The position numbers were made by a program, and so were the translations under genes. This document shows, one piece after another, positions 1-64,000 of a stretch of 64,000 nucleotides of DNA. Each line of letters opens with the position of its first letter. Position 1 is the stretch's first letter. The notes below the pieces were generated by a model. It was not told the DNA's origin. It searched no databases and worked only from the letters and a program-made list of their open reading frames with translations. Source of the stretch: a virus. The stretch spans positions 8,404 to 72,403 of the IMG/VR virus record IMGVR_UViG_3300042904_000405; one strand, 5' to 3'.

Positions 1-737
1 ATGTCGGCGGCGGAGCGTGGATGGACGGCAGCGCCGAGATGGTGTTCCGCAACCTGAACACGTACGCCCAGAAGACGAAGGGCTACTCGGCCCTCGACTA
101 CGACGTGCTCGTCCACTACAACCGTCAGACCGACGTCCTCACGATCGCCGAGGGCCGCGGCAAGTACATGAGCGCCGCCACGAAAGACCGCAACGAACAG
201 GGCGAAGCCGTCTGCATCTGCGGCAACTACGACCTGCGCGAGCCGCTGGCGATCGAGGTTGAAGGCGTGGCGCTCGGTGTCGTCTACGGCATCAAGAACG
301 GCTGGATCCTGCCGACCGCCAAGATCCTCGGCCATCGCGACAACCCGGCCCACCCGAACGCCACCAGCTGCCCCGGCGCCAACATGTACTCCAAGCTCCC
401 GGTCGTCCGCGCTCGGGTCATCACCCTACTCAACCCGCCCGCCGCACCGATCGGCCCCCTGCCCGTAGGAGACGACGTGAAGTTCTGTGTACACCAGCCC
501 GTTGAGGGCGACCCGAACGCGCTGTTCATCTACGACCACACCAGCGCCGTCCAGATCGCCTGGCCGGGTCACGAGCTGAAGCTGATCGCCCAGCTGTGGG
601 ACCTCGAGGACCAGGGCGTCGCCTTCAACTCTCCCCGCGGCAAGCCAGGCCAGGCGGACCGGATGGTGCCGGTGCCGTTCACCCTCAACGAGTGGCAGCA
701 GGGCACGTTCGAGAACGCCCGCAAGGCGAGCAGCTAG
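1..737 (+). CDS. Endolysin, N-acetylmuramoyl-L-alanine amidase type (5' end lies outside the window)
   Basis: Frame is open back to the window edge. YDVLV..EGRG and GHRD...TSCPG motifs are typical of Amidase_2/PGRP-fold lysins. A holin-like gene follows. Confidence 0.85.
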   Translation, partial: VGGGAWMDGSAEMVFRNLNTYAQKTKGYSALDYDVLVHYNRQTDVLTIAEGRGKYMSAATKDRNEQGEAVCICGNYDLREPLAIEVEGVALGVVYGIKNGWILPTAKILGHRDNPAHPNATSCPGANMYSKLPVVRARVITLLNPPAAPIGPLPVGDDVKFCVHQPVEGDPNALFIYDHTSAVQIAWPGHELKLIAQLWDLEDQGVAFNSPRGKPGQADRMVPVPFTLNEWQQGTFENARKASS

Positions 738-766
738 ACGAATCCGCCTCAGCGGTAGTACGACTG

Positions 767-1168
767 GTGGCCGTGGAGAACTTCCTTCCGACTGCCGCGT
801 TGGCCGCCACCGTGCTCGCCATCGTCAACCTGTTGCGCTACGCCCGGGGCCGGGACTGGAACGGCGTCCTCACGCAGCTGACCGTCTGGGGCTCAGGCGT
901 CGCCGGCGTTTCCATCTTCGCGCAGTCAGCGTGGGGCGAAGCGATCAGCCTCGGCGGCGCCCTCCCCCTGTCGAAGCTCGGCTGGGCGTCGCTGGTCATC
1001 GTTGGTCTCCAGGTCGGCTCGGCCGCCACGGTGGTCAACGAGTTCCGTGGCGCCATCGACCGCTCGACGACCACGGCGAAGCCCCGTCTGCTGACCGGCA
1101 ACACGGTGCGCCTGGTCGACTCCAACGAGCGGGTCGTCGTCGATCCGCCGCCGCCCGTCGACCAGTGA
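767..1168 (+). CDS. Putative holin
   Basis: Small protein with about three hydrophobic segments directly after the endolysin. GTG start at 767 or 773. Confidence 0.65.
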   Translation: MAVENFLPTAALAATVLAIVNLLRYARGRDWNGVLTQLTVWGSGVAGVSIFAQSAWGEAISLGGALPLSKLGWASLVIVGLQVGSAATVVNEFRGAIDRSTTTAKPRLLTGNTVRLVDSNERVVVDPPPPVDQ

Positions 1169-1197
1169 TCCTCTGACCCCTCTGAAAGGACTGACCG

Positions 1198-1572
1198 ATG
1201 GGCAAGGCAACGCCTGATGCCGTTCTGGACACCATGTTGACGGACATCGCCACGTCGACCGTCCTTCACGTCACCTCCGCCGAGCCGGCGAACTTCGCTG
1301 GCATCGCCGCCGTCTCCCTCGCCGACGTCACCATGACGGCCGGCTCGGGCAACGGCGACTACACGATCGCCAACGGCGACGTCTCCGGCCGCAAGCTCTC
1401 CGTGCTTGCCCAGAACGCCGTGCCCGTCGACGCTTCCGGCACAGCGACGCACATCGTGCTCGCCACCGGCTCGGTGCTCAAGTACGTCACCACCTGCACG
1501 TCGCAGGCCTTGACGTCCGGCAACACGGTCAACGTCCCTGCATGGGACATCGAGATCGCCGACCCGACGTAA
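1198..1572 (+). CDS. Small virion/tail-fibre-associated protein
   Basis: GAAAGGA RBS. Beta-rich Thr/Ala/Gly protein (SGTATH.., TSQALTSGNTVNVPAW) of a type often found ahead of fibre genes. Confidence 0.6.
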   Translation: MGKATPDAVLDTMLTDIATSTVLHVTSAEPANFAGIAAVSLADVTMTAGSGNGDYTIANGDVSGRKLSVLAQNAVPVDASGTATHIVLATGSVLKYVTTCTSQALTSGNTVNVPAWDIEIADPT

Positions 1573-1582
1573 GGTGTCGGGC

Positions 1583-1717
1583 ATGAGCCCCACCGAAGAG
1601 CCTTGCGACGAACCGGTCGAGGAGACCGAGGATCACAGCGAGGTCGAAGCTCCCGTGACCCTCGAGGTGCACTCCACCCGCCACACAGGCGTGAGCGCGT
1701 TCGGCGGCCGCAAGTGA
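1583..1717 (+). CDS. Small acidic hypothetical protein (44 aa)
   Basis: MSPTEEPCDEPVEE...GGRK*. Fills the gap, with its stop overlapping the next GTG. Confidence 0.5.
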   Translation: MSPTEEPCDEPVEETEDHSEVEAPVTLEVHSTRHTGVSAFGGRK

Positions 1718-2025
1718 AGCGCCGCCTCCTCTTCCTCGCGCCGCTGGCTGCGGTGCTGCTCGCCTGCAGCCCGGTTGAGATTGTGACCTACCAGTGGAAG
1801 CAGGGCAACACCACGTTCGTGCAGACTCGGGCCAAGTCAGGCCCGAGTGACAATGCGGGCTCCTCGTTCCGCAGTGCAGTGGTCTGCGACGGTGAGCCGT
1901 TCTGGCGCCGAGGGAACGATGTCAGTGTCGACACCGCTACGCCTGACGCGGGCGGCTTCTTCTACTCCACCACCGCCTGCTATGACAACCGGGTCCCTGT
2001 CGGCATCACCGTAGAGAGGTGGTGA
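1714..2025 (+). CDS. Putative lipoprotein
   Basis: VKRRLLFLAPLAAVLLA-C signal peptide with lipobox. Confidence 0.65.
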   Translation: MKRRLLFLAPLAAVLLACSPVEIVTYQWKQGNTTFVQTRAKSGPSDNAGSSFRSAVVCDGEPFWRRGNDVSVDTATPDAGGFFYSTTACYDNRVPVGITVERW

Positions 2026-3290
2026 GCGTGAAGCGCTCCCTCGTCGCGATCGGCGCGGCCTTCGTCGCCGGCGCCGTCGCATTGTCCGGTGTGTTCATCG
2101 CCCAGGCGGGCGAGGAGGAACCCAGCCACTACCGCGTCGAACCGTCGGACACCTGGCAGTCGATCGCCGCATCACACGGCCTCACCGCCGACGACCTGCA
2201 GCTGGCCAACAACATCGCCGCGTCCACGTCGAACACGGGTCATCCCCGCACCGGCTGGGTGCTCCACATCCCGGAGGTGGCGCCATCGACGACCACGACG
2301 ACCACGACGTTGCCGCCGACCACCACGACGACACCGTCCACTACGACGACTGTCCCTGTCACAACCGCCCCGCCCCCGACGACTACGACGACTGCACCTG
2401 CGACCACATCGTCGACGAGCACCTCGCTCCCGCCGGAGCCGAGCGGCGACTTCCTCGCGGACTTCGCCTCGGCGGCTGACTTCTACGGCCGCTTCCAGCT
2501 CGACGTCCACTTCCGCGACGACGCCAACGTCGACTACGGCCGGGTCTTCGGTGGCGACCACGACATGGCCTGCGGCGCACCGACGACACAGCGCGACGTC
2601 CACATCCACTCATCGATCGACGGGGCCAACGTCAACCTGGCGAACTCCGAGCTGTTCTGGTGGTGTGCCCCCGGCGGCGACGCCGCCAAGGGCCACGTGA
2701 TGACCGGCATGGCCGACGTCGATGGCTACACCATCCTGTCGTTCTCTCCGAACCAGACGTTCAGCAACGTGGGTCGCGTCTGCTGGGACGTCAACGCCAC
2801 CGACCTCGGCGGTCGCAAGTGGGTCCAGGCCCTCGTGATCCCCGAGGCTGCCTATCAGGCGAACAGCTGGCGCCTCGACTACATCTCGCCGACGACGTCC
2901 GCCGTCGATCAGACCGCCCTCCCGCTGCCCGCGGGCTCATTCATGTTCCAGCTCTGGGACCACAAGATCCGCACGGCCGTCGACAACACCGAGCGTGAGA
3001 CCGATTGGTTCCAGTGGTCGACAACCGACAAGGCTGCCCGCTACCGGCACTGCATGGTCGACAACGACAACGGCACGGTGACGGTGTCCCGCCAGGTCGG
3101 CGTCGTCAACCAGGACGCCCCCGCCGATCCGACAGATCCGACGCGCGGCGTCCGCTCGGTCACGGTCCCAGGCTCCTTCCCGGCTAACGCCCGCGTGATC
3201 TTCCAGGACGACAACTACACGCCCGAGAAGGACGGCCCGATCGCCGGCTTCACCTGGCACTGGGACAACATCCTCGTCGACGTGGACTGA
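2022..3290 (+). CDS. Secreted LysM-domain protein with Thr-rich linker and Trp/Cys-rich C-terminal domain
   Basis: Signal peptide; YRVEPSDTWQSIAASHGLTADDLQLANN...GWVLHIP matches LysM; poly-Thr linker. Confidence 0.8.
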   Translation: MSVKRSLVAIGAAFVAGAVALSGVFIAQAGEEEPSHYRVEPSDTWQSIAASHGLTADDLQLANNIAASTSNTGHPRTGWVLHIPEVAPSTTTTTTTLPPTTTTTPSTTTTVPVTTAPPPTTTTTAPATTSSTSTSLPPEPSGDFLADFASAADFYGRFQLDVHFRDDANVDYGRVFGGDHDMACGAPTTQRDVHIHSSIDGANVNLANSELFWWCAPGGDAAKGHVMTGMADVDGYTILSFSPNQTFSNVGRVCWDVNATDLGGRKWVQALVIPEAAYQANSWRLDYISPTTSAVDQTALPLPAGSFMFQLWDHKIRTAVDNTERETDWFQWSTTDKAARYRHCMVDNDNGTVTVSRQVGVVNQDAPADPTDPTRGVRSVTVPGSFPANARVIFQDDNYTPEKDGPIAGFTWHWDNILVDVD

Positions 3291-3302
3291 CCCGAGGCCC
3301 GC

Positions 3303-4121
3303 ATGGCAGCCCCCGTCTACCGGTCAGCGGTAGTCACGTCGACGTTCAACGGGTCGGTCAGCTTCGTCGTCGACATGCCAGCGGGTGCCGCGGTCGGGGA
3401 CTTCATCGCGGCGCTCGTCTACTGCCCTGATGGGTTCTACGGCTCCGCTGCCGATCTGACCCCGCCGGGCGGCGGATGGGTGACCGTCGCCGAGGTGCTG
3501 ATCGGGAACGCGCCGATCGCAGGGATCTATTACCTGATCCCCAGCGGCGCGCCGTCCGCGACGTACACGTGGACCAAGAACGACGGCTCCAACGCCACCG
3601 CTGTCGTCGTGGCAGTGGAAGCTGGGACGTTCGACGCGACGAATCCGCTCGGCTCCTCACCTGCGTCTGGCACTGACTATTCGATCGCGCATGACGGCAC
3701 GGCAGGCACAACGGTCGATGTCCCGACGATCACCCCAGCCGTTGACGAATGCCTAGGGATCGCCCTCGCGTCAGCGGTCGAATCCAGCTACACGTGGACG
3801 CCGCCGTCGGGATTCACGGAACGCGCCGACTCGCATGACGGCACGTCGTACGTCAGCAGCTCGGCCGCTACGGCTGCGCTGACGACGTCAGCAACGGGCG
3901 CCCTGTCCTTCACCGCGAACGCTTCCGTCGGTGCGAACAAGGGCGTGGGGGCGATTGTCGCTCTGCGCCCGGAGCCCCCACCCCCGTCGGAGACCCTGCG
4001 CCCCGACGCAGATGTCGCCCGCGTCGGCTGGGTCAACGAGTCAGCGGGCACAACTAACCTCTGGCAGTCGATCGACGAGACGACGACGAACGACTCCGAT
4101 TACGTGACGGTGACGATCTGA
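3303..4121 (+). CDS. Putative virion structural/minor tail protein
   Basis: Ser/Thr/Ala-rich beta protein resembling the N-terminus of the next gene (TPPSGFTERAD). Confidence 0.55.
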   Translation: MAAPVYRSAVVTSTFNGSVSFVVDMPAGAAVGDFIAALVYCPDGFYGSAADLTPPGGGWVTVAEVLIGNAPIAGIYYLIPSGAPSATYTWTKNDGSNATAVVVAVEAGTFDATNPLGSSPASGTDYSIAHDGTAGTTVDVPTITPAVDECLGIALASAVESSYTWTPPSGFTERADSHDGTSYVSSSAATAALTTSATGALSFTANASVGANKGVGAIVALRPEPPPPSETLRPDADVARVGWVNESAGTTNLWQSIDETTTNDSDYVTVTI

Positions 4122-4122
4122 C

Positions 4123-6255
4123 ATGGCCTTCCCAGTAGTCCAGGCCGTCACCGAGTCCGTCGTCGCCACTGCTGCGACCAGTCACCCCGTGACGCTGCCA
4201 GCCAGCATCGCGAGTAGCGACCTCGTTCTCATCCTCATGGACATCGGGTCGACGGCGGCGACCCTGAACGCACTCACCGACTGGTCCGAGGTGCTCGACG
4301 AGAACGTCGCGAACGGCCTCAAGATCCTCCTCTACACCGGCGCCGGCGTCCCGTCGAACCCGACGTTCACATCCTCTGCGGCCACCCGCTCGGTGTCGCT
4401 CGCCTACCGGATCTCTGGTGCGGACAAGTCGATCACTCCACAGATCGGCACGACCGCCACAGGGACTTCCCTCACGCCGGATCCGCCGTCGGTGACGCCG
4501 ACCGGTGGCATCACGAAGGACTACCTGTTCATCGCGTTCTTCGGGCAGGCGCTCGAAGAGGCGGACGATGACACGTGGGCGAACACACCGCCCACGAACT
4601 ACACGCCGTCACCGCCACGCCAGAAGACGGCGGGCACTGCGGGCACGAACCTCGGCGGGCTGATCGCGTCCGCCGAGCGGCAGCTGGCGACTGGCTCCGC
4701 TGAGAACCCTGGCACATTCGCCGTCGATGTGTCAGCGGCGTGGCGCGCCCAGACGATCATCGTCCACCCACAGGCGACCACGTCTGGCGCCTACGAGTTC
4801 GCCTTGGCGAACCCGGTCACCACGCCACCCAACGATGACGACCACACGGTCAGGGTGCGGGCATGGGCGTCCGCTGGCTCCGGTCTCCTCAAGGTTCGGC
4901 TCCTGCAGGGCGCGACCGAGATCGATGCTTGGACCGAGACGCTGACCGGGTCCGCGGCCAACTACAACCACGCGGTCGCTCCAGCGGCAGCGGCCAACAT
5001 CTCGAACTACAACGACCTTCGGCTCGAGCTGGTTGCCACAACGTTCACCAGCGCCACCGTTCGGGTGTCGCAGGTCTCCTTCTCAGTACCCGAGGGAGCG
5101 GCTGGCGGCGACCTCGTCGTCCAGGACGCGCTGCACGGCCACGCCGCTGACAATGCCGCGCTCACCCAGGTCCACACCCTCGCCGTCCAGGACGCGACGC
5201 ACGGGCATACGGCCGACAACGTTGTCCTCGTCCAGAACTCTTCGCTGGTCGTCGCCGACGCTCTGCATGGGCACACGGCCGACAACGTGGTCCTCACTCA
5301 AGGTCATGTGCTCACCGTCGCCGAAGCGAGGAACACGCACACCGCCGACAACGTCGCCCTGACGCAGGTCCACTCACTGGTCGTTGCGGACGCCACGCAC
5401 GGGCACACCGCCGACAACGTCGCTCTGACGCAGACCCACGTCCTGGCCGTCCAGGATGCGCTTCACGGTCACGCCGCCGACAACGTCGTGCTCGCCGCCG
5501 GCGGGGCCCTCGTCGTTCAGGAAGCGACGCACGGCCACACAGCGGACAACGTTGCGCTGACCCAGGTCCACGTCCTGTCGGTCCAGGATGCGGCTCACGG
5601 CCACACCGCTGACAACGCGGCCATCACCAAGAACTCCTCACTCGTCGTCCAGGACGCGCTGCACGGCCACGCGGCCGACAACGTCGTACTCACCCAAGGC
5701 CACGTCCTCACCGTCTCCGAGACGCTTCACAGCCACACCGCCGACAGCGTCACTCTCACCCAGGTCCACGTTCTCTCCGTCGCCGACGCGCTCCACGGGC
5801 ACGCCGCGGACAACGTCACCGTCACCACGGTCAATGCGCTCGTCGTGCAGGAGACGCTCCACGCCCACTCGGCTGACACCGTCACCGTCACGCAGCTGCA
5901 CGTCCTCGTCGTCGACGACGCTCTCCACGGCCACACCGCCGACACGGTGCCGCGCGGCGACCTTGAGGCGATCATCACCTGCGCCATCGATGGCCCAGCG
6001 ACGAAGGCGATCCTGCTCTCCGGCCCCGCCATCATGGTGGTCGCGCTGAAGGGCCCAGCCGTCGCACGTCGGATCACCGGGCCGGCGATTGAGGTACTCT
6101 CCCTGAATGGCCCAGCAATCGAAGCTGTGTCCGTGCGGGGCCCAGCGGTGAGCCGGGTCGTGGACGGTCCCGACATCGAGGCTGCGCCCTCCGTCGATGC
6201 GGGACCCGACACGTCCCGCGAGCTGATCGGGCCCGCGATGTGCCCAGGAGGATGA
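4123..6255 (+). CDS. Putative tail fibre with 13 x 22-aa HxH repeats
   Basis: Repeat unit LVVQDALHGHTADNVVLTQVHV; C-terminal short GPA repeats. Confidence 0.65.
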   Translation: MAFPVVQAVTESVVATAATSHPVTLPASIASSDLVLILMDIGSTAATLNALTDWSEVLDENVANGLKILLYTGAGVPSNPTFTSSAATRSVSLAYRISGADKSITPQIGTTATGTSLTPDPPSVTPTGGITKDYLFIAFFGQALEEADDDTWANTPPTNYTPSPPRQKTAGTAGTNLGGLIASAERQLATGSAENPGTFAVDVSAAWRAQTIIVHPQATTSGAYEFALANPVTTPPNDDDHTVRVRAWASAGSGLLKVRLLQGATEIDAWTETLTGSAANYNHAVAPAAAANISNYNDLRLELVATTFTSATVRVSQVSFSVPEGAAGGDLVVQDALHGHAADNAALTQVHTLAVQDATHGHTADNVVLVQNSSLVVADALHGHTADNVVLTQGHVLTVAEARNTHTADNVALTQVHSLVVADATHGHTADNVALTQTHVLAVQDALHGHAADNVVLAAGGALVVQEATHGHTADNVALTQVHVLSVQDAAHGHTADNAAITKNSSLVVQDALHGHAADNVVLTQGHVLTVSETLHSHTADSVTLTQVHVLSVADALHGHAADNVTVTTVNALVVQETLHAHSADTVTVTQLHVLVVDDALHGHTADTVPRGDLEAIITCAIDGPATKAILLSGPAIMVVALKGPAVARRITGPAIEVLSLNGPAIEAVSVRGPAVSRVVDGPDIEAAPSVDAGPDTSRELIGPAMCPGG
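5113..5952 (+). repeat. 13 tandem 66-bp coding repeats
   Basis: Counted directly in the translation of 4123..6255. Confidence 0.9.
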
Positions 6256-6256
6256 C

Positions 6257-6592
6257 ATGCAGATCGACCGGGACAGCACCGAGTACCTGTTCATCGGAGT
6301 GACGGGCGATGTGCCATCCGTCGGCGCCGAGGTTGCGTTCGTCGCGCCGGCCGCCCGCCCGCTCGAGGCCGACTGGGATGACGCCATCCTCGTCACCAGT
6401 AGCGGCCATGCCCTCTGGGATGACGCCCTCGCGTCCGGCGTCTCCGGGGACTACTACCTCGCCCGCCTCGTCGGCCCCTTCAGCTCCAACGACGTCGTCC
6501 TCACAGCGGGTGACTACCAGTGCTGGGTCCGCCTGACCGACACGGTGGAACGCCCCATCCGCGTGGCGCCCGCCGCCGTTGAGGTCGAATGA
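6257..6592 (+). CDS. Hypothetical protein (fibre-associated)
   Basis: AGGAGG RBS; GDYQCWVRLTD..E.P motif seen in actinophage proteins near tail genes. Confidence 0.6.
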   Translation: MQIDRDSTEYLFIGVTGDVPSVGAEVAFVAPAARPLEADWDDAILVTSSGHALWDDALASGVSGDYYLARLVGPFSSNDVVLTAGDYQCWVRLTDTVERPIRVAPAAVEVE

Positions 6593-6813
6593 TGCGCAAG
6601 GTCATCGTGCCCTGGGACCACGACGCCGAGGATCTCAGCGCCTTCCACATGGCCATCAGCCGCCGGCAGCCCGCCGACGACGAGTGGGTCCCCGCCCTGC
6701 GCGACACCATCGGTGGCCGCCGGGTGCTCTGGGCTCGCTTCGACTCGGCGCCCGCAACTGCCGACGTGTGGGTCCGTCATCGCGGCCAGGTGACGCAGGT
6801 CAGGGCCGTCTAG
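6589..6813 (+). CDS. Hypothetical protein
   Basis: ATGA overlap with the previous gene. Confidence 0.6.
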   Translation: MMRKVIVPWDHDAEDLSAFHMAISRRQPADDEWVPALRDTIGGRRVLWARFDSAPATADVWVRHRGQVTQVRAV

Positions 6814-6815
6814 CT

Positions 6816-7178
6816 GTGCTCCTCTCGGAGTGGCTGCGCGACCGGCTCCAGGGCGAATGGATCCCGACGTCGACTACCTTGGACGACGTGCCCCTGCTGT
6901 CCCAGGCCTACGCCCTCGGCGATCTGCACATCGGCGACCGCATCTATCGCCGAGTCACGGCCCTCGACTTCGACGGCTTCCCCGTGGCGGCGACGGTGAC
7001 AGGCAAGCTCACGCTGCCGAACGGGACGATCTCCAACATGACGGTCACGGCCGAAGCGACTGGCATCTACCGTGTCGCCTTCCCGATCTTCACGCTGCGC
7101 GGATATCACACCTGGCGAATCACCGCCACAGGGGCCGTCGCTGCCGTGGAGGAGGGCAGAGTCCGAGTGAACCCCTAG
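6816..7178 (+). CDS. Hypothetical protein (Ig-like/BppU-like character)
   Basis: GTG start after the previous stop; TGIYRVAF..GYHTWRITATG pattern. Confidence 0.55.
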   Translation: MLLSEWLRDRLQGEWIPTSTTLDDVPLLSQAYALGDLHIGDRIYRRVTALDFDGFPVAATVTGKLTLPNGTISNMTVTAEATGIYRVAFPIFTLRGYHTWRITATGAVAAVEEGRVRVNP

Positions 7179-7258
7179 CTCGCCGCACGCGGCCGTCTCA
7201 CGGTCGTATACGAGACTCTGTTGACGGGGGCGGCATCCGTGTGCGTACCATGGATGCT

Positions 7259-7417
7259 ATGGACCGCCTCGTGATCGTCCCGGCAGCCTCGGTGGCTGAC
7301 CTGTGTGACATCGTCGACCGCGTCCTGCCTCAGCTCGACGAGCGCGAGGCCGACCAGCTCCGAGGCGTCACCGCTTCGATGCTGTCGGTCGCCGTCTTCG
7401 AGCCGGCGCCTGCGTGA
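7259..7417 (+). CDS. Small hypothetical protein
   Basis: TACCAT 7 nt before the ATG; coding-like codon usage. Confidence 0.5.
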   Translation: MDRLVIVPAASVADLCDIVDRVLPQLDEREADQLRGVTASMLSVAVFEPAPA

Positions 7418-7505
7418 AATGACACGCCCGGCGCTCGGGAATAGTGAGCCCGACACACGGCCGAGATCGTCGCCCTGATTGGAGCGGGACGGCGGCAGGC
7501 GCTGG

Positions 7506-8270
7506 CTAGAGCTTCCAGTACCGCTGGTGCAGCCGCGCCGTCAGGTGCGGGGTCTGCGGGAAGCTCGCCGTCGGCAGGCCCGAGCGGATCGCCCTGAACC
7601 ACCGGATCATCGTGTCGCCGGGCGAGTAGGCATCGATGGCTACCCGGGTGAAGGCGCCGTTGGCCCGATCCCCGAACCACGCGTCGTAGCTGTACTCGCG
7701 GTCCGAGCACCCGGAGATGAGCGTCGCCGGCACCCTCGACGCCTTCGGCTGCACCCAGCCGCGCGACATCGTGACGAGCGGGTCGCTGCCGATCAGCTCA
7801 ATCGGCGACATGAACCGGGCGCGGATCGGTGGCAGGGATCCACCGAACCCCAGCCCAGCGACCCGAGACACCGAGCCCGAGTGGCAGCTGTCCGACAGGA
7901 ACGTGCGCCGCACGCCAGTGGCGGCCGAGTCGAACGCTGTCGCCAGCTCGTCGTCGGTGATGTACCGACGGGTGTAGTCGGACGGGCACAGCACCTCGTC
8001 GAACCCGTCGATCTCGTCGCCGTTCCGATCCGGGACGAACGACCCGTGCCCCGAGTAGGTGAACACGAACCGGTCACCCCAGCGCATCCCGTCCAGGCCG
8101 TCGCGCAGGGCGGTGAGGATCGCATCCCCGCTCGGCTCGATTGAGATCGTCGGCTCGTAGCCCAGCTCGGCGAACATGGCCGCCCAGTCGTAGGCGTCAT
8201 TGACGCAGCCGGCCAGCTCGGCCGACGTCCCCGGATAGTTCAGCCCGACGTGCAGTGAGCGCTTCAGCAT
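7506..8270 (-). CDS. Metacaspase / caspase-family (C14) peptidase
   Basis: VGLNYPG..ELAGCVNDA, catalytic FTYSGHG and SDSCHSG motifs, ISGC...SYD...GAFT. Confidence 0.9.
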   Translation of the reverse strand: MLKRSLHVGLNYPGTSAELAGCVNDAYDWAAMFAELGYEPTISIEPSGDAILTALRDGLDGMRWGDRFVFTYSGHGSFVPDRNGDEIDGFDEVLCPSDYTRRYITDDELATAFDSAATGVRRTFLSDSCHSGSVSRVAGLGFGGSLPPIRARFMSPIELIGSDPLVTMSRGWVQPKASRVPATLISGCSDREYSYDAWFGDRANGAFTRVAIDAYSPGDTMIRWFRAIRSGLPTASFPQTPHLTARLHQRYWKL

Positions 8271-8271
8271 C

Positions 8272-8502
8272 TCATTCCTCCTCGGCCTCCTCGGCCTGTT
8301 CCTCGATCATCTCTCGCTTCGCCCCCTGTGCCTCGTTCTTCGCCCCCTTCACGTTGGCCCACGCCGACATGAAGAAGATGACCGGGACACTGTTCGACAG
8401 CGGGTCATGGACTACCCCGATGACCCCGATCAGCACCCAGAAGCGCGACTCCCAGGTCTGGGTGACCACCGTTGAGGCGGCACTGCGCCACCAGCGCCGC
8501 AA
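8272..8502 (-). CDS. Small membrane protein
   Basis: Hydrophobic segments with SVPVIFFMSAWAN; lies directly upstream of the metacaspase. Confidence 0.55.
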   Translation of the reverse strand: MRRWWRSAASTVVTQTWESRFWVLIGVIGVVHDPLSNSVPVIFFMSAWANVKGAKNEAQGAKREMIEEQAEEAEEE

Positions 8503-8552
8503 CCTCGAGATGCGTTCAGGCTCCGCGACGATGCGCCATAGTATGGCCCACC

Positions 8553-8882
8553 ATGGGATGCAACTGCGGCCAGCGCCAGGACTCCGCCCTCGCGGGCACC
8601 ACTCTGCGCCAGAGCTTCGCCACGTCGAACTCCGCCGGCCTCTACGACCTCGCCAGGTCGCCGGGCTGCAAGGAGCCGTACCACGGTTCCTTCCCGACGG
8701 CCGTGATCTACGTCGTCGCCCTCGGCACCGAGGACGAGCAGCTGTTCACCCGCGGGCAGCGCAATGACGCCACCCGTCGGGCCCGCACCGGCCGCGCGTC
8801 CGACGGCAGTCGGCTCACCCTCGACTCCATCGCCGCGAGCAACCTCTGCCACGACGCCGTCGTGGAGTTACTCGGCAGCTGA
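8553..8882 (+). CDS. Hypothetical protein with MGCNCG N-terminus
   Basis: MGCxCG starts are common in actinophage small proteins. Confidence 0.65.
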   Translation: MGCNCGQRQDSALAGTTLRQSFATSNSAGLYDLARSPGCKEPYHGSFPTAVIYVVALGTEDEQLFTRGQRNDATRRARTGRASDGSRLTLDSIAASNLCHDAVVELLGS

Positions 8883-8901
8883 GGTGGGGTAGGGGTTCAC
8901 C

Positions 8902-9045
8902 ATGCACCTACTGCTGTGGATTCTCGCCGTGGTCCTCGTCGTGGTCGGGATCGTGAACCTGGTGAGGGGGGCGATCCTCGTGGGGATCATCTGCATCATC
9001 CTCGGCCTGCTCGTCGGGCCGGGAGGCGTCAGCCTCTTCACCTAG
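8902..9045 (+). CDS. GPGG-motif small membrane protein
   Basis: MHLLLWILAVVLVVVGIVNLVRGAILVGIICIILGLLVGPGGVSLFT* (not in the ORF track). Confidence 0.85.
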   Translation: MHLLLWILAVVLVVVGIVNLVRGAILVGIICIILGLLVGPGGVSLFT

Positions 9046-9120
9046 GGGCGGTTGTCGGGTTATATGCGTCCTAAGTCGCTCATAGGGACGCAGCCCTGAG
9101 AATCCTCGCGGTGACTGTCG

Positions 9121-9333
9121 TCATACGCGCTGGTGAAGCAGCTCGTTCAACAGGTGATGCCCGTTGAACCCGTCGAGTAGACGGAGCACCTGCTCGTCCG
9201 TCAGGTTCTTCCAGCTGGAGACGTCGCGCCGCAGGAAGAACTCAGCGAAGTCCATCCGCTCCTCCCGCGTCATCTTCAGCCCCTGGGCTTGAGCCATCAG
9301 CGCGATGAACTGCGGGGAACGAGTGTTCGCCAT
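9121..9333 (-). CDS. Hypothetical protein
   Basis: GAGGAG RBS before MANTRSPQ; RRDVSSWKNLT motif. Confidence 0.65.
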   Translation of the reverse strand: MANTRSPQFIALMAQAQGLKMTREERMDFAEFFLRRDVSSWKNLTDEQVLRLLDGFNGHHLLNELLHQRV

Positions 9334-9379
9334 ATCACACACTCCTCTCGAGATCAAGACCTACACTCGGCTCCCAGCC

Positions 9380-19253: not shown

Positions 19254-19847
19254 CTAGGGCACTTCGATCACGAGGAGCACCGAGTGGTAGCCCCAGATGT
19301 TGAGCTGCTTCTTGCCCGAAGGCTGCGACCGCATGGCGTGGATGTACAGCTTTCCAGCCACCCGGCCACCGGCCTTGCGCACCGCCTCCGTCACGAAGCC
19401 CGACTGATCGCGGAACTTCGACGCCACGTTTGAGTCCTGGCACTTCACCAGGACCAGCCGGCGCGAGATCTCCATCGCCTCGAGCGCTCCGCCGATCAAC
19501 GTCTCGTCGACCGAGTCAGCGCTGCTGTAGTCGCCCAAGCCGTACTGCGCGTCCGACTCCAGCCGGCTCGTCCCTCGGTAGGCATAGGGCGGGTCCCAGC
19601 ACACGACGCTGTACGCACCCGGCGCGAACGCCCGATCGAACACGTTGTGGTGGTAGTCCGCCGCCACTGCCTCGTCGTCGTCGTTCGTGACGAGCACGTC
19701 AGGGCGCCAGCGCGTCCAGAACCCTGCGTTCGGCCCGACCGTCAAGTCAAGGATGGAGTCCTCCTTGCGGAGGATCCCCAGCTCGGCGAGGTCGGCGATG
19801 GCGGCACCGTTCGTCACGCGGTGCGTGTCGTTGGCCAGGATGGTCAT
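19254..19847 (-). CDS. Putative amino-methyltransferase (N6-adenine/N4-cytosine)
   Basis: ILDLTVG...GFW motif I-like sequence and catalytic DPPY. Confidence 0.7.
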   Translation of the reverse strand: MTILANDTHRVTNGAAIADLAELGILRKEDSILDLTVGPNAGFWTRWRPDVLVTNDDDEAVAADYHHNVFDRAFAPGAYSVVCWDPPYAYRGTSRLESDAQYGLGDYSSADSVDETLIGGALEAMEISRRLVLVKCQDSNVASKFRDQSGFVTEAVRKAGGRVAGKLYIHAMRSQPSGKKQLNIWGYHSVLLVIEVP

Positions 19848-20134
19848 GTCGTTCCTCTCGTCGCCCAGATGGACGTCGTCTCGCCCAGTGTCACGCCGTC
19901 GTGAGCTGCCAGCTCCTGATCGACGTACGCCCGCAGGTCGACGGCGATGTCGCCGTCGCCCCACGAGACGCGGGCGATCAGCGCGGCGCTGTCACCCGGC
20001 GCCCGCACCACGATGTCGATGCCCGAGTACTCGCTCACGCTGACGTCGTCGTCCGCATCCAGCTCGCACACGATGCGGCTGCGCGCCTCCTGCTCGCCTT
20101 CGATCTCCTCAATGGCGTCGTCGAGTGCACTCAT
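19844..20134 (-). CDS. Hypothetical protein
   Basis: Coupled ORF between the two methylases. Confidence 0.55.
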   Translation of the reverse strand: MSALDDAIEEIEGEQEARSRIVCELDADDDVSVSEYSGIDIVVRAPGDSAALIARVSWGDGDIAVDLRAYVDQELAAHDGVTLGETTSIWATRGTT

Positions 20135-20847
20135 GCGGCTCCTTCCAGGTACGCCAACAGCTGGCGTCCGATGTGTTCGGTGTAGCGCGGTGGGATCGAC
20201 TCGCACAGCTCGTCGTTGGTCATCCAGTCGATGCCCATCGCCTGCTGACGGATCGGCCCCTCGCCGGCGTACTGCAGGTGCCCATGCACCCCGACGACCG
20301 AGGCGAGCCGCCCCTCCTTGCGGTTCTTGCTCGCCAGCGACTGGAACCGCGGCGTCTGCCAGCCGTGGTCGCACGGCGGCGCTGTCAGCGGCCAGTTCGT
20401 CTCGAAGTACCGGTGGCGGCGGATGTCCATGCCGAAGCTGGATCCGCACAACCGCACCGGGTCGACCATGTGTCGGCGAGCGCCCTCAACGTTCTCGATG
20501 ACGTAGGGCAGCCCGCTCGCCTGCAGGGCCTCACGCGTCGCAGCCAGCAGCCACGCCGTCCCCTTCGCGCCCCGCGCCTTGCGGTCGGTGCCGGTCGACG
20601 TTGAGAAGTCATGACACGGCGGGGACGCATGGATGGCGCTGTAGAACGCCCGCCCCCACATTCCGACGGCGTCGGCCTGGATGTAGCTGTCGAGGTACTC
20701 CAGAGCGTCGGCCTGGACGAACCCGCAGCCGGGCGGGTAGTTCGGCTGCGGCGCTACATCCACGCCGACGACCGAGAAGCCCGCCTTGTGGTAGCCCGCC
20801 GACGCCCCGCCTGCTCCGCAGAACAGATCGAGGATGACCGGCCTCAC
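20131..20847 (-). CDS. DNA cytosine-5 methyltransferase-like protein
   Basis: ILDLFCGAGG, HASPPC, VIENV, RHRYFE motifs. Confidence 0.85.
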   Translation of the reverse strand: MRPVILDLFCGAGGASAGYHKAGFSVVGVDVAPQPNYPPGCGFVQADALEYLDSYIQADAVGMWGRAFYSAIHASPPCHDFSTSTGTDRKARGAKGTAWLLAATREALQASGLPYVIENVEGARRHMVDPVRLCGSSFGMDIRRHRYFETNWPLTAPPCDHGWQTPRFQSLASKNRKEGRLASVVGVHGHLQYAGEGPIRQQAMGIDWMTNDELCESIPPRYTEHIGRQLLAYLEGAA

Positions 20848-21771
20848 ACGGCCTCCACGCACTGTGGCTTCAGGTACATCGGGTTGCCGAAGCGTGGCTG
20901 CGGGATGTCCAGCTTGACGGCCACCCTGTCGCCCTTGGCCGAGTACACCGTCACGCCGGTGGCGCCGTCGAGCACCTTCGGCCGGATGTTCGTCAGCCGC
21001 ACCCGCGTGCCCACCGGCAGCGACGCGTTCCTGGCGTTCAGCGCCCGGGTGACCAGATCCTTCAGCTCGCCGAGCTGCTTGGCGTCGGCCTCGCGGCTGA
21101 TGAACTGGTCGACCTCTTCGTACGTCATGATTCCCCTTTCAGGTTGTGCTGGGTCGCCCAGCAGTTGGTGCGGGGCTTGTTGACCTCGCCCTCGCAGATG
21201 CATTGGTCGATGGGGATCGTCTCCACCTTCGGCTCCTCATCAGGCAGCCCTTTGACGCAGGGGAAGACCTTGAACGTGTCGAGGTAGTTCTCCCACTTGC
21301 CGTAGTGAGGGTCGCCCTCGTTGTCGGCGATGATGTCGGACCACGTCGTCTCAACGAGCTGCCGCAGGCTGGCGTACTCCTCGTCGAGCGACTCGGGGTT
21401 GCCCCGGTACGGCCGCCGGCGCAGATCGGCACAGCCGGCGCGATGGACGTGCCACTCGCCGCCCATTCCGATGTTCGGCCCGGTGACGTTGAGGATCATG
21501 CGTCGTGTCCTTCCTCTCTCAGGCAGTTGCCCTGTTGGTCGATCTCGTAGCCGCACTCCCCGCAGCCGTAGGCCTCGCCGCATCGACCGCACGTCGGCGA
21601 CACCGTGTCGCCCTGCATGATCAGCTCCAGGTCGCTCTCGGTCCACGGCTCGTGCTTGGTCCAGAACTGGCATCCGTTGCACCAGAACGTGCGCAGCACC
21701 TGCGTGCCGTCCTGGAACACCTGGAGGTCGAACATCGCCTCCAGCCGTCGTGCTCGCTCGGGCATCAGCAC
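20844..21771 (-). other. Three small hypothetical genes
   Basis: Coupled ORFs with RBSs. Confidence 0.55.
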
Positions 21772-22067
21772 TCCCTCATCAGCTCTCGGAGGCGCGCGTC
21801 GCCGGCCGAGGAGAGCTGCTTGCCGTAGCCCTCCTCGTACTTCTCCACGCCGAACTGTTCGATCGCGGGGGTCAGGCCGCCGAGCTTGGCGATCTCGTCG
21901 CAGACCTGACCGCGGAACTGCGGCCAGACCATGTCGAGGGCGAGGACGTCTTCGTCCGCGGCTGCGACCGTGGTCGGCGGCAGCGTCCGGTAGACGATCT
22001 GCGGCTCACTCTTCTGGCAGGCGACCAGGCCCAGCAGCGCGATCGGGATGATGAGCAGTCGCTTCAT
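21765..22067 (-). CDS. Putative lipoprotein
   Basis: MKRLLIIPIALLGLVA-C lipobox. Confidence 0.7.
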   Translation of the reverse strand: MKRLLIIPIALLGLVACQKSEPQIVYRTLPPTTVAAADEDVLALDMVWPQFRGQVCDEIAKLGGLTPAIEQFGVEKYEEGYGKQLSSAGDARLRELMREC

Positions 22068-23281
22068 GATCTGTCAGCCTCCAGCTTGTGTTCGACCCAC
22101 TCGGTGTAGCCGAGCACGGTGTCACCGTTGGCGACCTCGTACTGCCAGTCGGCGAGCGTGTAGTCGTCGTGTTCCGTCATCTGTTCCTCCACAGGTGGTC
22201 GATGTCTCGCATGTGCTCCTCGTACTCCTGCTCCTCGGTGTAGGGCTCGATGTCGGGGATCGTGTACTCGGCGCGGCCTCGGACGTGCAGCTCCTCGGTG
22301 CCAGCGCAGAACGCCGAGTGCGTCCCGATCGACACCCAGTCGTACTCGTTGGTCAGGTCGTTCCACCGCACGTCGAGGTGGTGCTTGCACGTCAGGCAGA
22401 TGATCGGGTGGTGCGCCACGGTTCCTCCTCAGCAGCTGGCGTAGCCCATGAACGCCCACTGGCCGTCGCCGGCCGGGACGCACACGGCGCTGCCCCACTT
22501 GTCGTCGAACACCTCGGCCATCTGGCGGAAGTTCGGGATCTGACGCAGCTGCGTGATCGCCTTCTTCGCATCGATCTCCCACTGGAGGGGCGGCGTGATC
22601 TTCGGCTTCTTCCACTTCAGCGCCCTCGTGATGACGGCGTTGTTCGTGTCGTACTGCGGGCGCCGCGGTTCGAACGGCTCCGCTGGCGGCGTGTCGTCGA
22701 CCGGCACCCGGCAGGTCACCGTCTCGGTCACCTTCATCGTGACCGTGCGGGTGTAGGTCGCCGTCTTGTGCAGCGGCTCCGGTGGGCGATCATCCAGCAC
22801 CTCGTAGCTCGATGCGCTGAGGGCGTTGAACAGCTCCTCGGCTGTCATGCCTTTCGGCAGCTGGTAGCACACGAAGCCCGCCTTCTCGGCGATCGTCCCC
22901 GTGTAGCCACCGTGGCCGAACTCGTGCGCCGCCTCCCGGTAGGCGTTGTCGAACGCCTCCGAGGCGGTCTTGCCCTTGCCGATGCTGAAGAACGTTGTTG
23001 CTCCCATGTCATCCTCCTGTTGTGACAGCTGACAGCTCGATCACCCAGTAGCCCCAGGGGAAGCGCTGCTCCTCCGCCCACCCGTCGGCCACCTCGGGAT
23101 CGTCGAACGGACCGATGTGGTTGAAGCCATCGACCGGCGTGCCGGTGATGACGATGTGCTGGGCAGCGCCCGGGGCGCGCGTCAGTTGGATCACCTCGTC
23201 GTTCAGACGGATGACGGCCTGTCGCCAGGTCTCGTCGTCGCCCGTGTTGGGGATCGGCGTGTCGCCGCAGTCGTGGTCCAT
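22064..23281 (-). other. Four hypothetical genes (22064-22180, 22177-22419, 22429-23007, 23009-23281)
   Basis: Strong GGAGG RBSs; 22429-23007 has a GHGGYTGTIAEK motif recurrent in phage early proteins. Confidence 0.6.
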
Positions 23282-24168
23282 CACGTTCCTCCTGTTGTCA
23301 CTACGAACCCGCTCTTGCCGATGAGCTGGCGGGCCCGACCCTTTGCGCTCAGGTCTCCGATGACGCCCTCCTGGAACATCCACTCGTCGGTGAGGTCGGC
23401 GTCGACGACGTTGGCCCAGTAGACGTTGCCGCCGAGCCAGATCGGCTCCGGCTTCTGTCCCTTGCGACGAGACGTGACGACAGCGACTGAACCGCCGCGC
23501 TCCACGAAGTCGAAGACGGCGTGCTGATCGCTGTTCTCGTTCCAGCTGTACGCCAGGCGGTAGGTCGCGCCGACCCAGCCGTCGGTGTCGAGGACGAACG
23601 GGTCCTTCGTGTACCCGTAGCTGAGCACCCGCGTCCCGAGCGTGTCGCCGTTGGTGAGCGACGGCAGGATCAGATCCCACCGGACGTCGCTATTGACGTT
23701 GGGCCGGAACAGGATGTTCGTCTTCCAGTGCCGGGTCCAGGCGGCTTCCAGCTCCCAGCCCAGCAGGAAGGCGAACGCCCGCGGCTGCTCGCAGAGGAAG
23801 TCCACCTTCGCCCGGCGCGCCTCCTTGACCGCTTCGAAGGAGCCGTTCCCGTTGTCGAGGACGCACACCTTCTGACAGTCGCCGGCATGCGGGCAGGCGT
23901 TGACGATCAGGCCACGCTTGACCCGTGTCGTCGTGTGCTGAAGCGTGAGCCCGTAGCTCGGCACCTTGCCCTTCAGCAGCTTGTCGTTGTCGGCCGGCCA
24001 GGTGAGCAGTCGCAGGGCGGGACCGGTGAAGCCTCGCTTCTCCCGGTACGCCTGGTACAGCTTCATCGCCAGGCCTCGTTCGTGCCTGCTGGCATGCGAG
24101 GCTCCCCGGACGAAGTACTCGTCCATGGCCGCCGCGTGCGGCAGCAGGTGGTCAGTCAGCGTCTTCAT
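23281..24168 (-). CDS. Gp88-like protein (Cys-motif, radical-SAM-related phage family)
   Basis: CPHAGDCQKVC, FRPNVNSD, YGYTK, LAYS, VAVV, VVDAD.TD, L.AKG pattern. Confidence 0.7.
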   Translation of the reverse strand: MKTLTDHLLPHAAAMDEYFVRGASHASRHERGLAMKLYQAYREKRGFTGPALRLLTWPADNDKLLKGKVPSYGLTLQHTTTRVKRGLIVNACPHAGDCQKVCVLDNGNGSFEAVKEARRAKVDFLCEQPRAFAFLLGWELEAAWTRHWKTNILFRPNVNSDVRWDLILPSLTNGDTLGTRVLSYGYTKDPFVLDTDGWVGATYRLAYSWNENSDQHAVFDFVERGGSVAVVTSRRKGQKPEPIWLGGNVYWANVVDADLTDEWMFQEGVIGDLSAKGRARQLIGKSGFVVTTGGT

Positions 24169-27100
24169 CTTCCTCCTTCGGCGGGTCGGCGGGTAGATGT
24201 GAGATGTCGCAGGCGCCCAGGTCGAACGGCCGCAGCAGCGCCGACACCTCGTCGATCAGCTGCCAGGCGCTGGCGGGGTGCTTGTCGGCGAGCGCCTTGA
24301 ACTCCTGCCACCCGATCACGGGCCCGCCGTTGGTGGCGGCACGCTCAACGACCTCGCCGTTCTCGGAGCCGTCGTAGAACAGCTCGTAGCCGTCATTCTC
24401 GTATTTGGCGTCGGTCTGGGCGTGGAACGGGATGCGGTGCTCCACGAGCCAGTCGAGGAAGTTGTCCGCATCGCTGTCGCCGGTCCAGCCGTAGTTCAGC
24501 TCGCCGGCCCAGTCGAGCGTGAGGAACTCGTCGCCCTCCCACTGGGCGACGTTCATCGCCTCGAACCACTCGAACTCAGGCAGGCGCACCGTGCGCTCGA
24601 GGTACTCCTCGCCGCCGTAGATCGGCATGGAGTAGCCGCCGCGCCCTTCGGTCCAGTCCGAGATGTGACGCCGGATGATCGGCTCGCCCTCCCAGTCGAC
24701 GGGCACCTTGATGGTGATCGACGACCCTGTCATCTCGCTCATGTGTCTCCTCCTCAGAGATCGGGATGCCAACGCCAGCCGCATGCCGTGGCGGCGTCAC
24801 TGGCGTAGCGGGCGGCGTCGGACCATGCGGTCTCGCCGTAGAACGTCTTCGATCGCAGCTTGCCGGGCACGTTCTGGAGGATCACCTTGTAGGCGCCGTC
24901 CTTCCAGACGTGCTCCGACCGCTTCTCCAGCAGGTCGGCGACCTTGATCTCGATGAGAGCCGGCTGCACGTCGTCACCCCGGTCGACCAGACCGTGGCGA
25001 TGGGCCGCGTAGCGCCACTCGCCGTGGACGATGTAGCGGTCCTTGTTGAGTCGTGTCGTGGTCATCACCAGCTCGATTGGTAGAGGAACTCCACGCCGCC
25101 ACGCATGGCGACAGTGGCTCGGACGATGCGGTCGATCTCGTCGATCGTGGTGGACAGGTCTTGCGCCCACCACTCGTCGATCTCGTAGCCACCGAAGAAG
25201 AAGCCCTGCCGGGGCTCCATGATCTCGGCTGCCTTCGTGAGGTCGCCGGCGTGGTAGGCGGCGAGCGCGTCCTTGCACTGGGCGCTCAGCTGCGCCAGCT
25301 GCTCAGGGTGCACCTCGGCCTCCTGGCACTCGTCCACGCCCTCCTGGCAGTGGTCGACGAACCAGGCGTGGATGGCGTTGGCCTTGCGCCAGTACGCCGC
25401 GCACAGCTTGACCGTGCTGCGGTCCTTGCTGATCTCGGCGTGGTTGGACTCGTCGCCGACGAGCGGTCGCAGCCCGGCGAGGTCGATGACCGCCTCGCAC
25501 ATGGCCTTCTCCTCGTCCGGGCTGTGCGACCAGCGGGACAGGTAGGCCTCGTCGTCATCGTCGTAGAACTCCACGTCGGCGGTCGCCTCGGTGAGCTTCT
25601 GCCGCACCGCCTCGTCAGCGATCCGACGACGTGCGTACAGGTACATGTCCAATCCCATGGGGATCTCCTCTCTCGTGGGCGTCTCAGCCCTGTATACGGA
25701 CGATCAGAACCGTCCCTGGTTGGTGTAGGCCCCGAGCCCTTCCAACGACGTGACGGCGAGCGTCCCGTCGGAGAGCTTGCAGAGGACGGTGTCGGCGTAG
25801 TTGAGCGTGAAGCCGGGCAGGTCGTGCTCCAGGTGCTCCAGGTCGCCCAGGCTGTTGATGTAGCCGACCGTGCCGAGCAGCTGCACCGAGCTGACCGCGA
25901 ACGGCCAGGGGTGGAACTCCACCGCCTCCACCACGACTGGCTTCGGCGCTGGCTGGGTGACGTCGAGAATGCGCATCACCGGTACGTCCATTTCCCGACG
26001 GTGTTGCCGTTGCTGTCGAGGCACTTGCCGCCGGCCTCGCCGCAGGCAGCGCGGTCGGCGACCCGGTCCATGATCCGCTTCAGTTCGTCGCGCTCTTCGA
26101 TCACGTCGACGAACGCGGCGTTGTCTGTGTCGATCTCGACCTTGAGTCGCATCACGTCACCTTGAACCCGAGCGTGGTGCGCTGGAGCGTCCCGTAGAAC
26201 TTCCGCGACGTGTACGGGTCCGGGCCGACGAAGTTGACCTTCGTGCCCGGCTTCAGGTCGAGGGCGTACGCCAGGGCCTCGTGGCCGAAGCGGGTCGTCT
26301 CAACCTCGACGCTCTCGGGCGTCGTGTTGAGCGCTTCCTTGACCGCCTTCTTGCTGGCGGGGCGCTTGCCGTTGATGTAGATGCCGTCCATGTCATTCCT
26401 CCTGTTGGTTGGTGCAGAACGGGTAGCCGGGCTCGCACGAGCACTCGGTGGCGCACTCGTCGGTCTCGGTGCCGTCGTCGCGCATGGCGACGTCCATCAG
26501 CCGCAGCCCGCAGGCGCCGAACAGGCGCCCAACGTGGCGGTACCAGCCCGACCCCGTGCGCTCCACGGCCTCGCCGCAGTCCGGGCAGGTCAGCTTGTAG
26601 GCGGTCCTCATGCTCCCATCCTCCGTTCCATGGCTTCCATGGCGTCGCACTCCCACATCTCCTTGAGCCAGGCTCGGATGGCGGGCCGCGCTTCGGCTTC
26701 GTCGGTCAGTTCGTCCACGACGTTGGCGCCGCCACACATGTCGCATGTGCGGTCGTAGTGGCCGGCGAGGTAGTCGTCCTGGAAGTCTTCGCCCTGCTCG
26801 GCCCACTCGCTCTGCGTGTAGGCGCCGAGGTAGGCGGAGGACTTGCCGCGTCCCCTGCACTGCGGGCAGACGATGCGGCGGAGATCGGTGTTCGGGTTGA
26901 GCAGCACCTCGTGGTTGAGGCGCTCGCACTCCTCGTTCCAGCAGTCGTCACAAGTGACGCACCACTCGGCCATGGCGATGATGTCAGCGGGGCTCATGCC
27001 TCCTGCCTTTCGATCCACTGACGGGCGGCCTCTTTGGCGATGCAGCCGAGGTCGGACGGTGACATCCAGGTCCCCAGCTCTTTGGAGATCCAGTTGCACG

Positions 27101-28946
27101 GGAAGCTGCTGTGCGGGCTGAACCACTCAATCTCGGAGCCGCGCCGGCGGAACCCGCACAGAGCGTCCCACTGCTGTAGCGGGATGTCGTTGAGATGCGG
27201 GTCCGTCGATGCGAGCAGGCGGGCGGCGCCGACGGAGCGCACCACATGGCTGATCGTCTGGTCGTTGACGAACTGGGCGTAGTACTCCCGGTGGACGGCC
27301 ATCGTGTCGCCGCCAGCGCGGAAGACCTCGCCGCTGCGTTCCATGTACTGGGCTCGGGTGATCATTGCGGCTCCCCTCGGGCGATGGAGCCATCGTTGAG
27401 TTCGACGATGGTCAGGTCGTCGACGGCCTCGTCCCAGCGGCCGGTGACGTTCCACTGGACCCAGACCCAGCCGTCAAGCGGGTGGGGCTCGTCCAGGACG
27501 TAGCCGTGCTGTGGGCTCTCGCCCTGGCTGCGGACGAGGATGTCAGCGGCGATCGGTTGCCTGCACCGGGCGAACCAGTTCCCCATGAACGGGATGGCCA
27601 CGTGGTGCGGCGCGTCGCCGTGGCACTCGGCGCAGTACTCGTGCTCGAACTGCTCCTGGAGCCAGGTGGCTCCGGGGATGTTGAGGTTGCTCATCCCTCA
27701 CCCCAGTTCTGCGAGACGTCCCGCGGGCCGACACGCTGAGTGCCGCCGCACCGGGGACCGAAGTCGACGTGGAGCCACTTGCGGCCCACCTTGACGATGC
27801 GGCCGTAGTCGATCACCCCGAACTTGCCGGGGTTGAACGCCTGGACGTTGTCGCCGACCTTGAAGTCGGCGATGGTGAAGCTGTCGATCATGATCCCTCC
27901 GGGGTGAACTGGCGCCACCACCGCGGGATGGTGGCGTAGCCGTCGGTGTCGGACTCGGCGTCGCGGTGCTCGTTCTCGTCCAGGTGGACCCGGCGGTCGA
28001 GCATGTCCCGCAGGAGCACGGCGCCGGCGATGGCCTCGCCGTATCGGTCGCTGTCGAAGATGTTGCCGTACAGCTCGGCCAGCTCCTGGTAGTGGACCGG
28101 CCAATCCGGTCGGAAGAAGAGCGGCGGCATGGCGAGTACGCGGTGCAAGGCCTCTACGACGGCGACTGGGAGTGCGTCACCACTGGCCCAGTCGCCGATC
28201 AGGTCCGGCAGTTCGAGGAGCGTCGCGCCCCGATCGCTGATCCGGTACATGGGGTTGGTATCGGCTCGTTCGGCGTCGACGGCGACTTTCATGACCGCCT
28301 TGTCGTGCCCGAGGCGGTCGGACAGGTCGTTCACGACCGCCCAGCCGGCGATGCAGCACGCCGTGCCGCAGACGTCCAGGTGGAGCGACTCGGAGTCGTA
28401 GCCCGGATCGACGAACGAGGCCATCTCGAATCGTTCGGGCTGGCGGAGGATCTGGGTGATGATCCGCTCGGTGTTGGCGACGTGCATGTCAGTGGACCTC
28501 CCTGTCCCTGTACCAGTCGGACGGCTCGTTGAGCGTCGGCGCGCGACGGATCTCAACGGCCATCCAGACGATGAAGACGAGGACCGCCACGCCGCACAGG
28601 ATCGCCACCGTGGCGGCGATCCAGTGCCAGGACGTGTAGGCGATCACGCGTCGACGTCGACGGGCTTCGGCGCCTTCTCGGGGGTCGCCTCAAGCGGATC
28701 GCCGGTGACGGCCTCGTGGAGGTCGGACAGGCGCTGCTGCTCGACGCGGGCGTCGAGGATGCTGCGGACGCGGTAGGCGTCGTAGGTGTTGCCGGTCTCG
28801 GCGACGCGGGCCTCATCCTCGGCCGCGGCCTCGGCGAGGTTCTTCTCCGCCTGCCACTGCTTGTCGAGGTGGGCGTCGGAGATCACCTTCGCGACGTCGT
28901 TGATCTGCTTCAGGGTCAGGTCGACCGGGAACTTGCGGGTTGCCAT
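24152..28946 (-). other. Block of about 14 small early-type genes (includes 25065-25658 MGLDMY..YWRKANAIH family, 26608-26997 CxxCxGxG zinc finger, 28644-28946)
   Basis: Dense coupled minus-strand ORFs with GGAGG RBSs. Confidence 0.6.
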
Positions 28947-28983
28947 GACTGTGCCTCCTAGGCGTCAGGTTTCCGTCGGGTAA

Positions 28984-29034
28984 CGGAACAGGCCCACCCG
29001 CCCGGAGGGAGGCGTGGCGGGTAGGCCTGTTCCG
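28984..29034 (-). other. 19-bp stem-loop upstream of the early operon
   Basis: CGGAACAGGCCCACCCGCC-N13-GGCGGGTAGGCCTGTTCCG; the single mismatch becomes G-U on the minus-strand RNA. Confidence 0.75.
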
Positions 29035-29071
29035 CCACCCCACTGGGGGATGGCGAGGGGGGTGGGGGGGG

Positions 29072-29575
29072 TCAGGGCATGGTGAGGGCCTCCTCGAGGA
29101 GCGCGCGGTCGCCGGGGCCGAACCAGCCCGGACGATCGGTCCAGAAGCCGCATTCCGACAGGACGCCGGGCTGCGAGCAGTCGGAGTGGACGGACCCGTT
29201 CCAGGTCGGCCACTCCATGACGATGTGGGCGATCTCGTGCTGCCACACGAACACCTCACGGGAGTGGGGGTCGGTGGGGTCGTAGAAGATGATCTTCGAC
29301 CCCACGATCCCGGACGCCGCCACATGGTCGGTGCAGTCCCAGGAGGAGCACACCGGGGTCAGGGCGACGAAGGTGATGTCGGGGGCCGGCCCATTGCGAA
29401 GCAGCTCGTATCCGGCCATCTCGTTCCACGGCGCGAACACCGCGGCGTCGTCGACCCCCGGGATGTCCCCCACCACGTAGGTCGTACGCGGTGGGGGGCC
29501 CGGGGGGGATGGGGGGATCTGCTGGAGGGCGCACCCGGCCAGCGGCAGGGCGGCGAGAGCGGCGAGGCGCTTCAC
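29072..29575 (-). CDS. Lipoprotein with HExxH zinc-peptidase motif
   Basis: VKRLAALAALPLAG-C lipobox; WQHEIAHIV. Confidence 0.65.
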   Translation of the reverse strand: MKRLAALAALPLAGCALQQIPPSPPGPPPRTTYVVGDIPGVDDAAVFAPWNEMAGYELLRNGPAPDITFVALTPVCSSWDCTDHVAASGIVGSKIIFYDPTDPHSREVFVWQHEIAHIVMEWPTWNGSVHSDCSQPGVLSECGFWTDRPGWFGPGDRALLEEALTMP

Positions 29576-29967
29576 GCGGGCCGCTCCAGGAGGAGGGGGC
29601 CCGCGGCGAGCCAGTAGACGTCGGGGTCGTCCCACCACAGCTCCGGGTCGTCGGTGACGTGGTAGGTCCCGGCGAACCGGGGGAGCAGGTCATCCCGCTC
29701 TTGCATCAGGAGCCTCCGTTCCTGTCCCGAGACAGCCCCCGGAGAGCACGCCCTAGAGCGTCCCTCCGTTCACTGCCTCTCACAATGTCATCGACCGTAG
29801 ACCGGTCGATTCGTCACACCCCCCTGGGGTGGGGGGAGGGGGCCGGGCCGGCGGGTAGGGCTGTTTCTAGCCCCCGGCGGGCCGGGCGTATGTCGATTTC
29901 CTGCCCCCCCTAGGGGGGAGGGGGGTGGGGGGTGGCCCCCCCTGGGAGCCCCCCGCACACTCGCCGG

Positions 29968-30131
29968 CGAACCCCTGTTCGGGAACGTCTGTTCGACGAA
30001 CCCCTGTTCGGGTACACGCGTTCGGGTACGGGTGTTCGACGATCGAGTGTTCGGTCGCCGGGCAAACCCATGTTCGTACGATCGAGTGTTCGATCGCCGG
30101 GGGATCAAGCGTTCGTACGATCGTTCGTTCG
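29968..30131. repeat. Array of ten 14-bp SOS-box-like units, N(G/A)(A/T)(A/T)C-N4-GTTCG
   Basis: GTTCG at 29977, 29991, 30006, 30020, 30034, 30049, 30072, 30088, 30111, 30127; two units are perfect CGAAC-CCCT-GTTCG. Confidence 0.85.
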
Positions 30132-30324
30132 ATTAGCAAGCGATGCCCCATCGCTCCATCGCTCCGTGCGATCGCTCGCACGCTCCGATGCTCCGATGCC
30201 CCATCGCTTGCCTCTCACTATGTGGACGCGGGCAGACCGGTCTATCTGTCACGGGGACCGTACGGTTGTGCTAGCTTCCCCGTTGGGCGCACCACGCGTC
30301 CCACTCACAACGGAGGGTACGAAC

Positions 30325-31497
30325 ATGACGAACGAACATTGGCAAGCCATCGATGACGACACATGGCAGGAAGCGCACGGGGAAGCTGTCGACCAGCTCG
30401 CACCCCTGGCCATGTGGGCGCACTTGGCAGGGATGGTCCACGGGGATGTGTCCGCGGAGCGTGCCTATCACGCGGGGATGAAGACAGGGCAGGAAGCGCC
30501 ACGCGGCATGGCACCCGCGCCAGACCCCTACGAAGGGGTCCGGCACGACGTCCATAGCAAGCGTTCCAACAGTGGGCGCACCGCTAAGCGCGTCACCCGC
30601 GCGGGACGGACCTACGTCATCGGCGCGGACCCTTTCCGCGAGCACGGGGACCCCGTCCGTATCGACGGAATCACACTCACGGCGATCGCCGACGCATGGC
30701 ACGCGATCCACGGGGGAGAGCATGAGTGCACGTGCGATGACCTCACGGAAGATCGACCGATCTACCGGAAGGGACGCATGGTCATCCGCAACGGGGAACC
30801 CGTGACGCGCACGGTCGCTCTGCGCGCTTGCCACTGCGACCCCTTCCCCCGTCTCGCGGGGACCGACTTGCGAGCGTTCGCGGAGGTCACCCCGGAGATT
30901 CGTGATACGTCCTACGTGACACCTAGTGCGACGCATCGCACATCGCTCGCGGGTGGTCTCGTGAACGATCGGGAGACGGTCGCACGGACCATCCGCGGAC
31001 GTCGCGGCGATGGCACTCCCTACGTCATGACGGAACACGGGGAGTACGGGGATGCAATCACCGATCGGAGCGTGCCGACGATCGACACTGCCTCTCACGT
31101 GACACGGACTCGCCTCTCCATGCGCCCGCGGAAGAGTGACCCTACGGAGTCCACGGTCGACGGAGTAACAGCACTGCTCGCACCCGCGGCAGACCGCGAG
31201 CACGTATGGCACGGGCACCGTTTGGTCCCCCGTGCGGGCGCGGTCAAGTCGGGCAGTGACACCCGCAAGCGTCGCAACGCTGCCACCCGCGCCGCGGCCC
31301 CATGGTCCCCGTTCGTCCCTGCCATCGCCGCGGCCATCGGAGGGACCGACCCCGTAGTGGTGAACGGAGTAACAGTGCGACTCACGATCCCCGGAGACAC
31401 GGGCAGATTCCGCGCCCACTTGACCTACTGCGACGGATCAACCGCGACCATCCAAGCCCGCACGGCCGACCGCGTCGCACGGGCAGTCGACGCATGA
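30325..31497 (+). CDS. Hypothetical protein (390 aa), first rightward gene
   Basis: GGAGGG RBS; extended -10-like TGCTAGCTT at about 30269; hairpin after the stop. Confidence 0.7.
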   Translation: MTNEHWQAIDDDTWQEAHGEAVDQLAPLAMWAHLAGMVHGDVSAERAYHAGMKTGQEAPRGMAPAPDPYEGVRHDVHSKRSNSGRTAKRVTRAGRTYVIGADPFREHGDPVRIDGITLTAIADAWHAIHGGEHECTCDDLTEDRPIYRKGRMVIRNGEPVTRTVALRACHCDPFPRLAGTDLRAFAEVTPEIRDTSYVTPSATHRTSLAGGLVNDRETVARTIRGRRGDGTPYVMTEHGEYGDAITDRSVPTIDTASHVTRTRLSMRPRKSDPTESTVDGVTALLAPAADREHVWHGHRLVPRAGAVKSGSDTRKRRNAATRAAAPWSPFVPAIAAAIGGTDPVVVNGVTVRLTIPGDTGRFRAHLTYCDGSTATIQARTADRVARAVDA

Positions 31498-31517
31498 CGT
31501 AGACCACGCGCCGCTGT

Positions 31518-31556
31518 ACCCCGCGCCCGATCGACTTTCTGTCACGGGCGCGGGGT
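31518..31556 (+). terminator. Hairpin after 30325..31497
   Basis: ACCCCGCGCCCG ... CGGGCGCGGGGT. Confidence 0.6.
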
Positions 31557-31887
31557 CGCGTCACGGTCCTGCTCGATGCCAACTCGGACCGAATCGAGAT
31601 CGAGCCGGCCACCAGGGGGCGCGCGTCATCCCATCTGCCCTGCGTACTGCCACATAGCATGTGTCCTACCTGGTCCTTCGTGTACCTGCAGGGTCCTGGC
31701 TACCGTGTCGCCCCAGGGCCGTGCGGAGCGAAGAAAGCCCAGGGTCTCTGCTCCCCTCGAGAGCTTCTTCTTGGGGGCGGGGTGGGCCGGGAAGGGCCGT
31801 GGGGAGGGGAGGGGTGCAATGCGAGGGAGGGGGTTGGTTAGGGAGAAAAGAAGGATGGTTTGGTGAGAATGTGGTACTTTGGTCTAC

Positions 31888-32079
31888 ATGAATGAACCAC
31901 AGGAGAAGAAGGCTTGGGGGAGGCCGGTGAAGGATCCTTCGGGGCCGGCGAGGAACATGGGGATCTCCCTGGCGCCGAGGCATCAGGAGATCCTCATCCG
32001 GGAGGCGGAAGCTCGGGGGATCAGTCGGTCGGAGCTGGTGGCGAGGCTCCTCGATCGGCTCGTGGGGGTGAAGAAGTGA
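31888..32079 (+). CDS. Ribbon-helix-helix DNA-binding protein
   Basis: MGISL....EIL...AEARGISRSELVARLL; TGG-TACTTT 7 nt upstream. Confidence 0.75.
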   Translation: MNEPQEKKAWGRPVKDPSGPARNMGISLAPRHQEILIREAEARGISRSELVARLLDRLVGVKK

Positions 32080-33536
32080 GCGGCGTGGCGTACATGGCAC
32101 GGAACCGGGAGACGGCGGACAAGGTGACGGAGATCCTCGAGCTGCCAGAGGGCAGGTGGGTCGACGTCAGGGTCGAGCTGGAGACCGACGAGCCGGCGGT
32201 GGCCGTCGTCAGGCTGCTGCTCTCCTCCGCTCAGCTCCACGCCCTCGTCGACGCCTGCACGGAGGTGGTGTGATGGATGACTACATCGTCGTGACGACCC
32301 CCGTGCCGAACCCGGACTACGACCCGAACGCCACCTGGCCGTCAGTGAACCTGCAGGAGGAGGTGTTGGCCTTCCAGATCTGTGTGCTCACAGGCGCAGG
32401 GTGGTACACGCCTCTCGCCATGGAACCTCTCCCGTACAGCCAGCTCGGCCTCGCCCTCCACATCGTCAAGGCGCTCAACGCCTACGCCGAACCGACCACC
32501 GAGGAGGAGGGGTCATGAGGGTCATCCTGGCGGTGACCTCCCTCGTGATCATCTTCGTGACCTCGAGGGACGACTGGTTCTGGCAGGGACTCGCGGCGAT
32601 CGCCGCCGCGGTGCTGGCCTTCACGGCTGACTCCCCTGTCGACGCAGGGATCTGGGGGATCGTGGCGGGGCTCGGGGCCTGCGACGCCCTGCTCGCGCTG
32701 GAAGGGCACCGGCTCAGGCGGGTGCGACGGATGCGGCACCTGCGGACCGGGCTGGAGCGCCGGGGGCGGTAGGCATTGCGCAGCTGACTCTCGTGGCGTA
32801 CGATGAGGGTCGGACATAGCATACGAAAGGCCACTCCATGGACGAAGAGATCTACAACGAGGCGACGGCGGAGTTCTACTGCGCAATCGCCCTCCAGACG
32901 GGCAGGTGCGCCGAGCTGCTCAACGGGCTCGCCAACGGCGGGGCGGTGACGCTCGACGTGAGCACCACCCCGCCGGGCTTCGCCTTCATCTCGGCCGAGC
33001 AGGTCGCACAGCTGGCGGAGGGTCTGTGATGGCCCTCGAAGAACTGCAGAGGCTGTTCCCGATCGGGACGCGGTGGATGATGACGGCGAACGACCGGACA
33101 CGTGAAGCCACGGTCGTCGGCTACGAGGCGGATCCGGTCGACGGCTGGGTGTGGGTCGTGGTCCGCAGCGCCGAAAACCTCGGGGCCTTCCACTATGAGT
33201 CGAACGTCTGGGACAGGATCGCCGAACCGACACCGTGCCCAATCGTCGAGGCCGAGAGGTTCCGCATCGTGGAGGATCCCGAGGCGAGTCCGTACCGGAC
33301 GCTGTCGCGGGGCCTCAACGGGACCCCGATCACCCTCCACCCGGCCGACGCCAACCTCGCCTCGCTCGGCTCGTGGGCGCCGTACACGTGGGAGAACCGG
33401 TGATCTGGTACCTCATCCGCTGGCTGGTCTCCCTGGCGTTCCGCCGGATCGGGTTCATCGACGACGTCGACGTGGAGGTGACGCGGTGATCTGGAGGGTC
33501 ATCAGGTGGCTCAAGCGAAACCTGGCGACGTGGTGA
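32076..33536 (+). other. Run of small hypothetical genes (includes membrane protein 32515-32772, 32838-33029, 33029-33403)
   Basis: Coupled plus-strand ORFs. Confidence 0.55.
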
Positions 33537-34054
33537 CGCGCCCCTACCGGGTGCTGTTCTGCGGCAGCCGCAACTGGTCGGCCCCTGAGCCGATCCGCAT
33601 CAAGCTGGAGGGGATCCTGGAGAAGCATCCCAACGTTGAGCTGGTCCACGGCGCTGGCCGCGGCGCCGACATGATCGCCGGCGCGGTCGCTGAGTCCCTC
33701 GGCGTGCCGGTCCACGCCTTCCCAGCCGACTGGGACGGAGAAGGGCTCGGCGCGGGGCCGTTGCGCAACCAGCGCATGCTCGACTTCGGCGTCGACGCCA
33801 TCTACGCCTTCAAGGAGGGCTTCATCCGCACGATGGACAGAGGCGGGACCGAGGACATGGTCAGACGGGGCTTGGAGGCCGGGGTGCCGGCTCAGATCAT
33901 CGACACGGTCACCGTCACGACGGGGACGATCATCCACCAGGCCATCGGGCGCAACAGCGAGGGCATGACGACGAGCTGTGGCCTCGAGCGCCAGCACTAC
34001 TCGACGTGCTCGGGCTTCGCCTCCATGGTGACGTGCGAGGAGTGCCTGACATGA
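33533..34054 (+). CDS. SLOG/YspA-like (DUF2493-type) protein
   Basis: VLFCGSRNW, LVHGAGRGAD, FPADW, AGPLRNQRML, GGTEDMV. Confidence 0.85.
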   Translation: MTRPYRVLFCGSRNWSAPEPIRIKLEGILEKHPNVELVHGAGRGADMIAGAVAESLGVPVHAFPADWDGEGLGAGPLRNQRMLDFGVDAIYAFKEGFIRTMDRGGTEDMVRRGLEAGVPAQIIDTVTVTTGTIIHQAIGRNSEGMTTSCGLERQHYSTCSGFASMVTCEECLT

Positions 34055-34275
34055 GCGCCGAGGAACGAGCCGCCGATGTGATCCGCAGCGCCGACGGCAA
34101 CCCCGACGTCTACAGGCACGCCGCTCGGGCTCTCGCTGACGCCGAGCTGCTCGTCACCGACGAGATCCAAGCGGTGCTCGATGCGTTCGTCGCTCTTCGC
34201 AGTGATGGGTCGACTCTCGCCTACCACCGGGCTGGCAGGGCTCTGGACGCCTACCTCGCATCGAGGCCGTCGTGA
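34051..34275 (+). CDS. Hypothetical protein
   Basis: Coupled ORF. Confidence 0.55.
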   Translation: MSAEERAADVIRSADGNPDVYRHAARALADAELLVTDEIQAVLDAFVALRSDGSTLAYHRAGRALDAYLASRPS

Positions 34276-34604
34276 CCGAACGTCGCCAGAAGTACACCAT
34301 CGGGCCCGGCCCGTGGTGCGGGACCTCCGGCGGGTACGGCAACCACCACTGCCGGTGCGATGCCTGCCGGGCCGCCAACGCCGCCATGGCCAAGGACTGG
34401 CGGGATCGCAACGCCGAGCGCTCCCGGGCGGTGAAGGCGCGGTGGAGGCGCAAGATGGGCATGGCCGAGCGTCCGCCGGTCGTCCGCAACCCGGACTGCC
34501 CGCTCGGCTACGGCAGCCGCACCGGCTACACACGCCACGGCTGTCGCTGCGATCTGTGCCGCGAGGGCAACAACCGCTACCACCGAGAGCGTCGCCGGAA
34601 GTGA
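34272..34604 (+). CDS. Protein with two G..GY..H.CRCD.C zinc-binding repeats
   Basis: GTSGGYGNHHCRCDAC and GSRTGYTRHGCRCDLC. Confidence 0.7.
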   Translation: MTERRQKYTIGPGPWCGTSGGYGNHHCRCDACRAANAAMAKDWRDRNAERSRAVKARWRRKMGMAERPPVVRNPDCPLGYGSRTGYTRHGCRCDLCREGNNRYHRERRRK

Positions 34605-34667
34605 CCGCGGGACGCGCGATGCACGCGAGGGGATGCCGCCGGTACGACCACCGTCTACCGTTTGGGC

Positions 34668-35282
34668 ATGAAACGACTCCCAATCCTGGCGGTGGCGCTC
34701 CTCGCGCTCGGCACGCTCACGGCGTGCGTCCCGATCCCTGGTCTGTCGAACAACGGCTTCACGAAGGCCCGCTGGCCGAACCGCACGTCGGTCAATATGG
34801 CGAACCCGTCGAACGTCAACGGCTACAACATGGTCGAGTCGGTCAACGAGTGGAACTTCACCGCTGGGTGGCGCATGATCGACGTGTACCCGCAGAATGA
34901 CGCCTACGGCAACGCCAACGCTGACATCAGGTTCTCGCCGATGTCGCCCATCATCGACGGGCGAGGCGGCCGCCACGCCATGTGGGTGCAGGAGTTCCTG
35001 AACGCTGACCGCAGCGTCCACCACTGCGTCATCCACTACGACCCCGAGTTCCTGGCCCAGGTCCCGGAGATGCGCCATCCCGACGTGATCTCTCACGAGG
35101 TCGGCCACTGTCTCGGCTGGTACACGACCGGCGACATCAACGGGCTCTGCGATCCTGGCTACCAGGGCGTCATGTCGTACTGCCGCTTCAACAGCTACCA
35201 ACCGTGGTGGGAGAACCACCCAGCCCCGTGGTGGGGCGCTGACGACCAGACGATGCTGGCCAACGCTGGATACCGGTGGTGA
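34668..35282 (+). CDS. Lipoprotein zinc metallopeptidase (metzincin-like)
   Basis: MKRLPILAVALLALGTLTA-C lipobox; HEVGHCLG and a Met-turn-like GVMSY. Confidence 0.8.
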   Translation: MKRLPILAVALLALGTLTACVPIPGLSNNGFTKARWPNRTSVNMANPSNVNGYNMVESVNEWNFTAGWRMIDVYPQNDAYGNANADIRFSPMSPIIDGRGGRHAMWVQEFLNADRSVHHCVIHYDPEFLAQVPEMRHPDVISHEVGHCLGWYTTGDINGLCDPGYQGVMSYCRFNSYQPWWENHPAPWWGADDQTMLANAGYRW

Positions 35283-35611
35283 GCGAAGGCTCCCAGATCG
35301 TTGTTCGCCTCCCGGACGTGGAGACGGGCCAGCTCGAGGAGCTGTGCGAGCACTTCGGGCTGACCCGCTCCCAGATGGTGCGCCGGATGATCCACCTGGC
35401 GCACTCAAAGCTCCCGTCGCGGTCTGACCCCGCCGAGCTGAAGGGTCCGTCGAAGCTCGCCAAGCAGCTGGAGGAGCGAGCCGCTGTGAGGATCCGCAAC
35501 CGGCGCTCGGGCCTGCAGAAGGTGGAGCCGGCGGCCTGTGAGCGCCACCAGTGGACGGCGCTCGGCGACGGTCTCGACCAGTGTCAGGTCTGTTTGGCCA
35601 TGAAGGGCTGA
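35279..35611 (+). CDS. Ribbon-helix-helix protein with C-terminal Cys/His motif
   Basis: IVVRLP....QLEELCEHFGLTRSQMVRRMI. Confidence 0.7.
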   Translation: MSEGSQIVVRLPDVETGQLEELCEHFGLTRSQMVRRMIHLAHSKLPSRSDPAELKGPSKLAKQLEERAAVRIRNRRSGLQKVEPAACERHQWTALGDGLDQCQVCLAMKG

Positions 35612-35625
35612 GGTACCATCCGGCC

Positions 35626-35808
35626 ATGGCAACCCCGACCAACATCGTCATCGTCATGGAGCCCGGCGAGCTGCACTTCGCCGTGGTGAACCGCGACAAC
35701 TACGAGACGCTCCTCCACTCGGAGGACTACGACTCGATCTCCAACCGCAACCGGGCGGCCCGCGACCTCAAGAAGCTCACCGGCTGGCCCACCGTCGACC
35801 ACACCTGA
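35626..35808 (+). CDS. Small hypothetical protein (DUF1508-like)
   Basis: HFAVVNRDNYETLLHSEDY....NRNRA; leaderless -10. Confidence 0.55.
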   Translation: MATPTNIVIVMEPGELHFAVVNRDNYETLLHSEDYDSISNRNRAARDLKKLTGWPTVDHT

Positions 35809-35913
35809 CCCCCACTCGCCCCCCCGGAGTGCCGACAGGACTCGCGAGGGGGAGGCCAGCTACACCGGGACAGAGGTTACGAGGCCCGGCGTGGGGGCGT
35901 GTCTGGCCTTACG

Positions 35914-36357
35914 TCAGTTGAGCGCTGCAGAGAGGAAGGCCGGGCGCTGGCTGGACGGGTGCACCTGCATCGACAGATTGCGCGCCTCGTCCTCGCCGAG
36001 CACGACGATCGTGGGCATCTGATCGAGCAGTGCTTCCCAGTCGATCTCATCCATTGCGCCCTCCTTGGCAGAAGTGAAGGAAGCCGAGCCAGCGCTTCAA
36101 GCGGATCAGCTTGTCGCACCGCGGGCACCGGAACCAGTCACCGGAGACGGCTTCGATTCGGCCCTCGGGTTCGTCTGCGGCGTTCAAGACAACAGATCCT
36201 TCAGCTTCGTGATCTCGTCGTAGGCCTTCTTGACCTTGCCGCCGTGACGTTCGACGAGCTGGTTCCAGTCGACGAAGACGGACAGCGGCGAGGCCGAGAT
36301 CTCGCCGATCTCGGTCAGCCCTTCGAACTGGGTGTTGATGTCGTCTTCGTTGCTCAC
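35914..36357 (-). other. Three small hypothetical genes (35914-36054, ~36047-36187, 36184-36357)
   Basis: Coupled minus-strand ORFs. Confidence 0.5.
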
Positions 36358-36968
36358 TTCGTCTCCGGGAGTCCGCCGCTAGGAGCGGCTGTCGTTGGGG
36401 TCGTGTCCGCGGGCCACGCCACCGTTGAACGGGGAGGCTCCACGGAGCAGTTGACGCAGCCTCGGGGCACGAGGGGGGCGGTCGTCGAAGAGACGTCGGT
36501 ACCACGAGGGACGGTTGTCCCAGGCGAAGTCGATGAAGTCGAGGAGGGCGTCGGCTGCGTCGTCGAGGTCTCGGGCACGGTCACCTGGGTCACCGGCGTG
36601 CAGTCCTGACACACGGTCGTCGATGTCGTGGAGTCTGGCACGGTCGTCGTGGTCCCGTCAGGCGGGTCGCACTCGCCGAGCGTGTCCTGCTCGTGGCCGG
36701 CCTGGGTGGTGCCGTTCTCGTTGAAGTGACCCCCGTTGCCGTAGACGGCCTGCGGCGGCAGGTGCAGCGTGACGTAGTTCGCCGGGTCGTCGGCCCGGCC
36801 AGCGACGTGACAGATCGTGATCTTGTCGTTGTTCCCAGCGGCAGGCACGGCCCCACCCGTCGGAGCGAAGAGCCAGATGGCCGCGGCACCCCCGACGGCG
36901 AGGACGCCTGCGATGAGTGGGGCGGCGTGGGCCCGCTTGAGGGGCCTCTGGTTCTCTTGGATGTCCAC
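36354..36968 (-). CDS. Secreted/membrane protein with KITICH..G module and Thr-rich tail ending GGLPETK
   Basis: N-terminal TM segment; DKITICHVAG...GH...HEQDTLGEC; TACGAT 6 nt before the GTG. Confidence 0.7.
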   Translation of the reverse strand: MDIQENQRPLKRAHAAPLIAGVLAVGGAAAIWLFAPTGGAVPAAGNNDKITICHVAGRADDPANYVTLHLPPQAVYGNGGHFNENGTTQAGHEQDTLGECDPPDGTTTTVPDSTTSTTVCQDCTPVTQVTVPETSTTQPTPSSTSSTSPGTTVPRGTDVSSTTAPLVPRGCVNCSVEPPRSTVAWPADTTPTTAAPSGGLPETK

Positions 36969-37003
36969 TCGGCGATCGTATACGACGCCGCCTAGCATGT
37001 CCA

Positions 37004-37019
37004 GCGAACGAGCGTTCGC
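37004..37019. promoter_or_regulatory. Perfect SOS-box-like palindrome between divergent promoters
   Basis: GCGAAC-GAGC-GTTCGC matches the Gram-positive LexA box CGAAC-N4-GTTCG. Confidence 0.6.
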
Positions 37020-37062
37020 CGGCGGTGGACAAAGCTGCTATGCCACCTCTACGGTGGCTGCT

Positions 37063-37224
37063 ATGAGCGAGGCCAGCGAGAACTCCCGCCCGGGCAAGGA
37101 GGGCAAGATCCAGTCCTTCTACGTGCGCCACGAGATCCTGGCCAAGCTCGGCGCCCTAGCCAAGGAGCGCGGCGTCAGCCGCAACCGCATGCTGACTGTG
37201 CTCGTCGAGGAAGCCGATCAGTAG
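37063..37224 (+). CDS. Arc/RHH-like DNA-binding protein
   Basis: SFYVRHEILAKLGALAKERGVSRNRML. Confidence 0.7.
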   Translation: MSEASENSRPGKEGKIQSFYVRHEILAKLGALAKERGVSRNRMLTVLVEEADQ

Positions 37225-37556
37225 CACTGCCACCCTTGGTCGACCTTGGCGAGCGAGCCGTCGACGTAGTCCTCGGACACGGCGATCTGCTCGGCCTTGG
37301 TCGCCTGCCACGGCTGGTCGGCGTAACGCTCACCGCCGAGGCGGTCCCAGTAGTAGTGGTTCCACATCAGGCCGCCGGAGAACGTGCCGTGGCTGTTCGT
37401 GACGGGCCGGTGGGACCAGTTGCCACCTGACTCACATTCGGCGATCGCATTCCAGTCGACGGTCCATGTCTGTGACCGCTGTGGCTGGCACTGGCCGGCG
37501 CAATCGGTGAGCAGAGCCACCGGCAAGGCTGCGATCGCGAAGAGACGAGTGTTCAT
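37218..37556 (-). CDS. Secreted resuscitation-promoting-factor (Rpf)-like transglycosylase
   Basis: WNAIAECESGGNW, FSGGL, W...GG..YA..P.QATKAEQIAV match the Rpf domain; N-terminal signal peptide. Confidence 0.85.
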   Translation of the reverse strand: MNTRLFAIAALPVALLTDCAGQCQPQRSQTWTVDWNAIAECESGGNWSHRPVTNSHGTFSGGLMWNHYYWDRLGGERYADQPWQATKAEQIAVSEDYVDGSLAKVDQGWQCY

Positions 37557-37601
37557 TGGTTGGTTCCTCCATGGTTGCCGCCCGGCTTCGGATGCGACTG
37601 T

Positions 37602-38152
37602 CTAGCAGCCAGCGCCCTTCTTCCAGAACGCGGCCTTCACCGTCGGGTAGGTGCCGTTGAGGCTCATCTCGTAGGACTGCTCCATGTAGCACGTCCGCCT
37701 GACGGCATCCCGGGGGTGGCAGTACGGCACGCCGCCGATCGACGCCTCTTGCTCGGGCATCACCCGGCCGCAGCGCCCACAGATGCGCTCAACCACCGTT
37801 CACCCGCTCACGGATCATCTCGACGACGCGGGGCTCGCTGAACAGCCAGACGAACACCTCGGCCCACTGCTGCTTCGGGAACGTGGCCCGCAGCTGCTCG
37901 AGCTTCAGGTGAAGGTCCGGGTCGGCGCGGAAGGTGACGACGGGGCGCTCAGCCATCTTCGTCCCAGTCGTATGGCTTCCAGTTGTCCGCTGACTCCGGC
38001 CGCCACTCGATCTCTTCGCGCCGCCACTCCTTGTACAGCATGTCGCCGGACCGCATGCGGGTGACCGCCTCACGGCCATCGCTGGTCTCACACCACAGCG
38101 AGCCGTCGGGGGCGAGCACCCGGAACCAGCGTCCGCGTTTCCAGTCAGGCAC
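37602..38152 (-). other. Three small genes (37602-37796; 37789-37956 RHH-like; 37949-38152)
   Basis: Coupled ORFs; VTFRADPDLHLKLEQL is RHH-like. Confidence 0.55.
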
Positions 38153-39165
38153 CGGTCACCACCTTCCATGTTCCGTCCGGGCTGACCCGCACGATGGTGT
38201 AGCTCTGAGCGAACAGCGATGTGCGCGCCGTCTCGGGGTCGTTCGCTCCCCACCACAAGCGGCCGTCGCGATCAACCACGTAGAACATGTCGGCGACCTG
38301 TTTCGGCGGTTCGGTAGCGGGGTCAGGCATTGGCGATCGCCGCCCTCAGAGCGTGGACGAGTGACGAACCCTCGCCCGTGCTCACTACGCCGCGCTTGTC
38401 CCCAATCACCACCGCGGTTCCGTGAGTCGTGATGGCGTGCGGTATCCGCACCGTCGCTCCGCTGCCGAGCACGACGTCGAGTAGATCGTCAGTTGTGAGC
38501 AGGTCGGCACAGTCTGGACAGAGCGCGAACCTCAGAGGGATGAGGTCCGAGCAGCGGCAGGGGCTATCGGACGGCGGTTCGTTAGCTGGTGCTGGCATAG
38601 CCGTCCATCCATCGCTCGGCGATTCGGTAGCAAGGGTCCAGACAGAAGTGCCAGACCTGTACGTCATCGGCGCACCATCCCATGTCGGCCAATGGTCGGC
38701 GCGTGCCGCAGATGGCGCAGATGAACGGCGGTTCGATGGCAGGCGCAGGCGGCGGACTGCTCGGCCACGGCGGGCACTTGCTCACGTCGGTCCGCGGGTT
38801 GCTAGCCATCGGCCGATTCTTCGCACGGGCGACAGATGCCGTCAATCAGTTGCTCCCGCGACTCGCAACGCTCACAGACACCGCTGCGGCCCTCGCGGAA
38901 GTAGCGACGAGTGTTTGGTGGGAGGTGGGCGAGGGGGTCGCTATTGAACGGCGGTTCGTTAGTCACGGTCGGCCTCCAGCCATCGCCCGATGGCTGGGAG
39001 TCCGACTCGGACGACGGGCTCATCGGTGTCGAGCACGGCTCGCGCCTCGTCGCTGATGGACGGCGGTTCAGACGCCTGATCGCACGGCCACGGTTCGCCG
39101 CACGTCGCACATCGGACGATGGTCGCCGGGCGATGGCGATTGAACGGCGGTTCATCAGCGGGCAC
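38145..39165 (-). other. Five EPP micro-genes (38145-38330, 38323-38598, 38582-38809, 38802-38966, 38959-39165)
   Basis: MPDPATEPPK, MPAPANEPPSD, ..AIEPPFI, VTNEPPFN, MPADEPPFN..ASEPPSI; mostly Cys-rich. Confidence 0.6.
38300..39160 (-). repeat. EPP-motif cluster 2: six co-oriented copies plus one degenerate copy
   Basis: Plus-strand core CGGCGGTTC at 38304, 38572, 38726, 38949, 39061, 39145; CGGCGATTC at 38617. Confidence 0.9.
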
Positions 39166-39400
39166 GTTGGGCCTCCAGCGTCATCTCAAAGAGCGCCCGG
39201 CGGCTCTGATCAAGGGCGTCGTGCTTGGTCCAGAAGCGACGGTGGAGGATCTCGGGTTCGGGGTTCCCGTGGGTCCACACACAGACGCACGAGGTCCAGG
39301 GCTTCCACTTCCACCAGCTGTGGTGGAGCAGGAAGTCGACCCAGCCGTCGGCGATCTCGTATCGGCCTATCAGCTCGTCGCGCTCTTCGAATCCCCGCAT
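39155..39400 (-). CDS. Hypothetical protein, first gene of the operon carrying cluster 2
   Basis: TAGCAT 6 nt upstream of the ATG on the minus strand. Confidence 0.6.
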   Translation of the reverse strand: MRGFEERDELIGRYEIADGWVDFLLHHSWWKWKPWTSCVCVWTHGNPEPEILHRRFWTKHDALDQSRRALFEMTLEAQRAR

Positions 39401-39656
39401 GCCGACATGCTATGCACAGATCAGCTGCGTATACAAGCCCGGAACGCCAACGGCCGGCCCCGTCGTCGGAGGGCCGGCCGTCAGGCGGGTGGACATCGCT
39501 CCCGTTTGGCTACTGGCACAGTAACGGCCAGAGCCCCCGCCGCACAAGACCAGCGGGCGAGCATGTCTTGCGCAGCGAGGGCTCAGATGGCACGATGACG
39601 GACGCCAATCACGTCGGGGCTCAGCGTACCCGACGCCAGAAGCGAAGGGAAGAGCC

Positions 39657-40049
39657 ATGTACCCGTTCAAGATCTACGAGTGCGCCTACTGCGGCGATGA
39701 GGCCACCGAGAACGATCACGTCACGCCCCGCTCGCGCGGCGGCAGACTGACCGTCCCATCTTGCGCCCCTTGCAACCGGTCCAAGTCCCGCAAGGACGCC
39801 GACGAATGGCTGGCGCATCAGCTGATCCGCGACGCCCGCTGCGATATCGGTGACGATGCGAGCCGCCGTCTGGTGGAGATGTTGCTCCGCCTCCCGGCCC
39901 TCGTCGACGCTGGGATCATCGACATGGGCTGCGTCGGCGTCGAGCTGGCGTCGGCGCGAGAGGAGGCGCTCCAGCTGGCGCTCAACCTCGAGCTGGCGCT
40001 GACGACCCTCAACGCTGCCGTTGAGAATGCTCGGGCGCTGGCCTCATGA
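39657..40049 (+). CDS. HNH endonuclease
   Basis: CAYCG....DHVTPRSRGG...VPSCAPCNRSK. Confidence 0.85.
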   Translation: MYPFKIYECAYCGDEATENDHVTPRSRGGRLTVPSCAPCNRSKSRKDADEWLAHQLIRDARCDIGDDASRRLVEMLLRLPALVDAGIIDMGCVGVELASAREEALQLALNLELALTTLNAAVENARALAS

Positions 40050-40747
40050 GGATCCGCACCGCCCAGATCGCGATCACCCCGATCTGGGTGATCAAGCACC
40101 CCGACGTCTACGGCAACGCCACACGCATGGCGGTGTACGCCGGCCTGCAGGTTGTCGCCTTCGAAGCGGGCGACACCGAGTGGCGCTCCGACCGCGAGTT
40201 GGCTGTCAGCGTGTCCGAGGTCGTCGGCATCGGAGACGAGGCGTGCCGGAAGCATCTCGCCGCGCTGAAGGCCATCGGGGCGATCGCCAAGACCGTCGAT
40301 GGCGACATCTACCTCGCCCAGGATGACCCCGAACTGGGTATCGGCGTGGGTATCCAGGAACCCAAAGTTGGGTCTGGTGGTACCCAAACCGACGAACGCA
40401 CTACCACTACAGAGATAGAGAAGAGAGAGAGACGCGCGTCTGGGTACGACGGGACCCCTGGATTCAACGAGTTCTGGTCGCTCTACCCGAGAGGCGAGGG
40501 CAAGCCGGCCGCCCACGACGCCTTCAAGGCAGCGGCCAAGAAGGACGAGGTGGGAGTGATCCTGGCGGGCCTTGAAGTCTGGGTCGACTACTGGCACCGT
40601 CGCGGCGAGCCTCAGTTCATCCCGTACGCCCAGAAGTGGCTGAAGGGAGAGAACTGGAACGCCTGCCCGCCCCCGGTGCGCTCTCAGGCTCCGAAGCTGT
40701 CATCGGGTGGCTCAGCGATCGCTCGACGCATGGAGAGGACGTCATGA
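40046..40747 (+). CDS. Putative replication initiator
   Basis: N-terminal wHTH-like region, low-complexity linker, C-terminal FNEFWSLYPR..GK..A..AF...FIPYAQKWL...W domain. Confidence 0.75.
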   Translation: MRIRTAQIAITPIWVIKHPDVYGNATRMAVYAGLQVVAFEAGDTEWRSDRELAVSVSEVVGIGDEACRKHLAALKAIGAIAKTVDGDIYLAQDDPELGIGVGIQEPKVGSGGTQTDERTTTTEIEKRERRASGYDGTPGFNEFWSLYPRGEGKPAAHDAFKAAAKKDEVGVILAGLEVWVDYWHRRGEPQFIPYAQKWLKGENWNACPPPVRSQAPKLSSGGSAIARRMERTS

Positions 40748-41367
40748 CCGAGGAAGAGGCCCTGAAGGTGCTCACGCCGCTGGCGGTGGCGTTCCCATTC
40801 GGGGATGACCAGGTCGAGCTGTGGGTGGAGAAGCTCCGATCGCTGTCGAATGCGTTCATCGCGATGAAGACGACGAACTCACTCATCGACGAGCACGAGG
40901 GATTGCGCGCCCCGGCGTGGGCAGTGTTCAAGAAGCAGTACGACCGGTTCCATGCGCGGTGGGAGGAGGAGGAATCCGAGCGCCGCCTGGCCCTGGAGGC
41001 GCCGCAGGGGCGTCTCGCCGGGATGATCTCACCCAAGGAGGGCCGTCAGATCGCCGCCGCGGCCTACGCCAAGCAGTACAAGCGCAAGCCGCCGGCGAAC
41101 ATCTTCGACCTGCCGGACCCCGAGTTCGTCCCGAGGGCCACATCGGAGGAAGTCGAGACCGCCCTGCAGGTGATCCGCGGGGGCTATGACCACGACGGGA
41201 TGACGTTCAGCAAGTACACCGACGTGCTCAAGGCCTTCGACGGCCACCAGCTCACGGCGCGCGCCGCCGTCAAGACACTGGAGGACTCCCGGCAGCTCGT
41301 CCATCGGCCCGATGGCACGCTGATCCTGCTGCGGGTGCGTACGATCGCGGGGGATGAGCGCAGTTGA
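40744..41367 (+). CDS. Possible helicase loader/replication accessory protein
   Basis: MTEEEALKVL..LAVAFP N-terminus and position after the initiator. Confidence 0.5.
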   Translation: MTEEEALKVLTPLAVAFPFGDDQVELWVEKLRSLSNAFIAMKTTNSLIDEHEGLRAPAWAVFKKQYDRFHARWEEEESERRLALEAPQGRLAGMISPKEGRQIAAAAYAKQYKRKPPANIFDLPDPEFVPRATSEEVETALQVIRGGYDHDGMTFSKYTDVLKAFDGHQLTARAAVKTLEDSRQLVHRPDGTLILLRVRTIAGDERS

Positions 41368-41857
41368 GGTCGTCGGCTACCGGATCTGCGCCTCTGGGGT
41401 GTGTGATCGGCTCGTTCTGGAACATGTTGCGGTCCGATCGGGCGGATACTGCCCCGATTGCTGCTCCCGAGGGGTCGCAGAGGCCGCCAAGACCGTCCTC
41501 GTCGCCCTCGAGGGGGGTCGATACCCCGTCAAGTCCGCCAAGCCCGCCCAGACAGCCCGGAATCGGCGTCAGTACCTCCGTCGGAAGGCGGATCCGCGTC
41601 GAATCGAGGCGCGCAAAGCGCAGGAGAAGGCGAAACGGGCTGCGATGAGGCGGTTGCGGGCGTTCTGCCCCGAGTTGTACGACCTACTGCTCGCCGATGA
41701 GCGAATGAAGCGGGGATTGGACCCGTTCCCCCTCGAAACGGCCGTTCTGCCGGGATCAGGGGTCGACGGCTGGGAGACGATGGACGCCACGGCGTTCTAC
41801 CATGCGCTGGCGCGTCAGGAGCAGCAAACCGATGGCCCTTCCGAACCCACGCCGTAG
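41354..41857 (+). CDS. Hypothetical protein (Cys motifs, basic)
   Basis: Coupled ORF overlapping the portal start. Confidence 0.55.
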   Translation: MSAVEVVGYRICASGVCDRLVLEHVAVRSGGYCPDCCSRGVAEAAKTVLVALEGGRYPVKSAKPAQTARNRRQYLRRKADPRRIEARKAQEKAKRAAMRRLRAFCPELYDLLLADERMKRGLDPFPLETAVLPGSGVDGWETMDATAFYHALARQEQQTDGPSEPTP

Positions 41858-43388
41858 CACGGCGACTCTCACACGCCCAACCGGGCAAGAGTCGACGTAC
41901 GCGGCGCGTGAGATCAGGATCTCCGACCCGAACGAGGCCAGGTACCTCCACACGCTCGTTTCGGCCACGAAGAACCACTTCGGCTCGTCGCACAACCCGT
42001 GGGACTGGTTCGAGAAGCTCGGCGAGGTCCACTACGCCGTTGCTCGCGCTGCTCGCATCGCCGGCTACACCGAGCTGTTCGCCGAGTACGAGCAGAAGCC
42101 CGGGGTCTGGGTCCGTCGGGACACCGGACGCGAGGCGGCCATCGTCGACGGGATCTACTCGCCGTTCGGCGGCGTGCGAGGCCTGATCTCGCGCTACTTC
42201 ACGCTGATGAAGGTTCCCGCCGACTCTCACCTGATCCGGGTCAAGAACGGCGGCGTCTACGACGGCTACCACTTCATGTCGGTCGATGAGATCGATCAGG
42301 CGAGCCTGGACGAGGGAGCACGCAGGACGGGGGGCGCGACCGAGTTCAGGTGGCGCACCCTGCCGATCTCCGACGAGGGCAACACCAGCCTGCGCACCGT
42401 CGCCGCCGAGGACTACCTCGGCCGGGTGTGGGCCCCGTCTGACCGCTGGGTCGACCTCCCGGACTCCCCGCTGTTCGCCCTCGACACCGAATGCGAAGTC
42501 CTGCACCTGTCGACGCTCTCGCTCCGGGCGAAGCTGGCCTCCCGCTTCGCTTCGGCGGGGATCCTGTTCATCCCGCAGTCGATGCGCTCGGCGGCGTGGG
42601 CGCACCCCGACAACGGGGTCAACGAAGGCGTCTCCGACGCGGCCAGGATCGACGACGTCCTCGACTCGCTGATCAAGAGCATGACTCGCAACCAGCTCGA
42701 CTACGAGTCGGCGAAGTTCTGGCTGCCGCTGTTGGTCTCCGGCCCCGACGACGTCGGCGAGAAGATCAAGCACATCCTCATCGACAGCGAGGTGTTCGAG
42801 ACCGATCTCTCGCTGCGCCGGGAGATGATCGATCGCATCTTCACCGGCCTCGACATCCAGGCCAACGCGACGAAGGGCGTCGGCGAGGAATCGTCCCGCT
42901 TCAACGCCTGGTCGGTATCCGACGACGAGCTGCGCCTCGTGGCCAAGCCCGACGTCGAAGCTGCGTGCTGGGCGTTCACCCGCCTCATCCTGCACAAGCA
43001 GCTCAAGGAGGCTGGCGTCGACGACGCGCAGATCGTGAAGTGGCGCGTCGGGTTCGACATGAACCGCGCCGCATCGAAGACGAACCAGCAGGACGACGCC
43101 CGCCAGATCGAGGACCGCGGCGGCCTGAAGCTGGCGACGCTGCGCTCGGTCAGTGGCTTCGACGAAGACGATGCGCCCGAGGAGCAGGAGCAGATCCGCT
43201 GGATGGGCCGCCAGACGCGCAACCCGTACCTCGGCCTGTTCACCGGCAAGAAGATCAGCGAGATCGACTGGGACATGGTCCTGAAGTTCTCAGGCAAGAG
43301 CGGCCCGACCGGCAAGGCGGGCGACGACCCCACGAAGGGTCCGGGAGTCGGTAACCCGGGCAGCCCAGACACCCCACCGGAGGACTGA
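41832..43388 (+). CDS. Portal protein
   Basis: W.WFEKLGEVHYAV, LASAGILFIP-like SRFASAGILFIP, LRREMIDRIFTGLD, NAWSVSDDE resemble cluster-B-type actinophage portals; first gene of the head module. Confidence 0.8.
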   Translation: MALPNPRRSTATLTRPTGQESTYAAREIRISDPNEARYLHTLVSATKNHFGSSHNPWDWFEKLGEVHYAVARAARIAGYTELFAEYEQKPGVWVRRDTGREAAIVDGIYSPFGGVRGLISRYFTLMKVPADSHLIRVKNGGVYDGYHFMSVDEIDQASLDEGARRTGGATEFRWRTLPISDEGNTSLRTVAAEDYLGRVWAPSDRWVDLPDSPLFALDTECEVLHLSTLSLRAKLASRFASAGILFIPQSMRSAAWAHPDNGVNEGVSDAARIDDVLDSLIKSMTRNQLDYESAKFWLPLLVSGPDDVGEKIKHILIDSEVFETDLSLRREMIDRIFTGLDIQANATKGVGEESSRFNAWSVSDDELRLVAKPDVEAACWAFTRLILHKQLKEAGVDDAQIVKWRVGFDMNRAASKTNQQDDARQIEDRGGLKLATLRSVSGFDEDDAPEEQEQIRWMGRQTRNPYLGLFTGKKISEIDWDMVLKFSGKSGPTGKAGDDPTKGPGVGNPGSPDTPPED

Positions 43389-44839
43389 TGATCACCACCT
43401 ACGGCGCACGCGTCATGGACAAGCCCAAGGGCATGCTGCGCGCCTTCAAGATCAACGACCTGGTGCGGCTCGACGAAGAGACCGGCGACGGTCGTCTACT
43501 GCGCTCGAGCGGCGCCGGCGTGCGCCACCTGCCGCGGACGGTGTTCGGCGGCTTCTTCGAAGGCGAGGCACACGGTCGGAACGTCATCATCGGCCGGCTC
43601 GACGCCGTGGAGTTCGACCCGGACAACAACACGGCCACGGGGTGGGGCTGGCTCATCGACGACGAGAACGGCCGCCAGGCGGCGCGCTACATCGACGCCA
43701 AGGCGATGACCGGCAACTCGATCCACATGGCTGAGATCGAAGTGACGATCGAGTGGAAGTCCGACGACCCCAACGACCCCGACTTCATGGAGTACACGGT
43801 CGTCTTCGAGAAGTGGTCCGTCGCCTCCACCACGATGCTCGGCATCCCTGCGTTCAAGGACTCCCAGTTTGAGCTGGAGCCCGAGGTGCTCGCCTCGCTC
43901 TATGAGTCCGACAACCCCCTGGAGATCGACGGCGGCTTCACGGTCACGTATGACCTGAAGTTCGACGTCCCCCAGCGCGAAGAGATCACGGCATCCGGCG
44001 AGCCCCGCCCGCCGTGGGAGTACTTCCACCGCGCCGAGGACAGCAAGCCGACCCCGATCACCGTCGGCGAGATGGACGGCGACGGCTGGGTCCCGGTCTA
44101 CGGCAACCTGGCCCGTTGGAACGTCTGCCACGACGGCATCGATGCCCGATGTGTCATCGCCCCGTACGACCCGACCGAGTACTCCAGCTTCAACTGCTCC
44201 AGCGTGCTGACGAGTCGCGGCAACGTCCCGACCGGTCCGATCTTCTTCCAGGGCGGCCACCCCGACAAGCCGCTCGGCCACGGTGACGTGGCGAAGGCCT
44301 ACGGCGGGATCGAGAACGCCTGGGCCGACGTGCGCGTCACGCACGGCGTCCACGGCCCGTGGATCTCCGGCGTCGTGCGCCCCGGCGTCACCAGCGCCAG
44401 TGTCTACGCGGCCCGCGCCTCGCGGATCTCCGGCCACTGGATGGGCGACGGTCGGCTGAAGGCGATCGTCTCCTGCAACGTGCCGGGCTACGACGTGCCC
44501 GGATCCAAGGTCTACACCGACGGCAACGGCGCTGTGCTCGAGGTCGTCGCCTCGTTCGTGCCGGACTGCCAGACGGAAGCGCCCGACGCGCCGGCCTTGA
44601 ACACCAACTCGTACAACATGAACATCGATCCGCTGCTGACGTTCGACTTCATGACCCCCGAGGCCCGCTCTGACTTCGCCCGCCGCCTCGTGATGATGAA
44701 CAACGGGACGTTCGCTCAGACGCCGGTCGACAACACGCCCGTCGTCCAGGACGTGCTGGGCAAGCTGGAGGCCGTCGACGACCTCCTTCTGGATCTGGAG
44801 CTGGAAGCCGAAGAGGACGCCGACCGCGGTCTCGTTTGA
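43388..44839 (+). CDS. Capsid maturation protease
   Basis: ETGDGR, GIPAF, VYGNLA.W..CH, WADVRV..G.HGPWISG, ISGHW; lies between portal and capsid. Confidence 0.75.
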   Translation: MITTYGARVMDKPKGMLRAFKINDLVRLDEETGDGRLLRSSGAGVRHLPRTVFGGFFEGEAHGRNVIIGRLDAVEFDPDNNTATGWGWLIDDENGRQAARYIDAKAMTGNSIHMAEIEVTIEWKSDDPNDPDFMEYTVVFEKWSVASTTMLGIPAFKDSQFELEPEVLASLYESDNPLEIDGGFTVTYDLKFDVPQREEITASGEPRPPWEYFHRAEDSKPTPITVGEMDGDGWVPVYGNLARWNVCHDGIDARCVIAPYDPTEYSSFNCSSVLTSRGNVPTGPIFFQGGHPDKPLGHGDVAKAYGGIENAWADVRVTHGVHGPWISGVVRPGVTSASVYAARASRISGHWMGDGRLKAIVSCNVPGYDVPGSKVYTDGNGAVLEVVASFVPDCQTEAPDAPALNTNSYNMNIDPLLTFDFMTPEARSDFARRLVMMNNGTFAQTPVDNTPVVQDVLGKLEAVDDLLLDLELEAEEDADRGLV

Positions 44840-44905
44840 CCAAAGCGGGATGCTGCCAGCAGCATGGCCTGCAGCATTCATCCAGAGCGTCCAGGAGGGC
44901 CTCGT

Positions 44906-46549
44906 ATGTTCCAGCTCCCCGAGGATCTGACGAGCCTCGATCGTGCGGCGCTCAGCGCGCTGCTCGCCACCCTGCGCTCGGACTTCCGCACCGAACTCTC
45001 CCGCAAGCGCGGCGAGGACGAGGGTGCGCTCGACCGCAGCGCGTTGCAGGCCGAGTACACCGAGGCCCGCGAGACCGTGCTCTCAATGATCGCCACCTTC
45101 GACGAGGTCGATCCGGCCGATGCGCCCGAGCCGCCCGCGGTCCCCGCGGACGACGAGGTCGTCGATCCCCCAGCCGCCCCCGAGGAAGAGGAAGTCGATC
45201 CCCCGGTTGAGCCGGAGCCCGACGACGAGGCAGCCGTCTCCACGAAGCCGGTCGTCACCACGACGGGCCTCGCCACCACGCCCACCAACGTCGCCGAGCG
45301 CCGCTCGGAGGCTGAGGTCTTCAAGGCGCTGGCGACGGTCGCCGGCAAGAAGCAGGGCGAGCGGTTCTCCAGCTGGGCCGAGGCAGGCGCCGCCCTCATG
45401 GCGATGGCCGCCGACACCCGTGGTTCGGGCATGAAGCACTACGTCGGCTCGGCCGCCGCGCAGATCCCGGACATCATGAAGCTCGACGAGGGCAAGGGCG
45501 GGATGGCCCGCATCGGCGACAACCTCAAGCTCATGGAGCAGGACGAGGTCACCGCCGCCCTCTGTGCCCCGCTGCCGACGGTCTACGGCCTCGCCTGCGA
45601 CAACGTGACCCGGCGTCCGGTCAAGGGCTCGCTGCGCACCTACCAGGCGCCCCGTGGCGGCGTGCAGATCATGTCCTCGCCGACGCTCGAGGACATCAAG
45701 ACCGGCTTCGGCATCTGGGACCGCGACGACGACGCGAACCCGGCCGCCACCAAGGAAGCCTGCCAGACCATCAAGTGCAACACGCCGTCGAGCTACTACA
45801 TGTACGCGGTCTACCGCTGCATGACGGTGAAGAACATGCTCGCCGCGACGTACCCGGAGCTGGTCGAAGCGTGGCTGAACCGCCTGCAGGCCCGCTGGGC
45901 CCGCATGGCAGAGGTGCAGCTGCTGGAGGCGATGGCCGTCGACACGACCGTCGTTGAGGCTCACACGCTCGGCTACAACGCCAGCACGAGCATCATCACG
46001 AACCTCCTCAACTACCTGGCCCTGTACCAGGAGCTGCAGCGCTGGGACGTGCCGTCGTTCGAGGCGTGGATCCCGCGCTGGGCGCTGTACGCCATCAAGG
46101 CCGACATGATGCGGCGCCGCCGCACCGACGGCTCCTTCGCTGGGGTCCCGTCCGACGCTCAGGTCAACGCCCTGTTCACCTCGGTCGGCGTCACGCCGCA
46201 CTGGTTCATCGACACGCCGTCGTGGGCGACGCCGATCCCGAAGTTCCAGGTGACGGGCCGCCTCGGCCAGTTCACCCGCAACCTCGAGATCCTCATCGCC
46301 CCGACCAACAAGTTCGCCGTCATCGACCGCGGCGAGCTGAACTTCGGCGTCAACAACGTGATGCGCGACAACACGTCGCTCTCGAAGAACGAGTACACGC
46401 TCTTCTACGAGAACTACGAGGGCATCGTGAACACGACGTCGTGCCCGGCGCACGTCCTCGAGTTCAACAACCTCTGCTTCAACGGCCAGCAGATCGCCGA
46501 CGTCGTCCTCAACTGCGAGGGCTACGACGAGGTCGGCGCCGCCTCCTGA
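44906..46549 (+). CDS. Major capsid (hexamer-type) protein with N-terminal scaffold-like region
   Basis: AGGAGG RBS; TAALCAPL.TVY, RGGV, YPELV, GELNFGV..RD, NEY.LFYE.YEG; followed by a hairpin. Confidence 0.85.
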   Translation: MFQLPEDLTSLDRAALSALLATLRSDFRTELSRKRGEDEGALDRSALQAEYTEARETVLSMIATFDEVDPADAPEPPAVPADDEVVDPPAAPEEEEVDPPVEPEPDDEAAVSTKPVVTTTGLATTPTNVAERRSEAEVFKALATVAGKKQGERFSSWAEAGAALMAMAADTRGSGMKHYVGSAAAQIPDIMKLDEGKGGMARIGDNLKLMEQDEVTAALCAPLPTVYGLACDNVTRRPVKGSLRTYQAPRGGVQIMSSPTLEDIKTGFGIWDRDDDANPAATKEACQTIKCNTPSSYYMYAVYRCMTVKNMLAATYPELVEAWLNRLQARWARMAEVQLLEAMAVDTTVVEAHTLGYNASTSIITNLLNYLALYQELQRWDVPSFEAWIPRWALYAIKADMMRRRRTDGSFAGVPSDAQVNALFTSVGVTPHWFIDTPSWATPIPKFQVTGRLGQFTRNLEILIAPTNKFAVIDRGELNFGVNNVMRDNTSLSKNEYTLFYENYEGIVNTTSCPAHVLEFNNLCFNGQQIADVVLNCEGYDEVGAAS

Positions 46550-46577
46550 CCAGGAGCAACCCGAACACCCCGTGAGA

Positions 46578-46607
46578 GAGGGCCCGGTCCGAGAGGGCCG
46601 GGCCCTC
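46578..46607 (+). terminator. Hairpin after the capsid gene
   Basis: GAGGGCCCGGTCC-GAGA-GGGCCGGGCCCTC. Confidence 0.7.
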
Positions 46608-46626
46608 GCTGTGAGAGGATGACCGC

Positions 46627-47487
46627 ATGCCTGTGCTCGCCCCCCAGATCCAGTCCCTCCCGATCCCGGAGCCCCTCCCGATCGGACAGGCGGTCGACCT
46701 GTACTCCATGCTGCCGCTGGAATGGGTGCAGGGGCCGGATTCGAACTCGGACCGCTGGCTCGCCGGCGTCACGTTCGTGCCGCGCGGTATCTCCACCTCG
46801 GTCAACCTGACGCCGCTCGAGGACCCGTGCATCACTCTGGAGAACAGCTTCGGCACGGTGCAGGGCTTCGAAGCCCCCGCCACGTTCCTGCCGTTCCGGG
46901 TCGAGAACGCCATCACGTGCTCGGCGCTGGGTGGCTTCACGCAGAACGAGCTGGAGCAGTGGATCCTGGACGAGACCCGCTCGGTGGAGTCCTTCGATCT
47001 CGCCAAGCAGGTGTGGGGCCTCGGCGGCCCGAACCTCGACCTGCGTGACCAGGCGGACGTGATCACCACGGGTGACGTCACGCCGCTGGGTGCGCTGTCC
47101 GCTGTCGTCGGCGGCCTCGATCGTCGCCTCAAGGGGCGCCGCGGCCTGATCCACATGTCGACGGCGATGCTGGTGCGTGTGGTGGCAGCCGGGGCGGTCA
47201 CCTTCCGCAACGGCCAGTACGAGACCGCTGGCGGCCACCGGATCGTCGCCGACGCCGGCTACGACGGGTCGGCCCCCGCTGGGCAGATCCTGGGGCAGTC
47301 CTGGATCTACGGCTCCGGGCCGGTCTACTACCGCATGTCGCCGCCCGAGGCGCCGGGCCTGTGGTGGGAGTCGTTCAAGCGCTCGCACAACGACTTCGTC
47401 GCCCAGGTCGTGCGCTACGGGCTCTTTGCCTTCGATCCAGCCTTCGTCGTCGGCGCCAGGTCTGACGTCGCCACCAGCATCGCCTGA
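46627..47487 (+). CDS. Second capsid protein (pentamer-type)
   Basis: RWLAGVTF, PF.V....CS, GLIHMS, G..IVADAGYDG, WIYGSGPV resemble the capsid pentamer proteins of Rosebush-like phages. Confidence 0.7.
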   Translation: MPVLAPQIQSLPIPEPLPIGQAVDLYSMLPLEWVQGPDSNSDRWLAGVTFVPRGISTSVNLTPLEDPCITLENSFGTVQGFEAPATFLPFRVENAITCSALGGFTQNELEQWILDETRSVESFDLAKQVWGLGGPNLDLRDQADVITTGDVTPLGALSAVVGGLDRRLKGRRGLIHMSTAMLVRVVAAGAVTFRNGQYETAGGHRIVADAGYDGSAPAGQILGQSWIYGSGPVYYRMSPPEAPGLWWESFKRSHNDFVAQVVRYGLFAFDPAFVVGARSDVATSIA

Positions 47488-47529
47488 TCGCTCCTTGCCG
47501 CCGGCGAGCTGAAGACATAGCATGCCCCC

Positions 47530-48522
47530 GTGGCATCCATCGCGTACATCGGCAACTTCGGCCCGCCCCACTCCACGGAGAACGACGTCCTCCGCACTCT
47601 GACGGACATGGGCCACGACGTGACGCGGTACCAGGAGAACGAGATCGGCGAGTGGGAGAGGCTTGTTGAGGCCCTGCGCGAAGAGGGCCCACTCCCCGAC
47701 CTGATCCTCTGGACGTCGACGCACGACTACGCCGAGAAGGTCGGCCACGAGATCCAGCGGCACATGCAGTGGCTCGCCCGGATCCAGGGTGTGCCGACGA
47801 TGGGCTTCCACCTCGACCGCTGGTGGGGGCTGCAGCGCTGGAAGCGGGTGCTGTCCCAGCCGTTCTTCCGCTGCGACTACGTCCTCACCGCTGACGGCGG
47901 CCACCAGGCCGAGTTCGGGGCGGCGGACGTCAACCACCACTGGTCCCCGCCAGCCATCGCCCCGCACAACTGCGTCCGCGGCGAGTACCGGCCCGAGTTC
48001 GACTTCGACATCGTGTTCGTCGGCTCCTGGCAGGGCGGATACCACGAGGAGTGGCAGCACCGCCCCCAGCTGATTAAGCACCTGCAGCGCAAGTGGGGCG
48101 ACCGCGTTGCGTTCTTCCCAGGGGCGCGCCAAGGCGCCATCCGCGGCCAGGGCCTCGCCGATCTCTACGCCTCGGCCAAGGTGGTGGTCGGTGACAGCTG
48201 CCTCGTCCCGAAGTCGGACGGCTCCCCGATGACGCACTACTGCAGCGACCGCGTCTTTGAGACGATCGGGCGCGGCGGCCTGCTACTCCATCCGTTCGTT
48301 CCTGGGGTCCTCGGCACGATGGACACCGACCTCGTTCAGGGCGGTGTCCATGCTCTCGGGTGGGATCTCGGCCACTGGGATCAGCTGGACTCTCTGATCA
48401 CGTACTACCTCGATGAGCCCACCGCAGCGGAGGACATCCGCCGCACCGGCTACCTCCACGTCTGGGCCAACCACACCTATGCCAACCGCTTGGACTGGGC
48501 TCTCGGACTGGTGGGGCTGTAA
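47530..48522 (+). CDS. Glycosyltransferase (GT-B, CgeB/Glyco_trans_1_2-like)
   Basis: DIVFVGS, LADLYASAKVVVG, SDRVFETIG.GG, HTYANR. Confidence 0.85.
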   Translation: MASIAYIGNFGPPHSTENDVLRTLTDMGHDVTRYQENEIGEWERLVEALREEGPLPDLILWTSTHDYAEKVGHEIQRHMQWLARIQGVPTMGFHLDRWWGLQRWKRVLSQPFFRCDYVLTADGGHQAEFGAADVNHHWSPPAIAPHNCVRGEYRPEFDFDIVFVGSWQGGYHEEWQHRPQLIKHLQRKWGDRVAFFPGARQGAIRGQGLADLYASAKVVVGDSCLVPKSDGSPMTHYCSDRVFETIGRGGLLLHPFVPGVLGTMDTDLVQGGVHALGWDLGHWDQLDSLITYYLDEPTAAEDIRRTGYLHVWANHTYANRLDWALGLVGL

Positions 48523-48722
48523 TGGGCGCCACCTATGAGTTCGCCAGCTACGACGACCCCGAGACCGACCTTCACGTGTCGCGCGGCAAGCTCGACCCAG
48601 CAGGCACCACCCATCCACCGCAGTGGGGGAAGCCCTACCACCAGGACATGGGGTTCTGGGTGAAGGATTGCCTCCACCCGAACTGCGAACTGTTCATCAA
48701 GGCAGAGAGGCCCCAGCCATGA
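48522..48722 (+). CDS. Small hypothetical protein
   Basis: TAATG and ATGA coupling on both sides. Confidence 0.55.
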   Translation: MGATYEFASYDDPETDLHVSRGKLDPAGTTHPPQWGKPYHQDMGFWVKDCLHPNCELFIKAERPQP

Positions 48723-49435
48723 GACGCGAGAACATCCTCGGCTTCGACATCGTCGTGCCGGACTCGGTAGCCGACTGGGATGCCGTGCGCGGCCCTGACT
48801 CACCGTGGGAGCGCGAGCGCATCAAGTCGATGCTCAGCATCCTGCGCCGCGGCGACGTCCTCTACGACATCGGCGCCGAGCACGGGTGGATGTCGGTCAT
48901 CTTCGGCTTGCACGTCGGCGGCGAGAACATGGTGCTCGTCGAGCCGTCGCAGGACTTCTGGCCGAACATCAAGATGGGCTGGGACGAGAACGGGCTCCAC
49001 ATGCCGCTCGCCACCGCCCAGGCCTTCGCAGGTGATGCCTCCGAAGGCGACATCTACGTCCGCTCGTGGACCCCGTTCATCGATGGCCCCGAGTGCCCGG
49101 CCATGGCGTACCGTCATCCGAACAACCACGCCGACTCGATCAAGACGGTGTCGATCGATCAGCTGTCCCTCGCCACGGGGAAGCCGCCGAAGGGCATCAC
49201 GATCGACGTCGAAGGCGCCGAGCTGGGCGTCCTGAAGGGCGCCGAGCGCACTCTCGTCGGCGATCGGCCCAACGTGTGGGTCTCAGTCCACGAGGATCTG
49301 ATGATCCGCGACTTCGGCACCACCCCCCAGGAGCTGGTCTCCTACATGGAGGGTCTCAACTTCAGGCTGTACAACCTCGGCTACGACCACGAGCAGCACA
49401 TGTACTTCCAGCCCGCGGAGTGGCGGCCGCGGTGA
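48719..49435 (+). CDS. FkbM-family methyltransferase
   Basis: LYDIGAEHG, VEP, IDVEGAE..VLKGA...L. Confidence 0.85.
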   Translation: MRRENILGFDIVVPDSVADWDAVRGPDSPWERERIKSMLSILRRGDVLYDIGAEHGWMSVIFGLHVGGENMVLVEPSQDFWPNIKMGWDENGLHMPLATAQAFAGDASEGDIYVRSWTPFIDGPECPAMAYRHPNNHADSIKTVSIDQLSLATGKPPKGITIDVEGAELGVLKGAERTLVGDRPNVWVSVHEDLMIRDFGTTPQELVSYMEGLNFRLYNLGYDHEQHMYFQPAEWRPR

Positions 49436-50181
49436 GCCGGCGCAAGGTGAACCTGGCCGAGGCGCATTACTTCCCCGACCTGACGCCGATCCCGACGCGG
49501 CTGCATAAGATCTTCGACCTCGAGTTCCACGACGACATCGCGGTCGACGAGAACTGGACCGTGGGCGACTGCATCCAGAAGCTCGGCGTGTGGGAGCCGG
49601 TCGAGACGGCTGTCCTTTCCTCGGCGTTCGCGGGCAACCCGGAGTCCACCTTCGTCGACATCGGCTGCCACATCGGCTGGTACACGGTGATCGCCCGGCA
49701 GTGGGGCCTCGCCGTGGTTGCGATCGATGCCAACGAGCAGAACCTGAAGCTGCTGGAGAAGCGCCACGACCGGCACATCTACAGGTTCCACGAGTGGATC
49801 GACAAGGGTTGGGACCCGGACATCATGTGGCCCGAGCCGTGCATCGTGAAGATGGACATCGAAGGCACCGAGCAGCACGCCGTCAACGCCATGTGGGACC
49901 TGTTCAGCGTCGGCACCGTCACCCACGCCCTGATCGAGTGCAGCCCGGTCTTCAACGACAGCTATCCGAAGCTGCTCGAGCGGCTTATCGGCGTCGGCTA
50001 CGAATGCTGGATCCTTCCGCCGAAGCGCGAGGATCCAGCACCGATGGACGACACCAGGCTGTGGCTGGAGACTGAGTGCCTGCCCCTCCAGGCGCTGGGG
50101 CCGGTCACGCGCTCGGACTGGGTCAAGGACCAGCACCAGTTCAACGCCGTCATCTGCAAGGAGGACTCCAAGTGGGGGTGA
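49432..50181 (+). CDS. FkbM-family methyltransferase
   Basis: GVWEP.ET, FVDIGCHIGWYT, VKMDIEGTE. Confidence 0.8.
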   Translation: MSRRKVNLAEAHYFPDLTPIPTRLHKIFDLEFHDDIAVDENWTVGDCIQKLGVWEPVETAVLSSAFAGNPESTFVDIGCHIGWYTVIARQWGLAVVAIDANEQNLKLLEKRHDRHIYRFHEWIDKGWDPDIMWPEPCIVKMDIEGTEQHAVNAMWDLFSVGTVTHALIECSPVFNDSYPKLLERLIGVGYECWILPPKREDPAPMDDTRLWLETECLPLQALGPVTRSDWVKDQHQFNAVICKEDSKWG

Positions 50182-51857
50182 CGGTGCCCGTCATCTGGCT
50201 CGCCAAGGAGGGCGTGTGCTCGCGCTGCCGTTGGGACGAATGGATCGTGGAGGATCTCCTCAACGGCGCGCAGAAGCGACCGGCGACGCTCATGTCGGCT
50301 GCGCACGGAACAACGTCGAGCATCGGCCGCGCGGGCAGCCTCCACCCCTGGGTGGTGGTCCTCCCCGGCGGCAACCATGTCGACGACGTCGACTGGGTGA
50401 ACAAGCAGCTGAGTGGTATCGCAGAGCTGATCCTCTTCATCACCTCCGACGAGGGTGCTGCCTTCCCGGTGGAGAAGCTCAACCACCCCAACATGAGGCT
50501 GTGGATCCAGACGCCGCGACCCGAGGCGAGCTACCCGGTCGGTACTCAGTTCTTCGGGGTGGGCTCCGCTCGCGCATGGGAGTACGCCATTCCGCAGCCC
50601 AAGGAACACCGCGCGATGCTCGCCGGCCAGCGCACGCACCAGCGGCGCGACGACGCCTTCGCCAACACCGTGCGAGTGCCGAACTCCTTCGTCCGGGAGT
50701 CGAGGGGTTTCCTCACTGGCCTTGATCGTCCCGAGTACCTCGATGCCCTCGCTCGGTCGTGGTGGGCCCCCGCTCCGTCGGGGGCCATCACGCAGGACTC
50801 GTTCAGGTTCTACGAAGCCCTCGAGCTGGGTACGATCCCGATCCCTGATGGCCTGCGCGCCGACGGGGCTGGGCAGGGGTACTGGGACATGGTGGCCCCG
50901 GGCTTCCCGATCGCGCCGATCACCGACTGGCGAAGGTTGCCTTCTCTCTTGGACTCCGCAGAGCAGCTCCTCACTGCAGCCGAGATTGAGCTGATGACTC
51001 ACGGCTGGTGGCACACCCGCCGCAGGGAGATGGCTCGCACGCTCGCCTCGCAGGTGGGGAACGACGCCCCGCACCCGCTGACGGTGATCGTTCCCACGTC
51101 GCCGATCAAGTCGCATCCGAGCACGAAGATCATCGAAGAGACGGTGCGTTCGATCCGGGAGCGAACCGACGCGGAGATCCTCATCACCTGCGACATGCCT
51201 CGCAGCGAGCTGTCCCACTACAAGGAGCGCTACACCGACTACCTGCGCGACCTGATGTTGCTCGCCGAGCACGAGTGGTGGAACGTCACGCCGATCGTGA
51301 TGAACAAGTTCTGCCACCAAGTTGAGATGCTGCGCCGCACGCTGCCGCACATCGACTCCAAGTACCTCATGTACGTTGAGCACGACACGCCGCTCGTCGG
51401 CGACATCGACTTCGACCAGGTGATCGCGGCGATGAAGGCGAGCGACCTGAACGTCATCCGCTTCTACCACGAGGCGGCCGTGCACCCCGAGCACGAGCAC
51501 CTGATGACCGGCGCCGTCCACTCCAACGGCTGGCGCCCGACGATGCAGTGGTCCCAGCGCCCTCACGTGGCGAAGGTGTCGTTCTACGAGAAGTTCATCC
51601 TGCGGCACTTTGAGACCACGGCGCGTTGCATGATCGAGGACGCCATGTTCGGCATCGTCGAAGGCGCCTGGCTCTCCCAGGGCGCTGACGCATGGGAGAG
51701 CTGGCGCATGGGCCTGTGGCATCCCGCAGGGGACAGCATCCAGCGCTCCACTCACCTCGACGGCCGCGGGCCGGATTCGAAGTACGAGGAACAGTTCAAG
51801 TACCGCTACAGGGGTGACCGCCCACCGGGCGCGCCGGCAGGAGCAAACCAGACATGA
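50178..51857 (+). CDS. Two-domain glycosyltransferase (exostosin/GT47-like plus GT-A-like)
   Basis: APSG...DSFRFYEALELGTIPI, followed by LTVIVPTSP...YVEHD. Confidence 0.75.
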   Translation: MTVPVIWLAKEGVCSRCRWDEWIVEDLLNGAQKRPATLMSAAHGTTSSIGRAGSLHPWVVVLPGGNHVDDVDWVNKQLSGIAELILFITSDEGAAFPVEKLNHPNMRLWIQTPRPEASYPVGTQFFGVGSARAWEYAIPQPKEHRAMLAGQRTHQRRDDAFANTVRVPNSFVRESRGFLTGLDRPEYLDALARSWWAPAPSGAITQDSFRFYEALELGTIPIPDGLRADGAGQGYWDMVAPGFPIAPITDWRRLPSLLDSAEQLLTAAEIELMTHGWWHTRRREMARTLASQVGNDAPHPLTVIVPTSPIKSHPSTKIIEETVRSIRERTDAEILITCDMPRSELSHYKERYTDYLRDLMLLAEHEWWNVTPIVMNKFCHQVEMLRRTLPHIDSKYLMYVEHDTPLVGDIDFDQVIAAMKASDLNVIRFYHEAAVHPEHEHLMTGAVHSNGWRPTMQWSQRPHVAKVSFYEKFILRHFETTARCMIEDAMFGIVEGAWLSQGADAWESWRMGLWHPAGDSIQRSTHLDGRGPDSKYEEQFKYRYRGDRPPGAPAGANQT

Positions 51858-52888
51858 GGGCCGGGATCATCATCCGCTCAACGGCGCGCGGCTTGGCCAC
51901 GCAGACCCAGGAGGCGTGGCGGGGCTTCCCGTTTGAGGCCGCCCTGCACATCGTCGACGGCGACCCCGTGTGGCCGGAAGACCTGTGGGAGCCACACCGA
52001 CCGGATGACATCTACCGGGCACACCTCAAGGACGGCGAGCTGCTCCGCTACGAGTACGAGGAGTTCCTCTCCCGGATCGACGTGCTGTTCTCAGTGGAGA
52101 CGCTGTACAGCTGGCATTTCGCCCGCGCCGTGGAGAACGCCAACGTCCGGGCCGTCGTCCAGGGCAACTGCGAGCTGTGGGGCCCGTTCCAGCCCGCCCT
52201 CCCGATGACCCAGTGGGTGTGGCCGACTCCCTGGCGTCTCGACGGCGTGCCGGAAGGGCCGACCATCCCGGTGCCGGTGGCGGACGCCTGTCGCGCCAAG
52301 GCGGCCGACATCGATGCCCCCCTCGTCATCGTCCACCCGGCCGGCCACGCTGCCATCGGTGACCGCAACGGGACCGAGCTGCTCCTGCGGGCGGCGTCGA
52401 TCCTCAAGACGGAAGTGACCCTGCGCATCATCGGACAGGACGGCAGGGGGTCGATCAACAAGGGCTTCCATCTGCGTGTCCCACCCAACGTGAAGGTTGA
52501 GGTCATCGAGACCGGCGTGAAGGATCGCTGGTCGCTCTACGACGGCGCTCACGCCGTCATCCTCCCGCGTCGCTACGGCGGCCTGAGCTTGCCCGCCCAG
52601 GAGGCGTTGCAGGCCGGCGTCATTCCGATCATGACGGACTGCGAGCCGAACCGCTTCTGGCCGATCATCCCGATCCCCGCCGCCAAGGGCAGGGGCCAGC
52701 GGGTGCGCTACGGCCACATTGAGACATGGGTTGCCGATCCCCGGATGATCGCCCGCCGGATCGATGAACTGAACTACGACCGGCAGACATTGGTGACACA
52801 GAGGGAAGCTGCCCGCACGTGGGTCCAGGAGCACACATGGGAGAAGATGGCCCCGATGTACGACGAACTCTTCCTCTCGCAGCTCTGA
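51854..52888 (+). CDS. Glycosyltransferase (GT-B, GT4-like)
   Basis: DRNGT, LY.....ILPRRYGGLSLP..EAL..G.P. Confidence 0.8.
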   Translation: MRAGIIIRSTARGLATQTQEAWRGFPFEAALHIVDGDPVWPEDLWEPHRPDDIYRAHLKDGELLRYEYEEFLSRIDVLFSVETLYSWHFARAVENANVRAVVQGNCELWGPFQPALPMTQWVWPTPWRLDGVPEGPTIPVPVADACRAKAADIDAPLVIVHPAGHAAIGDRNGTELLLRAASILKTEVTLRIIGQDGRGSINKGFHLRVPPNVKVEVIETGVKDRWSLYDGAHAVILPRRYGGLSLPAQEALQAGVIPIMTDCEPNRFWPIIPIPAAKGRGQRVRYGHIETWVADPRMIARRIDELNYDRQTLVTQREAARTWVQEHTWEKMAPMYDELFLSQL

Positions 52889-52898
52889 GCCGTCTCAC

Positions 52899-53852
52899 AT
52901 GCGTATACACGCCCTTGCGACCACCCCCCAGTACCGCCGCCACGTCGAAGCGGTCTGGAAGCATCTCGACCCCTCGCTGAAGGGTGACCTGCTCGTCGGC
53001 CGCACCGCCTCAACGAAGCGCTACCCCACCCAGGACGTCGTCATGGTCGGCGGCTACTACGACGTCGCCAACGCTCCGCACCAGCGGATCATCTACGTGG
53101 AGCACGGAGCCGGCCAGGCGTACGGCGGTGACGAGACCTCCCGTGGGCACCTCTGCTACCACGGGTCCAACCACCCAAAGCGCGTCGTCGGCTACATCTC
53201 GCCGTCCGAGCAGGTCGCCCGCCTCTGGAACCGCCCGGCGTTCGCCGCTGGTGTGCCCGCCCTCGACGACATCCCACGCCGGCCGATCCGCTTCGCCAGG
53301 CACAAGGTCGCGGCGATCACCTTCCACTTTGACGCTCGAGGAGCGTTCGTCGCCCCGGAGGCTCGCTCCGCCAGGGAGCACTACATCGAGATGCTGCACA
53401 GCATGGTCGGCGCCCTGCGCGCCGACGGATGGGAGGTGATCGGTACCTGGCACCCGAAGGACCCCGTCGGGCACAAGATCTGGCGCAACCTGCAGATCGA
53501 GTCGACTGCGGACCCGGCCGAGATCCTGAGCCGCGCTCACCTCGTCATCGCCGACAACACGTCCCTGCTCTACGAGGCGGCCTATCTCGGCATCCCGTCG
53601 ATCGTCCTGAACGCCCCGTGGTATCGCAAGGACGTGGAGCATGGACTGCGCTTCTGGGATCACGTCCCCGGCCACCAGGTCGACAGCCCGGAGGAGTTCA
53701 TCGCCTTCGACTTCACCTACTGGCTCAACGGGATGAAGAGCAACATCTTGGCCTCGTCCGCCGCCCTCTACGCCTACGGCCCCGACCGCCACGGCCACGC
53801 CGGCGCGCAGGCTGCCCGCTGGGTGGAGAAGTTCGTGATGGGCGAGGTCTAG
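52899..53852 (+). CDS. GT-B-fold transferase (glycerophosphotransferase-like)
   Basis: YVEHGAG, G.P.LD, HP, LVIADNTSLLYEAA..G.PSIVL. Confidence 0.65.
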   Translation: MRIHALATTPQYRRHVEAVWKHLDPSLKGDLLVGRTASTKRYPTQDVVMVGGYYDVANAPHQRIIYVEHGAGQAYGGDETSRGHLCYHGSNHPKRVVGYISPSEQVARLWNRPAFAAGVPALDDIPRRPIRFARHKVAAITFHFDARGAFVAPEARSAREHYIEMLHSMVGALRADGWEVIGTWHPKDPVGHKIWRNLQIESTADPAEILSRAHLVIADNTSLLYEAAYLGIPSIVLNAPWYRKDVEHGLRFWDHVPGHQVDSPEEFIAFDFTYWLNGMKSNILASSAALYAYGPDRHGHAGAQAARWVEKFVMGEV

Positions 53853-53861
53853 GGTCTCAAC

Positions 53862-54578
53862 ATGGCCCGCCAGTACGCATGCGAGCAGCTCACGACTGAA
53901 GCACGGGTCGACAGCTACTGCAGCTGCTCGCTCGACGGTCTCGCTGGGACCAACTTCACGATCTCCGACATCATCGACGCCGCCTCGGACTTCGTCTTCC
54001 TGGCGACCGGCGGGCGAGTGCGCGGGCGATGCGAGTCCACGGTGCGTCCGTGCGCCGACCGGTCGTGCATGTGCGGCCACCCGTCCGACGCCTGCGGCTG
54101 CTGTCGCCTCGATGCCATTGCGCTCCCCGGCGACATGGTCGACGTGATCAGCGTCCAGATCGATGGCACGACGCTCGACCCCTCCGAGTACGGCTTCATC
54201 GATGGAGCGGGCCTCGTGCGCGTCGGCGAGCACTCAACGACATGGCCGGGCTGCCAGTACCTCAGCCGCCCCGACGGTCAGGAGGGCACGTTCTCCATCA
54301 CCTACGAGCACGGCCTGCTTCCGTTCGTGGGCGTCATGGCCGCCACCGAGATCGCCTGCGAGCTGCTGACAGCCCTCACTGGCAAGACCTCCCGCCTCGA
54401 CCCCCGAGTGATCACCGCCGTCATGGATGGCGTCACCGTCGAACTCGACCCCACCGTCCTTGGCATGTTCGACTGGACCAGCCGCCTCGCCGCTCAGTAC
54501 CCAGCCCTCGGCCCCCGACCAATCGTGTGGTCCCCGGAAGTCGACGACGGCTGGGCTCTGCACACCACGTCGTTCTGA
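53862..54578 (+). CDS. Head-to-tail adaptor
   Basis: Cys-rich: G.C..TVRPC, V.IDG, WP.CQ, GTFSITY..G, EIACEL. Confidence 0.75.
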   Translation: MARQYACEQLTTEARVDSYCSCSLDGLAGTNFTISDIIDAASDFVFLATGGRVRGRCESTVRPCADRSCMCGHPSDACGCCRLDAIALPGDMVDVISVQIDGTTLDPSEYGFIDGAGLVRVGEHSTTWPGCQYLSRPDGQEGTFSITYEHGLLPFVGVMAATEIACELLTALTGKTSRLDPRVITAVMDGVTVELDPTVLGMFDWTSRLAAQYPALGPRPIVWSPEVDDGWALHTTSF

Positions 54579-54582
54579 GCCG

Positions 54583-54984
54583 TTGAAACGATCCGGCCCG
54601 CCGCAGCGCAAGACCCCACTGGCGCGCACGTCGAAGATCAAGCAGGGGAAGTCACTCTCACGTGAGTGGCCCGAGGCGACACGCCCGGGGTGGCAGCCGC
54701 ATGTAGGCAAGCGCACCCCGTCGGCACGCAAGGGTTCCAAGTCCAAGGTCCCCGAATCGGTCAAGATGGCAGTTGCCGCGCGCTCAGGGGGCAAGTGCGA
54801 GGCGGCTGCCGCGGCGTCCTGCCGGCGCCGCGGCAGCCAGCTCCACCACCGGCTGATGCGGTCCCAGGGTGGCAAGCACACGGTGGAGAATCTCCTCGAC
54901 GTCTGCGCCACCTGCCACGCCCACATCCACGCCCACCCCGAGCAGGCCTACGAGAGGGGATGGCTGCTTCGGCGTCCCGTTTGA
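54583..54984 (+). CDS. HNH endonuclease
   Basis: RSGGKCE...LHHRLMRSQGG....NL..VC..CH..IH..P..AY..GWL. Confidence 0.85.
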   Translation: MKRSGPPQRKTPLARTSKIKQGKSLSREWPEATRPGWQPHVGKRTPSARKGSKSKVPESVKMAVAARSGGKCEAAAAASCRRRGSQLHHRLMRSQGGKHTVENLLDVCATCHAHIHAHPEQAYERGWLLRRPV

Positions 54985-55047
54985 CGAAACCGCTGGTCCC
55001 GCGGAACGCTGTCGGGGTACTCGTGTTCCTCGAAAGGACTCAGCGCT

Positions 55048-55785
55048 ATGGCATCGAACCTCGCTGGTAACGGCGTCTGCATCGGTGCGCACGATGCATG
55101 CCTCATCCGTGCGGCCAAGCTCGACCCGGACTGCTCGCCGAAGGGCGGCGCCGACAGCGGCATCATCACGGCTGGCATCGTCACGATGACCGCCTCGCCG
55201 GACATCGAAGAGGGCCAGCTCTACGAGCCCAAGACGGGCTGCGGCACCGTGGGCTTCACGGTGGAGAAGCCCTCCCGCACGAAGCGCGTGAACCTCACCG
55301 GCGAGCTGCTCTTCCACGACGAGGAGCTGATGGAGGTGCTGTTCGGCGGGAAGCTCATCCTCGGTGGTGCGCTCTCCGACTTCAACACCGACGTCATCGG
55401 CTGGGCCGAGCAGAACATCACCGAGGCCGACCCCTCCCCGATCTACCTCGAGATCATCACCCGCATGTCCGCCCAGGGCGCGGGCGAGTGCTCCGTCGGT
55501 GGCGTCATGCAGCCGTACGCGCAGGGTCACATCTTCGGCAAGGCCCGCCTCACGCTCGGTGACGAGACCTTCGAGAACGACGTGCGCAACCTGACGTTCA
55601 CCGGCGTCTCGGTGGGGAACCCGGCGCTGTTCAACGGCCCCTGGAACGACTGGCCCGGCATCACCGCCGGCTCGCCGTACATCCCGAACAGCCCTCGGGT
55701 CAAGGTGAAGTACTCCCAGGCCGAGTACAACGACATCGCGGCCCTCGCTGGCTGCGGCTACCGCACCCTGCCCGCCGCTTCCTGA
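55048..55785 (+). CDS. Major tail protein
   Basis: GAAAGGA RBS; position; followed by a strong hairpin. Confidence 0.75.
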   Translation: MASNLAGNGVCIGAHDACLIRAAKLDPDCSPKGGADSGIITAGIVTMTASPDIEEGQLYEPKTGCGTVGFTVEKPSRTKRVNLTGELLFHDEELMEVLFGGKLILGGALSDFNTDVIGWAEQNITEADPSPIYLEIITRMSAQGAGECSVGGVMQPYAQGHIFGKARLTLGDETFENDVRNLTFTGVSVGNPALFNGPWNDWPGITAGSPYIPNSPRVKVKYSQAEYNDIAALAGCGYRTLPAAS

Positions 55786-55799
55786 TCGCAAGACGGAGC

Positions 55800-55830
55800 A
55801 CGAAGCCCGGGGTGATCCCCCGGGCTTCGT
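55800..55830 (+). terminator. Hairpin after the major tail gene
   Basis: ACGAAGCCCGGGG-TGATC-CCCCGGGCTTCGT. Confidence 0.75.
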
Positions 55831-55848
55831 CGCGTCTAGGCTCCGCTC

Positions 55849-56388
55849 ATGCCGCTGCCCGACGTCGACTGCACTGACTGCAGCGCCAGTTGCACTTCCC
55901 TCTACGAGGTCGTGGGTTCGGTGGTCGCCGTGGCGTACGAGGCCGTGGCGTCCCAGCTGGATCCAGCGACGTGCGATGAGTTCGTCGGCTTCGTCTCTCA
56001 CGCCGAGCCCAACCATCCGGGCAGCGACTACGTGGCGGGCTGGATCGCCAGCGTCCGCCCCCGTGACCGCAACCAGAGCACGTCCTCCGGCCTCATGTTC
56101 CCCCTCCCGCAGGTGGAGGTCGCCATCAAGCTGAGCGAGTCGGGCTACCCGACGATCGGCGGCGACGGGGCCCCGACGTTCGAAGCGATGACGAAGGCCG
56201 CGATGCACTCGTACTCGCATGCCGAAGCGATGATGCGCAAGATCTTCTCCAGCGTCGGCCGGGGCAGTCAGAACACGATCCTGCGAGATTGCGGCTGGCA
56301 GGGCATGTCCGCCCTCATCCCCTCTCGGCCTTCCGGCGGCATCGTCGCCTGGCAGTTCTCCGTCTCCCTGATAGCGCCCGGCTGGTGA
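55849..56388 (+). CDS. Tail terminator/neck protein (putative)
   Basis: Position in the tail module; PSGG..AW C-terminus. Confidence 0.5.
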   Translation: MPLPDVDCTDCSASCTSLYEVVGSVVAVAYEAVASQLDPATCDEFVGFVSHAEPNHPGSDYVAGWIASVRPRDRNQSTSSGLMFPLPQVEVAIKLSESGYPTIGGDGAPTFEAMTKAAMHSYSHAEAMMRKIFSSVGRGSQNTILRDCGWQGMSALIPSRPSGGIVAWQFSVSLIAPGW

Positions 56389-56885
56389 TTCGCGTCTCCA
56401 CCACCGTGTCCATCGAGGACATGAGCAAGGCCGTGCGGCGCGCCGGCGCCCGCGAGATCGAGCGTCGAGCCAACCGCTACGGCCAGCAGATGGTCGACCA
56501 GGTCGACGCCGTGCTGCAGGCGCGAGGCGTGAACCTCAATCGACCGGCGAACAGGCGGCGATCGGACGGCCCGCGGGTTGGAGGGAGCTGGGACTACAAG
56601 GTGGAGGGCGACCCGGGCTCGTTCCCCATCTTCCTCACCCTGACCTCGAGCGCCGACCCGAAGGTCATTGAGTACCTCGACAAGGGCACGACCGCCCATC
56701 AGATCAGCGCCCGGCGGAGGCGCGGCGGCAAGGGCTACCTCCGCTTCCCCGAGGGCGGCGCAGTGGATGGTCCGCCGTGGGCGTACGCCAAGGAGGTGTC
56801 CCACCCGGGCTCCACCAAGGCGCGTGGCTTCCTCCGCCAGGTGATGTCGAACGTCATCGGTGGCGCGCGAGCCCGTGCGCGGTGA
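56385..56885 (+). CDS. Minor tail/neck protein (HK97 gp10-like)
   Basis: YLDKGT.AH.I, YAKEVSHPG...FL. Confidence 0.6.
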   Translation: MIRVSTTVSIEDMSKAVRRAGAREIERRANRYGQQMVDQVDAVLQARGVNLNRPANRRRSDGPRVGGSWDYKVEGDPGSFPIFLTLTSSADPKVIEYLDKGTTAHQISARRRRGGKGYLRFPEGGAVDGPPWAYAKEVSHPGSTKARGFLRQVMSNVIGGARARAR

Positions 56886-56901
56886 CGTAGCATCTCTCCC
56901 C

Positions 56902-57288
56902 ATGCCCAGGACCCCTGCAGCCATCGACTTCGGCGACGAGTTCGCCGTCGACGACACCCCCGTCGACACCGTCCTCGTGAAGGGCGTGTTCGGGGAGGAC
57001 TTCCACGTCGTGCGTGACGTCAACCTCTGGTCGCTGATGATGGTCGCCGACGAGGATCCGAAGCTGTCGGATCTCGTCCGCCTCACGACCAGCCTGATCC
57101 GCGATGACGAGCAGGTGCGCTTCCGCACCCTCATCGCCCGTCAGCGCAACCTCAACGCCGAGAAGCTGAACGCGCTGATCTCCCGCCTCGTGGAGGTGGC
57201 CAGCGAGGGACACCCTACGAAGTCGTCCAGCGGCTCCTCGCGTACTACGCGAGCCAAGGGCGCGCTGCCAGCCTCCGCGGGAAGCTGA
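56902..57288 (+). CDS. Tail assembly chaperone
   Basis: Upstream of the tape measure gene; ends EGHPTKSSSGSS. Confidence 0.75.
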   Translation: MPRTPAAIDFGDEFAVDDTPVDTVLVKGVFGEDFHVVRDVNLWSLMMVADEDPKLSDLVRLTTSLIRDDEQVRFRTLIARQRNLNAEKLNALISRLVEVASEGHPTKSSSGSSRTTRAKGALPASAGS

Positions 57289-57629
57289 TCGGGCGGCTCG
57301 GCCGCGACGGGTACCAGCGTCTCCACTTCGGGGACTGGTGCGACTTCGCATGGTCCGAGATCGTCGACAGCGCTCCGATGATGGCGAACCCGTCGGAGTA
57401 TCAGACGATGATGTACGAGTTCTTCTTCAACGGCATCCTGCCCCGATCGAGCAGGGACGAGGACGGCAACGTCGTCACCAAGGCGCCGACACCGAAGAAG
57501 GCGATGGACGAGTTCGAAGCGATGCTCGCCATGCAGCAGGACCCCGAACGGCAGGCGCAGCGCAAGGCGGCGCTGCAGGCGAAGCTCGAGGCAGATACCG
57601 CTGAGCGCGAAGCCGCTGGACAGGCATAG
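57207..57629 (+). CDS. Tail assembly chaperone extension (likely reached by -1 frameshift)
   Basis: The -1 frame is open and coding-like from about 57207 (TPYEVVQRLLAYY...) well before its first ATG at 57378. Confidence 0.6.
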   Translation, partial: GTPYEVVQRLLAYYASQGRAASLRGKLIGRLGRDGYQRLHFGDWCDFAWSEIVDSAPMMANPSEYQTMMYEFFFNGILPRSSRDEDGNVVTKAPTPKKAMDEFEAMLAMQQDPERQAQRKAALQAKLEADTAEREAAGQA

Positions 57630-57644
57630 TAGCGTTCCCGCCCA

Positions 57645-60600
57645 ATGGCTGAGTCCGAACAGGTAACCGTCACCTTCGAGGACGACGGCTCAGCCAGAGG
57701 CATCGCGCAGGGCCTTGTCAACGCCCTCGACCAGGTGTTCAGCAGGTCGTTGAGTGGTCTCGGCGACCGGCTGGAGAAGCCGTTCAAGGACATGGCCACG
57801 TCCGCCAAGAAGGCGAGCAAGACGGCCAAGGACTCGATGGACGACATCTTCGCCTCGATGCAGAAGACGACGAAGGGTGCCGAGGCCTTCGCCAAGACCA
57901 TGGAGGGGCTGAGCCGGACTAACGCCAAGGCCGGCGGGATCCTGGACCCGGACACGTTCGACGCCACCCGCCAGTCCTTCGTCCGCCTCGACGAGAACAT
58001 CGACCGCGTCATCCGCAACTTCGACCGTCTGTCCGCCACGGCTGGCGGCCGGCAGGTGCTCGGCGACCTGACCGCGGCGATCCGCTCGCAGGCCAACCAG
58101 GCGAACATCGCCCAGCAGTCGATCACCCGCATCGCCGAGACCGGAGCGAAGGCTCGGATCGACGCCGCCAACAACGCCGCGAAGCGGATCACCGCCGCAG
58201 AGACCGCGGCGTCGAAGGAACGCATCGTCGCCGCCCAGCAGGAGGGCGCCCAGGCTCTCGCCGCCACCCGCGCTGCGACCCAGCGCCGGGTGGAGCTGTT
58301 CCGGGCAGCCGTCAACCAGATCCGTGCCCTTGAGCGCGGACTCGGCACCGTCTTCTCCACGACAGCCCGAGGGCTCGGGTCTGCCTTCAGCGGCATCGGT
58401 CGGACCATCAGCTCGGCCCTGTCGCGCAGCAACCGCGAGATGACGCAGGGTCTGCAGTCCTCGCTGACGACCCGGCAGAACATCATCAGCCGATCGTTCC
58501 GCACCCAGGAACAGACGATCAGCTCGTCGATCACCCGACAGACGGCGCAGCTCGACCGCCTCGAGCGCGAGCTGTCCACCGGAGTAACAGGCTTCGCCAC
58601 TGGGCGGTCGGCCGCCGCCAACGCCCTCGGGGTGGGGGGTGGCATCCTCGCAGGGGCTGGCCTGGTCAAGGTACTGAAGGACGGCTTCACGGCGGGCGCC
58701 GACTTCACCGCCGGCCTCGCTGTCCTCGACGCCCAGCTGCAGCTCACCGACGAGCAGATGGCGTCGGTCCGCAAGACCGCCCTCGATCTCGGCAACGACA
58801 TCTCGCTGCCCGGCGTGTCGGCGCTTGATGCGGCTCAGGCCATCCAGCAGCTGGCGAAGCAGTTCGGCAACCTCGGAGTAGAGGCACCCGCCGCTGCGAC
58901 CGCCGCAGCGAAGGGTGTGCTGCAGCTGTCGCGCGCCACCGGGTCATCGTCCGAGGACGCCGCCCAGGTCGTCGGCGCGGCCATCAACGTCTTCAAGGTC
59001 CAGGCGGCTGAGGCCGGTCTCGTCGCCGACCAGGTGGCGAACGCGCTGTCGAAGGCAGCAGGCACCAGCTTCACCGACTTCGCGGCCGCCTTCAAGCAGG
59101 GCGCCACGGTCTTCGCTCAGTTCCAGGTCCCCGCCCTCGGCGCCAAGGACGCGCTGCTGGAGTTCAACACGGCTCTCGCCGTCATGGCTCAGGGTGGCCT
59201 CGTCGGCTCGGACGCTGGTACCTCGATCCGGTCGTTCTTCCTCCAGGCCAACCGCGGCGCCAAGGAGTCGGAGAAGGCGCTCGCCCTCATCTCGGAACGG
59301 GCCGGCGTCACAGGTACGGCCTTCTTCGAAGCCGACGGCGACGCCCGTGGCCTCGGCGAGACCCTGACGATCCTGCGCGCCGGCCTCGAGGGGCTGTCGG
59401 ACCAGGAGCGCTCGGAGCGCCTGTTCACGCTGTTCGGCTCTGATGCCGTCCGTGCGGCGGAGATCCTGACGAACACGACAGGGCCTGCCTTCGACGCGAT
59501 GCGCGATCAGCTGCGCCGTCAGGGCACCGCGGCCGAGCTAGCAGCTGCTCAGAACCAGGGCCTGCGTGGCGCGCTGGACGCTCTCGGCTCCACCATCGAG
59601 ACCCAACTCATCCTTGCGTACGAGAAGTTCCAGATCGTCGCCGGCAACGCCGTGCTGGTCTTCGCCAATCTGTTCAACAACCTGGCGTCGGGCGAGGGCG
59701 TCTTCGCCGCAATCCGCACCGGGCTGAAGGGCCTCGCTGTCGGACTCGGCGGCCTCCTTGGCATCAAGCTGATCGCCGAAGGCTTCGGCCTGCTGCGGGT
59801 TGCGCTCCTCGCCCTGCTCACCCCGCTCGGGGCGACCATCGCCGCCTTCGCCGCCGCAGGCGCCGGTATCGCCCTTCTCCTCGAGCACTCCGAGGGCGCC
59901 CGCAAGATCTTCGACGACATCAAGCTGGGCTTCAAGGCGATGGTCGACACCTTCCGGGCGAACGATCCGAACGCCATGCAGGGGGACGGCATCGTCGGCT
60001 TCTTCCAGCGACTCGGCGGAGAGGCGCGACAGGCGTTCAACTTCATCGGGGACCAGCTGATCCCGAAGATCCAGGAGCTGGCGGGCGTCATCAAGAACTT
60101 CGCCGTCGACATCTTCACCAGCGGCGACGACGACAACGATGCCTTCCTGCGGGCGCTGATCGGCGTCGACCAGCGCTCCCTGGGCGACAAGATCGGCGAC
60201 TTCATCCGGTCGCTGGTGGGCCCCGTCGTGCGGGCCTTCCAGACGGCCTTCAGCTTCGTCCGCGACGCCATCACTGGCTCCGACAACGACGACCTCTTCC
60301 TGATGGCGCTGACTGGGTCGGACACCCGGACAGCGGGTGAGAAGTTCGGGGACCGGGTCCGCGAGATCTTCGGCACCGCCCGGGACGCGATCGTCGGCTT
60401 CGCCCAGGATGTTCAGAAGTTCGTGCAGCCGGCTGTCAATGTGCTCGGCAATCTCGCTGGCGCGCTCGTCGACATCGCCAAGGCCAACCCGACCGTCTTC
60501 TTCACCACGCTCGGCGCAGCCATCGCTGGCGGCCTCGGCGGCCTCGCGGTCGGCGGCCCGCTCGGTGGAATCATCGGGGCCGCGGGCGGCGGACTCGGCG

Positions 60601-63600
60601 CGCTGTTCGCGCAGGGCTTCGGCGACGAGATCGTCGGCGGCCTCCAGGACATTGGGCAGCGGATCCTGGAAGGGCTACAGGCTGGGCTCGGCGCAGCAGG
60701 CGGCGCGCTCAGCCGGGTCTTCGCCGTCGACAACCTCATCGACTTCGGCTTGTTCGCCACCGAGCTGGCGCAGCGCCTCGGCCGGGTGCTCGGCAACGTC
60801 CTCTCCGACCCGCGCCTCGTCGCCGGCGCGGCAGGCGTTGCTGGGTTCGCTGCCCTCGCCGCCGCCCGCTTCGTCATCGGCTTCGGCCAGGGCGTCATCT
60901 CCAACGTCCCCGAACTGGCTCGACTGCTCGGCATGGCGTTGGAGGCAGCGCTCAAGGGGGCGATCAGCTTCGTCGCCAGCAACCCCCTCACGTTCGCCAC
61001 GGCCATCGCGGGGCTCCTCATCGGCCGCCAGGCGCTGTCGGCCTTCCGTGGCGCTGGGCAGAAGGCGGGGCAAGAAGTGCAGCGAGGGATGCTGGCGACG
61101 TTCGCCAGCAACTCGACCCTCGGTCGTGCCTTCGCTGGAGGCGGCGGCGTTGTGGGCGGCGGCGGGCGCTCGTTCATCACCGGCCTGCTCGGTGGGCCCG
61201 ACGCCCTGTCGAACGCCATCCGCGACCAGACCACCCGTGCCGTGTCCACGGCCCAGCGCGAGACCGCCCGGCTCAACGCGATCCTCGCCTCTGCCGGACG
61301 CGGCATCACGCGAACCGGGGCGGGCCCCGACTTCGCCCAGAACGTACGGAACGCCTACGACCAGCTGATCAAGGACGTCGGCCCCGCTGGCGTGCGTGGC
61401 CTCCAGCTGCGCTCCGGCATCCAGGCCGCGATCAACTCTCTGCGCTCACTGTCTGCGCGGCCGCTCATCGACTTCTTCAGGAACATGGGCGTCACGGCCG
61501 GCCAGGCGTTCGGGACCGCCCTGAAGGGGGCGGCGTCGGTCGGCGCAGGCGCTATCGCGGGCTTCCAGACCGGGCAGGCATTGGCTGGGCAGAGCGGCCT
61601 GACCCAGGCCCTGGGCGTCGGCGGCCTGGCGCTCACCCTCGGTGCCATCAACCCGGCCCTCGGCATCGCTGCCGGTCTGGCGGGCGCAGCGGGCATCGCA
61701 TTCGGCAACATGGGCAAGAGCGCAGAGGCGGCCGCCGGTCGCATCAACCTGTTGGAGGACGCGATCCTCGCCGCCAACGACGCCGGCGAGCTGATCGCTG
61801 GGGTCGGCGCCCAGATCCTCAGCGACCTGGAGAAGTCCTTCGACACGGGCGAACTCGAGGGTCTGCGCAACATCCAGTTCGACTTCGACGGCCTCGTGGA
61901 GCGCGTCACCCAGGGCACCGCGACGATCCGCGACGAGTTCGATCGTTTCGCTCGAGCCTCCGGTCCAGCAGGGGCGGCGTTCGTGGCGGGCCTGGCGCCG
62001 AGCGTCGACACCGTTGAGGAGCTGAACCGCGCACTGCTCGGCACCCGCGCCGGCGGTGCCTTCCGCGACGAACTGGAGTCCATCGGCTTCGAAGCAGGAG
62101 ACGCCGAGGACATGATGCAGTTCCTCAAGCGCACCATCGGCGAGTACGACACCGCCAGCCGTAACGCCGCCGCTGGCGGGGGCTTCTCCGAAGACCTCCA
62201 GGCGACCGCCGACGCGGCGGGCGAGGCCGACCCCAAGGTGCGTGCCCTGATCGACGCGCTGATCGCGATGAACACGATCGACTCGGCTCTCGCCGCCGTC
62301 CAGATCGAGGCGGTGAAGATCGAGGCTGACGAGGCTCGGGCCGCCATGGACCTGGCGAAGGCGGCCGCGGACGACTTCCTCAACGGCACCTATGGCGACA
62401 CTCTCCAGTCTGCGCTCGACAACATCACCACCGACCTGCCGAGCATTGAGTCGCAGCTCACCGGGCTGGGGGACGTGCCGGTCGCTGTCGCTGACGCAAT
62501 CCGACGCCAGGTGGGGGATCGCATCAACGTCGACCTGCGAGCGGCGATCGCTGTTGGCCTGGAGACCGGCGAGATCACGAACCCGGGCGAGTTCCTGACG
62601 AGCCTGCGGACCCTGGTGCAGGCGCAGATCGACACGGGCCAGATCCCAGCGACCGCTGGGGCGGCGCTCATCGCCGAGATCGATTCGCTCCTCGCTTCCC
62701 CGACGTTCGCCGCCGACATGGCATCGCTGATGCAGGGCATCGTCGACAACGGCGTGCCCCCGGTGGTCCCGGCCCCGTTCACACTCGACCCCGTCCCCAC
62801 ACTCGCCCCGGACGCTCAGGCCAAGCTGGATGCGGCAATCGGCGCAGCCATCGCCGGCGGCGCAGCGACTACCGGCCCCCTTGGGTTCTCTCGGGGTGGC
62901 GCCGCTGGGGGCGGCGGGAAGGTCATCGACGTCCCGATGACGGTCAACCCCGTCATCACTGTCAGCGCCGACTACGGGGCGAACCTGGCCGCCGCGCTCG
63001 CCAACCTCCGCAACACGGGGGCGAAGCCCGGGACCATCGACGTGTTGATGACGGTCAATCCGATCATCACGATCAGCCCGAACTACGGAGCGAACCTCGC
63101 CGCGGCGCTCGCCACCCTGCGCAACACGGGCGCCAAGCCGGGCGTCATCAACGTGCCGATGACGATCAACCCGATCTTCACCGTGGCTGGCTCGGCCACC
63201 GGAGCGGCCCTCGCGGTGGGCATCCGGCTCGGTCAGTTCGTCGCGGCGGGCATCTCCAGCGGCACCGGAGCTGTCGGCGCCGCAGCGGCCGTACTCGTCC
63301 GGTCGGCGGTCGCCATCATGATCCCCGCCGCAGTCCAGGCTCTCGCCGCCGGTGCCGCCTTCTCGGCACGCTTCGCCGCTGGCATCCGAGGTGGCCTGGG
63401 TGTCGCCGTCGCCGCCGCTCGTGCCATCGCTGCCTCCAGCGTCGCGGCGGCCGCCAGCGCCTCGGCAGCTGCGGCTGCAGCTGGCCGGGCCTTCGCTTCC
63501 GCCTATGCGGCCGGTATCCGTGGAGGGTCGGGCGCGGCGATCGGAGCGGCGCGTGCCTTGGGCGCCGCCGCCTCGGCAGCCGTGCGCACCAGCACCGGCC

Positions 63601-64000
63601 AGGCGCAGTCGGCTGGCGCCGCCCTCGGCGCGGGTCTCGCCGCTGGCATCCGGGCGAGCACGGGAGCGGCCGTGGGCGCTGCACGTAGCATGGCGGCTCA
63701 GGTTGCCGCCGCTTCACGCTCTGCCCTGCAGATCGCTTCTCCCTCCCGGGTGTTCATGGACATCGGCCGCGAGATCGGCCGCGGCCTCGCTCAGGGCATC
63801 GCCGACTCCGAAGGCGACATCACCAGTGCGGCGCGCTCGGCCGTCGACGCAGTCGTGAAGGCCTCCTCCACGCGGGCGGAGCAAATAGCATCTGCCTCAT
63901 CGTCGCTGTTCGATCTGCTGCAGCCGGGCGGGCTCAACAACGTCAGCGCGGCCGAGCAGGTACGCAACACGATCGGCCTGACGACCATGGCGACCGACCT
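57645..64000 (+). CDS. Tape measure protein (3' end outside the window, >2100 aa)
   Basis: Open Ala/Gly-rich frame to the window end; TP901-type core (GSDAGTS.R, LFG.DA.RAA) and LQIASPSRVF..IG motif. Confidence 0.9.
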   Translation, partial: MAESEQVTVTFEDDGSARGIAQGLVNALDQVFSRSLSGLGDRLEKPFKDMATSAKKASKTAKDSMDDIFASMQKTTKGAEAFAKTMEGLSRTNAKAGGILDPDTFDATRQSFVRLDENIDRVIRNFDRLSATAGGRQVLGDLTAAIRSQANQANIAQQSITRIAETGAKARIDAANNAAKRITAAETAASKERIVAAQQEGAQALAATRAATQRRVELFRAAVNQIRALERGLGTVFSTTARGLGSAFSGIGRTISSALSRSNREMTQGLQSSLTTRQNIISRSFRTQEQTISSSITRQTAQLDRLERELSTGVTGFATGRSAAANALGVGGGILAGAGLVKVLKDGFTAGADFTAGLAVLDAQLQLTDEQMASVRKTALDLGNDISLPGVSALDAAQAIQQLAKQFGNLGVEAPAAATAAAKGVLQLSRATGSSSEDAAQVVGAAINVFKVQAAEAGLVADQVANALSKAAGTSFTDFAAAFKQGATVFAQFQVPALGAKDALLEFNTALAVMAQGGLVGSDAGTSIRSFFLQANRGAKESEKALALISERAGVTGTAFFEADGDARGLGETLTILRAGLEGLSDQERSERLFTLFGSDAVRAAEILTNTTGPAFDAMRDQLRRQGTAAELAAAQNQGLRGALDALGSTIETQLILAYEKFQIVAGNAVLVFANLFNNLASGEGVFAAIRTGLKGLAVGLGGLLGIKLIAEGFGLLRVALLALLTPLGATIAAFAAAGAGIALLLEHSEGARKIFDDIKLGFKAMVDTFRANDPNAMQGDGIVGFFQRLGGEARQAFNFIGDQLIPKIQELAGVIKNFAVDIFTSGDDDNDAFLRALIGVDQRSLGDKIGDFIRSLVGPVVRAFQTAFSFVRDAITGSDNDDLFLMALTGSDTRTAGEKFGDRVREIFGTARDAIVGFAQDVQKFVQPAVNVLGNLAGALVDIAKANPTVFFTTLGAAIAGGLGGLAVGGPLGGIIGAAGGGLGALFAQGFGDEIVGGLQDIGQRILEGLQAGLGAAGGALSRVFAVDNLIDFGLFATELAQRLGRVLGNVLSDPRLVAGAAGVAGFAALAAARFVIGFGQGVISNVPELARLLGMALEAALKGAISFVASNPLTFATAIAGLLIGRQALSAFRGAGQKAGQEVQRGMLATFASNSTLGRAFAGGGGVVGGGGRSFITGLLGGPDALSNAIRDQTTRAVSTAQRETARLNAILASAGRGITRTGAGPDFAQNVRNAYDQLIKDVGPAGVRGLQLRSGIQAAINSLRSLSARPLIDFFRNMGVTAGQAFGTALKGAASVGAGAIAGFQTGQALAGQSGLTQALGVGGLALTLGAINPALGIAAGLAGAAGIAFGNMGKSAEAAAGRINLLEDAILAANDAGELIAGVGAQILSDLEKSFDTGELEGLRNIQFDFDGLVERVTQGTATIRDEFDRFARASGPAGAAFVAGLAPSVDTVEELNRALLGTRAGGAFRDELESIGFEAGDAEDMMQFLKRTIGEYDTASRNAAAGGGFSEDLQATADAAGEADPKVRALIDALIAMNTIDSALAAVQIEAVKIEADEARAAMDLAKAAADDFLNGTYGDTLQSALDNITTDLPSIESQLTGLGDVPVAVADAIRRQVGDRINVDLRAAIAVGLETGEITNPGEFLTSLRTLVQAQIDTGQIPATAGAALIAEIDSLLASPTFAADMASLMQGIVDNGVPPVVPAPFTLDPVPTLAPDAQAKLDAAIGAAIAGGAATTGPLGFSRGGAAGGGGKVIDVPMTVNPVITVSADYGANLAAALANLRNTGAKPGTIDVLMTVNPIITISPNYGANLAAALATLRNTGAKPGVINVPMTINPIFTVAGSATGAALAVGIRLGQFVAAGISSGTGAVGAAAAVLVRSAVAIMIPAAVQALAAGAAFSARFAAGIRGGLGVAVAAARAIAASSVAAAASASAAAAAAGRAFASAYAAGIRGGSGAAIGAARALGAAASAAVRTSTGQAQSAGAALGAGLAAGIRASTGAAVGAARSMAAQVAAASRSALQIASPSRVFMDIGREIGRGLAQGIADSEGDITSAARSAVDAVVKASSTRAEQIASASSSLFDLLQPGGLNNVSAAEQVRNTIGLTTMATD

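Follow-up and report, generated by a model that had tools for sequence, protein, structure and literature searches.

The described systems closest to the repeats analyzed here are the SOS boxes of actinobacteria, repeated sites of mycobacteriophages and T4-type phages, and the cassette arrays of integrons. The SOS consensus of M. tuberculosis is given as TCGAAC(N4)GTTCGA, with SOS boxes that also occur inside annotated coding regions (PMC3381160), and the S. venezuelae LexA motif as tCGAAC-N4-GNNCGa (PMC9380542). The stoperators of Cluster A mycobacteriophages are described as asymmetric 13-bp sites, distributed genome-wide and mostly intergenic, that are bound by a monomeric phage repressor and stop elongation (PMC9283540; PMC6550527). 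In Cluster K mycobacteriophages the start-associated sequence (SAS), GGGATAGGAGCCC, is found 3-7 bp ahead of the start codon, where it overlaps the ribosome site (PMC3203893), and T4-type PeSLs are intergenic units of a promoter and a stem-loop terminator (PMC2839356). Here we describe a translated repeat, called the EPP repeat for the Glu-Pro-Pro that it encodes, from a 64-kb window (the whole stretch of DNA analyzed) of the 72,403-bp genome of a soil phage, estimated to be 95% complete. The EPP sites resemble stoperators in being many copies of a short site spread across transcription units, in one orientation and near gene boundaries, but they are dyads, coding, restricted to two arrays and common to unrelated phages. 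One candidate phage-encoded binder exists, a LexA-domain protein that is absent from 10/10 other contigs searched. Like the SAS, the EPP repeat is short, stands at gene starts of diverse families in a non-structural region and keeps one orientation (PMC3203893), whereas it differs in sequence and is translated, following the start at a distance of 1-10 codons. PeSLs are regulatory repeats on either side of small, non-essential ORFs in hypervariable regions, where recombination between copies shuffles modules (PMC2839356), an arrangement that the EPP repeat would share, yet the EPP repeat is coding and carries no promoter or terminator consensus.

The 9-mer GAACCGCCG occurs 13 times on the two strands of the window, against 1.49 expected (sd 1.11, largest 5) from 100 dinucleotide shuffles, 0/100 of which reached 13, and the 8.4 kb of genome beyond the window add no further copy. 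All but one of these copies belong to two minus-strand arrays (12947-13925, with six copies at 12950-13925, and 38304-39153, also with six; Table 1); the remaining copy, on the plus strand at 23489, has no match in its flanks. The analysis confirmed the six perfect cores of array 2 that a first-pass annotation had listed (38304, 38572, 38726, 38949, 39061 and 39145), together with its degenerate core at 38617, its single orientation (12/12 array copies) and its one additional, opposite-strand core in the window. The 12-mer GAACCGCCGTTC, with up to one mismatch, gives 11 window matches, all on the minus strand, versus 0.63 expected, with TTC in six and TCC in five. As had been claimed, all 12 perfect array copies encode Glu-Pro-Pro in frame within small minus-strand ORFs, which are coupled, stops overlapping starts, and the leader ATGCCTGACCCC (MPDP) stands before 13917 as well as before 38304. 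These two leaders are identical at 25/27 nt. The gene-start module consists of a ribosome-binding site and a start codon, followed by 2-5 additional leader codons and finally by GAACCGCCGT[T/C]C. A start codon lies in frame no more than 12 codons upstream of 57/68 array sites, compared with 41% of random in-frame positions, and start-to-site distances range from 1 to 10 codons with modes at 3 (22 sites) and 6 codons (17 sites).

Table 1. Coordinates of the EPP arrays and associated features in the window
Feature	Coordinates	Strand	Details
Array 1	12947-13925	-	six sites in small Cys-rich ORFs
Array 1, 12-mer starts	13914, 13789, 13696, 13258, 13061, 12947	-
Array 1, site-bearing ORFs	13809-13943, 13567-13809, 13087-13287, 12935-13090	-
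82-aa protein, LexA DNA-binding domain only	14227-14475	-	PF01726 E 3.4e-12, 46.4 bits (cut-off 23.7)
SOS-box-like dyad cluster	29967-30132	.	with ~11 (T/C)GTTCG half-sites at 14-15 bp spacing
Array 2	38145-39165	-	five coupled small ORFs
Array 2, ORFs	38959-39165 (68 aa), 38802-38966 (54 aa), 38582-38809 (75 aa), 38323-38598 (91 aa), 38145-38330 (61 aa)	-
Site 1, GAACCGCCGTTC	39142-39153	-	codons 5-8 of ORF 38959-39165 (V-P-A-D-E-P-P-F)
Site 2, GAACCGCCGTCC	39058-39069	-	inside ORF 38959-39165 (Q-A-S-E-P-P-S-I-S)
Site 3, GAACCGCCGTTC	38946-38957	-	codons 4-7 of ORF 38802-38966 (V-T-N-E-P-P-F)
Site 4, GAACCGCCGTTC	38723-38734	-	from codon 26 of ORF 38582-38809 (A-I-E-P-P-F-I-C)
Degenerate copy, GAATCGCCG	38617-38625	-	upstream of likely ATG at 38598
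Site 5, GAACCGCCGTCC	38569-38580	-	codons 7-10 of ORF 38323-38598 (M-P-A-P-A-N-E-P-P-S)
Site 6, 9-mer GAACCGCCG only	38304-38312	-	codons 7-9 of ORF 38145-38330 (M-P-D-P-A-T-E-P-P-K-Q-V)

Within array 2, the TGA stop of the upstream ORF 39155-39400 sits 1 nt 5' of the site 1 core, and TAA stops of the preceding ORFs occupy the same position relative to the cores of sites 3 and 5. Site 2 has no in-frame start nearby, and site 4 with its flanks reads TCGAAC-CGCC-GTTCAT. The degenerate copy is in frame with the 38323 ORF but precedes its likely start codon, and it overlaps the 3' end of ORF 38582-38809 out of frame with that ORF. At site 6 the native N-terminus of the gene body takes the place of the 3' half of the motif. 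None of the five array-2 proteins received a Pfam or PHROG family assignment, and the GC3 of their ORFs is 0.71-0.79 versus 0.82-0.92 in neighboring genes. No Rfam family matched 35000-41000 at an E-value of 1 or below; the interval 35800-39800 contains no terminator-like match and 2 promoter-like ones, neither of them within a repeat, and the sole promoter-like match in the interior of array 2 is at 38845-38816. Array 1 also contains an ORF without a site (13280-13570).

Codon usage revealed that the repeat is conserved as DNA. In 18 long ORFs, GAA accounts for 16% of Glu and CCG for 56% of Pro codons, so that Glu-Pro-Pro is expected to be written as GAACCGCCG only 5% of the time, yet this codon set is used by 12/12 array copies. 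Among 20 single-base 9-mer variants from arrays on other contigs, 18 are nonsynonymous (GGA in eight cases, CTG in five, GAT in three, CAA and TCG in one each) and two are synonymous. By comparison, the SSB tail DEPPF*, which is conserved as a peptide, is written with four different codon sets in 4/4 actinobacterial genomes. We conclude that the conserved entity is the DNA and not the peptide, which makes the repeat a clear case of a coding stretch under selection for nucleotides rather than residues, with the SSB tail as a natural control. These data bear directly on the proposal that the encoded peptide or its translation is what matters, either because an N-terminal (D/N)EPPF mimics the SSB tip and leaves the small proteins docked on SSB partners, or because Pro-Pro after a rare codon imposes an EF-P-dependent pause by which the coupled genes are tuned in expression. 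In mycobacteria the SSB tail is given as FGGGDDEPPF (PMC7847540), actinobacterial ssb genes end in DEPPF* in 4/4 cases, and EPP leaders often read M-(S/T/A)-(D/N)-E-P-P-F; moreover, variant first codons remain A/T-ending (GGA, GAT, CAA) and the sense RNA around the sites is unstructured. We nevertheless regard a peptide or translational function as quite improbable. Synonymous variation is nearly nil, the opposite of the SSB control, Ser replaces Phe in 5/12 copies here and Lys in a sixth (38304), the base concerned splitting T:C 56:41 in 41 sites outside the search seeds, GPP, QPP and EPL variants are tolerated, the last (5 sites) breaking Pro-Pro, and the start-to-motif distance varies over 1-10 codons. 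The motif is N-terminal or internal and never at a free C-terminus; the SSB tip is a free C-terminal DEPPF with terminal Phe, whereas the lone C-terminal EPP copy ends ...EPPSDSP*.

Two further candidate explanations were rejected. Pairing with 16S rRNA found no complementary site with two or fewer mismatches in three actinobacterial 16S genes, and duplex energies equaled those of shuffled motifs. A hairpin in RNA or single-stranded DNA was likewise dismissed, with fold z-scores of -2.6 to +2.9 (sense) and -2.1 to +1.4 (antisense) over the 12 sites, no significant fold on either strand and no covariation between the dyad pairs.

Absence of covariation at the paired positions of a dyad-symmetric consensus is as expected for a protein site in double-stranded DNA, and the GAACCGCCG core, judged by its letters, fits the actinobacterial SOS box TCGAAC-N4-GTTCGA, with CGAAC/GTTCG arms and a 4-bp gap. 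Searching with the SOS-box 16-mer at up to two mismatches, we obtained 21 window matches versus 3.15 expected, nine of which are array sites; the other three of the 12 array sites differ from the 16-mer by 3 mismatches (one site) or 5 (two sites). Core positions 1 and 10 are the least conserved, and the tolerated T/C at position 10 coincides with the NN of the Streptomyces motif as this is printed in PMC9380542. This likeness, a point missed by the first-pass annotation, provides a plausible regulatory reason for conservation of the site.

This phage also encodes a candidate binder. Two genes upstream of array 1 lies the gene for an 82-aa protein that aligns to residues 12-75 of solved LexA and lacks the S24 protease domain; we infer that it may bind the array sites in this phage. 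In addition, the dyad cluster at 29967-30132 is located in the main intergenic region, a divergent one of ~500 bp, and is probably a control region with the same half-site as the arrays, to which it may thereby be tied, and a perfect CGAAC-GAGC-GTTCG dyad is present at 37004-37019. PF01726 was absent from 10/10 other contigs searched (nine array contigs and L078, which has one site), and SOS-like boxes outside the arrays were at chance level across the nine array contigs, indicating that both the gene for the LexA domain and the intergenic dyad cluster are peculiar to this phage. Viral contigs yielded no relatives of the LexA-domain protein or of the protein encoded at 40046-40747.

The best reading, which we hold tentatively and with somewhat less than even confidence, is that of an in-frame operator doubling as a recombination joint. 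EPP arrays would then be runs of unrelated accessory genes, each opened by one portable gene-start module whose word, (C)GAAC-CGCC-GT(T/C)C(G/A)A, translated in frame as Glu-Pro-Pro-Phe/Ser, is a putative operator for a dimeric LexA-type DNA-binding protein, predicted to be host LexA generally and here possibly also the phage's own 82-aa domain without a cleavage domain. Where genes overlap and leave no intergenic space, a short N-terminal extension, flexible and rich in proline, would accommodate an operator without harm. A series of sites could let one repressor hold the whole accessory block, through roadblock or occlusion as with stoperators, until DNA damage releases it. Because the same 12-24 nt occupies the same in-frame position in many genes of many phages, the module would also serve as a microhomology joint at which leaders and bodies reassort and array interiors turn over, a step for which part of the evidence is direct (see below), and the site may recombine as a result of being conserved, rather than be conserved in order to recombine.

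Several findings count against the operator, among them the restriction to this phage of the LexA-domain gene and of the intergenic cluster. The spacer CGCC, invariant in 12/12 sites here and conserved at 88-100% per position in 41 sites outside the search seeds, is as conserved as the arms, and a symmetric dimer leaves this invariant asymmetric center unexplained. SOS boxes, in contrast, have a free spacer: two soil actinobacteria carry TCGAAC-AGAT-GTTTGA and TCGAAC-AGCG-GTTTGA, respectively, ahead of their lexA genes, and the spacers of lexA-upstream boxes differ (AGAT, GGAT, AGCG). The arms themselves vary (GGAC in 8 sites, GTCC in ~40% of sites), and 2/12 sites carry the 5 mismatches to the 16-mer noted above. 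Rather than at promoters, the sites lie within coupled operons, in frame 1-10 codons after the start codons and at six repeats per kb, and in M. tuberculosis LexA bound none of 13 intragenic occurrences of the motif (PMC3381160). Part of the apparent outer dyad (T -4, R -3, A -2) is simply the stop codon with which the upstream ORF ends in another frame. The broader proposition that an SOS-like in-frame adaptor common to high-GC soil phages combines host-LexA control with cut-and-paste between phages and loci seems unlikely to us. If true, however, such a dual-job adaptor would be an integrase-free gene-cassette system that carries regulation, short-homology recombination would move adaptor-headed genes with their reading frames intact, and LexA would be the predicted common regulator of module-headed genes.

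At least 12 further contigs of uncultured high-GC phages or from metagenomes have the module in front of unrelated genes, the array-bearing ones being nine from IMG/VR and three from JGI metagenomes. Using tblastn and blastn, we found that similarity between arrays 1 and 2 amounts to just 11-27 nt, all at modules; the arrays are therefore not a tandem duplication, in agreement with the first-pass annotation, which had argued against a local duplication from two loci that use one site with non-homologous cargo. Between phages, nucleotide identity is limited to 17-34 nt islands at modules, and segments do not keep constant neighbors. Contigs G004 and G006 have both flanks in common and non-homologous array interiors. 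Contig L126 is 78% identical to window positions 13058-12946, in the homologue of ORF 12935-13090, with homology ending at the 3' motif copy, and the body that follows the leader MT(S/N)SPT(E/D)PPF in L126 differs from the one that follows it in this phage. Homologues of cassette 38145-38330 without the leader exist, one of which starts MTPPKQV, placing the joint inside CCGCCG, and fused cassettes carry in-frame internal copies, for example four sites in one 229-aa ORF of L126. Leaders and bodies thus appear, from these alignments, to reassort at the core, related phages retaining the flanks and replacing the array interior. What had been proposed was a trans-acting mechanism drawing on a shared cassette pool: the sharing of the site with other phages and the change of neighbors speak for it, no dedicated recombinase was found, and exchange between the two loci was not detected, zero cassettes being present in both.

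Identical modules with unrelated cargo, together with the identity islands, replaced interiors, homology ends, swapped leaders and fused cassettes just described, speak for a homology adaptor in which recombination is primary, identity itself is selected and the SOS likeness is coincidental, host or phage homologous or annealing recombination moving word-flanked genes, with frames preserved, between co-infecting phages or loci. A crossover region is also compatible with the invariant asymmetric center. We consider this possible but on the doubtful side. Homologous recombination would have little to work with in 12-24 nt, this genome has neither a recognizable recombinase nor a recognizable annealing protein, and cassette bodies are not shared between the two loci or among 10 whole contigs, two weak pairs aside. 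Metagenome contigs gave no structural variant with a well-supported breakpoint, and an arbitrary 12-mer would fit GAAC-N4-GTTC by chance with a probability of ~1.5e-5, before allowing for other known motifs.

A dedicated trans-acting site-specific recombinase that inserts and excises cassettes at the core, the strong form of the earlier proposal, would make the arrays integron-like. As in integron attC arrays, small, unrelated and mostly promoterless cassettes in a single orientation are delimited by copies of one site; its inverted arms, which enclose an asymmetric center that does not vary, resemble recombinase core sites, and hypervariable interiors adjoin conserved flanks. However, attC sites are folded, 57-141 nt long and located at the 3' end of the cassette gene, whereas the EPP site spans 12-24 nt at the gene 5' end and lacks covariation, and the center of Xer dif is AT-rich, unlike that of the EPP site. 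This phage has no integrase: both tyrosine (PF00589) and serine (PF00239) recombinase profiles gave 0 matches in the whole 72.4-kb genome. All-against-all blastp identified no protein family common to all 10 contigs, the widest, which reads as a lysin-like amidase, being present in 8/10. An integron-like mechanism is not supported, and we judge it most improbable.

Just as improbable is the absence of any function, with the motif as a relic of common descent among paralogues or of a recently duplicated 5' end. Some neighbors are indeed paralogous (38145-38330 with 37949-38152, and two cassettes of contig G001), and many cassettes are Cys-rich with EPPF-x-C-x2-C. Yet the paralogue 37949-38152 lacks the module, the 12-mer keeps 88-100% identity among unrelated phages of separate samples, although their flanks and bodies have diverged beyond recognition, and enzymes are headed by the module too, namely a putative DPPY-type methyltransferase and a PAPS-reductase-like protein of contig G003, as named from reading their sequences.

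Full-text searches yield no description of the motif, and the GAACCGCCG string was found only in primer lists. With 37000-41000 as query, megablast returned zero matches among 50,697 phage records, and blastn of two 42-45-nt modules against the same records gave chance-level matches only (best E 0.2). No candidate homologue of cassette 38323-38598 was found, and cassette alignment A2 recovered nothing in JGI metagenome contigs. The pattern GCTACCGAACCGCCGTYC matched once in viral contigs, in a contig of GC 0.43, which was taken as chance. Scanning genome contigs revealed one exact match at each of 25 loci and zero arrays; one of them (L094) is the 3' end of an ssb gene (L132), and another genome-contig locus (L095) has 2-3 sites outside any phage context. 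Most unknown phage genes come from accessory regions, and the regulation and exchange of these genes are poorly understood; the shared word predicts a common regulator, with LexA as the candidate, and a module that marks gene-swap points makes mosaic boundaries predictable from sequence.

In sequencing run X3, near-identical contigs flank ~37120-40650, and the interior has little cover, a gap that was not used as evidence. Metagenome contigs further contain four joints that touch motif copies (38318>38716, 38737>38946, 38750>36669 and 39071>38926), each in a single contig and with short sides of 20-36 letters, which probably reflect motif-bearing DNA of other phages.

The 9-mer GAACCGCCG occurs 13 times in the window against 1.49 expected, and none of 100 shuffles yielded 13 or more copies. 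Two arrays of six minus-strand copies each account for 12 of the 13. Our recount matches the first-pass annotation, which had reported six copies in array 2 and a lone opposite-strand match at 23489 (plus strand) whose flanks show no similarity, and the enrichment is real on a genome-wide scan, with no copy in the remaining 8.4 kb beyond the window. A longer form, GAACCGCCGT(T/C)C, is found in 11 copies, whose alignment extends to about 24 nt (GCTACC-GAACCGCCGTYC-RATAGC). All 12 array copies are in the Glu-Pro-Pro (EPP) frame of small ORFs, which adjoin or overlap each other. Four of the six array-2 sites lie 3-6 codons past a GTG/ATG start with a GGAGG-/GGATGG-like ribosome site ahead, those at 39058 and 38723 being internal, and at 39145, 38949 and 38572 the upstream ORF has its stop codon 1 nt 5' of the core. 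The GC3 of array ORFs (38145-39165 and 12935-13946) is 0.71-0.80, compared to 0.82-0.92 in their neighbours and mostly 0.82-0.95 in the rest of the genome, a difference compatible with a recent arrival of these genes or with weak selection on them.

The source genome, a single contig of 72,403 bp with an 18-bp overlap of its ends, is that of a tailed phage with 67% G+C; the window covers its bases 8404-72403. The genes identified also include DNA methyltransferases, and the majority have no family.

Features of the phage genome, in window coordinates
Feature	Position (strand)	Remarks
Array 1	12947-13925 (-)	last part of a long leftward operon (29706 to 12435)
LexA-domain gene	14227-14475 (-)	two genes upstream of array 1
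YspA/SLOG-family protein	33506-34054 (+)	PF10686, E 3.5e-17; in rightward early operon
Ribbon-helix-helix protein	35276-35611 (+)	in rightward early operon
Rpf-like transglycosylase gene	37218-37556	
Array 2	38145-39165 (-)	sites at 38304-39153; opening of a short leftward operon (39400 to about 35900), divergent from HNH and structural genes
HNH endonuclease gene	39657-40049	
Portal-like gene	41802-43388	matches actinophage portals, 24-26% identity
Putative tape-measure gene	from 57645	very long ORF; function assumed

The conserved entity is the DNA, not the peptide. Based on codon usage in 18 long ORFs (GAA 16% of Glu codons, CCG 56% of Pro codons), the GAACCGCCG spelling of EPP is expected in 5% of cases, yet all 12 array copies use it. 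Among 20 single-base variants of the 9-mer in arrays elsewhere, counted as sites and not as independent events, 18 are nonsynonymous (GGA, Gly, 8; GAT, Asp, 3; CAA, Gln, 1; CTG, Leu, 5; TCG, Ser, 1) and two synonymous; since a single change to the 9-mer would be synonymous in 7 of 27 possible cases, there is no sign of selection for the residues. A peptide or translation role is a minor alternative. The SSB tail DEPPF*, a natural control, behaves in the opposite way: four of four actinobacterial genomes spell it differently, with four codon sets between them. The peptide reading of the word, (D/N)EPPF, equals the SSB tip as given in an excerpt of PMC7847540, a match that could reflect the origin of the word or coincidence; mimicry of the tip as a function is opposed by codons that stay fixed, by a location at the N-terminus and by alternation between F and S. 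A search for 16S rRNA pairing found no complementarity.

Pattern scans of IMG/VR returned 76 + 9 loci, mostly single chance matches; nine contigs (G001-G009) have same-strand arrays of 2-7 sites per about 1 kb, almost all close to one contig end. Three further array contigs came from a JGI metagenome scan: L126, with 8 sites in 2.4 kb, L127, with 6, and L128, with 4. The genomes of 185,579 species held no array, only 25 single matches, and two module queries against 50,697 GenBank phage records gave chance-level matches only. An in-frame start lies at most 12 codons upstream of 57 of 68 array sites, compared to 41% of random in-frame positions, and the start-to-core distances have modes at 3 codons (M-S-N, M-T-D, M-A-D) and 6 codons (M-P-D-P-A-T, M-P-E-P-G-I). 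Leaders match in nucleotides across otherwise non-aligning phages, in identity islands of 17-34 nt. The module precedes small Cys-rich proteins and enzymes, which in G003, by our own reading, would be a DPPY-type methyltransferase and a PAPS-reductase-like protein. G001, G004, G006 and G009 (L107-L111) are viral contigs of 15-25 kb, estimated by the collection to be 99-100% complete, each with its EPP array at most 2.5 kb from one end; they have in common a lysin-like gene and large putative structural genes, and G001 an integrase-like one as well (all these functions were assigned from the sequences by eye). These four may be satellites, or temperate actinophages of unusually small size.

Array 1 and array 2 carry unrelated cargo behind their modules, as do the ten whole contigs compared, which upholds the earlier claims that two loci use one site for non-homologous cargo and that local tandem duplication is not involved; plain paralogy is a minor alternative. 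We conclude that the arrays are real, and neither chance occurrences nor tandem duplications. Both flanks are alike (67-77% nucleotide identity) in G004 and G006, two small phages related to each other, and their four-site interiors are alike in modules only. ORF 12935-13090 has a homologue in L126 (78% nucleotide identity over 113 nt) in which homology stops at the 3' motif copy and a different gene follows, and its leader, MT(S/N)SPT(E/D)PPF, heads another body in L126, so that segments do occur beside different neighbours in other genomes, a pattern that the first-pass annotation had suggested checking for. The trans-acting mechanism that it inferred finds no such backing: the phage genome, estimated to be 95% complete, encodes no tyrosine or serine recombinase, which also counts against an integron-like recombinase, another minor alternative. 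Cassette 38145-38330 has leaderless homologues at 76%, 58%, 51% and 48% identity, one of which starts M-T-P-P-K-Q-V; this start places the graft point within CCGCCG, which explains why site 38304 is reduced to the 9-mer. An internal copy with an in-frame ATG ahead (13696) and four copies in one L126 ORF look like fused cassettes. That recombination is itself the selected function of the word is our second reading, somewhat less likely than the operator reading given below.

The 229-aa ORF L126:45-734 has its four motif copies (DPPF, EPPY, GPPF, QPPS) 36-43 codons apart, each followed by a Cys-rich segment. The adjacent ORFs 37949-38152 (-) and 38145-38330 (-) are paralogues with a common DG-x-LW core, only one bearing an EPP leader; in a protein library, large proteins (430-1740 aa) carry 5-16 copies of this small domain.

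GAAC-CGCC-GTTC is a dyad with a single asymmetric central pair, and with its flanks, (A/C/T)CGAAC-CGCC-GT(T/C)C(G/A)A, it matches the actinobacterial SOS box in its arms and N4 gap, given in excerpts as TCGAAC(N4)GTTCGA for M. tuberculosis (PMC3381160) and tCGAAC-N4-GNNCGa for Streptomyces venezuelae (PMC9380542); two soil actinobacteria have TCGAAC-AGAT-GTTTGA and TCGAAC-AGCG-GTTTGA as the boxes ahead of lexA. The SOS 16-mer with at most two mismatches has 21 matches in the window against 3.15 expected, including nine array sites, six in the divergent intergenic region 29967-30132 and one at 37004-37019. Dyad positions show no covariation and neither strand folds better at the sites than shuffles, as would be expected of a site bound by protein on duplex DNA and not of a hairpin. 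The LexA-domain gene encodes 82 aa, a LexA DNA-binding domain alone without the S24 self-cleavage domain, aligning to residues 12-75 of solved LexA; the protein could occupy SOS boxes without a RecA response. A search of viral contigs turned up no close relative.

We conclude that the arrays string together accessory genes with no relation to one another, and that each gene carries a gene-start module that is portable, conserved in its nucleotides and centred on an SOS-box-like dyad. Tentatively, we favour the word as a predicted operator: a LexA-type protein would bind it, its placement inside an N-terminal extension would be harmless to the gene, and recombination at the shared word would be a secondary consequence. 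Several observations weigh against a LexA box of the ordinary kind. In the array word the spacer is as conserved as the arms, whereas that of real SOS boxes is variable; the arms themselves vary (GGAC in 8 sites, GTCC in about 40%); and the array sites sit within operons. According to the excerpt of PMC3381160, LexA did not bind copies of the motif inside genes of M. tuberculosis. None of ten other contigs searched, nine of them array-bearing, has a LexA-domain gene, and those nine show no surplus of other SOS-like boxes. Some of the outer symmetry, the T-R-A at -4 to -2, is just the upstream gene's out-of-frame stop. Among known systems, those nearest to the module are SOS boxes, stoperators, Cluster K start-associated sequences and T4 PeSL cassettes, and it has the full defining features of none.

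The dyad at 37004-37019 is perfect (GCGAAC-GAGC-GTTCGC) and lies directly upstream of a promoter-like match (37003-36975, -) ahead of ORF 36354-36998. About 500 bp of non-coding DNA between divergent operons (29706-30260), probably the main control region or origin, contains about 11 (T/C)GTTCG half-sites at intervals of 14-15 bp, and three of these make back-to-back CGAAC-N4-GTTCG dyads. The region also has G/C-run palindromes (CCCCCCTGGGGTGGGGGG...) and a direct repeat of 44 nt, whose copies at 29774 and 30209 are 75% identical.
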